64,000 nucleotides of DNA from an uncultured Gemmatimonadaceae bacterium. Its GTDB lineage: Bacteria > Gemmatimonadota > Gemmatimonadetes > Gemmatimonadales > Gemmatimonadaceae. The stretch's first letter is position 1. Each line of letters opens with the position of its first letter. The stretch covers positions 1,984,001 to 2,048,000 of the forward strand of contig CAVUDW010000003.1 of the NCBI GenBank assembly GCA_963740355.1, in the 5' to 3' direction. A program made the position numbers and the translations under genes. The notes beneath the pieces were generated by a model that ran no database searches, was not told where the DNA came from, and saw nothing but the letters and a program-made list of their open reading frames with translations. This document shows positions 1 through 64,000 of this stretch, piece after piece.

Positions 1-195
1 CCGTTCGACTTCGATCGCAATCGCCTCGACCGACTGTTCGAGCCGCGAGAATCGGGAATCATCGATCGCCGGGGGCGCCGACGTTCGACGCACGAAACGA
101 TGCAGGTAGTAGTGCACGGCGACGCCCAGCGCGGTGAAGCTCGTTGCGAGGCCCACGATGATGATCGCGATTCGTGCCAGTGACGTGGTGTCCAT
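1..195 (-). CDS. Small membrane protein, runs off the left edge of the window
   Basis: Hand translation from the ATG at 195: MDTTSLARIAIIIVGLATSFTALGVAVHYYLHRFVRRTSAPPAIDDSRFSRLEQSVEAIAIEVER. One TM helix followed by an RLEQxVxAIAIEVER motif that I recall from Gemmatimonadota small proteins. Not in the ORF track. Confidence 0.7.
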   Translation of the reverse strand, partial: MDTTSLARIAIIIVGLATSFTALGVAVHYYLHRFVRRTSAPPAIDDSRFSRLEQSVEAIAIEVER

Positions 196-293
196 CGTGA
201 GTCGGTCTCGAGGGGGAAGCAGGGGAGTGAGGAGCCAATACGCAGCCGGGCTGAGACTGTTTCGTCGTTCGCCGACCACGCGGCCTCTGCGGC

Positions 294-1949
294 TCAGCCA
301 GCCGCCGCCGCACGACCGGCCGTCCGACCGCTGAAGATGCACCCGCCAAGGAAGGTGCCTTCGAGTGAGCGGTAGCCATGGACACCACCGCCGCCGAACC
401 CAGCCACTTCGCCCGCCGCATACAGGCCGGGCATCGGCCTGCCATCGGCTCCCAGGACACGCGCCTGCAGGTCGGTCTCCAATCCGCCGAGCGACTTGCG
501 GGTGAGGATGTTGAGCTTGACCGCGATCAGTGGCCCATCGGCAGGGTCGAGAATCGGCGCCGGCTTTGCGACGCGGATCAGACGTTCGGTGATCAGCGCA
601 CGCGCCGTCCGCACGATCGCCAACTGCGGATCCTTGCCGAACGGGTTGTGCACCTGCGCATCCCGATCGACGATCTCTCGCTCGACGGTCTCGAAGTTCA
701 CCTGATCATTGCCGATCAGCGCATTCATGCCCTGCACCAGCTCGGGCAGCGTGCGGCGGATGACGAAGTCAGCTCCCTTGTCCATGAACGCCTGCACCGG
801 CGATTGCACGGCTTTGCCCAGTCGCTTCAGTACCAGCCGGATGCTCTTCCCGGTGATGTCCGGATTCTGCTCACTGCCGGAGAGCGCGAATTCCTTCTTG
901 ATGATCGCCCGATTGAGCACGAACCAGGTGTAGGGGTGATCGTGGGTGGTGATGTACTGCAACGTACCAAGCGTGTCCGCGCCTGGGATGTTCGGATACG
1001 GAAGTCGTTTGCCAGTCGGATCGAGCCAGAGGCTGCTGGGGCCGGGCAGAATTCGGATACCGTGGTTCTTCCAGATCGAATTCCAGTTGCGCACCCCTTC
1101 CGTGTAGTGCCACATCCGATCGGGATTGATCAACCGTGCACCGGCCGCGGCGACCGACGCCTGCAGCAAGCCATCCACATGTTCTGGCACGCCGGAGAGC
1201 ATGAAGGCCGGCGCCTTGCCGAGTCGCTCTGTTGGCCAATGCTGGCGCACGAGATCGTGATTGCCGCCGATGCCGCCAGAGGTGATGATCATCGCGCCCG
1301 CAAACAACGCGAACTCACCGGTCGCCGTGCGCGAGCTGCGCTCACCCCGCGCAACCGTCGTCGCTTCCAGCACATCGCCGACGACACCGTGCACCACGCC
1401 ATCGGTGACGGCCAACTCCCGCACGCGATGGCGGAAGCGAAAGGTGATGCGGCCCGTCGCCTGATGTGCACGCACGCGTCGAAGGAACGGCTCGAGTACA
1501 CCTGGGCCTGTGCCCCACGTCATGTGGAATCGCGGTACGCTATTGCCCGACGCGCCTGCTCCCGCTGCGCCGCGCTCCGCCCAGCCCACCGCAGGAAACC
1601 AGCGCATGCCCTGTGCATGCAACCATGAGCGCTTCTCACCCGCGGCGAAGTCGACGTAAGCCTCAGCCCATTTCCGCGGCCAATGGTCCTCGGCCCGATC
1701 GAAGCCAGCGGTCGCAAGCCAGTCGCGCATCGCGAGCGCCTTGGTGTCGTGAATACCGACGCGGCGCTGCTCTGGCGAATCGACGAAGAACAGCCCGCCC
1801 AGCGACCAGAATGCCTGTCCGCCCAGGTTCTGCTCCCCTTCCTGGTCCAGCACCAGTACCGATCGTCCGGCATCGGCCGCCTCGGCGGCCGCCACCAGCC
1901 CGGCGAGGCCGGCACCAACGACGATGATGTCCGCGTCGTGTTCTGGCAT
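294..1949 (-). CDS. FAD-binding dehydrogenase (COG3573 / KsdD-like oxidoreductase)
   Basis: N-terminal VVGAGLAGLVAA dinucleotide-binding motif, LGGQAFWSLGG, C-terminal GLYAAGEVAGFGGGGVHGYRSLEGTFLGGCIFSGR. Confidence 0.9.
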   Translation of the reverse strand: MPEHDADIIVVGAGLAGLVAAAEAADAGRSVLVLDQEGEQNLGGQAFWSLGGLFFVDSPEQRRVGIHDTKALAMRDWLATAGFDRAEDHWPRKWAEAYVDFAAGEKRSWLHAQGMRWFPAVGWAERGAAGAGASGNSVPRFHMTWGTGPGVLEPFLRRVRAHQATGRITFRFRHRVRELAVTDGVVHGVVGDVLEATTVARGERSSRTATGEFALFAGAMIITSGGIGGNHDLVRQHWPTERLGKAPAFMLSGVPEHVDGLLQASVAAAGARLINPDRMWHYTEGVRNWNSIWKNHGIRILPGPSSLWLDPTGKRLPYPNIPGADTLGTLQYITTHDHPYTWFVLNRAIIKKEFALSGSEQNPDITGKSIRLVLKRLGKAVQSPVQAFMDKGADFVIRRTLPELVQGMNALIGNDQVNFETVEREIVDRDAQVHNPFGKDPQLAIVRTARALITERLIRVAKPAPILDPADGPLIAVKLNILTRKSLGGLETDLQARVLGADGRPMPGLYAAGEVAGFGGGGVHGYRSLEGTFLGGCIFSGRTAGRAAAAG

Positions 1950-2190
1950 GGATGCGTCGTCGGGTCAGGGAGAAGGTCAGCTGCAGTCTCGCGCGCGAGC
2001 TGGGAATCTCGCGCGACAGAAATCGGGTGCTGGAAAGTTGTGCAAGGGGCCGCCGCGCCGCACACCGCATCGGCGCAGAGGCTCGGCGTAGTTCGATCTG
2101 TGCAGCGCCATGCGCATGCGCGGGTGGGCGTTTGCCCTGATAACTTCTGGCGCACGCAGGACCGTGCGCCATCACACGCAGCCGCCCATC

Positions 2191-3129
2191 ATGCCCAATC
2201 ATCATCGCGTCGCAGTGGCGCAGTTGGCTCCCGTCGCGAATGCCGACGCTGCGATCGAAAGAATCGCGGAGTGGAGTGCACGCGCGGCGCAGGCAGGTGC
2301 GGAGCTGGTGTTGTTTCCGGAGGCGTTCGTTGGTGGATATCCTCGCGGCTCAGGCTTTGGAGCCTTGGTCGGTTCGCGGACGGAGGCAGGGCGCGAGGCC
2401 TTTCGCGAATACTGGGAGCAGGGCGTCGACGTGCCGGGCGACCGTTGCGCGCGCATGGGTGCGATTGCCGCGCAGCACCAGTTGTACCTGGTCGTTGGGG
2501 CGATCGAACGTGATGGCGGAACGCTCTACTGCACGGTGTTGTTCTTCGGCCCTGATGGCGCGCTGCTCGGCACACATCGCAAGCTGATGCCAACCGCGTC
2601 GGAGCGACTGATCTGGGGATTCGGCAACGGATCGACAATGCCGGTGCTCGAGACGCCGCTGGGCAAGCTTGGCGCCGTGATCTGCTGGGAGAACTACATG
2701 CCGCTGCTCCGAGCGGCACACTATGCAAAGGGCATCCAGATCTACTGCGCACCCACGGCCGATGGCCGCGACACCTGGCTGCCGAGCATGCAGCATATCG
2801 CGATCGAGGGTCGGTGCTTCGTGCTCAGCTCCAACCTCTTCGCACGTCGCGGCGACTACGCCGACCTGATGGCAGTGCCGGGCAGCGATCCGAATGAGAT
2901 CGTGAGCCGCGGCGGTAGCTGTATCGTCGATCCATTCGGCACCGTGCTGGCAGGACCGAACTTCGAAGGTGAAGCGCTGCTGACGGCCGACATCGATCTC
3001 GATGCCACCGTGCGTGGCAAGTTCGACCTCGATGTCGTGGGGCACTACGCGCGGCCCGATGTCTTCCGGCTCGTCGTGAATGAGGCGGATGTGCGGGCGG
3101 TGACCTTTGGCGATCTGCCGACTGCATAA
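2191..3129 (+). CDS. Nitrilase (carbon-nitrogen hydrolase, NIT4-like)
   Basis: Catalytic triad motifs FPEA (Glu), HRKLMPT (Lys), ICWENY (Cys); C-terminal DVVGHYARPD. Start moved to the ATG at 2191. Confidence 0.9.
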   Translation: MPNHHRVAVAQLAPVANADAAIERIAEWSARAAQAGAELVLFPEAFVGGYPRGSGFGALVGSRTEAGREAFREYWEQGVDVPGDRCARMGAIAAQHQLYLVVGAIERDGGTLYCTVLFFGPDGALLGTHRKLMPTASERLIWGFGNGSTMPVLETPLGKLGAVICWENYMPLLRAAHYAKGIQIYCAPTADGRDTWLPSMQHIAIEGRCFVLSSNLFARRGDYADLMAVPGSDPNEIVSRGGSCIVDPFGTVLAGPNFEGEALLTADIDLDATVRGKFDLDVVGHYARPDVFRLVVNEADVRAVTFGDLPTA

Positions 3130-3131
3130 CG

Positions 3132-3297
3132 CCCGATCAAGGGGTCGGAGATCTTGAACGGCGTTTTCGCGGTCTAAGCCCTTCGCGTTCTTGAAGTTGC
3201 GCCCCGATCAAGGGGTCAGAGATCTTGAAAGGCCTGATCTAGGCCTAAACCACCATCAATCACGCGGTTAGGCCTGATCAAGATCTCTGACCCCTTG
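3132..3297. repeat. REP-like palindromic element, family A (CAAGGGGTCAGAGATCTTGA)
   Basis: Direct copies at 3132-3158 and 3203-3229, plus a perfect 20-bp inverted copy at 3278-3297 pairing with 3209-3228; lies between convergent genes. Confidence 0.8.
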
Positions 3298-3305
3298 GTC
3301 TGGTG

Positions 3306-4190
3306 TTAGGCAGACTTGCGGCGGCGGGCGATCCCACCGAGCATCGCCAGACCGGTGATCATCAGCGCCCACGTGCCCGGCTCGGGGACCGTGCTCAAGG
3401 CAAGGCCCTGGACACCGTTCATCGCACCGATGTTGCCGACGAGGCTCGCGGCACCGGTACCCAGGTTCACCGTGTAGAGCTGGCTCGTCATGCTGCCGGT
3501 GGTCATGGCGGTGAAGTACGCCGTGTTCACACCGCCGACCGTCACGATATCGAAGCCGCCGATGGATGACAGCCCGGCAATGCCGAGGTTGCCAACGGTG
3601 CTGACTGCGCCGCCATTCGGATTCGAGACCAGCACCAGCTGCCCAAGCGTCGGGTCGATCGCGTACAGCATCGTACCGGTGGCCGGATCGGTGTCGGAGT
3701 TGGTGTAGGCCACGGCGGTGAAGGCCGGCACCTTGCCGAAGTTCACGTCGCCCATCGCGAAGGTGTAAGCACCGTCGACCGTCGTCGATCCGTCAAGCGG
3801 ATTGAGACGGAAGTTCGAGCCCGACAGACCGACCAGCCGGATGCGATCCACCGTGGGATTGAAGTCGAATCCGACGCGTGCGCCTGCCGTGTTGCCGACA
3901 TCGAAGGCGAGGGTCGCGACGCCAGTGCCGAGGTTCAGCTTGTACAACTTGTCGCCGTCGTAGCCGTACAACTCGTTGGTGGCCGGGCGGAAGTCGATGC
4001 CGGTGAGGCTGACGCCGGTGGCTCCGAGCGTGATCACGCTGCCAGGCGCACTCGGATTCAGGCGCACCAGCTGCTGCGCGCCCTGCGCGTTGGTGGTGAG
4101 GCCGTAGGCGGTGACCTGCGCCTCGAGCGCGGCGGCCGATGCGGCGAGCAGCGCCACTGCGGGGAGAGTCCTGCGAACGAATCGATGCAT
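3306..4190 (-). CDS. PEP-CTERM-sorted surface protein with DUF4394-like domain
   Basis: Signal peptide MHRFVRRTLPAVALLAASAAALEA; GIDFRPA, GFDFNPTVDRIRLV and AYTN motifs; C-terminal VPEPGTWALM-TM-RRRK; AGGAG upstream of ATG 4190. Confidence 0.85.
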   Translation of the reverse strand: MHRFVRRTLPAVALLAASAAALEAQVTAYGLTTNAQGAQQLVRLNPSAPGSVITLGATGVSLTGIDFRPATNELYGYDGDKLYKLNLGTGVATLAFDVGNTAGARVGFDFNPTVDRIRLVGLSGSNFRLNPLDGSTTVDGAYTFAMGDVNFGKVPAFTAVAYTNSDTDPATGTMLYAIDPTLGQLVLVSNPNGGAVSTVGNLGIAGLSSIGGFDIVTVGGVNTAYFTAMTTGSMTSQLYTVNLGTGAASLVGNIGAMNGVQGLALSTVPEPGTWALMITGLAMLGGIARRRKSA

Positions 4191-4415
4191 GTGAAGCACT
4201 CCTGCTGAGGGAATTGAACATCCGCAGCAGCAGAAGCATTTCGACGGATCGGTCCGACGCGGGTGGCATCGTACCGCACTCATCCATTGCATCAATCCGC
4301 GGACGTTCGGTGAACTCCGCGGGCGTACGACACGATGCATGCGATTGGATCTACGGTATCATCTACACCAAGCTCATGCATTCAACGGCGATGGCAGGCG
4401 TCGCTGCGCCCAGCA

Positions 4416-4712
4416 TCAGCCGCCTGCCATCGCCCCCACGATCAGTAGCGGCTCCTGCCCAGCCACCACGCTCGGCGGGAGCAACTCGTCGGGCGACTGG
4501 TGCGACAGGTCGCGCTCGCAGGCGAAGAACCGCACGAAGGCACGTCGCTGCTGCGTGACCTGATCCCGGATCGTGCCACGCAGCATGGGATGGCGCGCCT
4601 CGATTGCGTCCACCACCGACCGCTGCGTGACGTCACCGGCAACGTCGACGGTGATCTCACTGCCGACGTTGGCCAGCGCACGCAGCGGCGACGGCAACAC
4701 GACCCTGATCAT
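4416..4712 (-). CDS. MoaD/ThiS-family ubiquitin-like protein
   Basis: 98 aa, [11 protein letters not shown] start and C-terminal GAMAGG; ATGA overlap with the upstream gene. Confidence 0.85.
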
Positions 4713-5824
4713 CGCAGCGTTTGGACTTCGACCGACAACACCGACGGCAGGTCGTGCACGATCGGCATCCACGAATCGCCCGAGTCGTTCGACGCGTAGA
4801 CCTGGCCGCCGGTGGTGCCGAAATACACGCCGCACGAATCGAGCGTATCCACGGCCATCGCATCGCGCAGGATGTTCACGTAGCAGTCCTTTTGCGGCAG
4901 GCCATTGCCGAGTGCCTCCCAGTCGTTGCCGCCGGTGCGACTGCGATACACGCGCAACTTGCCGTCGGGCGGGAAGTGGTGTGAGTCGCTGGTGATCGGG
5001 ACGACATAGATCGTCTCCGGTTCGTGCGCATGCACCTCGATCGGGAAGCCGAAGTCGGTCGGCAGGTTGTCACTCACCTCGTACCATTGATCTCCACCGT
5101 TGTCGCTGCGCATCACGTCCCAGTGCTTCTGCATGTAGAGCCGCTGCGGATTGGAGGGATGCATCGTGATGTGGTGCACGCAGTGGCCGACCTCTGCATC
5201 CTCGTCCGGAATGCCATTGGAACGCAGGCCCTTGTTGATTGGCGTCCAGGTGTCGCCGCCGTCATCCGTGCGAAATGCACCGGCGGCCGAGATGGCGATG
5301 AACATGCGCTTCTCGTTCGACGGATCGAGGATGATCGTGTGCAGGCACATCCCACCGGCGCCAGGTTGCCAGTGCGCACCGGAGCCATGTTTCCGCAGCC
5401 CAGACAACTCCTTCCAGCTCGCCCCACCATCGGTCGACTTGAAGAGCGCGGCATCCTCGACACCGGCATACACCACGTCGCGATCGGTGTGTGACGGCTC
5501 GAGGTGCCAGACGCGCTTGAATTCCCACGGATGTGGCGTGCCGTCGTACCACATGTGCGTGCCGGGGACGCCATCGTAGGTGAACGTGTTGTCCACCGGA
5601 TTCCACGTCACGCCACCATCATCGGAGCGCTGGATGATCTGGCCGAACCAGCCGCTCGACTGCGACGCGTAGATGCGATTGGGATCCACGGGTGACCCCT
5701 TGATGTGATACATCTCCCAACCCGGGAAGTGCGGGCCGGCCACCTCCCACTTCGTGCGCGCCTCATCCGACGTGAGAATGAACGCGCCCTTCTTGGTTCC
5801 GACCAGCACACGAACGCCACTCAT
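4709..5824 (-). CDS. BNR/Asp-box beta-propeller protein (WD40/YVTN/sialidase-like), no signal peptide
   Basis: Repeated SxDGGxTW Asp boxes ([41 protein letters not shown]); starts [13 protein letters not shown]. Confidence 0.85.
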
Positions 5825-5942
5825 CGCTCGCTCCACGGGGACAGGGTGAGGCCAAGTATAGGTGCGGGTCATGCCACGACTACGATTGCGCTTGGCGTTC
5901 CGCACCACCAGCGTTTGACTTCACTTCCTCGCCAAAATCATC

Positions 5943-6780
5943 GTGGCCTCCGAAACCCCTGAAACCCGAGCGGCGCCACCGGCACTCTCAGCCGAAGAGC
6001 TGGCCCGTTACGCACGCCACCTGACGCTTCCCGGTGTCGGCCTCGACGGGCAGGCGCGGCTGAAGGCGGCACGGGTGTTGATCGTGGGCGCCGGCGGGCT
6101 CGGCTCACCGACCGCGCTCTATCTCGCCGCCGCGGGGGTCGGAACGCTGGGAGTGGTCGAAAGGGATGTCGTCGACGTCACCAACCTGCAGCGCCAGATC
6201 CTGCACGGCACCGCTGACGTTGGCCGCCCCAAGCTCGATTCGGCGCACGACCGATTGTTCGCGCTCAATCCGAACGTGACGGTGGTGCCGCACGCCGAGT
6301 GGCTGACGTCGGCGAACGCGCTCAGCACTCATCGCCGACTACGACATCGTGATCGATGGCACCGACAACTTCGCCACGCGCTACCTCGTGAACGATGCCT
6401 GTGTGCTCCTCGGCAAGCCGAATGTGCACGGTTCGGTCTTTCGCTTCGATGGCCAGGCGTCGGTGTTCGCCACGGCGGACGGGCCATGTTATCGATGCCT
6501 CTATCCCGTGCCACCGCCACCGGGCATGGTGCAGAACTGTGCCGAGGGCGGCGTGTTTGGCGTGCTGCCCGGCATGATCGGCACCATTCAGGCGATCGAG
6601 ACGCTGAAGCTGATTCTCGGAATCGGCGAAACCCTCGCTGGCCGCCTGCTGATGATCGATGCACAGACGATGCAGACACGAACGTTGCCGATCGCGCGTG
6701 ACCCGGACTGTCCCGCCTGCGGCGCGCGTACGATCACGGCCTTGATCGACTACGAACAGTTCTGCTCAGTGGCACACTAG
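5943..6780 (+). pseudogene. moeB: MoeB/ThiF E1-like adenylyltransferase with a +1 frameshift near 6324
   Basis: First frame: RYARH, GAGGLGS, NLQRQ. After one extra A at 6324 the next frame continues ALIADYDIVIDGTDNFATRYLVNDAC, PCYRC, NCAEGG, CPAC. No C-terminal rhodanese domain. Confidence 0.85.
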
Positions 6781-6807
6781 GTCGTACCACGGGGCCAGCA
6801 GGACGTG

Positions 6808-6878
6808 CGAGCGTGGTCAGCTAGCTGCGCAGGAGGTTCTCGAGCGTGGTCAGCTAGCTGCGCAGCAGGTTCTCGAGC
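6808..6878. repeat. 33-bp tandem duplication spanning the trxC stop codon
   Basis: CGAGCGTGGTCAGCTAGCTGCGCAG(G/C)AGGTTCT at 6808-6840 and 6841-6873, one mismatch, then CGAGC. Confidence 0.9.
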
Positions 6879-7297
6879 ACGGCCATCGGCGCCGCACCAA
6901 CCTGCCGCGCCACTTCCTTGCCGTTGCGCAGGACGGCGATGGTTGGGATGCTGCGCACCACGAATCGTGCGGCGAGCGCTGGGTTCCGGTCGGTGTCCAC
7001 CTTCACCACCAGCGCCTGCCCGCGCTGACGGCGCGCCAGCTCTGCGAAGACCGGTGCCATCATCTTGCACGGACCACACCAATCGGCGTAGAAGTCGATG
7101 ATGACGGGGACGGTCGTCGAGGTCACAACCTGCTCGAAGGTCCCGTCCGTGAGCACCAGCGGCGTGTCGAGGGACAGCGGCGCCTGACAGGCGCCACATT
7201 TCGCTTGCGCGTCTGCGCGTGCGAGGTCAACCCGATTGAGCTTGCTGCAGCTCGCACACGGGATGATGGCTGGTTGCTTGGTCGTTGTGTCTGGCAT
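6854..7297 (-). CDS. trxC: Thioredoxin 2 (zinc-finger thioredoxin)
   Basis: N-terminal CASC...CGAC zinc motif, DFYADWCGPC active site, SIPT cis-Pro loop. Confidence 0.9.
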   Translation of the reverse strand: MPDTTTKQPAIIPCASCSKLNRVDLARADAQAKCGACQAPLSLDTPLVLTDGTFEQVVTSTTVPVIIDFYADWCGPCKMMAPVFAELARRQRGQALVVKVDTDRNPALAARFVVRSIPTIAVLRNGKEVARQVGAAPMAVLENLLRS

Positions 7298-7391
7298 GGG
7301 AGTTCAGGTGCAGGAAATGATGTGGATAACAGCGTGACGCGCGGCACTTCGCTTCGATTGTGGCGTAGATCGGGGTGTTAATCGGGGCGTT

Positions 7392-7423
7392 AATCGGGGA
7401 CACCGTATTCGGTGTCCCCGATT
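7392..7423. repeat. Single REP-like palindrome, family B
   Basis: AATCGGGGACACCG-TATT-CGGTGTCCCCGATT, a perfect 14-bp stem; same family as the arrays at 28.8 and 44 kb. Confidence 0.85.
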
Positions 7424-7453
7424 GACGGTCGCGCTGGCCGTCTGGATTCCATG

Positions 7454-7471
7454 ACTATATTACTGTATAGT
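7454..7471. promoter_or_regulatory. Putative operator (AT-rich inverted repeat) between divergent trxC and the methyltransferase
   Basis: ACTATA-TTACTG-TATAGT in an otherwise GC-rich region. Confidence 0.45.
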
Positions 7472-7527
7472 TGTTGTTGTCGTTCCGCCAGCCGGCGGCC
7501 AAACCTGGGATGTCACTTCTTTCCGTG

Positions 7528-8166
7528 ATGCCGATGAGCTTCTGGGACCAGCAGTACGCGACAGCCGACTTCAAGTACGGTACCGCCCCGAACGCCTTCC
7601 TGCTGCAGCAGGCCAGTCTCATCCGGCCGTCGGGTGATGTGCTGGTCCCGGGCGACGGCGAAGGTCGCAATGGCGTCTGGCTCGCCAGACAGGGTCACCA
7701 CGTCACCGCCGTCGACAGCTCGAGCGTCGGCATGGCCAAGGCGCAGGCGCTGGCGGCAGAGCACGGCGTCAGCATCAACACCATCGTCGCTGACCTCACG
7801 GAATGGACGCCAGCACCTGACTCGGTGGACGCGGTAGTCCTCACCTACGTGCATTTCACGCCAGAGCTGCGCACGGCGATTCATGGCCGGCTGCTGCGGG
7901 CGCTGCGCGATGGGGGCGTGCTGATACTGGAAGCGTTCCATCCTGACCACATCGGTCGCACGACGTTCGGGCCGAAGGACGTGGCGATGCTGTACACGCT
8001 CCAGTCGCTGCGCGACGACCTGGCGTCCGTGCCCGACGCGACCTTCGAGGAGGTCGTGGCGTGGGAGGGCGACCTCGAACTGGACGAAGGCCGCGGTCAC
8101 AAGGGGACCGGCCATGTCGTACGGCTCGCCGCGCGCCGGCTGCCACGCATCACGCAGCCGCAGTAG
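7528..8166 (+). CDS. Class I SAM-dependent methyltransferase
   Basis: FWDQQY...YGTAPNAFL; motif I VLVPGDGEGRNGVWLA, VTAVDSS, ALRDGGVLILEAF. Start uncertain (7510/7528/7534). Confidence 0.85.
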   Translation: MPMSFWDQQYATADFKYGTAPNAFLLQQASLIRPSGDVLVPGDGEGRNGVWLARQGHHVTAVDSSSVGMAKAQALAAEHGVSINTIVADLTEWTPAPDSVDAVVLTYVHFTPELRTAIHGRLLRALRDGGVLILEAFHPDHIGRTTFGPKDVAMLYTLQSLRDDLASVPDATFEEVVAWEGDLELDEGRGHKGTGHVVRLAARRLPRITQPQ

Positions 8167-8232
8167 CGCGCCGCCTGAGTCGTGCGCGGAACTCTCCCTG
8201 CATCGTCATCTCAATTCTGCCTTCAACAGACC

Positions 8233-8514
8233 ATGCCGTCATTCCGAAACAAGCCGGTCGATGTCGTCATCGACGTTCGCTCGAAACTCGAGTTCTGGAT
8301 GGGTCACCTCGATGGCGCGATCTGCATGCCCGTAGGGAGCATCGCCACCGAGATCGCGAAGCACCCTGCGATCACGCCTGATTCCAAGGTGCTCCTCGTC
8401 TGCGCCAGCGGTGCTCGATCCAAGGTTGCGGCCGGGATCCTCGCCTCACTCGGCTATCGGCGCGTGACGGACGCCGGTGCGATGTCGACGGCGCGACCGT
8501 TCTACGTGGCGTGA
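8233..8514 (+). CDS. Single-domain rhodanese (sulfurtransferase)
   Basis: VIDVRSKLEFWMGHLDGA and active-site loop VCASGARS. Confidence 0.85.
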   Translation: MPSFRNKPVDVVIDVRSKLEFWMGHLDGAICMPVGSIATEIAKHPAITPDSKVLLVCASGARSKVAAGILASLGYRRVTDAGAMSTARPFYVA

Positions 8515-8521
8515 GCGCGGG

Positions 8522-9109
8522 CTACCACGGGATGTACTGGTAACCATCCGCCTGCAGCACCTGCAATGCGGTCATGGCCGAGATCGCGACCTTCACCCCG
8601 GGAATCAACTCGTCCCGGCGAATGCTGCGAGCACCTGCGGTCTGGCCGCGGAGCACGAGTTGCGCGCCGTGCTGCAGGAGTTCCTGCACCAGCGCACGAC
8701 TCGGATTCGGCTTCCCACCGTAGCGGGCCGCGAACGCGGCATCGGTAAGCAACGCAGGCCATCCACTGCCGTGAAACACGGCCGCTGCCTTCACGCGCGC
8801 TTCCGGATACCCGTGGCGCACGTGCACGTTGTAGAAGCGCGCCACAGTGACCAGCTGCTCGTTGACCTTCACGGTGTCGCCACCACCGGCGTTGATGACG
8901 AACACCGCCTTGAACACGTGACCATCGGGCACGACGAAGGTGGGATCGTCCACCTTGATCGACATTCCCGTGGTCTGGATGACCGGCCCCGACGCTTGTT
9001 GTCCAGGAATAACCGGCGCCTGCGCCTGCGCCGACGATGCTGGCAGCGCGCACGCCAGCGCACCCAACAGCGCCGCGAGGCGCACAAATCGTCGCGGTGT
9101 CTTAGGCAT
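8522..9109 (-). CDS. Exported DsrE/DsrF-like protein (conserved Cys replaced by Arg)
   Basis: Signal peptide ending AQA; KAVFVIN, VARFYNVH, AAVFHG, NPSRALVQELLQHGAQLVLRGQT, SAMTAL...GYQYIP. Confidence 0.75.
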   Translation of the reverse strand: MPKTPRRFVRLAALLGALACALPASSAQAQAPVIPGQQASGPVIQTTGMSIKVDDPTFVVPDGHVFKAVFVINAGGGDTVKVNEQLVTVARFYNVHVRHGYPEARVKAAAVFHGSGWPALLTDAAFAARYGGKPNPSRALVQELLQHGAQLVLRGQTAGARSIRRDELIPGVKVAISAMTALQVLQADGYQYIPW

Positions 9110-9167
9110 GACACTCAGCAGACGGATGACTGAACACTGGGTCGGGCGAACGTTCATGCGTTGAACC

Positions 9168-10124
9168 TCAAGGGGCACGGTGATCCATCCGCTGGAATGC
9201 CATGAACTGCGCAATCGCCGCCACCGCCTCAGCGTCGGTGGTCGTGATACGCAGCTCACCGCCACGCGGCAACGGTTTGAAAGAATACGTGATCACACGG
9301 CGCTTCGCCGCCATGACCGGCGCCCCGGGGACCGTCTGCATGTGCACGAAGGCAGGCGTAGTGAAGTCGCCCTGGCCAAACGCCTTCGCGATATCCTGCA
9401 GATGTGTGCGGATCGTCGCGACGCCAACCGAGTCATCCGAGTCACGCTGCAACTCGATGCGTCCGCCATCAGGCAGCGCCTCGAAATGATGCGTGGAGGT
9501 GTACTGGTCGACGCCCATCGCAACCTTGCCGCGCGCCTGCACCGCGGCGAACGCGCTGTCTGATGTGCCGTGGGACATGCCAGCGCCCATCCCGCCGCCC
9601 ATCCCGCCGTTCTTCATCATCGCCTCGTGCATCGCCACCATGCCGCGATTCACGAGGTCGGTGACTTCCGCTGCGTGGCGCTGCACCAGCGCGACGGTCG
9701 CAGAATCCTTCGATGTCTCGATCACGACCACGCCCTTGGCCGTGCGCTCGACGCGACGCGTGATGTTGGCACCATTGCGCAACACCCCTCGCAGCGTGGC
9801 CGTCTCCATCGGCATGTTCGGGTCGTGCGACGTCCGCACCAGCTCGCCCGTCGTCGACACATGCTCACGCAGGATCGCCTGCATTGCGGCGTCGTCTGAT
9901 TCGGTGACCGTCCGGACGCCATTCGGCAGGTTCGTCACGGTGCGGCGAATCTTGTCATGGTTCATGACCATCTCGTGCACGAGACGCATCATGGCCATCG
10001 ACGACGAGTCGCGACCGGCCATCATGCCGCCGCCCATCATTCCGGCCGGCCGCTGCGCACAGATCGCCGGCGCGACACCCGCTGTCAGCGCGGCCAGCAC
10101 GAGTACACCACGTCGAATCATCAT
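9168..10124 (-). CDS. Exported Met/His-rich hypothetical protein with four internal hairpin-helix repeats
   Basis: Signal peptide; GGAG RBS upstream of ATG 10124; GMMGGGMM-type linkers; repeated LPxG/G-strand-D-helix-H units. Confidence 0.7.
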   Translation of the reverse strand: MMIRRGVLVLAALTAGVAPAICAQRPAGMMGGGMMAGRDSSSMAMMRLVHEMVMNHDKIRRTVTNLPNGVRTVTESDDAAMQAILREHVSTTGELVRTSHDPNMPMETATLRGVLRNGANITRRVERTAKGVVVIETSKDSATVALVQRHAAEVTDLVNRGMVAMHEAMMKNGGMGGGMGAGMSHGTSDSAFAAVQARGKVAMGVDQYTSTHHFEALPDGGRIELQRDSDDSVGVATIRTHLQDIAKAFGQGDFTTPAFVHMQTVPGAPVMAAKRRVITYSFKPLPRGGELRITTTDAEAVAAIAQFMAFQRMDHRAP

Positions 10125-10234
10125 TCGTGTCTCCAAGTAAGGAACGCTACTGCGTCCACTCTTGATACAACACGCGCGCGGCAATTGTTGTCAGCGTCCG
10201 CCCGACAGCGGTCGAAACAGTCCAGGTTCGGATC

Positions 10235-11893
10235 TCACAAACGCGTGAGCACCTGCGCCAGGATCAGCTTCACGACCGTCGCCAACGGAAACACCGCGGC
10301 ATACCCGACATTCGGCGATTCGTCGAGCCGCTGCTCAAGGGCGGCACTCAATGCGGCAGGCTGGGTGTGAATGCCGGCGATCACACCGGTGAGGATTCCT
10401 TCCGGGATGCGGAAGAGAAAGCGACCGGTGAGCAGGATCGAGAGCGATGTCACCGAGGTCACGAATGCGCCGGCACCGAGCAGGCCGAGCGTGGCGGGAT
10501 CATGCAAGGCGTTCCATGACGCGTAGCCACTCCGCGTACCGATGCCGGCGAAAAACAGTAGCAATCCAAGCTGCCGCATCGTGAGGCTGACGCCATACGG
10601 AATGCCCCACACGAATGGGCCGGTGCGTCCGCGAGCGCCGAGGATCATTGCGACCACAAGCGGTCCTCCAGCCAGTCCAAGGCGCACGGTGATGCCGCCC
10701 GGGAGTGGAATGGGGATCATGCCAGCGGCAATACCAAGCACGATGCCGAAGGCGAACGTGAGCACATCGAACTCGCTCACGGCGCGATATGAATCGCCGA
10801 GGAACGCACTCACGGCCTGCAGGTTCTCACGCCGCGTCAACACACGTACACGATCCCCGAGCTGGAGAACGGTGTCGCCATCCGGAATCCAATCGGCATC
10901 GCCTCGGCGGATGGCCGTGATCGTGGCACCATACTGTTGCATCAGGTCGAGCTCGCGCAGCGAATGGCCGACGATCCTGGCATTCGAGACGAAGATGCGA
11001 CGCACGTCGAGTTCGCGCCGATCGAGATTGATCGCCTCGTCGCTGCGTGTACCCAGCCGTTCGACGAGCTTGGTCACCTCCCTCGACTCGCCGACGGCCG
11101 TCAGCAGGTCGCCGAGCGCGAGGATCGAATTCGATGTCGCCAGCTCCACCGTGCCATCCACGCGCCGCACGCGGCCGTGCTGCACACGAGCGCCCGCTTC
11201 GTGTCGCAGGTCCTCCAGCGGCACGCCCACCGCATCATCGCGCAAGACCTCGATCGTGCCGACGATCAGCGACCCCGATCCTGCGCGGCCGCGTGACGAC
11301 GCCGGCCAGGAGTGCGAGGTGCGGATGTCACTCGACTTCTCGCCATGCCAGAGCCGTGGAACGAGGCCGATCGCGATCAGCGGAATCAGCACGCCCAGCG
11401 GATAGGCGACGGAGTGTGCGACGACTGGTGCGGACTGTTCGAGCGCCGATGTGATGCCCTGCCCACGCAGGCTTTCCAGCACCGCGGCAAGCGCCGGCGT
11501 GTTCGTGACCGCTCCCGCAAAGAGTCCGCCGCTGACGCCTGCGGACACGCCGAGCAGACGTGCTGCAATCCAGGAGGCGATCGCAGCCGCACCAAGCCCG
11601 ACGAGCACCACCGCGCCATTGCGCGCGCCGTGGCGCTTGAGCGTGGCGAGGAAACCGGGGCCACTCGCCAGGCCAACACTGTACACGAAGAGGCACAGCC
11701 CGAGCAGTTGCACCACCTCGGGAAGGCGCAGTCGCTCGTCGAGCGCACCGATCGCGAGGCCGGCGAAAAGGATGGCTGCAACGCCAAAACTCACACCGCG
11801 CACGCGAATGCGCCCAATCGGATATCCCACGGCCACCGTGGCGAAGAGCAGGAGCAACGGGCTCTCTGCCAGCGTGTCGATGATGCGATGCAT
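10235..11893 (-). CDS. AspT/YidE/YbjL-family transporter with TrkA-C (RCK_C) domains
   Basis: GLCLFVYSVGLASGPGF, AGAVTNTPALAA, cytoplasmic IRRGD...PDGDTVLQLGDRVRV, second TM block GLAGGPLVVAMILG...THQPAAL-like motif. Confidence 0.9.
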   Translation of the reverse strand: MHRIIDTLAESPLLLLFATVAVGYPIGRIRVRGVSFGVAAILFAGLAIGALDERLRLPEVVQLLGLCLFVYSVGLASGPGFLATLKRHGARNGAVVLVGLGAAAIASWIAARLLGVSAGVSGGLFAGAVTNTPALAAVLESLRGQGITSALEQSAPVVAHSVAYPLGVLIPLIAIGLVPRLWHGEKSSDIRTSHSWPASSRGRAGSGSLIVGTIEVLRDDAVGVPLEDLRHEAGARVQHGRVRRVDGTVELATSNSILALGDLLTAVGESREVTKLVERLGTRSDEAINLDRRELDVRRIFVSNARIVGHSLRELDLMQQYGATITAIRRGDADWIPDGDTVLQLGDRVRVLTRRENLQAVSAFLGDSYRAVSEFDVLTFAFGIVLGIAAGMIPIPLPGGITVRLGLAGGPLVVAMILGARGRTGPFVWGIPYGVSLTMRQLGLLLFFAGIGTRSGYASWNALHDPATLGLLGAGAFVTSVTSLSILLTGRFLFRIPEGILTGVIAGIHTQPAALSAALEQRLDESPNVGYAAVFPLATVVKLILAQVLTRL

Positions 11894-11991
11894 CAACAAC
11901 TATCGCGCACCTGGCGCCGCAGACCTAGGGCTGCCTCGCGAACCATCGAGCGAGCGCTCCACCGAACATCAGCCTCGAAACGATTCCGTCG

Positions 11992-12672
11992 CTACTCGCC
12001 TGATGACAACTGCGGTGCGTCCGGCGTGACAGTCAACGTGGCCGCTTCGCGCGCTACTTCATCGAACTGCGTGGCGCGCGTGCGAGCCCATTTGGGCAAT
12101 GTCAGGAACGGCCACGCTGCCAACCCGGCGCCGATGACGGCGGGAACGGCTGCCAGCACCATCAGGAAAGGCTTGGTGGTGGCCGCCGCAGCCAACGCAG
12201 CGGCATAAACGAAAGCCGAGAGGCTGCCGATCATCGGCGCCGTCAAGGCACGATCCTTCTGCGTCGACATGCGCAAACGATGGCCTTGTGGCGTTGGTTC
12301 GACAGCGATTCGAAGCTTGCCATTGCGCCATTCACGCACGACACCAGTGCGCGTTTCCTTGCCATGTGCATTGAACGCTGCTCGCAGTGTCGAGACGAGC
12401 ACACTCCACGCCTCGTCAGTCAGCTCACCAGGAAGCACAACTTCCTTGCTGACGCCGACCGGCACGCCGAGGGTGTGTTCGAGCCTCGCGGGACGCAGCA
12501 CCCCACTCGCCGACTCGGTCAGCGCACGGCTCACCGCTTCCGGCGAGAGGCCAACATCGCGCGCAATCTCCTGCACCTGCGCCACCGTCAATCCCGGCTG
12601 CGCACTCTCTTCCGCGGCACGCTGCAGGACCAACGACACTTCGGTGTCACTGAGGCGACGTTCGCTGTGCAT
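11992..12672 (-). CDS. Hypothetical membrane protein
   Basis: MHSERRLSDTEVSLVLQRAAE...GLTVAQVQEIARDVGLSPEAV helical N-terminus and two C-terminal TM helices. Confidence 0.65.
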   Translation of the reverse strand: MHSERRLSDTEVSLVLQRAAEESAQPGLTVAQVQEIARDVGLSPEAVSRALTESASGVLRPARLEHTLGVPVGVSKEVVLPGELTDEAWSVLVSTLRAAFNAHGKETRTGVVREWRNGKLRIAVEPTPQGHRLRMSTQKDRALTAPMIGSLSAFVYAAALAAAATTKPFLMVLAAVPAVIGAGLAAWPFLTLPKWARTRATQFDEVAREAATLTVTPDAPQLSSGE

Positions 12673-12900
12673 GCAGGTGAGGCTGGAGACAGGGCGGACC
12701 CGAAACGCAACGTTCAGCGCGCTGAGCGATCGAGCCGACACGCGCACACGGGGGAAGCTAGCCAATGGGCGTCCTCAGGCCGCTGGCCATCCGGCGGGGG
12801 TGGTGCGGCCGCCCCAGCCGATCGCACAGCGCCCACCGGCCGAGGAGCGGGCTATCTTCGAGGAGGCGGCAGGTCAGCCGCCACGTCTGGAGACACGCGT

Positions 12901-13176
12901 ATGTCGATGGCATTTCTGAGAGATGATGCGGAAGGGGAGATGCCCCGCCGCTTCTACGATCTTCCCGATCGCGACGACCCGGGCTACGACCGGGCCGCAG
13001 CGCGGGCGTTGCTCGAAGCCACGCGACGCGACGAAACACAGCTGGCCGAGCGCGCCACCGGCTACTACTGGGGCGAACCGTGCCTGCGGCCGTATGCGGA
13101 AGAGATTCGCAAGGAAGCCGAGCTCGCCGGCGACGAGCGACTCGAGCAGTTGGCGCGCCGGTTCCAGCGGACGTGA
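12901..13176 (+). CDS. Small hypothetical protein (91 aa)
   Basis: GGAG just upstream of ATG 12901; protein-like composition MSMAFLRDDAEGEMPRRFYDLPDRDDPGY... Confidence 0.6.
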   Translation: MSMAFLRDDAEGEMPRRFYDLPDRDDPGYDRAAARALLEATRRDETQLAERATGYYWGEPCLRPYAEEIRKEAELAGDERLEQLARRFQRT

Positions 13177-13248
13177 TCGCCGCACAACGGCCGCCCTGCC
13201 ATTCGGCCGTCATCGCCATCATCATCGCGATCACCAGCCGCTCGCTCG

Positions 13249-14463
13249 ATGCCTGAGCCGCGGCGCCGGCGTCGCTGGCTGCGGGTGTTATCCGGTGTGA
13301 CTGTCGTGCTGGGACTGGTGATCGGCACCGCGCTGCTGACTGCCGGCAGCGCGCTTGGTGAACGCGCCACCGGCGAGCGACTGGCCCGCATGACGCAAGC
13401 GCCGCAGTGGCATGACGGACGGTTCGTCAATCCGCAGCCGATGTGGAACGACATGATTGGTGCCTTCACCGGCGCGCTCACGTCAACCAACGACGACGCG
13501 TCGCCGAGTGTCGTCGTACCGGTGCAACATCCGACGGCGCAATCCCTGCACGAGCTTCCCGCATCCGGCTTGCGCATCACCTGGTTCGGACATTCATCGA
13601 CGCTGGTCGAAGTGGACGGTGTGCGCGTGCTGACGGATCCGATCTGGAGTGATCGCCCGTCGCCGATCAGCAGCCTCGGACCGAAGCGCTGGTTTGCACC
13701 GCTGATCGCACTCGACAGCCTGCCACCGATCGATGCCGTGGTGATCTCGCACGATCACTTCGATCATCTCGATCAGGCGACGATCATTGCGATGCGCAGC
13801 TGGGCCACCGTCTTTCTGGTGCCACTCGGTGTGGGCGCACACCTCGAACGGTGGGGCATTCCGGCGTCACGCATCCAGGAACTCGACTGGTGGGATTCCA
13901 CGAGCGTGCGCGGTGTCACGATCGTCGCGACGCCAGCGCGTCATGCATCGGGTCGCATTTCGCCGCGCAGCGATCGCACCCTCTGGGCGGGGTATGCCAT
14001 GCTCGGCCCCGTGCATCGGGTCTTCTATTCTGGAGACACCGGCCTGCACACGACCTTCGCCGACATCGGCTCGCGTCTTGGCCCATTCGATGTCGCGATG
14101 ATCGAAGCGGGTCAGTACAACGCAGCGTGGCCGGACTGGCACATGGGACCAGAGCAGGCCGTCGAGGCGAGCCGGCTGGTACGTGCGAAGACGATGATGC
14201 CGGTGCATTGGGCGCTGTTCAAGCTGGCGATGCACGGCTGGACTGAACCGGTTGAACGTGCGTTGGTCGCAGGACGCTGCCTCGGCGTGACCGTCCTCAC
14301 TCCGCAGCCTGGGCAAAGCATCGATCCGACACTGGCCAATCGAGCTGGCACGACGGCGTGGTGGCCGAAGGTGCCGTGGTCGACCGCCGCTGAAACGCCG
14401 ATCGTTGCGACGCTGAACGGTGTGAGCACAGAACGTGTCACACCGGCCGGTTGCGTTCGATGA
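13249..14463 (+). CDS. MBL-fold metallo-hydrolase (RomA / NAPE-PLD-like), membrane anchored
   Basis: TWFGHSS, LTDPIWS, SHDHFDHLD (HxHxDH), PARH, YSGDTG, HMGPEQAV, PVHWALF. Confidence 0.9.
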   Translation: MPEPRRRRRWLRVLSGVTVVLGLVIGTALLTAGSALGERATGERLARMTQAPQWHDGRFVNPQPMWNDMIGAFTGALTSTNDDASPSVVVPVQHPTAQSLHELPASGLRITWFGHSSTLVEVDGVRVLTDPIWSDRPSPISSLGPKRWFAPLIALDSLPPIDAVVISHDHFDHLDQATIIAMRSWATVFLVPLGVGAHLERWGIPASRIQELDWWDSTSVRGVTIVATPARHASGRISPRSDRTLWAGYAMLGPVHRVFYSGDTGLHTTFADIGSRLGPFDVAMIEAGQYNAAWPDWHMGPEQAVEASRLVRAKTMMPVHWALFKLAMHGWTEPVERALVAGRCLGVTVLTPQPGQSIDPTLANRAGTTAWWPKVPWSTAAETPIVATLNGVSTERVTPAGCVR

Positions 14464-14521
14464 AGACTGGCGACTGACGCTCCTTGACGGCGCGGCGGTG
14501 CTGACGCCGATGTCGCGCGCG

Positions 14522-14905
14522 TCAGCGGGTCGCGGTGATCGTTGCGGTGCCGGTCGTACCTTCGCTGAGCGCTGAGATGCGCACCGTACCGGCTGCGACC
14601 GCGGTCACCAGACCACTTGCCGAGACAGTCGCGATGGCCGGCGACTCGCTGCTCCACGCCACGACGCGGCCGGGCAGCGGTGATCCACTCACATCACGCG
14701 TGGCCGCAACCAGACGGACGGTGTCACCGACGGTGAGCAGGTAGGTATTTGGTGCGACGACGACCGAGGCGACCTGGCTGGAAATCGCAGGTGGCGGATT
14801 GACGCCCGTGGAAACGGCGTCCGTGCCGCACGCCGCAGTTGATGCGAGCAGCACGCTGATCCGCAGCATCGGTCGAAGAGTCGTGTTCAGGGAACGAAAA
14901 TCCAT
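14522..14905 (-). CDS. Ig-like (Big_2) domain lipoprotein
   Basis: Lipobox-like LASTAAC; VVAWSSESPAIATVSASGLVTAVAAGTVRISA Big_2 pattern. Confidence 0.8.
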   Translation of the reverse strand: MDFRSLNTTLRPMLRISVLLASTAACGTDAVSTGVNPPPAISSQVASVVVAPNTYLLTVGDTVRLVAATRDVSGSPLPGRVVAWSSESPAIATVSASGLVTAVAAGTVRISALSEGTTGTATITATR

Positions 14906-15041
14906 GTGTCGCAATCGAGACGCCTGACTGAGCTGCGGAAGGAGCGCGCGGGGGAATCACCTGTCGGTCGCGTGCGAAAAGCTTCCCTTTCAAGGGTTCA
15001 GCCGAGCGATGCGTTCCCGGCGCTGCCGGTCCGGGCACTTC

Positions 15042-15980
15042 TCAGATCCGTGGGACGCCACGGCTCCCGCGGGCGCCACGTCGCGTCGGCGTGTGCGTCG
15101 CCCGTCGCACGGCACTGACCAAGGCCGCGACGTCGGGTCGCATTTTCCGACCTCGCAGGGTGAGCTGCGTGAACGGGCGCACGACCCGAACCGACGGCAC
15201 GTCGAGCAGGCAGAGGCGCCCGCACGCGAGTTGGTCCACGATTGCCACGCGCGACACGACGCCGATCCCCACCCCGACCGCGACCAATTGCTTGATGACC
15301 TCCGTGCCATCTACTCCAAGTGGATCCCGCGGAAACACGCCGGCGTCCGCGAGGCCACGCAACACGATGTCGCGGGTGCCGGATTCCGGCTCGCGGAGCA
15401 CGAATCGTTCGCCAGCCAGCGCCTCGGCCGGCAGCCGTGATCGCGACGCAAGCGGGTGATCGGGCGCAGCGATGATGACCATCTCATCCACCGTCCACGG
15501 GGTCGCCTCCAACTGCGAGTCGAGGGGCGCGGCTTCGACGAGGGCAACATCCACCTCGTAGCGGCGCAGTTGTTCCTCCAGCACTCGCGTATGCGCGGCG
15601 ACGAGCCGGACATCGACCTGCGGAAACTCCGCGGCAAAGGCGCGAACGATGGGCGGAAGCACGTAGGCCGCGATCGTGGTGCTGGCGCCAAGGAGCACTT
15701 CGCCGCGGTGCGTTCCGGCGGCGGCGTGAATCAGCCGTTCAGCGTCATGCTCCGCGACGGCGATCGTCTGCGCGTGTTCGAACAGCTCGCGCCCGAACGT
15801 GGTCGGTCGCAGGCCGCGCGGTCCACGCTCGAGCAGCTCGATGCCGACGCTACGCTCGAGCTCTCGCAGGGCGCGCGACAGGGCGGGCTGTGACACCCCC
15901 GCCGCGCGGGCGGCTTTCCCCAGCCCGCCGAGGCGGACGACGAGGGCGAAGCTGCGCAGGTGATGAAGGTTCATGGACAT
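15042..15980 (-). CDS. LysR-family transcriptional regulator (CysL-like)
   Basis: HTH AARAAGVSQPALSRALRELE; LGASTTIAAYVLP and LREPESGTR substrate-domain motifs. Confidence 0.9.
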   Translation of the reverse strand: MSMNLHHLRSFALVVRLGGLGKAARAAGVSQPALSRALRELERSVGIELLERGPRGLRPTTFGRELFEHAQTIAVAEHDAERLIHAAAGTHRGEVLLGASTTIAAYVLPPIVRAFAAEFPQVDVRLVAAHTRVLEEQLRRYEVDVALVEAAPLDSQLEATPWTVDEMVIIAAPDHPLASRSRLPAEALAGERFVLREPESGTRDIVLRGLADAGVFPRDPLGVDGTEVIKQLVAVGVGIGVVSRVAIVDQLACGRLCLLDVPSVRVVRPFTQLTLRGRKMRPDVAALVSAVRRATHTPTRRGARGSRGVPRI

Positions 15981-15994
15981 AACAGAATGTTATG
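15978..15994. promoter_or_regulatory. LysR recognition site (T-N11-A dyad)
   Basis: CATAAC-AGAAT-GTTATG; T15980-N11-A15992, overlapping the lysR start and upstream of the divergent RND operon. Confidence 0.65.
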
Positions 15995-16098
15995 GGCTGC
16001 TCGCATTTCTGTCACTTTTATGACGGCCAGGAATCTGACAGACTGCGGCGCGCCCACCCGTCGCGCTTGCCAGCCCGCCCTGAACCACCCTCGCCGAC

Positions 16099-19000
16099 AT
16101 GTGGCTCGTACGACTCGCGCTCCGACAGCCCTACACCGTGGCTGTGGCCGCGGCATTGCTCCTCCTGGCCGGCGTGATGTCGGCCCGCAGCATGCTCGTG
16201 GACCTCTTCCCCGCGATCGACATCCCGGTCGTGGCAGTCGTCTGGACCTATCCCGGGCTCTCGACCGAGGACATGGAAAAACGGGTCGTGCTGCTGAGTG
16301 AGCGTGGCCTGTCGTCCACCGTGGATGGCATCTCGCGCATCGAGTCGTCGTCGATTCCGGGGATCGGGCTGCTCAAGATCTATTTCCAGCCCGGCACCCA
16401 GATCGGCAACGCGATCGCACAGATCTCCTCGTCGTCGTCCACCTCGCTGCGCCGCATGCCGCGTGGGATCCAGCCGCCGTACATCATTCAGTCGAATGCG
16501 TCCAGCGTACCGGTGGCGCAGCTCACGATGTCCAGCACTTCGATGCCGGAAGAGAAGATCGCCGACTACGGGCAGAACTTCCTGCGACTGCGCCTCTTCA
16601 CGATTCCGGGACTCTCCACCCCAGCGCCGTACGGCGGCAAGACGCGCGAGATCACGATCGATGTCGATCCGGCGCGTCTCGCGGCGCACAGTCTTTCACC
16701 GACCGATGTCGTGACGGCGGTGCAGAACTCCAACGTCTTCATTCCAGCCGGCACGGCGCGCTTCGGGGATCGTGAATACAACGTCAGCCTCAACTCGAGT
16801 CCCTCGGCGGTCAGTGAGTTCGGCGCGATCCCGGTCAAGGTGGTGGCCGGTGCACCGATCACGATTGGCGACGTCGCCACTGTGGCCGACGGGTATGCCG
16901 ACCAGACCAACATCGTGCGCGTCGACGGTCACCGCGCCGCCTATCTCTCGATCCTGAAGAAATCGGACGCCAGCACACTGGCCGTCGTGGAAGCGACGAA
17001 GGCGCTGTTGCCTGCGGTGCGCGCCATCGCGCCGGACGGCCTCGACCTGCGACTCGACTTCGACCAATCCGTGTTCGTCAAGGCGGCTGTGCGGAGCGTG
17101 ATCAACGAGGCCTTTGTTTCGGCCCTGCTGGTCTCGTTGATGATCCTCGCCTTCCTTGGCAGCTGGCGCTCAGTGCTCGTCGCCGTGGCCAGCATCCCGC
17201 TGGCGCTCGCCGCATCGATAATCGGGCTGCGGATCACGGGCAACAGCTTCAACATCATGACGCTGGGCGGACTGTCACTGTCGATCGGCCTGCTGGTGGA
17301 CACTGCCACGATCACCGTCGAGAACATCCATCGCAACCGCGCCATGGGCAAGACGCTCACCATCTCGATCCTCGATGGTGCGGCGCAGATTTCGCAACCG
17401 GTGATCATGGCGACGCTGGCGATCTGCGTGGTCTTCTTCCCGGTGGTGCTGCTCGAGGGACCGGCGCGTTTCCTGTTCGTGCCGATGGCACTGTCCGTGA
17501 TCTTCGCCATGCTGGCGGCGTACCTGTTGTCACGCACGCTGGTGAAGACGCTGTCACGGATGCTGCTCGCCGGCGAGCAGGCGCATGGCCACGGCCACGA
17601 TGTCGATGTCGTCGGCGCCGCCAGCTCGAGCGCCCTCAGTCGCGCCTCATGGCGCTTCAATCACTGGCGAGACTCGGCCTTCGGTCGCCTGCAGGACCGG
17701 TACGAAGCCATCATCGCGCAGTTGGTGGACCATCGCCGAGTCACACTTGCCGTCGCGACGCTCTTCGTGCTGGTGAGCGGCATGTTGTTGACGGTGGTAG
17801 GCAAGGACTTCTTCCCGACCACCGATGCCGGATTGATGAAGCTCCACTTCCGTGCGCCATCCGGTACGCGCATCGAGCGCACCGACCGCTACGTGGCCGA
17901 GGTCGAGGATCACATCCGGAAGATCATCCCGGCGGATGAACTGGGGACGATTAATGCGATGATCGGCCTCCCCTCGTCGCTCTCGATCGCGTTCGTGCCC
18001 ACCGACAATGTGAGCGGAATGGACGCCGAGATCCTGGTCTCGCTGCGCGAGGGGCACGCGCCGACCGCCGACTATGTGACGAAGCTGCGCGACGACCTGA
18101 CGCAGTCGTTTCCCGGGTCGACGATCTACTTCCAGACGGCCGACATCGTAAGCCAGGTGCTCAACTTCGGCCTGCCGGCGCCGATCGACGTCCAGGTGCA
18201 GGACAACAATCTCGAGCGCGGCTATGCCATGGCGGCCCGGCTGCGAGATGCCATCCGCTCCGTGCCAGGCGCCGCCGATGTGCACATCAAGCAGATGCTC
18301 GACTATCCCACGCTGCGACTAGAGGTAAATCGGCAACGCGCGGCGGCATTGGGCCTGTCGCAGGGTGATGTCGCCAACAGCATGCTCGTGTCGCTGTCCT
18401 CCAGCGCATTGGTCGCGCCATCGTTCTTCATCAATCCAGTGAATGACGTCAACTACCTGGTGGCGGTGAAGGCGCCGATCGAACAGGTCTCGAGTGTGCG
18501 CCAGTTGCTGGCGCTGCCGGTGACACCGCCGTCAGCCGCCGCCCTGCTACAGACCGGAGCCAGCGGGCCGCCATCGGACGTTCCTCACGCACCAACGCAA
18601 ACGCTCGGAAACATTTCCACGGTGACGACCCGAGCGATCCCGAATGAGATCGATCACTACACCGTGCAGCGTGTGCTCGACGTCAATGCGAACGTCGAGG
18701 GACGCGACCTCGGCTCGGTGGTGGACGCGATCGACGCGAGGATTGCCGCGCTTGGCGAGCTGCCGGCCGGGATGTCGATCGCCGTGCGCGGGCAGGGCGA
18801 GGTGATGCGACAGGCCTTCCGGAGCCTCGGTCTTGGACTGCTGGTCGCGATGGCGCTCGTGTATCTGCTGATGGTGATCATGTTCCAGAGCTGGGTCGAC
18901 CCGATCATCATCATGGTGGCAGTGCCTGGCGCATTCGTCGGCATCTTGTGGGCCCTCGCGATCACCGGCACCACCATCAACGTCGTGTCACTGATGGGAT

Positions 19001-19380
19001 CGATCATGGCGGTGGGCATCGCTGTCTCGAACGCGATCCTGCTGGTCAGCTTCGCGAACGATCGGCGCGTGGAATCCGACTTGACGCCAGAAGCGGCCGC
19101 CATCGAAGCGGGTCGAACACGACTGCGCCCGGTGCTCATGACGGCGCTGGCGATGATTCTCGGCATGCTGCCGATGGCGCTCGGCGCAGGCGAAGGGGGC
19201 GAGCAGAACGCGCCGCTCGGCCGCGCCGTGATCGGCGGACTGATCGTCGCCACCATCGTGACGCTGTTCGTGATCCCCGCCGCATACGCCCAACTCCGGC
19301 GCAAGCCGCCAACCAAGCATGAACTCGAGGCGCGCTTCCGCGCCGAGGAAGCAGGCATGTCCCTCGTCACCGCTTCGTGA
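16099..19380 (+). CDS. RND efflux permease (AcrB/CusA family)
   Basis: 1093 aa; NIMTLGGLSLSIGLLVD..VENI and RLRPVLMTALAMILGMLPMAL...PLGRAVIGG signatures. Confidence 0.95.
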   Translation: MWLVRLALRQPYTVAVAAALLLLAGVMSARSMLVDLFPAIDIPVVAVVWTYPGLSTEDMEKRVVLLSERGLSSTVDGISRIESSSIPGIGLLKIYFQPGTQIGNAIAQISSSSSTSLRRMPRGIQPPYIIQSNASSVPVAQLTMSSTSMPEEKIADYGQNFLRLRLFTIPGLSTPAPYGGKTREITIDVDPARLAAHSLSPTDVVTAVQNSNVFIPAGTARFGDREYNVSLNSSPSAVSEFGAIPVKVVAGAPITIGDVATVADGYADQTNIVRVDGHRAAYLSILKKSDASTLAVVEATKALLPAVRAIAPDGLDLRLDFDQSVFVKAAVRSVINEAFVSALLVSLMILAFLGSWRSVLVAVASIPLALAASIIGLRITGNSFNIMTLGGLSLSIGLLVDTATITVENIHRNRAMGKTLTISILDGAAQISQPVIMATLAICVVFFPVVLLEGPARFLFVPMALSVIFAMLAAYLLSRTLVKTLSRMLLAGEQAHGHGHDVDVVGAASSSALSRASWRFNHWRDSAFGRLQDRYEAIIAQLVDHRRVTLAVATLFVLVSGMLLTVVGKDFFPTTDAGLMKLHFRAPSGTRIERTDRYVAEVEDHIRKIIPADELGTINAMIGLPSSLSIAFVPTDNVSGMDAEILVSLREGHAPTADYVTKLRDDLTQSFPGSTIYFQTADIVSQVLNFGLPAPIDVQVQDNNLERGYAMAARLRDAIRSVPGAADVHIKQMLDYPTLRLEVNRQRAAALGLSQGDVANSMLVSLSSSALVAPSFFINPVNDVNYLVAVKAPIEQVSSVRQLLALPVTPPSAAALLQTGASGPPSDVPHAPTQTLGNISTVTTRAIPNEIDHYTVQRVLDVNANVEGRDLGSVVDAIDARIAALGELPAGMSIAVRGQGEVMRQAFRSLGLGLLVAMALVYLLMVIMFQSWVDPIIIMVAVPGAFVGILWALAITGTTINVVSLMGSIMAVGIAVSNAILLVSFANDRRVESDLTPEAAAIEAGRTRLRPVLMTALAMILGMLPMALGAGEGGEQNAPLGRAVIGGLIVATIVTLFVIPAAYAQLRRKPPTKHELEARFRAEEAGMSLVTAS

Positions 19381-20531
19381 TTCCCATGACCGCCCTCCCA
19401 TCACCGCTACCGCCCGAAACGACGCCACAGGCCACGAAACGGCCCATGACGCGCCTGCTCGTTGGCGGCGCAGTCCTGATCGGCGCCACGGCGCTGATCG
19501 TCGCCACGCTGGCCTTCCGGCGACAGACCGGCAGCACCACCGACGCCACGGCGCGCGCCGCGGATGTCGCCCGCGGCCCTCGGGTGAAGCTCGTCACCGT
19601 CGACCAGTCACCCGCGACCCGACATCTCGCACTCCTCGGCGAAGCGCGGCCGTTCGCCTCCGTCACGCTCTACGCGAAGGTGAGCGGGTACCTGCGCGAC
19701 ATCCGGGTGGATCGTGGCGACCACGTTGCGGCCGGTGCGTTGCTGGCCACCATCGAGTCGCCGGAAACAGACCGCGCACTCGCTGGTGCCAAGGTCGACT
19801 ACGACAACAAGGTGCAGATCGCCCATCGCATCGCGCAGTTGCGAGCAAAGAACTTCGTGTCGCTGCAGGAGGCCGACCAGGCCGAAGCGGAAGCCTCGAT
19901 TGCGCGCGAACGGCTTGGCGGGCTTCAGGAACAACGCGCCTATCAACAATTGCGGGCTCCCTTCGCCGGCACCATCACGGCACGATTCGCCGATGCGGGC
20001 GCGTTGGTCCAGAGCGCTGCGACATCGCAGACGAGTGCCCTCCCCGTGGTCACCGTCTCGCAGACGAATCACCTGCGCGTGCTCGTGTACCTCGATCAGT
20101 CGGATGCGATCGATGTGCGCGCCGGCACGCCCGCGATCATCTCGCTCGATGAACGCCCAGACCTGCAACGGCGCACCCGCGTGGCGCGGGTGTCCGGTGA
20201 GCTGGATGCGAAGACGAGGAAGATGATGGCGGAACTCGACCTCGCAAATCTCGACGGTGCGATTGTGCCGGGCGGCTTCGTGCGCGTCCAGCTGGACGTG
20301 CCGCAGCGCACCCTGCCGCAGGCGCCGTCCGAGGCACTCGTCGTACGAAAGACCGGCACCTTCGTGGGTGTCGCCGGCACTGACGGCATCGTGCGCCTGC
20401 GTGCGGTGCGCGTCGCGACGAACGACGGCCAGCACGTCACCTTTGCGTCCGGCGTGAACGTGGGCGAACGTCTGGCCCTCAATCTTGGCGCCGGCACGGG
20501 CGACAGCCTCCGCGTCGTGGGTGTGCGCTGA
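19377..20531 (+). CDS. RND periplasmic adaptor (membrane fusion protein)
   Basis: N-terminal TM; LYAKVSGYL..VDRGDHV lipoyl motif; LRAPFAGTIT; PGGFVRV. Start 19377 or 19386. Confidence 0.9.
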   Translation: MIPMTALPSPLPPETTPQATKRPMTRLLVGGAVLIGATALIVATLAFRRQTGSTTDATARAADVARGPRVKLVTVDQSPATRHLALLGEARPFASVTLYAKVSGYLRDIRVDRGDHVAAGALLATIESPETDRALAGAKVDYDNKVQIAHRIAQLRAKNFVSLQEADQAEAEASIARERLGGLQEQRAYQQLRAPFAGTITARFADAGALVQSAATSQTSALPVVTVSQTNHLRVLVYLDQSDAIDVRAGTPAIISLDERPDLQRRTRVARVSGELDAKTRKMMAELDLANLDGAIVPGGFVRVQLDVPQRTLPQAPSEALVVRKTGTFVGVAGTDGIVRLRAVRVATNDGQHVTFASGVNVGERLALNLGAGTGDSLRVVGVR

Positions 20532-21968
20532 ATGCGTCGACACGACGACAATCGCCTGTTGATGCGGCTGGTCAGCTTGATGGTGGCAGCGTCTGCACTG
20601 ACGGTCACTGTGGGCGCGCAGACCGCCGGGATGCACCGCGCGGCACCACACGACACGTTGCAACTGGATTTGGAGCACGCAGTCAGCCGCGCCGTTGAAC
20701 GTGCGACGCCCGTGATCCTTGGCCGCGAAGGGGTGCAGCTCAGCGGGCGAGCCGTGCTGGAGTCGTACGGCCGCTTCCTGCCGGATGTCCGCGCCGGCGC
20801 CTCGGCGTATGCCGAAGGCGGGAGCCTCCTGCTCGGCGCCCGCGCCATTCAGGCGTCCGACGCTCGCTTCAGTGGTGCCGCATACGCGCTGTCCACCAGC
20901 GTCAATCTCTTCAACGGAATGCGCGACCGCGAGCACCTGCGCGCGGCGCTGCTGGAACGCGAAGGCGCTGCGGCCACCCTCGAGCAGGCACGCGCACAAG
21001 TTGCGCTCGATGTGACGCAGGCATTCTACCAGGTCGTACTCGATCGCCGTCTCGAGTCCGTCGCGCGCTCCACGCTCGAACTTTCGCAGACGCGCGAACG
21101 GCAGTTGCTGGAGCAGGTGCAAGCCGGCACGCGAGCGCCGCCCGACCTCTATCGACAGCAGGCGCAAACGAAGTTCGATGAAGCAGCTGTGATCGACGCC
21201 GCGAACCGAGTCCGCGCGGATGAAACGGCGCTGTTGCGGCGCCTGCGCGAATCGCCCCTCCGACCGCACCAGTTTCTCGATCCACCGGCCGATACGATCG
21301 CGATTCCCAAATCGGAACTCGATCCGGCGGTATTGCTGCAGCACGCGAAGGAATCACGGCCCGACCTTGGCGCTGCGCAGCGGCACGTCGCTGCGGACCT
21401 GCATGAGGAACGGGTAGTCGCCGGTGCTCGACTCCCTCGCATTGTGATGGGGCTCGATCTGGTCGGATCCGGGCGTGTCTTCGATCGACAGATCACCGGT
21501 GGCATCGACCAGCTCACGACTGCGCAACGGTCGCTCGCGTCGCAGCTCGGTCGGCAGGTGTACGCCGTCGGTTCAATCGGCGTGTCATGGGATGTGTTCG
21601 ACCGCTTCAAGAACCGGCTCGACACAGAGCGGGCGGCGGCCATCACGCTGCGCGATCGACTCGTCAGCGAGGATCTGGAATTACAGATTGAAGGCGAAAT
21701 CCAGCGCGCCGTCGACGACTACCAGGCGGCTACCGATCGATTGCGCGCCAGTGCGTCGGCGTTGCGCGCATCGGAAGAGGCGTTCGCGGCGGTTCAGGGA
21801 CGGTACGATGTCGGCCTTGCCACCTTCGTTGACGTGCTCACCGCGCAGACGGCACTGACACAGGCGAGGGCGCAGCGAGCGCAGGCCGTCACAGGCTTCT
21901 CGCTACAGAAGGCGGTACTTTCGTACGTGTCGGGCACGCCGCCACGCCTATCGAGTGCTCGGCCGTGA
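20532..21968 (+). CDS. TolC-family outer membrane factor
   Basis: Signal peptide, long helical repeats, RYDVGLATFVDVLTAQ; starts directly after the MFP stop. Confidence 0.9.
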   Translation: MRRHDDNRLLMRLVSLMVAASALTVTVGAQTAGMHRAAPHDTLQLDLEHAVSRAVERATPVILGREGVQLSGRAVLESYGRFLPDVRAGASAYAEGGSLLLGARAIQASDARFSGAAYALSTSVNLFNGMRDREHLRAALLEREGAAATLEQARAQVALDVTQAFYQVVLDRRLESVARSTLELSQTRERQLLEQVQAGTRAPPDLYRQQAQTKFDEAAVIDAANRVRADETALLRRLRESPLRPHQFLDPPADTIAIPKSELDPAVLLQHAKESRPDLGAAQRHVAADLHEERVVAGARLPRIVMGLDLVGSGRVFDRQITGGIDQLTTAQRSLASQLGRQVYAVGSIGVSWDVFDRFKNRLDTERAAAITLRDRLVSEDLELQIEGEIQRAVDDYQAATDRLRASASALRASEEAFAAVQGRYDVGLATFVDVLTAQTALTQARAQRAQAVTGFSLQKAVLSYVSGTPPRLSSARP

Positions 21969-21992
21969 TCAGGTGATCGATCGCGCTTGAGA

Positions 21993-22517
21993 TCAGGCGC
22001 TTCGTGCAACTTCAGTCGCATCTGCCACCACGGCGCGCCTCAGCAACGCGGTACCCACGCCAAGGCAGCCAAGCCCGATCACCCACCCACCCGCCACATC
22101 GCCCGGGTAGTGCACGCCGAGCGCCACTCGGCTGACACCGATGGCGAGTACGGCCGTGACCGCACCCACCAGCACGACCCAGCGGATCGGTCGCGCGAGC
22201 GACCAGACCAGCCACACGACCAACGTCAGCGTCCCGTAGCCAATGGTGGCACCCATGGCATGGCCGCTCGGGAAACTCCAGCTGTGGCTGCCCAGCACCA
22301 GTTCAGCGCCGGGTGGACGTGGTCGATGCACGAGCTCCTTCAGCACGACGTTCAGCAGGCCGCCGCCGGCATCGATGAGCAAGCAGGCGAGCGCCGAGCG
22401 CCAGCGCTGCTGCAGCAGGAGCACCACGATCAGGACGAGGCACAGCCCCGCCATGGCTGCGGGACCGCCGAGCAGGCTGACGAATTTCCAGTCGTCGGTG
22501 CTGATGGAGCGGAGCAT
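21993..22517 (-). CDS. PAP2-family phosphatase (possibly N-terminally short)
   Basis: KELVHRPRP, SFPSGHA, SRVALGVHYPGDVAGG. Confidence 0.85.
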   Translation of the reverse strand: MLRSISTDDWKFVSLLGGPAAMAGLCLVLIVVLLLQQRWRSALACLLIDAGGGLLNVVLKELVHRPRPPGAELVLGSHSWSFPSGHAMGATIGYGTLTLVVWLVWSLARPIRWVVLVGAVTAVLAIGVSRVALGVHYPGDVAGGWVIGLGCLGVGTALLRRAVVADATEVARSA

Positions 22518-22587
22518 CCGTCAAGATAGCGGGCCGAGCCGCCAGCAACGGACGGCAAGCATTACCGCTGCATGCTGGCCTGCGCCC

Positions 22588-23100
22588 TCAGCGCGTTGGC
22601 GGGCCGAGCGGGCTCGGTGTGCAGCCGTCGCGCTGTACCGTGTAGACGATGCTGCTGATGCGCCATTCACCCTTCGCGCGCACGAGTGTGAACACATCCG
22701 TGCCGCAATGCGAGAACTTGCCGTCGATGTGGAAATCGTAGGGCGTGTGCACCTCGGCCAGCGAGCCATGCAGCAGCACGGTCGGCGACCACATGCGCTC
22801 CAGCAACGCTTCTTTCCCGTTCGGCAACGTGCGGTAAAAGGTGGTGTCGGCCTGCACACGCGGCGATGCAGTCGGGCCAGCGGGGTCTATCACGGCCAGC
22901 AGCTGAGCGCCCGGCAGAAATACCGTGCGCGCCAGTGCCGTGTCGCGCGTGCTGATGGCGCGAAGTGCAGTCTGTGCGACGCGTACGACGGTCGCGCTGT
23001 CTGCGCTTTGCGCTCCGAGTCTTTCAACGTCGGCGAAGACCACGGCGCAGACGACGACACACATTGTAAAGAACGATCGAGTCGCGTCAGCGGTACGCAT
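22588..23100 (-). CDS. Exported NTF2/SnoaL-like protein
   Basis: C-terminal part of ORF 22588..24018: signal-like N-terminus, ERMWSPTV..GSLAEVHTPYDFHIDGKFSHCGTDVFTLVRAKGEWRISSIVY. Confidence 0.75.
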   Translation of the reverse strand: MRTADATRSFFTMCVVVCAVVFADVERLGAQSADSATVVRVAQTALRAISTRDTALARTVFLPGAQLLAVIDPAGPTASPRVQADTTFYRTLPNGKEALLERMWSPTVLLHGSLAEVHTPYDFHIDGKFSHCGTDVFTLVRAKGEWRISSIVYTVQRDGCTPSPLGPPTR

Positions 23101-23187
23101 ACGGTGCGTGGTTGGAGAGTGATTCGCCTGTGACATTCCCACGAACTCGCCGTGGCGCCGTGCCGGCGATGGAATTCTACACTCCCT

Positions 23188-23228
23188 CACGCGGAGCCGC
23201 GGGGGACGCGGAGTCGCGGAGAACAGCA
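23188..23228. repeat. Short CGCGGAG-type intergenic repeat
   Basis: CACGCGGAGCCGCGGGGGACGCGGAGTCGCGGAGAACAGCA; resembles CGCAGAG...CGCAGAGAACTGCA at about 39590-39627. Confidence 0.45.
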
Positions 23229-23445
23229 TGGGACGCCGGTGGCGGTATTGACCGGGTTGAGGGGTGAGGACTGGACCCGTTCGATGGATAGGAGCTCCGC
23301 CGTAGCAACGTCCATTTGAATGCGAGCGTAGGTTGAGGGAAATCGCCGATCGACGCCGATCGCGAGCCACCGAAGCCACTCCCGCACGACGGCGTCGGCT
23401 GGCATTGAGCTTCCCCGCGCCCTGCGCGATCACCCGGGTGGAGAC

Positions 23446-25032
23446 GTGAACGAAGAACGCTTCGTTGGATCGCAGGACAACGGCAATGGCGACAGCAGCA
23501 ACGCCGACAGCAGCAACGTCGACAGCGAGATCACACGGCGCGACTTCTTCGCCGGTGCGCTGGCGGGTGCCGCTGCCCTCGGGCTGAGCAGCGTGCCGGC
23601 GTTGGCGATGGACGGGCCGGATCAGGATGCCGTCGTGGCGCAGATCGCCAAGCAACACGACGCGACGGTGAAGATGCTGCAGGAGTGGATCGCCCTGCCC
23701 TCGATCGCAGCTGAGAATCGCAACTACCCGCAGGGCGCCGAATACATGGCGCAGCTGGCACGCAACGCCGGATTCCAGCGTGTGGATATCGTGCCGACCA
23801 GCGGCAAGCCCGGTGTCTTTGCGACCTATGACGTTGGCGCCGCGACGACGCTCGCGGTCTACTTCATGTACGACGTGAAGCAGTACGACGCCACCGAATG
23901 GAGCTCGCCACCGCTCGAAGGTCGTCTCGTCGATCGACCGGGCGTGGGGAAGATCTGCGTCGGGCGCGGCGCCACCAACACCAAGGGTCCGCAGACGGCA
24001 TTCCTTGCGGCACTGCATGCGTTCAAGGCCACGGGCAAGAAACTTCCCGTCAACATCGTTCTCGTCTGCGAGGGGGAAGAGGAGATCGGCTCACCGAACT
24101 TCTCACAGATCGTCTTCAAGCCGGAAGTCGAAGCCGCACTCCGCAAGTGTGTCGGCATCATCATCCCACTCGGCAGCCAGTCGCTGGATGGCGCCGTCGA
24201 GATCAATCTCGGCGCAAAGGGCATGGCGGAACTCGAACTCGTCTCGACCGGCGAGAAGTGGGGACGCGGCCCGAAGCTGGACGTGCATTCCAGCTACGAA
24301 GCACAGCTCGACAGCCCGACCTGGCATCTGGTGCAGGCCCTCAACACGCTGGTCAAGGCCGACGGTCACACACCGGCCGTGGAAGGATTTTTCGACAAGG
24401 TGCGGCCACTCACCGCAGTCCAGCAGCGCATTCTCGAGGACGCGGTGCCGAAGAAGAGTGAAGCGGGTGCCAAGCGCGGACTTGGTGTGGAACGCTGGTT
24501 CAACGATGAAAACTGGCACGACGCGCTGGTCCGCCTGGTGACGCAACCGACGATCAACATCGAAGGCCTCGTGGCAGGCTACACCGGGCCTGGTGGCAAG
24601 ACCATTCTGCCGCATCGCGCGGTGGCCAAGATCGACATGCGGCTGGTGCCGGACATGACGATGAAGGGCACCGTCGAGCTGCTCAAGGCACACCTCGCCA
24701 AGCATGGCTTTGGCGACATCGAGGTGAATGTGAGCGGCGGGTACGATCCGACCGAGACCGATCCGGAATCGAAATTGATCAAGGCCCAGATCGCGACCTA
24801 CAGGAAGTCGGGTGTGGATCCTCTGCTCTGGCCACGCCTTGCCGGTTCCTGGCCCGGCGTGACGTTCACTGGTGCACCGCTGCGGCTCGCGGCCGGCCAA
24901 TTTGGCCTTGGCCACGGTTCAGGCGCCCATGCGCCGGACGAATATTTCCTGATCGAGGCTGCCAATCCCAGGGTGGCCGGCCTCGACGGCGCGGTGAAGT
25001 CGTACGTCGACTTCCTCTACGCCTTGGCCTGA
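23446..25032 (+). CDS. Tat-exported M20/M25/M40-family metallopeptidase with atypical metal ligands
   Basis: TRRDFFAGALAG Tat motif; YFMYDVK, GRGATNTKG, EGEEEIGS, VHSS, AHAPDEY. Confidence 0.85.
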   Translation: MNEERFVGSQDNGNGDSSNADSSNVDSEITRRDFFAGALAGAAALGLSSVPALAMDGPDQDAVVAQIAKQHDATVKMLQEWIALPSIAAENRNYPQGAEYMAQLARNAGFQRVDIVPTSGKPGVFATYDVGAATTLAVYFMYDVKQYDATEWSSPPLEGRLVDRPGVGKICVGRGATNTKGPQTAFLAALHAFKATGKKLPVNIVLVCEGEEEIGSPNFSQIVFKPEVEAALRKCVGIIIPLGSQSLDGAVEINLGAKGMAELELVSTGEKWGRGPKLDVHSSYEAQLDSPTWHLVQALNTLVKADGHTPAVEGFFDKVRPLTAVQQRILEDAVPKKSEAGAKRGLGVERWFNDENWHDALVRLVTQPTINIEGLVAGYTGPGGKTILPHRAVAKIDMRLVPDMTMKGTVELLKAHLAKHGFGDIEVNVSGGYDPTETDPESKLIKAQIATYRKSGVDPLLWPRLAGSWPGVTFTGAPLRLAAGQFGLGHGSGAHAPDEYFLIEAANPRVAGLDGAVKSYVDFLYALA

Positions 25033-25219
25033 TCAGCGAGGCCGAGTTTCTCGTGGGCCCGCTGCGTTCGCGCCGCGGGCCCACGAGTCGTTTGCAGGGG
25101 CTGCTCGCCGAGAAGCGGGTCTCACCTCTCGACGCCGCGCACCACGCTGCAACGATGCCAGCCTTGCGCGTGTACGCCACAGTGTAGCTCGTCGCGACCT
25201 GCCACTGCCCCGCCCCCCT

Positions 25220-26689
25220 GTGACCGCCGCTCCGCCTTTCGATCCGCACGGCCTCGAACCGCTTCGCGATGACCCGGCACTCCGTGCACTTGGGCTCGTT
25301 GTCGAGGATGTGTTGGGTGAGGGCGGCAGCGCCATCGTCTACCGGGCGCGCGACGAGCGGCATGGACGAGACGTGGCCATCAAGGTGCTGCGCCACTCCG
25401 TCGGCCTCGAGCGCGCCAGCGAGCGATTCTCGCAGGAGATTCGCGTCGCTGGCCGACTGCGCCATCCACATATCCTCCCCCTCTTCGATTCCGGCACGCT
25501 TCGCGACGGTCGACGCTTTTCCGTGATGCCGGTGGCGCATGGCCGCCCGCTCAGTGCACTGATTGCCGACGGCCCGCTGCCTGTGGACGAGGCGGTGCGA
25601 TACGCCCGCGAGATCGCCGAAGCGCTCGCCCATCTGCACGACAGCGGCTACGTGCACCGCGACGTGAAGCCCGACAACGTGCTGATCGAAGCCGGGCATG
25701 CGGTGCTCACCGACTTCGGCCTCGCAACGCCCGCTGGCACGCGTCCCGTGCCGGCGCGCAGCGACACCGATCAGCACTCACACGTGCGCGAGTACATCCC
25801 CGGTCGCTTCACGGCGGTTGGGCGCGTGGTCGGCACGCCACGCTACATGAGTCCGGAGGCATTGCTCGGCGACGCCGCGCTCGATGGACGGACTGATCTC
25901 TACGCACTGGGCGTCGTGCTGTACGAGATGCTCACGGGAGAATTGCCCTTTGGTGTGGTGTCACCGGAGCAGCAGCTCTCGCGCATGCTCCACGAGTCCG
26001 TTCCAGAGATCAATGTGCGGCGCGCAGACGTGCCGTCCGAGGTCGATGATGTGATCGCGCGCGCGACGGCACGGAATGTCGAGGAACGCTTTTCGAGTGC
26101 GGTGGAGATGGCGGAGCGACTGGCAGCGCTGGCCATCGCGTCCGGTACGCCGGGGAGTCGGTTGATCGCTCGCACCAGGCAGCGTCGCTGGATCGGTGTG
26201 ACGGCGGCGCTCGTTGCCGCCTTGGTGGCGTCGCTCGTCTGGTCGCGAAGTGCGGATACCCTCACGCTCGACCCGCGGCGCATCGTCGTCGCCGACCTCG
26301 CGAATGACACCGGCGACAGCACGCTGACGGGCGTCGGTGTGCTGGCCGGCGACATCATCGCGGCCGACCTGACGGCGGATCCCCGCCTGACGGTCGTGAA
26401 CGCCACCGTCGCGCTCCCGTCGCACCTGCAGGTCAACCTGCCGTCCGCCGACTCGACACTCACCCGCAAGACCCGCGACCTCGTGCGCGCCACTCGAGCG
26501 GGGATTGCGATCACCGGCGCCTATTTTCGAACCGGACGCCGGCTGCAGGTGGTGGTCGAGGTGACCGACACCCGTTCGGATCGCGTACTGGGCGTGGCCG
26601 GACCGGTCGAGACGACCGCCGATCGGCCCGACTCGTCGCTGCGCGTACTCGGCGACAGCGTGATGGCGATCCTGCACCGCCGTAGCTGA
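25220..26689 (+). CDS. Hanks-type Ser/Thr protein kinase with TM helix and short extracellular domain
   Basis: LGEGGSAIVY, VAIKVL, HRDVKPDN, DFG, GTPRYMSPE, DLYALG. Confidence 0.9.
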   Translation: MTAAPPFDPHGLEPLRDDPALRALGLVVEDVLGEGGSAIVYRARDERHGRDVAIKVLRHSVGLERASERFSQEIRVAGRLRHPHILPLFDSGTLRDGRRFSVMPVAHGRPLSALIADGPLPVDEAVRYAREIAEALAHLHDSGYVHRDVKPDNVLIEAGHAVLTDFGLATPAGTRPVPARSDTDQHSHVREYIPGRFTAVGRVVGTPRYMSPEALLGDAALDGRTDLYALGVVLYEMLTGELPFGVVSPEQQLSRMLHESVPEINVRRADVPSEVDDVIARATARNVEERFSSAVEMAERLAALAIASGTPGSRLIARTRQRRWIGVTAALVAALVASLVWSRSADTLTLDPRRIVVADLANDTGDSTLTGVGVLAGDIIAADLTADPRLTVVNATVALPSHLQVNLPSADSTLTRKTRDLVRATRAGIAITGAYFRTGRRLQVVVEVTDTRSDRVLGVAGPVETTADRPDSSLRVLGDSVMAILHRRS

Positions 26690-26884
26690 GTTTCGGGTAT
26701 CGTCTGTGCCGGGACGGCGCGGTGGCCAGGAAACGCGGCGCTCGACGCGCGTGTCTGATCGGAACCGGGGCACGTCGGGACGCGTAGTTGGCTCAATGCA
26801 CACGGCGAGTCGAAGGCCACGGCCTGCCACGGCCGCGCGCATCGCACCACTTTCACCGCACCATTTTTCACGCCCAGAGGCCCG

Positions 26885-28690
26885 ATGCGCGTTGCGCAAA
26901 CCGCTGTAGAAGCCCGTTCGAGATTCACCCCTGCTGCTGTTGCCATTGCCGCTGGTGCGGCTGCGGCCGCCGTGTTGCTGCTTTTCCCGGTTGCCTTGCA
27001 GGCGCAGGGACCGAAGGCCGCCACGCAGCCGCCGGCGCGCACCACGAAGACATCGCTGCCGCTCAAGTTCGTTGGTCCACCGACGACAGGGCCCATTTTG
27101 GCACGTGACCTGATGTCGCGCCTGTATCGCTTCGCCGATGACTCGATGATGGGACGTCTGGCCGGCACGCCGTGGAACGACAAGGGCACTGATTTCATCG
27201 CCAGTGAGCTGAAGCGACTTGGCCTCGAGCCGGCCGGCGAAAACGGGACCTATTTCCAGTCGGCGCTCAACAAGCGCGAAGTCTCGTCCGAAACCTCGCT
27301 GCGCGTTGGTGGCACAAGCTTCCAGGTCTGGAAGGATTTCGCCCCGCGTGACCAGGGCGTGATGCCACGTCCGCTGGGCGGTGCAGTGGCGATCTATGGC
27401 GGAACCTTCGGCGATACCGCGTCCTACCTGCCAGTGAGCGACGCGGCGGGCAAGGTCGTCGTCGTGCGCACCGGTCGCGGTCCGAACGGCTTGCCGGATC
27501 ACAACCTGATCAACCGCGTGGTGCTCACGCGTCGCTACATGAATGCCGCGGCCATCGCCGTGGTGAGCGTCGACTACATGCCTGCCGGATACATCGAGGC
27601 GACGTACCAGCAGTCGAACGTGATTCCGAAGCAGGAGCAGGACACCACACGCATTCCCGCCTACATGTACATCAACCGTGCCATCGCCAAGGCGATGCTC
27701 GGTGTGGACGTGGATTCGGCGACGACCGGAAAGGTCGGCGTACCTGTTGAAGGTGAACTGAAGATCAGTGAAGTCACCGCACCGGGGCGCAATGTGATTG
27801 CGATCCTGCGCGGCTCTGATCCTGCTCTGCGCGGTCAATATGTGGCGATCGGCGCACACAACGATCATGTCGGCTTCTCGCAGGAGCCAGCTGATCATGA
27901 CTCGGTGTATGCCTTCATGCACATCGCGGCGCCGCAAGGCGCAGACAATGCACCGCCGAAGCCATCGGCAGCGGATTGGGTGCGCATCAATGCGATGAAG
28001 GACTCGCTGCGCGCGGCGCACGGCGCACGTGCCGACTCGATTTACAATGGCGCTGACGACGATGGCTCGGGCTCGATGAGTGTGCTCGAAATCGCCGAGC
28101 GGTTCGCGACCACGAAGACGAAGCCGAAGCGTTCGATCCTCTTCATCTGGCACGTGGCAGAGGAGCTCGGATTGTTCGGCTCTGAATATTTCACCGATCA
28201 CCCCACGGTGCCGCGTGACTCGATCGTGGCGGAACTGAACATGGACATGGTGGGTCGCGGTGGTGCGAACGACTTCACTGGCCAGACGAAGGACGGCAAG
28301 GCGATTCACGGCGGTGCAGGCTATGTGCAGCTGGTGGGAGCACGGCGCTTGTCGACCGAGTTGGGTGATCTCGTCGAACGCACCAACACGACCAACCATC
28401 TTGGCCTGCGATTCGACTACAGCCTCGATGCCGACGGACATCCGCAGAACATCTACTGCCGCAGCGATCACTATGAGTACGCTCGGTATGGCATTCCGAT
28501 CGTCTTCTTCACCACTGGTGGCCATGCCGACTATCACCAGGTGACGGACGAGCCGCAGTACATCGACTACGACCGGATGACGCAGATCTCGAAGCTGGTG
28601 CACGCATCGGCATTGAACGTGGCGAACCTCAACCACCGCGTGGTGGTGGACAAGCCGAAGCCGGATCCGCGGGGGCAGTGCCGGCAGTAG
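26885..28690 (+). CDS. Exported M28-family aminopeptidase
   Basis: GAHNDH, NGADDDGSG, AEELGLFGS, NMDMVGR, RSDH, DYHQVTDE. Confidence 0.9.
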   Translation: MRVAQTAVEARSRFTPAAVAIAAGAAAAAVLLLFPVALQAQGPKAATQPPARTTKTSLPLKFVGPPTTGPILARDLMSRLYRFADDSMMGRLAGTPWNDKGTDFIASELKRLGLEPAGENGTYFQSALNKREVSSETSLRVGGTSFQVWKDFAPRDQGVMPRPLGGAVAIYGGTFGDTASYLPVSDAAGKVVVVRTGRGPNGLPDHNLINRVVLTRRYMNAAAIAVVSVDYMPAGYIEATYQQSNVIPKQEQDTTRIPAYMYINRAIAKAMLGVDVDSATTGKVGVPVEGELKISEVTAPGRNVIAILRGSDPALRGQYVAIGAHNDHVGFSQEPADHDSVYAFMHIAAPQGADNAPPKPSAADWVRINAMKDSLRAAHGARADSIYNGADDDGSGSMSVLEIAERFATTKTKPKRSILFIWHVAEELGLFGSEYFTDHPTVPRDSIVAELNMDMVGRGGANDFTGQTKDGKAIHGGAGYVQLVGARRLSTELGDLVERTNTTNHLGLRFDYSLDADGHPQNIYCRSDHYEYARYGIPIVFFTTGGHADYHQVTDEPQYIDYDRMTQISKLVHASALNVANLNHRVVVDKPKPDPRGQCRQ

Positions 28691-28719
28691 CCACCGGGTG
28701 GGTGTGCCAGTGACCTGAG

Positions 28720-28753
28720 AGCGGGCGAGATCACAGTGATCTCGCCCGCTTTT
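28720..28753 (+). terminator. Rho-independent terminator after the M28 gene
   Basis: AGCGGGCGAGATCAC-A-GTGATCTCGCCCGCT perfect inverted repeat followed by a short T run. Confidence 0.7.
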
Positions 28754-28772
28754 CGCGACCGTCAGAGATTGG

Positions 28773-29102
28773 GGGCGAGGCGGGGACACTGTATTCAGTG
28801 TCCCCGCCGGCAGTCAGCGGCGTTTCGACGAGACGTACGAGACATCCTTCTGCCGGAGATTGGGGACACCGAATACGGTGTCCCCAATCGAAAAGGGCGA
28901 GGCGGGGACACTGTATTCAGTGTCCCCGCCGGCAGTCAGCGGAGTTTCGACGAGACGTACGAGGCGTCGTTCTGCCGGAGATTGGGGACACCGAATACGG
29001 TGTCCCCAATCGAAAAGGACGACGTGGGGACACTGGGAGATTGGGGACACCGTATTCGGTGTCCCCAATCGAGGTGGGAGCACTGTCTTCAGCGTCCCCA
29101 CC
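28773..29102. repeat. REPIN/BIME-like array, family B (122-bp period)
   Basis: Two tandem units starting 28773 and 28895, each with GGGGACACTG-TATT-CAGTGTCCCC, a linker and GGGGACACCG-AATA-CGGTGTCCCC, then a further palindrome and degenerate copies. Confidence 0.9.
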
Positions 29103-29348
29103 GGCACTGTATCCTCCGCTGCCGCAACGACTTACTGGCAGCGTGCGATCCTGCCAGCAGCGCCGACTCGAAGCGCACTGAGGCGTGACGTATCAGCGGT
29201 CCAGCTCGTCTGGAGACTGTCGCACCTGACCCCACCCGGATCAGGTGTGATCGGTTCATGGCGGGGTCCGCGCAGGCGTGGCCAGCAGGGGCTTTGAGCG
29301 AGAGTGCCCGCCGGGTGTTCGACCGCGTTGCCAACACCTGCAAAGCCC

Positions 29349-32087
29349 ATGCATTCCCTCGCCGCCGTCGCGGCCGTTTCTCCCAGCCAGTGCGGCGCGC
29401 TCCCTGATCCGACACGGCGTCTTGGCTCACACGTGCCGACGTTCACGGTGTCGCAGGTCCTCGATCGCGCACGCACATCGCCGCATGCCGCAGCGATTCG
29501 CGACGCCAGCGGTCGCACCCTGTCGCTGGGCGACCTCGCAACGGCGTCGGTCGCGCTTGGCGCAGCGCTCACCGGCGCGGGCGTGCGCCGCGGTGACGTC
29601 GTCGCCATCTGGTCGGCGCGCGCCATGTCGCTGCCGTGGGCAATGCTGGGGACGTGGTGTGCGGGCGGTGCCTTCACGGTGCTCGACTCAGGCTACCCCG
29701 CTGCGCGGTTGGTCGCATCGATCGCGATCGCAAGGCCGAAAGCGCTGCTTGCACTCGACGCTGCGGGCCCTGTGCCGGACGAGGTGGTGGACGCGCTCGC
29801 CGCGATCGGCTGCGACACCATCATCCAGCTCCCCGACGCTCCAGCTGATGCATGGCTGTCGCAGACGGCGCACCCCGCAATACTCGATGCACTGACTGCC
29901 GCGGATGCGGCCTATGTAGCGTTCACCTCGGGAACGACCGGGCAACCCAAGGGCATCGTCGCGGGCCACGCGCCACTCGCACACTTTCTCGACTGGCACC
30001 GGCGCACCTTCGAGCTCGGTGTCGATGATCGATTCGTGATGATGTCGGGGCTTGCACACGACCCGCTGCTGCGATCGATCTTCACGCCACTCACCTGCGG
30101 TGGCACGCTGATCGTGCCCGATGCCGCGTCACTCCGCGATCCGACCGCGCTACGCGCACTGCTCTCGGCCGAGGGCGCGACGGTGCTGCACCTCACGCCA
30201 TCGCTTGGCCGACTGCTGGCACACGGCGCAGAGTTCGATCCCATCTGCGATGTGCTCCCGGACATCAGGCGCATCTTCTTCGCGGGTGAGACGCTCTACA
30301 AGTCCACCGTCCAGAAGGTGCGCATCGTGGCACTGAACGCACAGTGCGTGAACTTCTACGGCGCCACGGAAACACCGCAGGCCATGGGATTCTGGGAGAT
30401 CGACGACGAACAGCTCGAAGATGAGTCGTCGTGCGCGGCGATCCCGGTCGGCCACGGCATCGATGACGTACAGCTGTTGGTGGTCGACGCGCAGGGCAAT
30501 CGTGTCGGTGTTGGCGTGCCGGGCGAAATCTGCGTGCGGACAGCGTTCCTCAGTCACGGCTACATCGACCTGCCCGGCGAAACCGCGGCCAAGTTCATCG
30601 TCAATACTGCGACGGGCGATCCGCGCGATCGCATGTATCGCACTGGCGACCTCGGCGCCTACGCCGCTGATGGCTCGGTGACGGCGCTGGGCCGCGCCGA
30701 TCGGCAGTTGAAGGTGCGCGGGTTCCGCGTGGAGCTCGATGAAATCGAGGCGACCATCGGCGAAAACCCGCGGGTGCGACATGTGACGGTGAATGCGGAG
30801 GTGCGCACCGATGACTCGGATCGCCGGATCATCGCACACATCGCAGCGGGGCCAGAGCTGAGCGCTTCGGCCATTCGCAGCGCCCTGCGTGCGCGCCTGC
30901 CTGAGTACATGATTCCATCGCGGATCATGGTGATGCCATCACTGCCATTGACCGCCAATGGCAAGGTCGATCGCGACGCACTGCTGAAGCTCACTGATCA
31001 CGCCACGCCAATCAGCGCTGGCGAGAGTAAAAGCGACAATGCCGCTGACTTCCGCGATATCGTCGAGCGTCGACTGGCCGCCGTCTGGCGCGATGTCCTC
31101 GACGCGCCACGACTGGCTCGCGATGACAGCTTCTTCGATCTTGGTGGCAACTCGCTGCTCGGCCTCGACCTGCTCCTGCGCATCGAGCGTGAGTTCGGGC
31201 GACAGTTGCCCACGCAGACACTCCTGCTGACGCCGACCGTCGCGTCGATGTCGGAATTGTTGCGCGAGGATCGCGACACCACCGCCTCGTTGCTGGTGCC
31301 GATTCGCCCAGGAGGATCGGCGCCGCCGGTGTTCTGGCTGCCGGGTGGTGGTGGCTTGAGTGTGATCGCATTCCGCGGCATCTCCGAGCGCATAGATGCC
31401 GACCGGCCGATCTATGGACTGGAAGCCGATCTCGACATCGAACAGGCCCCGACCACGCTCCCAGCGATCGTGCGTGCGTATCGCGAGGCGATCCAGGCGG
31501 TGCAGCCACATGGGCCGTACCACCTGTTCGGCTTCTCGCTCGGCAGCTTCGTCGCCTACGAACTGGCAGTGCAGTTCCGGGCGATTGGCGAGGAGGTCGC
31601 GCTGCTGGTGGTGTTCGACACTGAAGTCCCAGGCACCAGCGGCCGATGGCAGCGACTGCGGATCGCAACGCACCGGATCATGCGTGCCGTGGGCAGCCTG
31701 CTGCGTCCCGGTGCCGATAGGGCCCCGATGCTCGGCAACATGCGAAGCCGGCTCGTAGGCCTGGCGACACCGCGGCCATCCGAGGTGCCGCCAACCGACA
31801 CGAACCAGAGCGTCTTCGAGCGCATCCGCCTCCGTAACATCGCCGCAGTGCACGCCTACGCTGCCACGCCATTGCCGGAGTTCGATGGTCGGGTGACCTG
31901 TGTGCTGGCTCGCGAGACGTCCAAACACGGGCTGGCGGCCTCCATCGACCCGAGACTGGCGTGGCACCGGACGGCCACCCGCGGAATTGACGTCCACTCC
32001 GTGGGCGGGAACCACCTCTCGATGCTCGAGCCTCCGCACGTCGACGAATTGGCTGGTGTGCTGAACGGATGCTTGGCACGGGCCTGA
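29349..32087 (+). CDS. Stand-alone single-module NRPS-like protein (A-PCP-TE)
   Basis: A domain: AYVAFTSGTTGQPKG, NFYGATET, MYRTGDLG, GRADRQLKVRGFRVEL, PLTANGKVDR. PCP: FFDLGGNSL. TE: GFSLG and GNHLSML. Start uncertain (29304/29349/29433). Confidence 0.9.
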   Translation: MHSLAAVAAVSPSQCGALPDPTRRLGSHVPTFTVSQVLDRARTSPHAAAIRDASGRTLSLGDLATASVALGAALTGAGVRRGDVVAIWSARAMSLPWAMLGTWCAGGAFTVLDSGYPAARLVASIAIARPKALLALDAAGPVPDEVVDALAAIGCDTIIQLPDAPADAWLSQTAHPAILDALTAADAAYVAFTSGTTGQPKGIVAGHAPLAHFLDWHRRTFELGVDDRFVMMSGLAHDPLLRSIFTPLTCGGTLIVPDAASLRDPTALRALLSAEGATVLHLTPSLGRLLAHGAEFDPICDVLPDIRRIFFAGETLYKSTVQKVRIVALNAQCVNFYGATETPQAMGFWEIDDEQLEDESSCAAIPVGHGIDDVQLLVVDAQGNRVGVGVPGEICVRTAFLSHGYIDLPGETAAKFIVNTATGDPRDRMYRTGDLGAYAADGSVTALGRADRQLKVRGFRVELDEIEATIGENPRVRHVTVNAEVRTDDSDRRIIAHIAAGPELSASAIRSALRARLPEYMIPSRIMVMPSLPLTANGKVDRDALLKLTDHATPISAGESKSDNAADFRDIVERRLAAVWRDVLDAPRLARDDSFFDLGGNSLLGLDLLLRIEREFGRQLPTQTLLLTPTVASMSELLREDRDTTASLLVPIRPGGSAPPVFWLPGGGGLSVIAFRGISERIDADRPIYGLEADLDIEQAPTTLPAIVRAYREAIQAVQPHGPYHLFGFSLGSFVAYELAVQFRAIGEEVALLVVFDTEVPGTSGRWQRLRIATHRIMRAVGSLLRPGADRAPMLGNMRSRLVGLATPRPSEVPPTDTNQSVFERIRLRNIAAVHAYAATPLPEFDGRVTCVLARETSKHGLAASIDPRLAWHRTATRGIDVHSVGGNHLSMLEPPHVDELAGVLNGCLARA

Positions 32088-32282
32088 TGGCTTCGATCAG
32101 GCTCCCGCTCCGGCGTGCCTCCAAGCAAGCTCATCTATACACTGGCGCGATGGCGCACACTCCGTCATAATTGCTGAGCCCGGCGCCGCGAGCCGGGCAT
32201 TTTCGATGGGCGGGTGTGTTGCCCCGACGGTAGCTTCGTCGGCGAGCGCGTCCCTCCCGGCTCCTGTCTGGAGCACTCGGCA

Positions 32283-34001
32283 ATGTTGTCCCGATCGCGA
32301 TCAGTGCTGCTCCTGCTCGTCGCTGCTGCCTGCGGTGGACCGAGCAAGGATCTTCCCACGACGCCGGCCGCAATCGGTCAGGCCCTCGGCGATGGCGCAA
32401 ACCTGCGCCTCACCAGCGTCCAGTTCACACAATCGATTCAGGACGCAGAGAACTCGCTGCCACTGGTGGCGGGCGCACCCATCGCGGTCAACGTGCTCGT
32501 GCAACGCAGCACCGAGAGCTCCGACGAAGTGCCGGTCGTGCTGCGGTTGTATCGCAATGGCACAGTCATTCGGGAAGACACGGCGCACACCGGCGGCATT
32601 CTCAGTCGCTCGATCAATGAGGCTGCGCCGAGCGCACAATTTCTGATCCCGGCTAGCGTCGTCGTCGGCGGCGTGTCCTGGCAGGTCGAACTGGATCCTG
32701 CGCGCACCGTGCCGGATTCGACGCGCGCCGACAATGTGCTGCCAGCGTCCGCACCGGCGGCGCTGAACATCGTTGCACTACCGCCGCTGCATGTGCGCCT
32801 GGTGTCGATCGTGCTGGGCAACGACGATGACGCCGAGGGGCACGTGTCGGAGGCGAATGCCGAGAAGTACCTGAAGGTGCTTCGCCAGACGATGCCGACC
32901 GGAACGATCTCGTATGCAATCGCGCGGCCCATCACGACAATGGCAAGCTTTGGCACGGCACCAACCGGTGGGGCGCCAAATTTCTGGATGAGCGTCTTGC
33001 AGGAAGTGGATGTGGCGCGCATGGTCAGTTCACTGCCGTCGGCATACTGGTATGGTGCTGTGACGCCGCCAGAAGGGTTCACGAAGTACACGAATGGCGG
33101 ATACGGCTACATCCCGTCGAACCCGACCGATGTCGGTGCCAGCACGCGATCGGCGGTCGGCTTCGGCGTCAGTGAGGCCGCATCGGCGAGTTTCGTGAGC
33201 AAGACGCTGGCGCACGAACTGGGGCACACCTTTGGTCGCGCACATGCGCCGTCGTGCAGCGCCTCTTCGCCGCTCGACGCACGATTCCCGAGTTCGAATG
33301 GCGTCATCCTCCTGCCAGGCTTCGATGTCTGGAGCTGGGCCAATGGCGAGGCGCGCAGCGCACTCTCGGTCAGCCGCACCACCGGTGACGTGATGGGCTA
33401 CTGCACCTCGGTGTGGAGCAGTGCCTACACGTGGAACGCGGTACTGCGCTGGCGTTTGGCAAGCGCAGGCCTCACTGCGCAAGTGATGCGTGAACCGGCC
33501 ATCATCGTGGCCGGCAGCGTCTCGGCCGACGGCGAGGTGTCGCTGCGACCGGCGCTCGAGGCGACCGTTGCCATCCCTGCCGCCAACGCCAGCGGTGACA
33601 TGACGGTCGAGCTGCGTGATGACGACGGCAATGTCCTTGGGCGGCAGCAAGTGGTGAGCGCCAGCGTCGACCATGGTACCGGTGCCCGCCATTTCCTTGC
33701 CATTCTTCCCGCTAGCGCCGCCGCCGGAGCACGCGTCATCGCCGCCACATCCCGCACGGGTCGCTCGGCAGCGATCCGCAGCACCGATGGCACGCCAGCC
33801 CTACAGATCCGCGCCCTGCCAGGTGGTCGCACGGAAGTCACGGCGTCAGCCGGCCGCGCCGTGATGCTGCGCGACGCCAACAGCGGCGAATTGCTCGGCA
33901 TCGGCTGGAACGGCCGAGTGGTCGTCCGCCATCACGGCGCCGTCTCAGCGTCCGTCAGCAACGGCATCCGCAGCCGCACCAACCTCGTCGTCCTGAAATA
34001 A
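32283..34001 (+). CDS. Lipoprotein metzincin metalloprotease (M66-like)
   Basis: Lipobox LVAAAC; HELGHTFGRAH (HExxHxxGxxH); Met-turn DVMGY. Confidence 0.8.
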   Translation: MLSRSRSVLLLLVAAACGGPSKDLPTTPAAIGQALGDGANLRLTSVQFTQSIQDAENSLPLVAGAPIAVNVLVQRSTESSDEVPVVLRLYRNGTVIREDTAHTGGILSRSINEAAPSAQFLIPASVVVGGVSWQVELDPARTVPDSTRADNVLPASAPAALNIVALPPLHVRLVSIVLGNDDDAEGHVSEANAEKYLKVLRQTMPTGTISYAIARPITTMASFGTAPTGGAPNFWMSVLQEVDVARMVSSLPSAYWYGAVTPPEGFTKYTNGGYGYIPSNPTDVGASTRSAVGFGVSEAASASFVSKTLAHELGHTFGRAHAPSCSASSPLDARFPSSNGVILLPGFDVWSWANGEARSALSVSRTTGDVMGYCTSVWSSAYTWNAVLRWRLASAGLTAQVMREPAIIVAGSVSADGEVSLRPALEATVAIPAANASGDMTVELRDDDGNVLGRQQVVSASVDHGTGARHFLAILPASAAAGARVIAATSRTGRSAAIRSTDGTPALQIRALPGGRTEVTASAGRAVMLRDANSGELLGIGWNGRVVVRHHGAVSASVSNGIRSRTNLVVLK

Positions 34002-34002
34002 C

Positions 34003-34159
34003 GAAATCCGGTGACAGTGCACTCATTCTGGGAAATCCGGTGACAGTGCACTCATTTCGGTCACGTGCGAACGTTCGGCGCAAACAAAACCGGTGACAGT
34101 GCACTCAAATCTGCGATTTGAGTGCACTGTCACCGGTTTTCGGTCTGTCCCCGGATTTC
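34003..34159. repeat. REP-like palindromic cluster, family C (CCGGTGACAGTGCACTCA)
   Basis: Direct copies at 34003-34027 and 34032-34056; perfect 26-bp stem with 3-nt loop at 34086-34140; variant half CTGTCCCCGGATTTC at 34145-34159; between convergent genes. Confidence 0.85.
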
Positions 34160-34193
34160 GGTCCGGACTAAGCGCGCTGACGCGACGCGTACA

Positions 34194-35585
34194 TCAAGGG
34201 CGGCGCAGACCCTCGTTACGGTTGCCGCCCTGCAGCAGGGTCATCTTGGTCGACTTGCCATCCACCACCGTGAAGCTGATGCGCACCGCCGGGTCGAAGC
34301 TGGCGGCGAAGGTGTGATTGCCCATCGGGATCATCTCGATCGGGCCCTGCCCTTCCAGCGTGCCGGTGATCTTGCCGTCCTTCTCGGCCACCGTGAACGC
34401 GCGTGTGGCGTCGAGGACGAGGTCGTACACGCCGGCGTAGACACGCAACTCGGCCGCCGTGATCGCCACCGCCTTCGGCGGCTGCTCGAGCGGAATGCCC
34501 AGCGCTGCACGCGCGAGCTGCAGCGCGACACGACCGGGATCGGTGGCGTCACCGTTCGTGAGTACCGTCACCGACAGCTGCGCATCGGGGATGTACATGT
34601 TGGCCGTCAGCGCGCCGTTGATGCCACCACTGTGCGACAACATCAAGTGCCCGCCCAGATCCCCTCGTCCCATACCGAACCCATAATGACGCGGCTCGGC
34701 CGATCCGACTGGTGTGATCATCGCGGTGTAGCTGGCCGGCTTGAGCACCTTGCCGCCGTGCAAGGCACGGTTCCATGTCAGCAGGTCGCCGATCGTCGAG
34801 CACATGGCACCGGCGGCGTGTGGTTGCGACATGGCGAGGAAGGCCGTGTTCTCCCACGTGTCGTTGGCCGCCTTCGAGTAGCCCGAGGCACGGTCCGGGA
34901 TCACCGCTGCCGTGGCACAGTACCGCGTGCGTGACAGTCCAAGCGGCTTGAAGAAGCGGGCCGTGAAGTCGTCACCCCAGCTGCGCCCGGCACGAGCCTC
35001 GACGAGCATGCCAAGCAACACATAGCCGGTGTTGTTGTACTTCCAGGACGTGCCAGCGGGATAGCTGAACGGCTTGTCCGCCGTCAGCGCCACCAGTTCG
35101 GCGCCGGTCATTTCTTCGCCCCACCGCTTCACCCATGTCGGACCGAGCTCGGTGTAGCTCGGAATGCCCGAGGTGTGATTCAGCAGTTGCTGCACCGTCA
35201 CGCCGCGCCAGGTCACTGGCAGATTCGGCACCCATTGGCCGATCGTATCGGTGAGCGCCAGCTTGCCCTCCTCGATCAGCTGCAGCACCGCCGAGCTGGT
35301 GAACTGCTTCGTCACCGAGCCGATACGGAACACGGTGTTCACCGTCGCGGGCGTGCCGAGTTCGAGGTTCGACTTGCCGTAGGCCCGGAAGAGCAACGTG
35401 TCGTTGCCGCGGACGACGGCAATCGCGGTGCCCGGCACAGTGTTCGCCACCGCAAAATCAGCGGCGAGGGAATCGAGCACGCGCCTGACCTGCGCAGGCT
35501 TCGGCAGCGTTGACGACTGAGCAACGCCCGACGACGGAAAGACAGCAACCAGCAGGGCGCTGGCGACGAACCGGGGACCAATCAC
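34194..35585 (-). CDS. Exported serine hydrolase (beta-lactamase class C / PBP-like) with C-terminal DUF3471-like domain
   Basis: FRIGSVTKQ (SxxK), LLNHTSG, YNNTGY, HSGGING; GGAGG upstream of GTG 35585. Confidence 0.9.
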   Translation of the reverse strand: MIGPRFVASALLVAVFPSSGVAQSSTLPKPAQVRRVLDSLAADFAVANTVPGTAIAVVRGNDTLLFRAYGKSNLELGTPATVNTVFRIGSVTKQFTSSAVLQLIEEGKLALTDTIGQWVPNLPVTWRGVTVQQLLNHTSGIPSYTELGPTWVKRWGEEMTGAELVALTADKPFSYPAGTSWKYNNTGYVLLGMLVEARAGRSWGDDFTARFFKPLGLSRTRYCATAAVIPDRASGYSKAANDTWENTAFLAMSQPHAAGAMCSTIGDLLTWNRALHGGKVLKPASYTAMITPVGSAEPRHYGFGMGRGDLGGHLMLSHSGGINGALTANMYIPDAQLSVTVLTNGDATDPGRVALQLARAALGIPLEQPPKAVAITAAELRVYAGVYDLVLDATRAFTVAEKDGKITGTLEGQGPIEMIPMGNHTFAASFDPAVRISFTVVDGKSTKMTLLQGGNRNEGLRRP

Positions 35586-35661
35586 TCGACCTCCTCGAGA
35601 CAGTGACACCACATGGCAGTTTCCGACATACGATGCGTTCAGGCGTCAGTTTCGACTGGCA

Positions 35662-36684
35662 CTAGTTGCCCTGCGGCAAACACGGCGACATCGCACTCCT
35701 GGCCGTCTTCGGGTCGCCGATGATGCGATAGAAATCCGCGAAATAGTCGAGCGTGACACGCTTGCGCCGAGCGTCCAAGGCGGGCAGTGAGGCGTAGATG
35801 GCCTCGATGCGCGGGCGGGCGGCGATGAATCGCGCAAAGATCGGCTGCCACTCCTCGATCGGCTTGCACGGTCCGCGGTAGAGGCGGTCGGTCGTGCTGC
35901 GGATGTTGAGGCGCGCATCGGGAAACGAGTAGCGGGCATTCACGGCGCCGCTCCAGTCGAAGTCGAAGGCGACAGTATGTATGCCGCCGACGGAATCCTG
36001 CATCAGCGACACGTTGTGCAAGCCGGAGATCGACCAGTCGGTATTCGCCACCATGAACTCGAAGAGCGATGTGATCGCGAGCTGTGTCGGTTCGAGGTCG
36101 CGGAACATCGCGCCATGACTTTCGAGGAGGTTGAGGCCGAACTTCTTCGCGACCTCCTTGTCATCCTCGATGAAGAATGCCCATGACACCACGTCGTCCA
36201 TGCCACGCGAGGTGTCGTGATACGTGATGCGCGCCAGTCGCGTCCGGAAGTAGTTCGGGCTCACCGCCTGGTATGCCCGATAAAGCGCGTACTCGGCGAG
36301 GATGTACTCCTCATACTCCGCCGTGCCGGGGCGACAGTTGGTGGTGATCTTGAGGTCGGAGTTGCCCTGGAACAGCGTCTCGCGTGCATCCTTGCGCTCG
36401 AACTCGAGCTTCAACGGCGGGAAGCCGCAGTTGCGCGCCTGGCGGCGAAAGTGGCCGCGCGCTCGCAGCGTGACCGGAAAGGTCTTCGTGGTTCCGTTGG
36501 CCTCGCGATACGTCAGCGTCGCCGGATGTGGCTGGAACTTCGTGCTGTCGCGATCGCGGATCACGGCCTTCAACTCGGTGTTGATCGTGACGTCGAGCAC
36601 CGTGGTGTCACGAAACAGTCCCTGCGCCTGGACTTCGAGCGCACCGAGCATCGACAGGCCGATCACGATTGCTTTTCCAATCAT
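35662..36684 (-). CDS. Exported hypothetical protein, CotH-kinase-like
   Basis: Signal peptide; RARGHFR..C.FPPLKLEF, EYALYRAY, FIED, NTDWS..HNV, FDFDWSG resemble CotH atypical kinase motifs; overlaps the DUF4956 gene stop. Confidence 0.55.
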   Translation of the reverse strand: MIGKAIVIGLSMLGALEVQAQGLFRDTTVLDVTINTELKAVIRDRDSTKFQPHPATLTYREANGTTKTFPVTLRARGHFRRQARNCGFPPLKLEFERKDARETLFQGNSDLKITTNCRPGTAEYEEYILAEYALYRAYQAVSPNYFRTRLARITYHDTSRGMDDVVSWAFFIEDDKEVAKKFGLNLLESHGAMFRDLEPTQLAITSLFEFMVANTDWSISGLHNVSLMQDSVGGIHTVAFDFDWSGAVNARYSFPDARLNIRSTTDRLYRGPCKPIEEWQPIFARFIAARPRIEAIYASLPALDARRKRVTLDYFADFYRIIGDPKTARSAMSPCLPQGN

Positions 36685-37700
36685 CGCTTCATCTCCACGT
36701 TGCGGACATCTCCACGCGGCAAGCTGCGCAACACCGCGTTGACGGTGCCTGGTGTCACGTTCTCCGCCATTGCAATGCCATACTCGAGGATCCGCAGCCC
36801 TTCTGGGCTCTTCGCCTTGCCCATGTATTTCCAGCGCACGAAAAGCTCGTTGAACTCTGCCTCGCAGGCCGTGCGCGTACCCTCGATGTCCGAGGTGTGA
36901 ATGCGCAGCATGTGCGTGTAGTCCGGGCGTTCGTCCTCGGCCGCATCCGGTGCATTGCGCTTGCGACGACGCCAGGCGCGATCAGCCAGGGCCTCGAGCT
37001 GCTCAGGCGCCAGGTCCTTCAGAACTTCGTCATCCAGCTTCGCGACGAACATGCCCGTGCGGTTCGCATCCTGCAGCACGCGCTCCAGACGCTGACCGGC
37101 CTGCCGCCCCTCGAGCGCTGGGGCACGGCCGAAATCGGAGTACCAGAGCCACAGAATGAGCACGTTGAACATGATCGAGATGGCGAATGCCACCTGTGGC
37201 TCGACGGCCGCAGCCAATCCGATGCCAGTCACCACGAACACGTTCACCGCGTCCTTGCTGTCATCGAGCGTAGTGCGGAATCGCACCGCAGCGACGATGC
37301 CGCCGAGCGAGAAGGCGAGCGGCAGCGAGTGCTTCACCAGCACGACGATGCTGGCGACGATGACCGGCAGGATGATGAAGGTCTGCACGACCGACTGCTG
37401 GTATCCCTTCTTGTGGCGCGTGAAGGTGTACATCCAGGCTACCGGCAAGGCGGTGGCGAAGGCGGCGGCCATGGCGATCACGGTCGGGATCAGCGCCGGT
37501 CCGGCTTCCTGCCCATTGGACAGGATTTGGCTCTTGCCGCCACCGCCAGTGAGTTCCGAGAGTGTTTCCTGACGCAGCACGCCCCATGTCGTCGGTGCGT
37601 ACTCCCGCACCAGCCACCAGGCGAGCGCCGTGGCGGCGTACCAGACGACGCTGCGCAGGACGACGCGTAGCAGGGGGCGTTGTGCGTCGCGCTCGATCAT
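36681..37700 (-). CDS. DUF4956-domain membrane protein
   Basis: TM helices with SLPLAFSLGGIVAAVRFRTTLDDSKDAVNVF..TGIGLAA signature. Confidence 0.8.
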   Translation of the reverse strand: MIERDAQRPLLRVVLRSVVWYAATALAWWLVREYAPTTWGVLRQETLSELTGGGGKSQILSNGQEAGPALIPTVIAMAAAFATALPVAWMYTFTRHKKGYQQSVVQTFIILPVIVASIVVLVKHSLPLAFSLGGIVAAVRFRTTLDDSKDAVNVFVVTGIGLAAAVEPQVAFAISIMFNVLILWLWYSDFGRAPALEGRQAGQRLERVLQDANRTGMFVAKLDDEVLKDLAPEQLEALADRAWRRRKRNAPDAAEDERPDYTHMLRIHTSDIEGTRTACEAEFNELFVRWKYMGKAKSPEGLRILEYGIAMAENVTPGTVNAVLRSLPRGDVRNVEMKR

Positions 37701-37870
37701 CGAACTCACAGGGCAGGAGTGGATGGGACCGATCGAAGCTGCGGCCTCGACCGGCGGAGGGCAACCGCGCCACGTCGCCGTTCGGCCGAAAGCCTTCGGC
37801 ACATCTGGCACGATGCAGGCGGAGGCGCTCCGCCGCAGCATTCCTACGCCACGTGGCGTACAGTTGTGAC

Positions 37871-39496
37871 ATGACCCGCCGATTGATTGCGGCCGCCTTT
37901 GCGGTCCCCGTCCTGGCCGGCTTGACCGCCTGCGCCAGCGCCCCCTCGACCGGTGCGCCCGCGTCGACATCCGCGCGCCCCGTCGCCGCGAAACCCACGT
38001 TGGTCGTGTTCATCACGATCGACCAGCTCCGTGGCGACTATTTCGCCCGCTTCGGCAAGCAGTTCACTGGCGGTCTCCATCGTTTCGACGTCGCCGGTGC
38101 GCAGTTCACGCGGGCCTACCAGGACCACGCGAACACCGAGACTGCGCCGGGCCATGCGTCGACGATGTCCGGCCGATTCCCGGTCCACACGGGTATCGCC
38201 GCCAACTCGGCCGGCGTGGGTGATCCCAATAGCCCACTGATCGGGTCGGCCGATCCTGGCGCATCACCGTTTCGTTTTCGCGGCACCACCCTGCTCGATT
38301 GGATGAAGGCGAAGGATGGCTCGACCCGGTTCCTCTCGGTATCGCGCAAGGATCGCGCGGCCATCCTGCCGATCGGCAAGTCGAAGGGCAACGTCTACTG
38401 GTACGCCAGCAACGGCACGTTCACGCAGAGTGCGTACTACGGCAGCGAGTTGCCGAAGTGGGTGACGGAGTTCAACAAGAAGCAGCATCCGCTGGACTAC
38501 GCCGGCACCACCTGGACACCACTGCTCCCCGATGCGGCCTATCCAGAGGTGGATAGCGTGCCGGCCGAAGCGCAGGGCAAGAACTTCATGTTCCCGCACC
38601 CGATTCCAGAAGACCCGACGCAGGCGGCAGGGACGTTGGCGAACTACCCGATGATGGATGAGTTGACGCTCAAGTTCGCGCTTGCAGGGCTGCAGCAGCT
38701 GGAACTGGGAGCCAATCCGCGCCGCACCGACCTGCTCAACATCTCGCTTTCCAGCACCGACGCCATCGGACACCGCTATGGCCCGGACTCGAAGGAGCTG
38801 CACGATCAGCTGTTGCGCGTGGACCGATACCTGGGTGCGTTCATCGACTCACTGTTCGCGATTCGCGACTCGACGCACATCATCCTCACGTTGACGGGCG
38901 ACCACGGCATGTCGCCGTTCCCGAACATCCTCTCGACGGTGACGCCGAATCCGGGTGCCCGCTTCGTCGATCTGGAGCCAACGTTCAAGGCGACGCTGGT
39001 CAGCCTCGCGGCGGCGGGTGTGGACACGAACCAGGTGGCGCTCGACGACGGGGCATTCTACGTCGGCGACACGACGTCATTCGTGAAGGCGAGGCTCTCG
39101 GTCGACAGCGTGGCCCGTGCGTTCGCGGCCCAGTTGCGCGCGGTGCCGGGGGTCAACCGTGTCGACATGTTGTCCGACCTGGCCAAGGCCGACACGGTGT
39201 CTGACGTGATCGCGATGCGCTGGTTGCACATGTTCGCCCCCGGCGGCGTGGTGCGCTTCGTGACCACACTCGATCGCTACAACTACTCCGCCGGCGTGAC
39301 GTATGCCACCCACGGTTCACCGTGGGACCAGGACGCGTGGGTCCCGGTGATTTTCTGGGGCGCACCATTCGCGCCCGGCAAATACGACACCCGCGCCCGC
39401 GTCGTCGACATGGCCCCGACCCTCGCGGACGTCCTCGGCATCCCCCCGCTCGAAAAACTCGACGGCGTCGTGCTGCGGCAGGCGGAGCGGCGCTAG
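37871..39496 (+). CDS. Alkaline phosphatase superfamily protein (PafA/PhoK-like), lipoprotein
   Basis: Lipobox LTAC; ITIDQLRGDY, TETAPGHA (Thr nucleophile), KDRAAILP, TDAIGHRYGPDS, TGDHG, THGSP. Confidence 0.9.
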   Translation: MTRRLIAAAFAVPVLAGLTACASAPSTGAPASTSARPVAAKPTLVVFITIDQLRGDYFARFGKQFTGGLHRFDVAGAQFTRAYQDHANTETAPGHASTMSGRFPVHTGIAANSAGVGDPNSPLIGSADPGASPFRFRGTTLLDWMKAKDGSTRFLSVSRKDRAAILPIGKSKGNVYWYASNGTFTQSAYYGSELPKWVTEFNKKQHPLDYAGTTWTPLLPDAAYPEVDSVPAEAQGKNFMFPHPIPEDPTQAAGTLANYPMMDELTLKFALAGLQQLELGANPRRTDLLNISLSSTDAIGHRYGPDSKELHDQLLRVDRYLGAFIDSLFAIRDSTHIILTLTGDHGMSPFPNILSTVTPNPGARFVDLEPTFKATLVSLAAAGVDTNQVALDDGAFYVGDTTSFVKARLSVDSVARAFAAQLRAVPGVNRVDMLSDLAKADTVSDVIAMRWLHMFAPGGVVRFVTTLDRYNYSAGVTYATHGSPWDQDAWVPVIFWGAPFAPGKYDTRARVVDMAPTLADVLGIPPLEKLDGVVLRQAERR

Positions 39497-39509
39497 AGCA
39501 GTTCACAAA

Positions 39510-39800
39510 CCGGCAACTGCAAGGGCAACGGCCTCATCGCAAAACGGCAAGCGGATAGGGCAACAGCCGCAAAACTGCCACTGCAAATCGCAGAGTCGCC
39601 AAGGCGCAGATGGCGCAGAGAACTGCAACAGCAATGGTAAAGGGCCTTGGATGCGGGTGGTCGGTGGGCGAGGTGTTCCAAAAGAATATCGGCTGAGTCG
39701 CTGCGCGAACAAAAACATCGCGCTAGCAGTTTTGCGGCCGTCTGCAGTTTTGCGGCTGTCGTCGTACCCCTGTCAGCAGTTTTGCGACACGGCAGTTGCA
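39510..39800. repeat. Intergenic imperfect inverted-repeat element (GCAAAACTGC / GCAGTTTTGC)
   Basis: ACAGCCGCAAAACTGC (39563-39578) is the exact inverse of 39744-39759; GCAGTTTTGCG at 39726, 39744 and 39776; GCAACTGC and GCAGTTGC near the two ends. Confidence 0.6.
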
Positions 39801-39824
39801 CTTCTGGCATCACCCTGAGAGCGA

Positions 39825-41870
39825 TCACGGAACAGCACGAATGCGAATGGCTTGGCCGCCGCCTGCGGCGAGCGCGATGTGGAGGCGGGTGGTAGAGGTC
39901 ACGGGACGTGAGGAGATGGTGACGGGAAGCGGGTTCGAAAGCCAGTTCGCGCCAGGGCCATCGGCATACACCTCGGCGATGTAGCGCGTCCCCGGCGTCA
40001 GGAAATTGAGCGGGATATCGAACGAGCGCGGCCTTTCGTCACTGATTGCGCCGATATACCAGTTCTGGGCGCCGCGTTCCTTGCGGGCGACGATGACGAA
40101 ATCGCCTATCTGGCCATCGATCACACGCGTCGTGTCCCAGTCCACGGGCACGTCGCGGATGAACTGGAAGGCAGGCTGGTCGGCGTAGTTCTCGACCAGG
40201 TCGGCCGCCATCTGCACCGGTGAATAGAGCACCACGTACAGCGCGAGTTGCTTCGCGAGTGTGGTGCGAACACGCGGCTGGTCGGGGGTGCGCGGCACAC
40301 CGGTGGGGCGCTTGAGCAGGATGTCGAAGACGCCTGGGGTGTAGTCGAGTGGGCCAGCCAGCAATCGCGTGAAGAAGAGCACCGTTTCGTGCTCGGGGAT
40401 GTTCCCGCCATCCGGGCCGCCGGCATTGTACTCCATGCCACGGGCCCCTTCCCGACTGACGAAGTTCGGCCAGGTGCGACGCTCGCCAGTGTCCTTGATC
40501 GGCTCGTGAGCATTCACCGTGATGCCGTAGCGCGCGGCCGTTTCGACGACTTTCCGGAAGTGCCGCACCATGAACTGGCCGGAATGTGAGTGACCTGCCT
40601 TGGTGGTGTCGTTCACGTAGCCAGTCTTGATGTTCGTGACACCAAGCGAGCGATAGAGTGCGAAGGCGCTGTCGAGCTGGCGCTCGTAGTTCTCCGTCGC
40701 CATCGCGGTCTCGTTGTGCATGATCAACTCGACACCCTTCGACTTCGCGTATGCTGCCACCGCTGGCAGGTCGTAGTCGGGATAGGCCTGCGTGAAGGAA
40801 AACTTCTCGCCGTTGCCGATCCAGTCGCCGTCCCAGCCCACGTTCCACCCTTCGGCGAGGAAGCCACCAAGCTTATTGGCCGCCGCGAAGTCGATGTAGC
40901 GCTTCGCATTCTCGGTGGTGGCGCCATGCTTCGGGCCAGAGGGCCAGGTGTAGAGTCCCGCGTGCATGCCCCACCAGATGCCGACGTACTTCATCGGCTT
41001 GATCCAGCTCGTGTTCGCGATCGCGCTCGGCGGGTTGAGATTGAGCCCGATCACCGACGGCACCAGGTCAGCCGCGCGGTCCGCCAGCTGAATCGTGCGC
41101 CACGGTGTCAGAAACGGCGTCTGTCCGCGCACCTTCACTCCGTCAGCCCACGGCGCGAGCGACGGGCGCAACGTGCGCTCTCCCACGCGCGCGAGGTCCA
41201 TCGCTGCGTAGTCGGTCAGCGCCGCTTCGTGAATCACCACATGCACGCCATTGTTCATAACCATCGTCAACGGCGTGTGCACTGTGTCGATCATGCTCAG
41301 CGGCGCATTGCCGAACAGGAATTCGTAGCGATCCATCGCCGGCCGATTGGCCGGGATCGACCAGACGTGTGCGTTGTCGGCCAACGTGAATTCCGTCAAC
41401 TCGTCCATGATCTGGAAGTTGCGGAGTGGAGTCTGCTCGGTCAGTTCGTACCGGAAGCCGACGCCGTCGTTGAAGGCGCGGAAGATCACCAGGTATTGCC
41501 GCCCGGTGGCCGACGATTCCGTGACCAGTACGCTGAGCTGGCGATAGTGATCACGCACCCGCGTCACCTCGCCCCACGGTTGCGTCCAGGTGTTGTCGGC
41601 CGAATCACGACTCGACTGGGTGATCCGCACACTGTCGCGCAGGGCAGGACCGTCACGAAACTGAAAGCCGAGTCGCGAGGGGGTAATCACGGCCACGCCG
41701 TTGCGACTGATGGCATAGGTCAGCGCGCCGTTCTGCAGTGCTACCGTGACCACGTTCTGGCCATCCGGTGATCGAAGCTGCAAGGGCGCTTGTGACTGTG
41801 CGTGCGCCTTCGTAACGGGTGTCGCCAGCGCGAACGCGCCCAGCGCCATCGCTGCGCGGATCCGCAGCAT
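39825..41870 (-). CDS. Glycoside hydrolase family 97 (alpha-glucosidase-like), exported
   Basis: SPDG N-terminus, RAFNDGVGFRY, KYVGIWWGMH, EGWNVGW, MHNET, REGARGMEY, GPLDYTPG; GGAG upstream of ATG 41870. Confidence 0.92.
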   Translation of the reverse strand: MLRIRAAMALGAFALATPVTKAHAQSQAPLQLRSPDGQNVVTVALQNGALTYAISRNGVAVITPSRLGFQFRDGPALRDSVRITQSSRDSADNTWTQPWGEVTRVRDHYRQLSVLVTESSATGRQYLVIFRAFNDGVGFRYELTEQTPLRNFQIMDELTEFTLADNAHVWSIPANRPAMDRYEFLFGNAPLSMIDTVHTPLTMVMNNGVHVVIHEAALTDYAAMDLARVGERTLRPSLAPWADGVKVRGQTPFLTPWRTIQLADRAADLVPSVIGLNLNPPSAIANTSWIKPMKYVGIWWGMHAGLYTWPSGPKHGATTENAKRYIDFAAANKLGGFLAEGWNVGWDGDWIGNGEKFSFTQAYPDYDLPAVAAYAKSKGVELIMHNETAMATENYERQLDSAFALYRSLGVTNIKTGYVNDTTKAGHSHSGQFMVRHFRKVVETAARYGITVNAHEPIKDTGERRTWPNFVSREGARGMEYNAGGPDGGNIPEHETVLFFTRLLAGPLDYTPGVFDILLKRPTGVPRTPDQPRVRTTLAKQLALYVVLYSPVQMAADLVENYADQPAFQFIRDVPVDWDTTRVIDGQIGDFVIVARKERGAQNWYIGAISDERPRSFDIPLNFLTPGTRYIAEVYADGPGANWLSNPLPVTISSRPVTSTTRLHIALAAGGGQAIRIRAVP

Positions 41871-42106
41871 CACGCTCCGTCGCCGCCGACGGGGTCGCAG
41901 ACAAGCGTCCTGACACTGCGAAATTGTCTTGGGCACGGGTGTGTCACGCATTGGTCCTGTCGCTGCTGGGGTCCGAGGGTCACAATGGGTTCCGCGTGGT
42001 CCGCCACGCTGGACTCCCTGCGCCCGGCTGCTATTTCTCCACTGTCCTGCGGCCAAGCATATCGCCGCCCGCAGGTGCACTGAAGCCCACTCCGGCCCCA
42101 CCTGCC

Positions 42107-43960
42107 ATGCGCTCCAGCCACTGGTCCGCGTTCCTCTGCACGGTCGTCCTCACCGTCTCGGCCGCCGCCCAATCGACGCCCAAGGTCGAACTCGCCCAGT
42201 ATGCGAGGCGCGCCGCTGAGATCCCGATGCGCGATGGGGTCACGCTCCATACCGAGATCCTCATACCATCGGGCGTCGCGACACCGCTGCCCTTTCTCTT
42301 CCGACGCACCCCGTACGGCGCGCCCGACGTCACGCCGCAGGTGCTCTCGGGCGGGTACCGCGAGCTGGCCGAAGAGGGATACATCTTCGTGGTGCAGGAT
42401 ATCCGCGGGCGATACCGCTCCGGCGGCACTTTCGTGATGCAGCGCCCGCTCCGCCCGACCGACAGCCTCACCACCGGCATCGACGAAACCACCGACGCCT
42501 ACGACACCATCGAGTGGTTGCTGAAGAACATTCCCAACCACAACGGTCGCGTCGGCATGCTCGGCGTTTCGTACGATGGCTGGACCTCGGCGATGGCGAT
42601 GCTCGATCCGCACCCGGCGCTCAAGGCCGTCAGTGAGCAAGCATCGCCGGCCGACATGTTCATCGGCGACGACTTCCATCACAACGGCGCCTTTCGCTTG
42701 AGCTACGGTTTCGAGTACGCCTACATGACCGAAGCCACACACGAGAACAGCGAATACAAGTTCAACCCGACTGACACCTACGACTGGTACCTGCAGGTTG
42801 GCCCGCTGCGCAACATTCAAGCGCGTGTCATGCGCGACACGGTGTTGCCAAGCTGGCGTGATTTCTCGACGCACCCGAACTACGACACGTTCTGGCAGCG
42901 GCAGTCGATGCATCGCTCGCTGACGCGTGTCACCGTGCCGACGCTGAACGTGGCTGGCTGGTGGGATCAGGAAGACTTCTACGGCCCGGTGACGATCTAT
43001 CGCACGCTCGAGAAGCGCGATTCACTGAAGCGGAACACCCTCGTGATCGGTCCGTGGATTCACGGGTCGTGGGGCCGAGGCACCGGCGATTCACTCGATG
43101 CGATTTCATTCGGTTCGCCGACCGCCACCTACTATCGACAGAAGGTGCAGGCGCCGTTCTTCGCGTACTACCTGAAGGACACTGGCGCGCCGCCGATCAA
43201 GGAAGCGCTGGTCTTCGAATCGGGGAGCAATCAGTGGCGCGCCTTCGACACCTGGCCCGCGCCAGGCGCCGAAACCAAGTCACTATTTCTAAACGCGAAC
43301 GGCAAGCTGTCGTTCACCGCTCCAACTGCGTCGGGTGCCACGGCGGTCGATCGATTCGTGAGCAATCCGGCCAATCCAGTGCCGTATCGAAAACGGCCGA
43401 TCGAAGCGACCTATGCGTCGACGGGGTCGCGCTGGTACACCTGGCTGCTGCAGGACCAGCGGTTCCTCAATGACCGAAAGGATGTGTTGCGCTGGGTGAG
43501 CGAGCCGCTGACCGAGGATGTCGTGATCGCCGGCGACATCGCGGCCAAGTTGTTCGTCAGCACCACCGGTCAGGACGCTGACTGGGTCGTGAAGCTGATC
43601 GATGTCTACCCGAACACGGCCAGCGTGCCGGTCAAGAATCGCGGCTACCAGCTGATGGTGGCGAATGACGTCTTCCGCAGCCGCTTCCGCGAGTCGTTCG
43701 AAGTCCCGAAGCCACTCGAGCCGAACGCCGTCACCCCGATCACAATCGACCTGCACACGCAGAGTTATCGGTTCCTGAAGGGTCACCGGATCATGGTGCA
43801 TGTGCAGAGCACCTGGTTCCCCCTCATCGACCGGAATCCGCAGACCTGGGTGCCGAACATCTTCGATGCCACCGAGGCCGACTTCAAGGCGCAGACGCAT
43901 AGTGTCTGGCGGTCGGCTACGCAGGCGTCGCGGATCGAGATGCAGGTGGTGAAGCCGTAG
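42107..43960 (+). CDS. CocE/NonD-family hydrolase (alpha-amino acid ester hydrolase-like), exported
   Basis: IPMRDGVTLHT, RTPY, QDIRGRYRSGG, GVSYDG nucleophile, WDQED, GPWIHG, STWFPLIDRNPQ. Confidence 0.92.
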   Translation: MRSSHWSAFLCTVVLTVSAAAQSTPKVELAQYARRAAEIPMRDGVTLHTEILIPSGVATPLPFLFRRTPYGAPDVTPQVLSGGYRELAEEGYIFVVQDIRGRYRSGGTFVMQRPLRPTDSLTTGIDETTDAYDTIEWLLKNIPNHNGRVGMLGVSYDGWTSAMAMLDPHPALKAVSEQASPADMFIGDDFHHNGAFRLSYGFEYAYMTEATHENSEYKFNPTDTYDWYLQVGPLRNIQARVMRDTVLPSWRDFSTHPNYDTFWQRQSMHRSLTRVTVPTLNVAGWWDQEDFYGPVTIYRTLEKRDSLKRNTLVIGPWIHGSWGRGTGDSLDAISFGSPTATYYRQKVQAPFFAYYLKDTGAPPIKEALVFESGSNQWRAFDTWPAPGAETKSLFLNANGKLSFTAPTASGATAVDRFVSNPANPVPYRKRPIEATYASTGSRWYTWLLQDQRFLNDRKDVLRWVSEPLTEDVVIAGDIAAKLFVSTTGQDADWVVKLIDVYPNTASVPVKNRGYQLMVANDVFRSRFRESFEVPKPLEPNAVTPITIDLHTQSYRFLKGHRIMVHVQSTWFPLIDRNPQTWVPNIFDATEADFKAQTHSVWRSATQASRIEMQVVKP

Positions 43961-44307
43961 AGGCGGGGACACTGTATTCAGTGTCCCCGCCGTGCGTTCG
44001 CGCACAGCTGCCGGACAGCGGGGACACCGACAGATCGAGGTGGGGACACTGTATTCAGTGTCCCCGCCGTACGTTCGAGCACAGCTGCCGGACAACGGGG
44101 ACACCGACAGATCGAGGTGGGGACACTGTATTCAGTGTCCCCGCCGTGCGTTCGCGCACGGCTGCCGGACAGCGGGGACACCGAATACGGTGTCCCAACA
44201 GAACGCGTGCCATCGTCTGCCGGAGATTGGGGACACCGAATACGGTGTCCCCAATCGAAGCCGAATACGGTGTCCCCAATCGAAGCCGAACTCGGTGTCC
44301 CCAATCG
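43960..44307. repeat. REPIN/BIME-like array, family B (77-bp period)
   Basis: Three tandem units starting 43960, 44037 and 44114 (GGGGACACTGTATTCAGTGTCCCC plus linker), then GGGGACACCGAATACGGTGTCCCC copies and tandem half-copies; between convergent genes. Confidence 0.9.
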
Positions 44308-44310
44308 CCA

Positions 44311-46872
44311 TCACCGATTCAGCCAGTACGCGAACTTCACCAGAAACGTGTTATCCGGGTGCAGACTGAACAGATCGCGATAATCCCGCGACCAGCTCTG
44401 GTTGAGATTTTCGCCCGATGACGCCTCGCGGCCATGTGCCCAGACGACGAACAGCGTCGAGCCGGGACGATACTCCCAGCGTGCCACGGCGTTGGTGCGC
44501 AACTGCACATAGCGGAAGGCTGTCGGTGAGCCGACCGGTGGCACGAACGGTGTGAAGCGATCGGCGAACGCCGCCGCGCGCGGGGTCGCGCTCAGCTCGC
44601 GCACATCGCTGTACGTGCCGGTGGTGACGAACGGCTGCCCGTAGAACTCGAACGTCAGGCTCGGGATCGCCGTGTAGTTGAAGCGAATGCTGGTCGAGAT
44701 GGTGCGTTGATCGAGGTGGGCAAAGGTGTAGTGCGTCACACCCTGCGCATCGGTGACGTTGTCGTACCACTGCGCATCGTCACTGTTGTCGCCGTAGTCG
44801 ACACCCACATTGAGTGCCATCCGCGTGGAGAGACGAAACACCACATACGGGCTGAAACTCGTGCCCGTCGTGCGGCCTTCATCGCGGCGCGAGAGGTTGA
44901 CGAAGAAGCCCGCCGAAATCGGCTTCCGGCTATCCGTGTTGATGCCGCCCCACGGGTAAAAGCCCCGAGATGCCCGAAGCACCGGCCCGCCGCGTGTGCA
45001 CCGATCACAATAGATCGCCGTCAAGCCGTCGATGGTCCCGCCGAGGTGTGCATCCCAGTTGTTGAGGAAGCCAAGATGCCCATTGAAGTTCACCGCGTTG
45101 CTCAGTCGCGTGCCGGCGGTGTTCCAGCGCTCCCAGTGATTGCCGTTCACCTGCGCCCAGCGGAAGTATTTGTTGGCATCGCGGAAGCTCAGTGCACCCC
45201 AAGTGCTCCAATCGGTCAGGTCCGCGCGTCGCAGGTATCCGAGGTCATTCACCTCGAAGCCCGATGACTGCCGCACGACGCTCGTCTCGAAGCGCGTGAT
45301 GCCGCCGCCGTATTTCCCAAACTTGAGTTGCCCTCCATAGCCTCCCAACGACGTGCGCGTGGTATCGAGCGCGGTGTTGCCATCGGGGCTCTGGAAATAG
45401 TGCACCGAGCTGCGCTGCACACGCGAGATCGCGTCGTCACTACCCGACACCTGTGATCCCGTGAACTGCGCAGCGAACTCATACTGCTTCTTGTGGAAGC
45501 GATTCCGGAACGTGAGGCCGCCGACATACGCCGACCGACTGAGGAAGGGAGTCGAAAGCGAATCGAGTGAGCGATTGACCGCTGTGCCGATCACGCTGAT
45601 GCTCGTCTCGCCGCCCCGTAGATCCTGTTGACCGCGCAAGACGGCATAGTTGCTGCCTGGCTCCACGGTGCGATCCTGCGGACCAGTCACACGTTGCGTG
45701 ACGGCGTCCAGGACACCGAACGAAAATCCAGACGAGGTGCGGCCAGTCAGCTTGGTCGCCAGCGCGATCGGCGTCGCGTTGGCTGTCCGTTCATCACCAT
45801 ACTGCCCGCGTAGCGACGGTGAACGCCCGATGCGCCGCGAGTAGAACAACCCTTCGTTGGTGCTGCAATCGACCACGATGTAGCAGTTGAGCTGGAACTG
45901 ATACAACCCGGTCCCTTCGACGAAGAACGGCCGCCGCTCGGCGAAAAAGTTCTCGAACGCCGAGAGGTTCAGCACTGCCGGATCCGCCTCGACCTGGCCG
46001 AAGTCGGGATTCACTGTGGCGTCGAGCGTGATGTTGGGCGTGATGCCGAGTTTGACGTCGGCGCCCAGCGTCAGCTTCTGGTTACGGCCGAATCCGTCGG
46101 GCTTGATGCGCTGCTCGTTCTTCGTCACGGCGTAAGGCGTGACCTCGATGTGTCGAGCACTGGTGATGCCATCCAGCCCAGCCAGCCGGCCAAGCTGCGA
46201 CGAGAGACCGTTGCGCACCGGGGAATACTCCGGCCACGCATCACGCTCATTCAGCCGCTCGATGTCGCGCCAGATGCCGAACCCAAAGGTGTGATTGCCA
46301 CTGCCGGCATACCGGAGCTGCGACAGCGGAACGCGAAACTCGGCCGTCCATCCTCGATCATCAACCTTGGTGGCCACATCCCAGATGCCATTCCACGAGT
46401 CGTCTTCATCCGAGTCGTTGCTGATCGAGTAGTCGCGCTTCACCCCATCCGGGTTGACGGCCATCTGGAAGCCCGACCGTTTGTCGTCATAGCTGTCGAT
46501 GATGATCTTGACCTGATCCGACGGCCCGCGCACATCGCGCCGCGACAACGCATGCATGATGCTGTCCGGATGCGGATCGTGCATGCGCGCGAAGACGTAG
46601 AGATTCTTCGCATCATAGGCGACGCGGAACTCGGTGCGGAAGGTCGCGTCGCCGTTGACCTTGGGCGAGAACTGCCGAAAGTCGGAGACGGTGCTGGCGG
46701 TGCGCCAGACCGCGTCGTCGTCCTTTCCGTCGATGGTCGGCGCCTGAGCAGCGTGCGCAGCGGCAACGGTGGCGGCAGCAGGTGCTGACGGACGCGGTGT
46801 GGGCTGCGTGCTATTTGCAGGTGCGCCCACTTCCTGGAAAGCGGCAAGCAGGGCAAGCATTGGGAACAACAC
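44311..46872 (-). CDS. CBM9-like + DUF5916 outer membrane protein
   Basis: PTIDGKDDDAVW, VAYDAKNLY, GWTAEFRVPLSQLRY, ATVNPDFGQVEAD..ERRPFFVEG, FYSRRIG, C-terminal FLVKFAYW; GAGGAG upstream of GTG 46872. Confidence 0.85.
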   Translation of the reverse strand: MLFPMLALLAAFQEVGAPANSTQPTPRPSAPAAATVAAAHAAQAPTIDGKDDDAVWRTASTVSDFRQFSPKVNGDATFRTEFRVAYDAKNLYVFARMHDPHPDSIMHALSRRDVRGPSDQVKIIIDSYDDKRSGFQMAVNPDGVKRDYSISNDSDEDDSWNGIWDVATKVDDRGWTAEFRVPLSQLRYAGSGNHTFGFGIWRDIERLNERDAWPEYSPVRNGLSSQLGRLAGLDGITSARHIEVTPYAVTKNEQRIKPDGFGRNQKLTLGADVKLGITPNITLDATVNPDFGQVEADPAVLNLSAFENFFAERRPFFVEGTGLYQFQLNCYIVVDCSTNEGLFYSRRIGRSPSLRGQYGDERTANATPIALATKLTGRTSSGFSFGVLDAVTQRVTGPQDRTVEPGSNYAVLRGQQDLRGGETSISVIGTAVNRSLDSLSTPFLSRSAYVGGLTFRNRFHKKQYEFAAQFTGSQVSGSDDAISRVQRSSVHYFQSPDGNTALDTTRTSLGGYGGQLKFGKYGGGITRFETSVVRQSSGFEVNDLGYLRRADLTDWSTWGALSFRDANKYFRWAQVNGNHWERWNTAGTRLSNAVNFNGHLGFLNNWDAHLGGTIDGLTAIYCDRCTRGGPVLRASRGFYPWGGINTDSRKPISAGFFVNLSRRDEGRTTGTSFSPYVVFRLSTRMALNVGVDYGDNSDDAQWYDNVTDAQGVTHYTFAHLDQRTISTSIRFNYTAIPSLTFEFYGQPFVTTGTYSDVRELSATPRAAAFADRFTPFVPPVGSPTAFRYVQLRTNAVARWEYRPGSTLFVVWAHGREASSGENLNQSWSRDYRDLFSLHPDNTFLVKFAYWLNR

Positions 46873-47048
46873 GCGCGACTCCTCAGGCTGGGTGTACGCC
46901 TGAGACGTAAGTGCACGTGAAATGGTTGCAATCGAGATTCGCGCGTAACGGCCGAGCATTCTTCACGCGCCGCAGGTGTGTCAGAACGACGCGGCTCCGG
47001 AATGCTGGAGCGATCGGGCCGCGGCGCGCTACTCTACTTCACGCTGCT

Positions 47049-47570
47049 CTACTTCGCGCTGGCTGCGGGCCCGATCTCGAAGCCGCGTTCCGGCTTCGTG
47101 CGATCGTAGCGCAAACGCAGTGTCGTCTGCTCGGGCCGCATCACCATGTACTTGAGACTGATGGCCTCGTCGGTGATCTGCAGCGGCTCGAGGATCTCAC
47201 TGTCCGTCCAGCACGATGCCACCAGCTGCGACTGGCTCTGCTCGATCCGCCAATTGAAAAGCCGCAGCCAGACGATCCCGGTTTCCACGCCGGCGCCGCA
47301 CTGACCCGCACCAAGTCCGTTGCGTTTTGAGGGACCGCTCACGATCAACAGCAGGTAGGTCAGCGCCCCAATGTTCTGTGAATCGATGACCTCGACCGTG
47401 TCCATGTCCACCTTCACCGACGCCGGCAGCTGGATGCGATGCCGTACATGCTGATCGGTGATCGACAGGACCGCGCCCGCTCCGGAGACCCGCGCAGCGC
47501 GCTGGGCGCACGCGCCTGACGCGCTGAGCACCGTCACCAGCGCAACGGCCGCTCTCCGCAGGCGGCGCAT
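47049..47570 (-). CDS. Hypothetical exported protein
   Basis: Signal peptide MRRLRRAAVALVTVLSASGACA; GQCGAGVE...SC Cys pair. Confidence 0.55.
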   Translation of the reverse strand: MRRLRRAAVALVTVLSASGACAQRAARVSGAGAVLSITDQHVRHRIQLPASVKVDMDTVEVIDSQNIGALTYLLLIVSGPSKRNGLGAGQCGAGVETGIVWLRLFNWRIEQSQSQLVASCWTDSEILEPLQITDEAISLKYMVMRPEQTTLRLRYDRTKPERGFEIGPAASAK

Positions 47571-47580
47571 GTCGAGTCGC

Positions 47581-48696
47581 TCAGGAACCACCGCCGACCT
47601 TTTCGCCGGCGAGGAAGCGACTGATCGCCTGATTGAGAAACGCCTTGTCCGCTGGATTTGCGCCGGCACCCGCCGGATGACCCCAGAGCGACGGAATCGG
47701 CAGCAACGTCACGTGCGGAATGAACTGCGCTTCGTATCGAGCATCGCCGACCGGGAAATAGAGATCGGTTTCCGACGGCATGTACAGCACCTGTGCAGTG
47801 ATCGACTTCAGTGCACGCTCGACATCGCCGTTGAACCCTGGCGTGGTGCCGACGTCATGCCGCTCCCACGTGTGGGCCTGCAGGATGTAGTTGTTGGCGT
47901 CAGCGCTGAAGCGCGTGCGGAAGCCGTTCATGTATTGCTCGAAGGTGGTGCCCGGCGCGCTGGCGGAGCGCCACAGTTCTCGGCGCCACCATTCCTGCGA
48001 ATACAACCAGGCCGCCCACACCATGCCGAACGCCGCCAATCCCTGCTTCGGCGGCGACGCGTAGTCGCCGCCGTGGAAGGTCGAATCGGCCGTCAGCGCC
48101 GCGATCTGTCCTTCGAGGCGTACGATACCGTGCCCGTAGGTCTTGGCCGTTCCGGACGTCGCCACGATGCGATCGGCGAACGACGGATAACTCACCGCCC
48201 ACTGGAACGCCTGCTGCGCCCCCATCGAGAAGCCGATCACGGCGCGCAGGTGGGTGACTTTCAGATCCTCCATTAGCAGTCGATGGACCGCCTCGACATT
48301 GTCGCGGATACTCGTCACGGGGAATCGTGGGCCGTGGAATGGCTCCGGCGTATTGCTCGGTGACGACGACGATCCGTTCCCGAACAGCTCAGTCGCCACC
48401 AGGAATAACTTCGTCGTGTCGAGCGCCAGACCGGGGCCGATCAGCCATTCGTAGCCGTGATGATTTGCCATGTAGTGCGACGGCAGCAGCACGACGTTGT
48501 CGCGGGCCGCATTCAGGTGGCCGTACGTGCCATACACCACGCGCGCCGACGGCAGCGTGACACCGCCCTCGGTGCGGAAGTTCGCGATCGTGAATTCACG
48601 GTGCTCGGCGCGATCCACGCGCGCGGGTGTGCCCTGGGCGCGTGCGGTGACAGCGCAGAGGAGCAGCAGTGCAGGCAGCAGACAGCGACGCGACAT
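47581..48696 (-). CDS. MetX-like alpha/beta hydrolase with signal peptide
   Basis: VYGTYGHLNAARDNVVL, GNGSSSSPSN, IGFSMGAQQA (GxSxG), TDLYFP, SLWGH. Confidence 0.85.
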   Translation of the reverse strand: MSRRCLLPALLLLCAVTARAQGTPARVDRAEHREFTIANFRTEGGVTLPSARVVYGTYGHLNAARDNVVLLPSHYMANHHGYEWLIGPGLALDTTKLFLVATELFGNGSSSSPSNTPEPFHGPRFPVTSIRDNVEAVHRLLMEDLKVTHLRAVIGFSMGAQQAFQWAVSYPSFADRIVATSGTAKTYGHGIVRLEGQIAALTADSTFHGGDYASPPKQGLAAFGMVWAAWLYSQEWWRRELWRSASAPGTTFEQYMNGFRTRFSADANNYILQAHTWERHDVGTTPGFNGDVERALKSITAQVLYMPSETDLYFPVGDARYEAQFIPHVTLLPIPSLWGHPAGAGANPADKAFLNQAISRFLAGEKVGGGS

Positions 48697-48962
48697 TCCG
48701 GACCGGGGCAATGGGGAGAGCTATGTGACTCGGCCACCGAGACACGTGGCTCAAGAATGCCGCTTGCCACATGCTGCTGCAACCGCGCTAATTATGTGAA
48801 ACGCGAGAGCCCTCACCCACGATCCCGGTCCACGATGCACGTGCTCCCCACGCTGGCTCTTGGGCTGGCCGCAACGTCGTCGCCTCACGTTGCCCGGACG
48901 GCGGCACGTCCACAACGCCCGCGACCGGCGTCGCTGGCGTTGATCGGGGAGCTTGACCGCGG

Positions 48963-50648
48963 ATGATTGCGGCCGATTCGTCACTCGACACACTACGCGA
49001 CGCCCTACGGGGCCGGTTCGCCATCGACAGGCTGCTGGGGCGTGGAGGCATGGGTGCGGTCTACCTCGCACGCGACATCGAGCTCGATCGTTCGGTGGCG
49101 ATCAAGGTGTTGCCGCAGGAGTTCGCGACAGTACCTGACTTGCGTGAACGCTTCCTGCGCGAGACGCGAACCGCCGCCAGTTTTTCGCACCCGAATATCG
49201 TGCCGGTCTTCGGCATCGAGGATCGCCCGGGACTTTTGGCGTTCGCGATGGGGTATGTCGAGGGTGAGAGCGTCGCGGATCGCGTGAAGCGCAGCGGCCC
49301 AATGAGCGTGAAGGAGATCGTGCGGCTGTTGCAGGATGTCGGCTACGCGCTGGCCTATGCTCACGGGCGCGGTGTCGTGCATCGCGACATCAAGCCCGAT
49401 AACATCATGCTCGAGCGCGCCACTGGCCGCGCGTTGCTGATGGACTTCGGTATCTCACGAACGATCACCACGCAGACTGTCGTGCAAGGATTGACGCGGG
49501 TCGGCGAGGTAGTTGGCACACCGGAGTTCATGAGCCCTGAACAGGCGGCGGGCGACGAACTGAGTGGACGCAGCGACCTGTACTCACTCGGGCTTGTGGC
49601 GTGGTTCGCGGCGACGGGCAAACTGGCCATCAGCGGCGAGAGCACACAGAAGATCATCGTTCGACAGATCACCGAGACGATTCCACCGATTGGCGAGCAG
49701 CGCGCCGACCTGCCAGCGCCCTTGGCCGCGGCAATCGACCGCTGCTTACGCAAGGATCCGGATGAGCGCTTCGCCAGCGCGGAAGCGCTGGTCGATACGC
49801 TCGACGCGGCGCAGGTCGTTGCGCCGGAGGTGCCACTGCCGATCCGGGTCTTCGGCGAGGAGGCAGCGACTGCAGGACTGGTGCTGTTGGGCGGCACGGT
49901 GATAGGCGTGCTTTTCTACTTTTTCCTGACCGCCAGGTTTCAGTGGGACCTGGAAGTCATCCTGCCGGTCGTGTTGTTCGGCGCCGTGGTCTGGGCGCGA
50001 CTGGCGCAGACGGTCCAGATGGCGCGGCGTCTCGCGCTGCGCGGATTCGGCGTGGCAGAGGTCCAGCGCGGGTTGGCCACGATACTCGACGACCACGATG
50101 CCGACCGGGCACAGTTGCGCGCGGATGCGACAATAGTTGCGCGTCGTCGCAAGCAGATCGGGATCCTGGCCGTGCTGCTTGCGAGCACGTGGATCATGGA
50201 GTGGTACGTGCGCAGTTTCCAGCGTACGCTGATCGAACCCGGGGTATTCCGGGTGTCGCGTCCCGGCGTGGTGATGCTCTACTCTGCCAATATCACGCGC
50301 GGGATGGCGATCGTCGGCTTGGTACGCAGCCCGCTGCGTCGGTCCATCGGCGAGCGGATCTTTCGTCTCTTCTGGCTTGGCTGGCCTGGTCGCCTGGTGC
50401 TGCAGTTGTCGCGGCGCGGCGTGCCTTCCGTGCGATCGGGCGGTGTCACGTTGCCGCGTGCGCTGACGCCGGCGCTCGCGAGTCCTGCCGTGATTGCGTC
50501 AAACAGTTTGATCAGACCGACTGGATCGGCCGAGCCCAACGCCGAAATTGCGCCGGTGCGAGAGGGAACGACGATCGAGTCGCGTATGACCGATCTCGAG
50601 ACGCGGGTTCATGTACTCGAGCAGCAGAATCGCGCCATCGAAGGTTGA
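48963..50648 (+). CDS. Hanks-type Ser/Thr protein kinase with multi-TM C-terminus
   Basis: LGRGGMGAVY, VAIKVL, HRDIKPDN, DFG, GTPEFMSPEQ, SDLYSLG; several TM helices and a terminal coiled coil. Confidence 0.92.
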   Translation: MIAADSSLDTLRDALRGRFAIDRLLGRGGMGAVYLARDIELDRSVAIKVLPQEFATVPDLRERFLRETRTAASFSHPNIVPVFGIEDRPGLLAFAMGYVEGESVADRVKRSGPMSVKEIVRLLQDVGYALAYAHGRGVVHRDIKPDNIMLERATGRALLMDFGISRTITTQTVVQGLTRVGEVVGTPEFMSPEQAAGDELSGRSDLYSLGLVAWFAATGKLAISGESTQKIIVRQITETIPPIGEQRADLPAPLAAAIDRCLRKDPDERFASAEALVDTLDAAQVVAPEVPLPIRVFGEEAATAGLVLLGGTVIGVLFYFFLTARFQWDLEVILPVVLFGAVVWARLAQTVQMARRLALRGFGVAEVQRGLATILDDHDADRAQLRADATIVARRRKQIGILAVLLASTWIMEWYVRSFQRTLIEPGVFRVSRPGVVMLYSANITRGMAIVGLVRSPLRRSIGERIFRLFWLGWPGRLVLQLSRRGVPSVRSGGVTLPRALTPALASPAVIASNSLIRPTGSAEPNAEIAPVREGTTIESRMTDLETRVHVLEQQNRAIEG

Positions 50649-50787
50649 CCCGATGCGCCGGCGCGAGGGCTGCTGGTCAATGAGAGCCATCGCGTTGAGA
50701 CATGCGATCCGTTGCGTCGGTCGGCGTCCGCTCAGCTGAAGCGTCGACCCACAGGTGGCGTCTACCGTCTCGAGGATGGACGCCCCT

Positions 50788-51240
50788 TCACCGCCCAGCC
50801 GCCGGAAACTTCGTCTTGAACGTGAACGCCGCCGGCGACGGCCCCTCGGCTCTCAACAGCTCCAGCCGCTCCAACCCCTCCTCGATCGTCGGGATGTGAC
50901 CGAACGGGATCCACCACAACACCAGCGTCGCGTCGCCCATCCGCTCGAACCATTCGCGACGCCGTGACATCACCGCGGCGTGCGCGGTGCGGTATGTGAA
51001 GTCGTGTAACGCGGGAATATTCTCCCACACCGAAAAATTGACGATCACGCGATCGTCGTCGAATGGACGGAGCTCGGTGGCGTCACCCTCGTCGGTCTGC
51101 AGCCGCCAGACGAAGCCCGGCGCATCATCAGCCAGGGCATTGATCACGTCCAGCTGTGCGACGAAGTCCGCCACTTCAGGTGAGTCGAGCGGCGCCAGCA
51201 ACCGGCCAACGTTCAACTGCGCGATGTGGTGCGAAGGCAT
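50788..51240 (-). CDS. DUF3291-domain protein
   Basis: HIAQLNVG..INALADDAPGFVWRL..NFSVWE..LWWIPFGHIPT..GPSPAAFTF. Confidence 0.85.
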   Translation of the reverse strand: MPSHHIAQLNVGRLLAPLDSPEVADFVAQLDVINALADDAPGFVWRLQTDEGDATELRPFDDDRVIVNFSVWENIPALHDFTYRTAHAAVMSRRREWFERMGDATLVLWWIPFGHIPTIEEGLERLELLRAEGPSPAAFTFKTKFPAAGR

Positions 51241-51330
51241 GATCGAGGGATGCGGGACAGGAGCGTCGATCGCGTCTCAGCGCGGGCCCCGCGCGGAATC
51301 CCGCGCAGAGAGCTTCAACTGGTCACCGGA

Positions 51331-51945
51331 TCACGGCTTCGTCAACCTCGCGATCTGCCGATCCTGCCACCGCGCAAAGAGCACCATCGCCACCACGGCG
51401 CCCAGGAACGCCATGCCCATGTCGCTCTGGGTGTCCCACGGGTCGCCCTGTGTGCCAAGGAACGCGTCGGCTCCCTGCCCGAGCGCGACGGCTGCACCCC
51501 ACTCGATCAGCTCGTAGATCAGGCTCACCGATAGCGCGATGGCCACGGCCAGCACCGCTGGCCAACGCCCGGGCCGCACGATCCCCTGGCGGATGAAGAT
51601 CTCCCGCGCCACCAGCGCCGGCACGAACCCCTGTGCGAAGTGCCCCAGCTTGTCGTACGGATTGCGCGACAGGTGAAACGCGTCCTGCACCCAGAAACCG
51701 AGCGGCACACGGGCGTAGGTGTACGCGCCTCCGACCAGCAGGATCACGGCGTGGCAGGCGATCAGCACATAGAGGAGCGAAGTGAGCGGGAACGACTTCC
51801 GCGTCAGCCAGAGCACAGGCGCCGCGATGAAGATCGGCGCGACCTCCATGTACCAGGTCGAGCGTTCGTACGGTTGGAGGCCCGACACGACGAGCAATCC
51901 CAGCACCGCCAGGCCAAGCCAAAGCAGCCATTTCCGATCATTCAT
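51331..51945 (-). CDS. DUF2238 (YjdF-like) membrane protein
   Basis: GGAYTYARVPLG, RNPYDKLGHFAQG, YELIEW, FLGTQGDPWDTQSDM. Confidence 0.9.
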   Translation of the reverse strand: MNDRKWLLWLGLAVLGLLVVSGLQPYERSTWYMEVAPIFIAAPVLWLTRKSFPLTSLLYVLIACHAVILLVGGAYTYARVPLGFWVQDAFHLSRNPYDKLGHFAQGFVPALVAREIFIRQGIVRPGRWPAVLAVAIALSVSLIYELIEWGAAVALGQGADAFLGTQGDPWDTQSDMGMAFLGAVVAMVLFARWQDRQIARLTKP

Positions 51946-52065
51946 GCGGTTTGGCACTTGGGTGTGAATCGTTCACGACGTGGTCTGCGCCTCGCACACC
52001 GGAACGACGGCGGAGGGACGCATCCGTCACGGCGTGTTGCTACAGGTCGATCGACGGACGGCGGC

Positions 52066-52629
52066 TTACTGGACCAGTGAGGTGGACGGCCAGAGGCGAT
52101 CTCGTCGCGCCAGCGCTTCGAGGATTCGCAGCGCCGTTCCCAGGTTCGGATTCCAGCTGGTCTCGAAGAATGTGCGCCAGTGCCACAGGCCAAACGCGAT
52201 CCCCTGTGTCTCGGCCGACGACAGCCCGGCGCGCAAATCCTGGTGGATTGCGGCCAACGCCTGAGCCAACGACACCGGAATCACCTCCGGCGTCGACTCC
52301 GTCAGCACCGCGATGTCGAATGACTCATCATCGCGACCGAGCTGTTTCGCCAGCGACCGGCGCAACGCCTCGCGCTGCTCCAGGGTGATCAACGGTCGAC
52401 GTCCGCTGCCGTCGGGAATCGGCACATTCTCTTCGACCTCGTCACCCTCCGCCGGCATCAAGGCATCCCGATCCGGCAGCTCCAGCACCGCGGCGTAGAG
52501 GCGCACCAGATGGCGATGCACGCGCACGATCAGCCCACGTGCACTGATCGCATCATGCGCATCGAGCAAATCGCAAAACTGCTCGGCCTCAGCCATGAAG
52601 GCGAGCAGGCGCGGATCGATGATGGGCAT
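52066..52629 (-). CDS. DUF5063-like hypothetical protein
   Basis: AEQFCDLLD..LYAAVLELP..SLAQALAAIHQDL..LWHWRTFFETSW pattern. Confidence 0.6.
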   Translation of the reverse strand: MPIIDPRLLAFMAEAEQFCDLLDAHDAISARGLIVRVHRHLVRLYAAVLELPDRDALMPAEGDEVEENVPIPDGSGRRPLITLEQREALRRSLAKQLGRDDESFDIAVLTESTPEVIPVSLAQALAAIHQDLRAGLSSAETQGIAFGLWHWRTFFETSWNPNLGTALRILEALARRDRLWPSTSLVQ

Positions 52630-52981
52630 CGCTGAATGGGGAGTGTGAGAAGTCGGCCAGTTCTATCGGAACAATACAGCTGCCAACCAAATGATATCGG
52701 CGCCAGAGTTCTTGACAGGCGAGGGTAACGCCACTGACGCCCACACCTTTCGGAACCGTGACGCAGGCGACGCGTTTTTGTTGAACTCAACGGTGCGACC
52801 TGAAAGAGGTCAAACACATTTCGAGTTGACAAGAGCCGAATACAGTTTAGCAATTCTATGTGTTTAAACGAGGTCTGAGAGACCGTCATTCGGCTTGAAG
52901 AATTTCGCCAATCTCGCCTCTGCCAGACATTTCGCCACGGCATCCAACCTATTACGTCTCCATTCGCCGCACCAAATCGTA

Positions 52982-53386
52982 ATGCCCAACGTGCTCCTGA
53001 ATCGGAATCGCTGGTTGGTCGGATTCGCTGTCCTGCTTGTTGCAGGACAGCAGGCGAAGGCGCAATCAATTGCGCAGGCTGGCGGAAGCGTCGTCAGACG
53101 GAGCGCTACGGAGCCGCCGCAGAGAGAGTTTCTGGAGCTTCGGGGAGCATCCAGAACCGTCGCGGCCGGCTCGCGGCCACCGACGTTCATCGTTGACACG
53201 GCAGTCGTTTCTAGCCGCGGAACCTACGCTGGCTTTGGTGCAATCGCGGGCGCACTGGCCGGAGGTATTCTCATGGCGACGAAATGCAGTCGAGACGATT
53301 GCTACGTGCCGTTGGTGCCCATCGCTGTCGGTGGAGCCGCCGGCGGCGCGCTCGGAGCGCTGATCGGACTGTTCATCGACAGGTAG
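52982..53386 (+). CDS. Small exported protein with C-terminal glycine-zipper helices
   Basis: Signal peptide ending AKA-Q; GAIAGALAGG...C....C...GGAAGGALGALIG. Confidence 0.6.
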   Translation: MPNVLLNRNRWLVGFAVLLVAGQQAKAQSIAQAGGSVVRRSATEPPQREFLELRGASRTVAAGSRPPTFIVDTAVVSSRGTYAGFGAIAGALAGGILMATKCSRDDCYVPLVPIAVGGAAGGALGALIGLFIDR

Positions 53387-53415
53387 GCGAAAACGACACG
53401 CAGACTGAAGTCCCT

Positions 53416-53448
53416 GGCGCCAAGGCAGACTGTCCCCGCCTTGGCGCC
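53416..53448. terminator. Intergenic hairpin between convergent genes (loop resembles a REP core)
   Basis: GGCGCCAAGGC-AGACTGTCCCC-GCCTTGGCGCC. Confidence 0.45.
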
Positions 53449-53523
53449 CTTCGCGGCGGCGCCTACTTACACACGAAGTGGGCGCCACGGAGAGAGAGGG
53501 GGTAGATCAGGCGCAGGCGGCTC

Positions 53524-55341
53524 TCAGCCGTGAATCAACGCGTCCGGTTCCAACTGCTCGACTACGACAGGAGCCGCCGGCTCCACCACCACCGACACCT
53601 CCAGCGTCTCCGATCCACCACCGACATAGATCGTCCCCGACGTCGGCGTGGCATCGACATAGTTGCGACCCACAGCCACCCGAACATGATCGGTCTGCGT
53701 CAGGATGCCATTGGTGGGATCGAACCCCTTCCAGCCCACTTCAGGCAGGTACACCTGCACCCACGCGTGTGATGCTTCGGACTGCCGATGATTCTCGTGC
53801 TTCGGTCCCGTGTACACATAGCCGCACACATATCGCGCCGGCACACCGAGCAGCCGCGCAAGACAGATGAACAGGTTCGTGAAATCCTGGCACACACCAT
53901 ATCGATTGACGTAGACCTCGAACGGCGTCGTCGTCACCGTCGTCGTGCCCTGCCGATACGCGTACTCGCGGAAGATCGAGCTGTTGATGTCGAGCAGCGT
54001 CTCCAACAGGTCGGAGTCGTTGCGCTTCACGAAGCTCATGGCGTAGTCGAGTAACTCGTCGAGCTGGCTTTCCGGCAGCTCCGGCGGCAACAGGAACGGT
54101 TCGAGGATCTGCCTCTGCCACGGCATCCAGACCAGCGGAATCGACGACCGAACACGCAACGGCCGGAATGACAGCGGATCGGAATCGAGCAACTCGACCG
54201 TCGCCCGTGATTCGATCGCCAGTTCGGTGTAGGGCCGCTCGATCAGCAGCCGCTGCGCGCGATTCCCGAACACATCCTCGTACTCGCGACTTTGCACCGT
54301 GGTGAGCGGCTGTCCATCCACCGTGATCGTGACTTCGTGCTTCAGCACATGCTGCAAGTGATCATGCACCGGCACCAGTCGCAGGTTGTGTGTACTCCGC
54401 TCGACCGCGCGCTTGTAGCGATACACCGTGCGATGGCTGACCTCGAGCTGGCGCGACGGCGACGCGATCGGATGAGGAATGACGGTGGTGGCCACCATGC
54501 CGGTGATGACAGCATCGGGAGCCGTGACCGTGCCCGGGACTGCGGCAGGCGCCACTTCCACACGCACCGCACCCTGCCGGATGATCAGCAGGTGTCCCGG
54601 CGCGACCAGGCGCCACTTCGCATCGGGCATACCTTCCACATCGAGCGGGTCCGACGAGATCACGACGCCCTTCCGACTCTTCGCGCCACGCTGCGTCAGG
54701 TCAACCGTCAGGTCTTCGTCGCCGAACTTGAGCTTTGCGTACGGCGGCACGATCTCCCACACGAACACATTGCCGACACTGAGATTGTCGGCGTACACCA
54801 TCAGGTCGCGACCATCGCTGATGCAGGTGGTCATCGACCCTTGCCGATTCAGCTCCGCAAACCAACCGCGCAACACTTCGGGATCGGCGTCACCGAGGCT
54901 CTTCCAGCCGCGATCAGCGATGCGCTCCAGCAACTCGCAGAAAATCTGCTCGGTATCGGTCGAACCCACAGCTTCGAAGCGTGCGCCAGCGCGCGGTTCG
55001 AGTCGGCCAGTGAGGCTGCCACCATGCGCGATCAACCAGTCGCGTCCTCCCCAACTACGCGAGAAGGGCTGGGTGTTGGCATCGGTGACCGGTCCCCAGG
55101 TCGCGACGCGAATGTGCAGCACGAACAGCGACGACTCGAGATGCTCCCACGCCTTGATCAGCTCACTGCGAATGCTGCCATGCGGCGGCGTCGGCTCCTT
55201 CAGCACGGCCGCCGACGGCCCGCCGCCGGGGTAATAGCCAATGCCCCAGCCATCGGGGGGCCGACGACCGGGACGCAAGCAGTGCAAATCGAACGACGGT
55301 GCGAAGTCGCCTTCAAACGACATCGCGAGGTATTTCGGCAT
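53524..55341 (-). CDS. Fusion of a degenerate class II glutamine amidotransferase (YafJ/EgtC-like) domain and a transglutaminase (Bact_transglu_N + core)
   Basis: TAATG overlap with the alpha-E gene places the start at [41 protein letters not shown]; then VSHRTVYRY, DVFGN, GVCQDF, SHAW, GFDPTN, GRNYVDATP. Confidence 0.88.
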   Translation of the reverse strand: MPKYLAMSFEGDFAPSFDLHCLRPGRRPPDGWGIGYYPGGGPSAAVLKEPTPPHGSIRSELIKAWEHLESSLFVLHIRVATWGPVTDANTQPFSRSWGGRDWLIAHGGSLTGRLEPRAGARFEAVGSTDTEQIFCELLERIADRGWKSLGDADPEVLRGWFAELNRQGSMTTCISDGRDLMVYADNLSVGNVFVWEIVPPYAKLKFGDEDLTVDLTQRGAKSRKGVVISSDPLDVEGMPDAKWRLVAPGHLLIIRQGAVRVEVAPAAVPGTVTAPDAVITGMVATTVIPHPIASPSRQLEVSHRTVYRYKRAVERSTHNLRLVPVHDHLQHVLKHEVTITVDGQPLTTVQSREYEDVFGNRAQRLLIERPYTELAIESRATVELLDSDPLSFRPLRVRSSIPLVWMPWQRQILEPFLLPPELPESQLDELLDYAMSFVKRNDSDLLETLLDINSSIFREYAYRQGTTTVTTTPFEVYVNRYGVCQDFTNLFICLARLLGVPARYVCGYVYTGPKHENHRQSEASHAWVQVYLPEVGWKGFDPTNGILTQTDHVRVAVGRNYVDATPTSGTIYVGGGSETLEVSVVVEPAAPVVVEQLEPDALIHG

Positions 55342-56327
55342 TACTGCGCAGACTCCATCGCGGGGGCCGAGGTCTGGCCGAAGAGTTCTCGACTCAGCCC
55401 CGTGCAAATCGCCGCGATCTCGTCGACGACATGCGTGAGCAAGGCATGAATATCGCCACCCGTGCCCTCCGCCGCACGTTCCGTCACCCAACGGTCGAGT
55501 GCGTGCAGTCGCTCGTACGTCGATCCACCGGGCAGATCAGCCTGCTCCGGGGGACGGATCACCGAGAACCGACACCACGCCTCGTGCACGCTGTACGCAA
55601 TGGATTTCGGGAAGATCGGCTCGAACAGCAGAAACGCCGCCACCGCAACACCGGTGACGCGCCCACGATTCCGTTTCGAGAACGGCTCATACGCCGAACA
55701 GACCCGCAGCAGCGACAACCAGAGCGCCGTCTCGACGACCTGATGCGTCCGCTCCCGGAGCATCAGCGCGTGGTGATGTACATCCACCACCCGCGCGGTC
55801 TGTGACCCGCGCTCGAGCAGCATGCCGAGCCAGACGAAGTTGAGCGGCAACTCATGCAGCATCGTCGAGCGTAGCAGGCCCGAGATCAGCTGGCAGCCCT
55901 GACGCAAGCGCTTGTAGAACGAGTACCGCGCATTGTGGTACTCGGTGCGCGCGAGATCACTGCCAAGCCAGAGGTACATCTCGTTCACCGCTTCCCAGAC
56001 CTCGAGGCTGATCACCTCACGAATCGACCTGGCATTCTCTCGCGCGGCGGCCACCGAGCTCTGGATCGACGACAGGTTGTCGGTATCCCAGCTCATGTAG
56101 TCCTCGACGCGCTTGCCGATGATCTCGTTCGGCACATCCTCGCCGAACTTCTCGATGAATCGCGACTCCTCACCGCTCACGATCACCACCGGCAACCAGC
56201 ATTGGCGCGGCTCGAGCGCGCCGTCCAGCGAGAGGTTGCGTGTGATGTAGAGCAACCGAGCCGTGGCTTCGGTGCGCTCGAGATACCGTCCGAACCAGAA
56301 GCAGCAATCCGCGACACGTGAGATCAT
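55341..56327 (-). CDS. Alpha-E domain protein
   Basis: [59 protein letters not shown] overlap with the upstream gene. Confidence 0.92.
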
Positions 56328-57787
56328 GACACCACCTTCTGCACCCAGGTGTCCTTCGACCCGCCGCCCTGCGACGAGTTGACGACGTACGACCCCGGTA
56401 CCAACGCCACGCGCGTCAGTCCGCCAGGAAGCACCCACGGCCCTTCCTTGCTGGTCAGGATATACGGCCGCAGATCCACCCGCCTCGGTTCCATGCACCG
56501 GCGCTCGGCGTCCCACGTCGGGCAGGTGGAGAGCTCGATGCGTGGCTGCGCGATGTACTTCCTCGGATCAGCCTCGATGCGCTTCCGGAAGACTTCGAGC
56601 TCCGCCTTTGATGCCTGCGGTCCCATGAGCATGCCGTATCCTCCCGATTCGTCCACCGCCTTCACTACCAGCTCCGACAGATGCTCCACGACATACCGAC
56701 GATCGGCATCGCGAAGGCAGACGTAGGTCGGTACCTGATCCAGCAGCGGCGCCTCTGACAGGTAGTACTGGATCATGTCAGGCACGAAGGGATAGATCGC
56801 CTTGTCATCCGCCACGCCATTCCCGGGCGCGTTGGCCAGCGTCACGTTGCCGGCAGCCCAGGCACGCATCAAGCCGGGAACGCCGAGCAGTGAATCGGGG
56901 CGAAAGACCTCGGGATCGAGAAACAGTTCGTCCGTTCGTCGATAAATCACATCGACCGGCCTGGGCCCGCGCGTGGTTCGCATGAACACCCGGTCATTCT
57001 CGACGAACAGGTCCGGCGCCTCCACCAGTTCGATGCCCATCTGCCGCGCGAGGAAGCTGTGCTCGAAGTACGCGGAGTTGTACGAACCAGGTGTCAGCAC
57101 CACGACGCACGATTCATCGGGATCGCGCGGCGACACCGACCGCAGCGTTTCGCCGAGTCGCGATGCGTAGTGATCGACGCCGTGCACCGACGCTTGCTCG
57201 AACAGTCGCGGGAAGATGCGCTTGGTGGCCTGCCGATTCTCGACCACGTACGACACCCCCGACGGCGTTCGCACGTTGTCTTCCAGCACACGGAATGCCC
57301 CTTCGGGATCGCGAATGAGGTCGATGCCAGAGATGTGCACGCGCACACCGCCGGCCGGCTTCACTCCCTTGATCGCGGGCAGATACTGTTGCGCGCCGAG
57401 TACCAGCTCGGTGGGAATCACCCCATCGCGCAGGATCTTCTGCTCCCCGTACACGTCGTCGAGGAACGCGCTCAGCGCACGCACGCGTTGCGTCAGCCCG
57501 AGTTCGAGCTTCGTCCAGTCACGCGCGGCGACGATGCGTGGCACGAGGTCGAAGGGAAAGACCTTTTCCGTGCCACGATTGTCGGCGTACACGGAAAATG
57601 TCACGCCCTGATTCAGCAGCGCCATTTCGGCCAGTGCCTGCGACCGCGCAAATTCGTCCGGGGTGGACGCGCCGAGTGCGGTGAGCACGCGCTGAAACCC
57701 TTCGCGAGGCTGCCCCGATGCCTCGAACAACTCGTCGTACGTGCCCGCGTGTGTCTTGTACCGCTCGAACAGACTGGTCATCGGCAT
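56324..57787 (-). CDS. Circularly permuted type 2 ATP-grasp protein
   Basis: [80 protein letters not shown]. Confidence 0.95.
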
Positions 57788-57855
57788 CACACTCTTGCGG
57801 GTAGGCGGGAGAGGAGCGGCAAACGTTTCGGTCGGTGCAGCGACTGCGATTGCCG

Positions 57856-60800
57856 CTACACCAGCGGCGCGTCAGGTGGTGGTGGCGGACGATCGATGTT
57901 GAAGCGTCGCAGGTCCAACGTGTACGGTGCGTCATCATGCGCACTGACCACGCGCGCATTCACCGGCGCACGCAGGGGCTCGGCGCGCGTGAACCGCTGC
58001 GCTCGACGAGCAGCGGCTTCCATGCGCGTCAGCGGCGCCAACTCGAACCCACGCCCTTCCGGATGCCAGACGTGATAGGCGCAGGCGCCGAGTGATCGCT
58101 TCGACCAGCTGTCGACGATGTCGATCCGGATCGGGTGATGAATGCCAAGATGCGCATGCAGGCTGTGGGGCGGCGCCCAGGCGCGGAAGCGCACACCACC
58201 GACGCGCTCCCCCGCCGTGCCAGAGGCGCGCATCGGCAGTTGATGGCCATTCACCAGCACCAGATGACGTTCCGGGACGGCGCCCGTCAGCCGCACCTCG
58301 ATCCGTTCCATCGACGAATCGACGTAGCGCGACGTGCCCGACGGCGTCGACTCTTCACCAAGCACCATCCACGGCTCGATGGCGTTGCGCACTTCGAGCG
58401 TGACTTCACCGGATTCCATCGTCCCCACCAACGGGCAGCGCAAATCGACGAAGGGCGTGTATGCCGCTGCAGGTAGCGGGAAACCCTTCGCGTCGAGGAA
58501 TTCCAGCACATCTTCGAAGTCGCGCCAGAGGTACGTCGGCAGCAGGAAACGGTCGTGCAGCGTCTGGCCCCACCGAACCAGCGGCGCCTTGTACTGTTCG
58601 TTCGAGAAACAGGCCAGCAGTGACCGCACCAGCAGCGCCTGCGCCGTGATCATGCGCGGGTGCGATGGCATCTCGAAGGCGCGCAGTTCGACGATGCCCT
58701 GTCGGCCGAACGGCGTCCCCGGATCGTACAACTTGTCGATCGAGACTTCCGCGCGGTGGGTGTTGCCTGCCACGTCCACCAGCAGGTGCCGGAACAACAG
58801 GTCGGTCAGCCACGGCGGCGACGGCTGTGTGCGATCGTGCGCACGCTCGAGAGCGATCTCCATTTCATACAGCGCATCGTGCCGCGCCTCATCGATGCGC
58901 GGCGCTTCCGATGTCGGGCCGACGAAGAGCCCCGAAAACATGTACGACAGCGACGGATGATGCTGCAGGAAGGTGAGCAGGCTCGCCAGCAGGTCGGGAC
59001 GCTGCAGGAATGGGCTCTGCAGCGGTTCAGGACCACCGAACGTGACGTGATTGCCACCGCCGCTGCCGGCCATGCGCCCATCGAGCAGGTACTTCTCGCT
59101 GTGCAAGCCGGCGTGCAGCGCAACGTCGAACACGGCGTCCACTAGCTCCGCATGCTGGCGCACTGTGGTCACCGGCGGCAACGCCACTTCCAGCACGCCA
59201 GGATCAGGCGTGACGCAGAACTTCTTCAGCTCCGGTGTCGAGACCGGCGGATACCCTTCCAGCGCCACCGACATCGAAAGCGTCTGCGCCGTCTCGTCGA
59301 CGATCGCCAGCAGCGCGAGAAAATCGTCCGCCGATTCGAGCGGCGGGAAGAACACACGCACCGCACCGTCGCGCTCTTCGACGCAGAGTGCCGTGCCAAT
59401 CGCGGCGCCGAGCACACTGGTCCCCTGCGCCTGCAGCAACGCCGCTGGTGTGGCGCTGCGCGACTGCACCAACCGCTGCAGCATCGCCGTCATCGTCTCG
59501 CGCTGCTTGGCCTCATGCGCGCGCAATGCTTCCGTGCGCGGATCGGGCGGAGTGACGACCGGCTCCACCGGCGACGCGACGTAGCCACCGCCAAGCGACT
59601 TGAGCGGAAGCCGCAAGCCCATCGGACCGTCACCCGGGATCAGGTACAACTCGCCACGTCGGAACGTCCACCGATCACTGAGCCACTGGCCATCGAATCG
59701 CGTCAGCGGCAACACGAAACCAGCTTCGGTACTCAAGCCGCGATCGAGCAGTCGCGCCAGGCGACGGCGTTCCTCTGGATCATCGAGCTTCGCCGTGCGT
59801 GGATCGATATCCACCGGCAGGCTGGCCTCGTCCTGCAAGGCCCGCCACGGATCTTCGAACGCCGGGATGACGTAGTCTGACAGATCGAGCTTTTTCGCGA
59901 GTGCAGCAGCGAATCGAGCCGCGTGGTGCGGCGTCGCGCCCTTCGTCTCGACCAATGTCTTGCCATGCCAGATCGGCTTGCCGTCGGTCCGGCCAATGAT
60001 GTCGAGCGCCCATCGCGGAAGGCTCTCACCGGGATAGTGCTTGCCGACGCGCTCCATCACGATGCCGCCAGGCGCCAGTCGATGCGCCAGGCCCGCTGCG
60101 AACCGTCGCCCGATGCGCGTCTTGTGCGGGCCAAGCGCGTCGCCGTTCCACTCCGGGGCGTCCGGATAGTCGCGACCGTTGAAGGTTGGCTCGCCGCCCA
60201 TCGTCATCGACAATCCAGCCTGCAGCAACGCGGCGTCGGCACGATCACCGGCGTCGAGCAGCGCTTCCCAGACCTCTTCCTCATACGGACGCGTCGGATG
60301 CGCTTCATGCTCCAGACGCTGGATCTTCATGCTGAACAACACACTCTCGGCGGTCGTGTCGCTGGTGCCTTCGACCGGCGCCGCCAACGGCGGAGATGCA
60401 GTGCAGGCGAGCGGGATATGGCCTTCACCGCACAACAATCCGCTCGTGGCATCGAGCCCGATCCAGCCGCCACCGGGCACATACACTTCGGCCCACGCAT
60501 GCAGGTCGACCACGTCGGTCGCCACACCTTTCTTCTCACCGGGGATCATTCCGTCATCGGTGAGTTGGATCAGGTAGCCGCTCACGAATCGCGCAGCCAA
60601 GCCGCGCGAACGCAGTGCCGCGATCAGCAGCACCGCCGAGTCACGACAGCTGCCACGACCAGCGGCAAGCGTCTGCTCAGGCGTCCAGATGCCCGCTTCC
60701 TCGCGAATCACGTACTTGGTGACCTTGTTCACCGCTTCGTTCAGCTTCACGATCAGCTGCACCGTGTCGCCATCGCGCGGCAAGGTGTCAAGAAACTCCT

Positions 60801-61191
60801 CGAGCCACATGCCACCCGCGACCGAGGCCTCGTTGCGATCGAGGAACGGCGCCAGATCCGGCAGCATCTCGGCTGGATAGGTGAACGGCGCGTCCTTGCA
60901 GCGATCGTCGACGAAGAAGTCGAACGGATTCACCGGCTTGATGTCGCAGGTGAATTCCACGCCCACCTGCAGCGACTCCACCGTGGTGCCGGCCGGATAG
61001 GTGAGACGCCCGACGAAGTTGCCGTACGGGTCCTGGAGCCAGCGGATGTCGCCTACCGGCGACACCGTCAGGCCGTAGGTCTCGATGTCGGCCTGGGTAT
61101 GGCTGGCCGGGCGGAGCCGGATCAGGTGCGGACCGAGGGCCGCCGGCGACGGATAGGCCCAGGTGCTCTGGTGCTGGACGAGGAGTCGCAT
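57856..61191 (-). CDS. Transglutaminase + DUF2126 putative amidoligase
   Basis: [23 protein letters not shown] triad; [63 protein letters not shown]. Confidence 0.93.
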
Positions 61192-61374
61192 ACTGCACCG
61201 TAGTCCGGTCTGGAAGGGGGGTCAACCTTGGCTCGTGGCCGCCGCGCCCAGCCTGGGCGCGGGAGTTCCCCGACGGCGACAGCGGCGCCCCGCCCTATCA
61301 TGGAAGTCGGGGAGGGCGACGGCACCGGGTGCCTCAGTCGTCGACCTCTCGAACCGAGGTTTCGGAGGACTCGA

Positions 61375-62085
61375 ATGCATTTCGCTCGCGCCTCAGGATT
61401 ACTGGGCATCCTGGCCCTGGCTTCATGTCACCACACCACCGAACCCCTCGTGCTCAGCAACCGCGTGGTGCTGATCTCCGGGGAAAACCAGATGGTGTTG
61501 CAGCACCAACGCCCGCTGCAACCGCTCGTGGTGCGCGTTGAACGCGCGAACCGTCAACCAGTGCCTGGGGTGCAGGTCATCTTTGCGCGGACCGCTTCAC
61601 AGGCGGGCACGACACGTGGCGACACCGTCGTCACCGACAGCCTTGGGCTCGCGAGCTGGCAAGGATTTCTGCATGACGCCGGCGCGCAGGCCGTGGCGGC
61701 AACGGCCTTCGGATATGGACGAATGTCGTTCACAGTCGTCGTGCAGGCGAATGGGCACCAATTCGATGGCCTCTATCGCTTCGATTCCGTATCCGCCGTG
61801 GCGCTCGGCCTCTCTGCCATCGACTTTCTCGTGGCAGACACCACCATCACCGGCTCGAGCGGCGTGATTCACTTCGTCCGCTCCGGATCTGTCGACCAGG
61901 TCACGGGCGAGATGTCATTCGTCGAACGCGAGTCACCGAATCTCGACCGCAGCTTCACCGGACGAATCACGAGTGATGCGTCAGGTCGCGTGACGGCAAC
62001 CCTGTTGATGCAGATGCTCGATCGCCGCCCGCCGCCTCAACAACCGCCACAAGACCTGGGCACCGTGCGCGCGATTCGTCTCTGA
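61375..62085 (+). CDS. Lipoprotein with Big_1-like Ig domain
   Basis: GGAGG RBS; lipobox LALASC; SGENQ..PLVVRV..PVPGVQVIF..TDSLGLAS. Confidence 0.7.
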   Translation: MHFARASGLLGILALASCHHTTEPLVLSNRVVLISGENQMVLQHQRPLQPLVVRVERANRQPVPGVQVIFARTASQAGTTRGDTVVTDSLGLASWQGFLHDAGAQAVAATAFGYGRMSFTVVVQANGHQFDGLYRFDSVSAVALGLSAIDFLVADTTITGSSGVIHFVRSGSVDQVTGEMSFVERESPNLDRSFTGRITSDASGRVTATLLMQMLDRRPPPQQPPQDLGTVRAIRL

Positions 62086-62110
62086 GCGGCCAGACGAGTC
62101 GCGCACGCCG

Positions 62111-63817
62111 TCACGGCACCGGCGCATTCCGATCGATCTGCTTTTTCATGATCTGCAGCAGTTCCTGATTGCTCCACGGCTGCCACCCATGCGGCTTGAG
62201 TGGGCGACCGTATTCGATGGTGCCAGCGTAGTACGGTCCCTTTCCTGGCTCCTTCGTGCTCTCGAGAAAGGTCTCGAATCGGTACACACCGAGGTTGAGG
62301 AAATAGTTGTCCATGTCCCCGACGGCCACGTGCAGCTTGCCGACCAGCTTCGGGCCGATCGTGCGCCAGTTTCGCTCGACGTAGTCGCGCAGGTCGTAGC
62401 CACGCGCGCGCATCGAGTCAGCCACTGCGCGATCGATCACGCCGCTGCGCTTGTCCCACGGCGAGAGCGGATATCCATCGGCGCCGACCGGTGCCCACGC
62501 CGCGGCCCATCCATCCCACTGCCCGCCGGAACGACCGTGCGACGCAATCACCAACTCGGCGGCGTTCTCTTCACGCACTGTCAGCTCGGTGAGCCCTTCC
62601 ACGCTGCGGCTGGACGGCACTTCACGCGGCAGCCACGAACCATCGTTCATCACGAAGGCATTCGAGTCGGCGTAGATGTTGCCGAACTGGTAGTTGCGGA
62701 AATCCAGCTGGTCAGGATACAACGACCACGCACCGCCGAAGACGTCGGGATAGTGAATCTGCAGCGCCAGCACATCCCAGCCGCCGGTCGATCCGCCCGT
62801 CAGCATACGTGCATATGGCGCCGCCACCGTGCGGAATCGGCGATCGATTTCCGGGATCAGCTCCTGCGTGATCGCATCGCCATATGGGCCGTTGTTCGGC
62901 GAGTTGAGCACGTAGCTGTCGTCGTAGAATGGCGTCGTGTGCTGGATGAACACTGCGATCACTTCCGGCACCGAGCCTGATGTCCACGCCTTCTGAAATT
63001 CACAGCCCGGTTCGCGTGCACTGCGTGCGAGACGTGCCGTACGCGCCGCCGCCGTTTCTGGCGTGTCGCACCCCTCGAAGGTGAAGCCGAACGGGGCCCG
63101 TTCGCTGAAATGCCCGATCGTGTACACCACCGGATACCGGCGCGTCGGATTCTGGTCGTAGCCCTTCGGCAGCAGCACGACCGCGCCCATCGGCATCGGA
63201 TGATTCCAGAACGCGCTGGCGAGCTTCGAGGTGATGCGTACGCGCTTGACCCACTCCGTCTCCGCCTGCCCCGGCACGGCGGGCAACACCTTGGTCAGCG
63301 TCAGCGAAAGCGTCGTCTTGCGTGCGGGATCGATGCGGACCTTCTGCACCTCGCTCACCAATGAGCCAGGTGCCGCGTTGAACCGCTGTCCTTCACCCGC
63401 ATCCATGTGGGCCCAGATCGTGTGACCGTCGGCGCGCGCGAACTTCGTGTATGGCACGATCATCCCCTGCACGAAGTAGTCGCCCGCAGGCAGCCGATCG
63501 AGCGACGCCACCGGGAAACCCGGCACCGTCGGGTCGAAGGTGACGGCCTCCCCCGGCTTGAGCGCCGAGACATCGACGCCGAAAAACGGCTCACTGCTGC
63601 GTGAGGAGCCGGATTGACGGCGTGGTTCGGCCTTGTCGTTGCGGGCCACGAACAGAAACGCGCGGCCAGTGATCGGACCGGCGTTGACGCTGGCCGGAAA
63701 AGAGAGGCGGACCGTCTGCGCGCCAGCCAACACCGGTGCCAGCAGGCAGGCGAGCAGCGCGGCCATCCGTGGCGCACGCAAGGAAGAACGCGAAATCAGC
63801 AGGGGAGAATTCATCAT
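62111..63817 (-). CDS. Exported putative esterase (alpha/beta hydrolase)
   Basis: Signal peptide; VLLPKGY..RYPVVY, NSPNNGPYGDA..ELIPEID, TGGSTGGW (GxSxG), GDMDNYFL, KPHGW. Confidence 0.8.
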   Translation of the reverse strand: MMNSPLLISRSSLRAPRMAALLACLLAPVLAGAQTVRLSFPASVNAGPITGRAFLFVARNDKAEPRRQSGSSRSSEPFFGVDVSALKPGEAVTFDPTVPGFPVASLDRLPAGDYFVQGMIVPYTKFARADGHTIWAHMDAGEGQRFNAAPGSLVSEVQKVRIDPARKTTLSLTLTKVLPAVPGQAETEWVKRVRITSKLASAFWNHPMPMGAVVLLPKGYDQNPTRRYPVVYTIGHFSERAPFGFTFEGCDTPETAAARTARLARSAREPGCEFQKAWTSGSVPEVIAVFIQHTTPFYDDSYVLNSPNNGPYGDAITQELIPEIDRRFRTVAAPYARMLTGGSTGGWDVLALQIHYPDVFGGAWSLYPDQLDFRNYQFGNIYADSNAFVMNDGSWLPREVPSSRSVEGLTELTVREENAAELVIASHGRSGGQWDGWAAAWAPVGADGYPLSPWDKRSGVIDRAVADSMRARGYDLRDYVERNWRTIGPKLVGKLHVAVGDMDNYFLNLGVYRFETFLESTKEPGKGPYYAGTIEYGRPLKPHGWQPWSNQELLQIMKKQIDRNAPVP

Positions 63818-63932
63818 GACCGAAATCAGCGAGGCGACCGTGCCGGAAACAATGCCCGCTGTGTAAGCGATGCTCTCACAACGATATTGACGTGCCCCCT
63901 TTGACTACCGTCTCCCGCGCCCCGTCGCGTCG

Positions 63933-64000
63933 ATGACATTGCCGCCCCCATTCGCCCACTCGATTGCCATCGTCATCGGCATCGATCGCTACGCGAACGG
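63933..64000 (+). CDS. Start of a probable caspase-like (peptidase C14) protein, runs off the right edge
   Basis: Hand translation MTLPPPFAHSIAIVIGIDRYAN; AxVIGIxxY is the typical first strand of bacterial caspase domains. Confidence 0.55.
   Translation, partial: MTLPPPFAHSIAIVIGIDRYAN

Follow-up and report, generated by a model that had tools for sequence, protein, structure and literature searches.

A stand-alone NRPS-like gene in a Gemmatimonadaceae genome

The window, the whole stretch of 64,000 nucleotides analyzed from an uncultured Gemmatimonadaceae bacterium, carries a real, intact, rare, and stand-alone gene for an NRPS-like protein with an adenylation domain (A-domain), a peptidyl carrier domain (PCP), and a thioesterase (TE). 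Translation of the frame at 29349 to 32087 gives 912 amino acids with no stop inside, and a GTG in the same frame, at 29304, could also serve as the start. Pfam places the A-domain at residues 40 to 405 and 465 to 539, the PCP at 575 to 638, and the TE at 660 to 904, with no further domain, in agreement with the original prediction of a thioesterase and not a reductase as the release domain. The carrier serine in LGGNS602, the TE triad S730/D757/H889, and the catalytic K539 are all intact. No hydrophobic segment was found in the protein, which has a soluble TE and no membrane acyltransferase. In the AlphaFold model the three domains are confident and the linkers loose (mean pLDDT of 79, pTM of 0.55), and Foldseek on the full model retrieved ordinary NRPS termination modules, such as EntF, with identities of at most 30%. 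The features, in window coordinates, are as follows.

28720..29072, no strand assigned: REP-like palindromic repeat cluster upstream of the gene, two 122-nt direct copies and three 37-nt hairpin units
29349..32087, + strand: stand-alone A-PCP-TE gene, 912 aa (P0001), from ORF translation and Pfam
29466..30965, + strand: adenylation domain, residues 40 to 539, pocket code DPRHFAFQAK, catalytic K539
30045..30074, + strand: Lys2-type A4 motif SGLAHDPLLR (D238, P239, R242), which replaces FDxS
31071..31262, + strand: peptidyl carrier domain, residues 575 to 638, phosphopantetheine site S602
31326..32060, + strand: type I thioesterase, residues 660 to 904, triad S730, D757, H889
31335..31376, + strand: TE subfamily signature WLPGGGGLSVIAFR (W663 to R676)

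The genes on its two sides encode a weak M12B-like protein and an M28 peptidase; also close by are genes for a beta-lactamase-fold protein, a Ser/Thr kinase, and an M20 peptidase. PADLOC models returned 0 families for four of the four proteins submitted. A promoter scan found none, and a terminator-like hairpin at 32178 to 32198 was rejected as being at chance level (2 found versus 1.5 expected). The REP-like repeat cluster occupies part of the upstream gap, has more copies elsewhere on the same contig, and is probably outside the system. The GC3 of the gene is 0.78, the 36th percentile of the 1,005 long ORFs of the genome; a recent foreign origin was rejected, GC3 being typical of the genome.

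As had been predicted, no condensation domain (C domain) or phosphopantetheinyl transferase (PPTase) is adjacent to the gene. There is none on its contig, and the five C domains and three PPTases of the genome are all on other contigs, the PPTases on C1 and C2. These PPTases and the other NRPS/PKS loci of the genome would allow the protein to work in trans with a distant cluster, supplying or capping a unit. We consider this very unlikely, as each of the five C domains is in a long frame with its own A-domain, a release domain is already part of the protein, and none of the 19 genomes of the genus has the gene, while 17 of them have NRPS matches.

The distribution is patchy. The gene was not found among 60 relatives, where the best matches reach no more than 44% identity and mostly 28 to 38% and are other NRPSs, and a search by TE through 400 genomes of the phylum did not find it either (best other match, 37%). 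The neighbor 3.6 kb downstream is present in all 19 genus genomes, so the region is assembled in them; directly after this neighbor comes recC in 9 and a beta-lactamase-fold gene in 8 of the 19. At one metagenome locus, L102, an orthologue of the gene with 58% identity lies between a 70% copy of the downstream neighbor and recC. Among the sequencing runs listed as holding the gene, no RNA runs were listed, and four DNA runs gave short pieces that never spanned it.

A Lys2-type adenylation pocket

The core of the A-domain reads SGLAHDPLLRSIFTPL with D238, which aligns to the FSFD aspartate of LgrA, followed by VLHLTP at 279, IFFAGE at 309, and VNFYGATETPQA at 334. The ten pocket positions, which we take to be those given by the motif anchors and GrsA numbering, read DPRHFAFQAK; this code and the motifs quoted in the original prediction were all found in the 912-aa protein. 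The anchoring was checked, since the same positions on other domains gave DFWNIGMVHK, identical to the Thr code printed in the available text of PMC3547906. The HDPxxR motif occurs only once in a six-frame scan of the whole genome, and the other four NRPS A-domains of the genome have ordinary FD motifs.

The top NCBIfam match of the whole protein is the Lys2 model TIGR03443, at 386 bits, which does not reach the curated cutoff of 1030. The alignment begins at model position 419 of 1390, the N-terminal ADA (half-C) domain being absent. When A cores of 341 to 375 aa were compared with this model, seven DxRH-type domains scored 245 to 343 bits, the query among them at 281, whereas four controls scored 196 to 213 bits and two were under the listing threshold. 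In the 119 homologues listed, the code is of the DPRH...Q kind in 99, of the R330 type in 17, and different in 3. A quick A-domain tree without bootstrap was built from 108 cores (86 sampled hits and 22 TE-subfamily proteins with a full A core), leaving out fungal Lys2, McyE, and Zmn16 sequences. All 85 DxRH rows fall on one side of a branch with SH-aLRT support of 94, and the Q330 and R330 types, 69 rows together, are on one branch with support of 99. Within the Q330 clade the R330 group, which has the Lys2-like code, is nested, and the Zmn16-type codes form a separate sister branch. In this tree, which has no fungal Lys2 or McyE rows, the query groups apart from ordinary A-domains (94 and 99), in line with the original prediction.

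The accessible part of an earlier study (Bushley and Turgeon 2010, PMC2823734) describes bacterial A-domains that form the sister group of fungal Lys2; they precede a PF01757 acyltransferase and have no reductase. In the alignment in that part, read by eye, Pseudomonas sequences have DPRHFGFQAK (9 of 10 positions identical to the query) and Ustilago Lys2 has DPRHFVMRAK (7 of 10). Judged from code, profile score, and tree, the pocket is of the Lys2 type, as originally proposed, and the A-domain is a member of the bacterial DPRH-Q clade reported as the sister of fungal Lys2 in 2010. Fungal Lys2 (TIGR03443) shares with the query the A family, the HDPxxR motif, the single A-PCP module, and 7 of 10 code positions. 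It ends, however, in an NAD(P)H-dependent reductase where the query has a TE, and it differs in having an N-terminal ADA domain and R330, where the query has no such domain and a Gln. According to the text available from PMC7884236, the delta-carboxyl is the site of adenylation in ACV synthetase and Lys2-type enzymes, and the N-terminal ADA domain of fungal NPS3 is critical for adenylation.

The Pseudomonas A-(PCP)-acyltransferase-3 proteins (e.g., NP_744708.1) resemble the query in code (9 of 10), in being single-module genes, and in their varied contexts, and on the A tree the A-PCP-acyltransferase-3 type is its sister group, with weak support (81). They carry a membrane acyltransferase, while the query carries a soluble TE. 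No functional study of the Pseudomonas PF01757 fusions was found in the literature searched. Among 80 metagenome loci with a DPRH-Q domain, 38 have an A-PCP-membrane layout as assigned by a hydropathy rule, 39 have other domains ahead of it or are open at the 5' end, 1 has the A-PCP-TE layout, and 2 are otherwise arranged; Pfam lists PF01757 for five of eight tested. Scanning genome collections with the single A core, whose patterns were unconserved, yielded only 27 to 40% relatives. When 1.84 billion representatives were searched with a profile, multimodular NRPSs dominated the matches, and a search for longer proteins, ranked by module number, named no characterized NRPS.

The microcystin synthetase McyE has a Glu module with a DPRH code, a hybrid elongation module that loads iso-linked D-Glu. 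When McyE was sought in 121 cyanobacterial genomes, four DxRH domains turned up among 25 loci read from the matches listed, none recognized as McyE. A bacterial precedent at 7 of 10 code positions is the first module of Zmn16 in the zeamine pathway of Serratia plymuthica, whose A1 code, DPRHLALLAK, is given with aminoadipate as predicted substrate in the available text of PMC3547906; the part of PMC5811116 at hand reports, by NMR, that prezeamine starts with gamma-aspartate. Compared by code alone, this module matches the query and loads side-chain-linked Asp, and it differs in opening a multimodular line with C domains. The originally proposed activation of the side-chain carboxyl has a bacterial precedent in this module. 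Both code anchors, Lys2 and Zmn16 A1, use the side-chain carboxyl, and carrying this over to the Q330 subtype would be an extrapolation. Since the literature searched yielded no characterized enzyme of the DPRH-Q330 code, the substrate is inferred by analogy. No paper was found for the DPRHF and DPRHC codes in a search that left most subscription journals outside and that could have missed codes in image tables and bioRxiv supplements.

An unlikely alternative is that DPRH-Q330 takes another anionic substrate, which the TE then transfers or releases. R242 could bind an anionic side chain (e.g., of cysteate) with activation of the alpha-carboxyl, or the substrate could be a small dicarboxylic acid. 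The great uniformity of the Q330 code among the listed homologues, its difference from both characterized neighbors at 3 of 10 positions, and its frequency in C-A-T modules (the 39 of 80 loci with upstream domains or an open 5' end) agree with this, as does the placement of the related DPRHVSLLAK under Asn-activating domains in the available text of a review (PMC12283262). The distal-carboxyl chemistry of both anchors and the nesting of the R330 group inside the Q330 clade argue for a side-chain carboxyl instead, and an amine-free acid is disfavored because the amine-binding aspartate is kept.

A thioesterase subfamily behind different loaders

A TE-only search gave 63 matches, and a profile was made from 11 of them. 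We defined the subfamily as matches of at least 180 bits, which 36 of the 63 reach, the next best scoring 147. P665 to G667 and G669 of the signature are invariant across the subfamily, and G668 is kept in 35 of 36; the nucleophile is Ser in 34 members and Cys in 2. Seven kinds of loader precede this TE. In 19 of the 36 protein clusters it is a DPRH-Q A-domain with PCP and the distinctive TE, with no C domain among the listed Pfam families. The loaders ahead of the carrier and TE in the other 17 are acetoacetate-CoA-ligase-like (8), DVRH-type A (3), Gly-type A (2), FkbH-like (2), KS-AT (1), and a C domain alone (1). One subfamily member has an N-terminal acyltransferase-3/HGSNAT domain, and at the N-terminus of two DPRH members there is an SGNH domain whose catalytic His is missing.

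In a careful TE tree, the 36 members and one long outgroup row are on one side of a branch with 100/93 support. The loader kinds are intermixed, with 9 label changes needed over 8 groups, and the KS-AT-ACP (PKS) member is nested inside the query's own 99/99 clade. In the order Polyangiales, 5 of 401 genomes have the TE subfamily (44 to 50% identity), every one with the acetoacetate-ligase-like loader, and no synthetase cluster was evident around these five genes in ORF lists read without a family scan. Subfamily genes are unclustered wherever the context could be read, namely, at the query locus and six others (L102 and the five Polyangiales loci). A link to polysaccharide clusters was considered and found no support in the gene context, as there are none at the gene's locus, at L102, or, by ORF lists, at the five Polyangiales loci. 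Among solved structures, the TEs that come nearest, 7CRN and Pks13, are ordinary ones of type I, and the ESM Atlas gave only generic A-T-TE and TE clusters. No paper on the TE subfamily, or on PF01757 fusions beyond the 2010 remark, was found in the literature searched. The A-PCP-TE layout and the A clade are each already known; their combination and a TE subfamily with exchanged loaders appear undescribed within that literature.

Ten further proteins of 865 to 1,191 aa align with the query from end to end at 44 to 59% identity, and the TE motif is invariant in all of them. Of the 19 stand-alone DPRH-Q proteins, 15 group on the A tree with three cluster-mates (SH-aLRT of 93), and the remaining four sit elsewhere within the DPRH clade. 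Some members of the stand-alone family may end at contig ends, because their contig context was readable for L102 only. No C domain was found upstream in the gene, in its neighbors, or in its closest relatives, which are stand-alone. The possibility, raised with the original prediction, that the gene is a piece of a longer NRPS does not hold: relatives stand alone, the layout is conserved, and the orthologue in L102 is arranged alike. A related idea is that the gene is a relic, a terminal module that has lost its C domain and its function. Its patchy occurrence, with absence from the 60 relatives and, by TE, from the 400 phylum genomes, and the C-A-T modules of most A-domain relatives would suit a relic. 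This is nevertheless highly improbable, given that every catalytic residue is intact, that the eleven aligned proteins share layout and TE motif, that the 58% orthologue is in the same chromosomal neighborhood of a relative, and that most of the stand-alone DPRH-Q proteins group together.

Proposed activity and its meaning

Stand-alone A-T-TE enzymes such as TdiA, AtrA, and RalA, and BpsA with an extra oxidase, are known, and in these the TE makes the product. The query is like them in having one gene, an A-PCP-TE layout, and no C domain; it differs from BpsA in lacking an oxidase domain. The keto-acid-dimerizing synthetases of this type do not have the amine-binding aspartate at position 235, and by this description the query, which keeps it as D238, is set apart from them. 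BpsA and these synthetases are self-sufficient, and the query could be so too, with side-chain activation kept and the TE making a lactam or an iso-linked dimer or oligomer. Candidate lactams are 5-oxoproline from Glu, 6-oxopiperidine-2-carboxylate from aminoadipate, and, at the extreme, a beta-lactam from Asp. An orphan gene wherever the context was read suits a one-enzyme, one-substrate product, and hydroxy-acyl loaders ahead of the same TE could give oligoesters. Five- and six-ring lactams, however, arise from such thioesters without any TE. The same TE also stands behind acetoacetate-CoA-ligase-like, FkbH, and PKS loaders, which are predicted to deliver acyl groups without an amine; because of this shared TE, the lactam or oligomer outcome of the original prediction is weakened, and we regard self-sufficiency, the strongest rival of the reading preferred below, as possible but rather doubtful.

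Our tentative preference, a little short of an even chance, is for a single protein that, with the use of ATP, transfers an acidic aminoacyl group to an outside acceptor through an omega linkage. A PPTase encoded elsewhere in the genome, one of the three, would prime S602. By analogy to Lys2 and Zmn16 A1, D238 would hold the alpha-amine and R242 the free alpha-carboxylate, and an acidic substrate (Asp, Glu, or aminoadipate) would be adenylated at its distal carboxyl and loaded on S602. S730 would then accept the acyl group and hand it on to a small molecule or glycan at an amine or hydroxyl, and the product would be an omega-linked amide or ester. We favor transfer for two reasons: elsewhere this A subtype is joined to an acyltransferase or a C domain, and some of the loaders in front of this TE are predicted to bring no amine that could cyclize. 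Against transfer stand the Gln in place of R330 of Lys2, the absent ADA domain, and the ordinary nature of the nearest solved TEs; no acceptor gene is conserved beside the gene in the source genome, at L102, or at the five Polyangiales loci, and a TE common to many loaders could be unselective.

A broader and more speculative form of the transfer reading, which we think rather unlikely, is an undescribed family of single-gene acyl-transfer enzymes in which the conserved TE would recognize a common cellular acceptor and the loaders would have been repeatedly swapped, so that the target is decorated with different small polar acyl groups. If so, the acyl group here would be an omega-linked acidic amino acid, and the gene would be the simplest handle on the widespread DPRH-Q pocket. 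If the shared TE is an acyltransferase with exchangeable loaders, the arrangement would be a modest novelty in enzyme logic and might serve as a tool to form iso-peptide or ester links.

In NRPSs of soil and sediment bacteria that have been little cultured, the DPRH-Q pocket is frequent (99 of 119 listed matches). It adjoins fungal Lys2 in the family tree, and the literature searched yielded no member of the subtype whose substrate had been tested. A soluble 912-aa protein with a single module is the easiest route to assigning the DPRH-Q code, and such an assignment would make the products of many clusters easier to predict and inform the origin of Lys2.

Surroundings of the gene and a second NRPS-like gene

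Upstream of the stand-alone A-PCP-TE gene (window 29349-32087, +) lies a repeat cluster:

window 28720-29072: REP-like; a 122-nt sequence is present twice as direct copies (97%) and a 37-nt hairpin unit three times

Contig C3 has more of these repeats at three other sites, including a pair close to C3:2028174-2028283. The window's gene at 35662-36684 is followed by recC in 9 of the 19 genomes of the genus (loci L247-L255). When the RecC of L102, a metagenome locus carrying a 58% orthologue of the A-PCP-TE gene, was used as query against the whole genome G000 (94% complete), no recC was found. The same genome holds another NRPS-like gene, apparently orphan (G000:C2:1371578-1374961, about 1128 aa), whose product matches ours at 33%, the match reaching residue 910; its A-domain has an ordinary FD motif and a code read as DAAQVGFDAK.

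Lys2-type adenylation domains with other partners

Orphan genes join A(DPRHFGFQAK)-PCP to a membrane acyltransferase-3, and one protein joins it to a sulfotransferase:

L113:9830-12778: A-PCP-acyltransferase-3
L142:9986-12775: A-PCP-acyltransferase-3
L158:9941-12754: A-PCP-acyltransferase-3
L129:66-3191: A-PCP-sulfotransferase, 1041 aa

A further 35 loci resemble the first three, in varying contexts. They agree with the Pseudomonas proteins reported in 2010 as sister to Lys2 (Bushley and Turgeon, PMC2823734). A literature search for a functional study of these acyltransferase-3 proteins found none. Related codes also occur on two plasmids:

L099:1-19281: PKS-NRPS cluster, Burkholderia gladioli BSR3 plasmid
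L101:8223-12259: C-domain frame, then directly in the same frame an A protein (944 aa), Pseudorhodobacter plasmid

The former encodes an AurF-like oxygenase and two PhyH dioxygenases and ends with a DPRHFGCQVK module; the latter, with code DMRHFGFQAK, is a split or frameshifted module.

The thioesterase subfamily behind other domains

Two DPRH members of the TE subfamily, P0019 and P0029, carry an N-terminal SGNH/GDSL domain, probably an inactive binding domain judging from its residues, because the catalytic His is replaced by Arg in both and the Ser by Ala in one. Elsewhere, in Polyangiales-order genomes, the subfamily follows an acetoacetate-CoA-ligase-like domain and a carrier:

L232:9742-13227
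L233:9795-13070
L234:9338-13510
L235:582-3794
L236:9340-13365

The same arrangement is seen in P0395 and P0396, two proteins from Pendulispora, which provides a cultured host for it.
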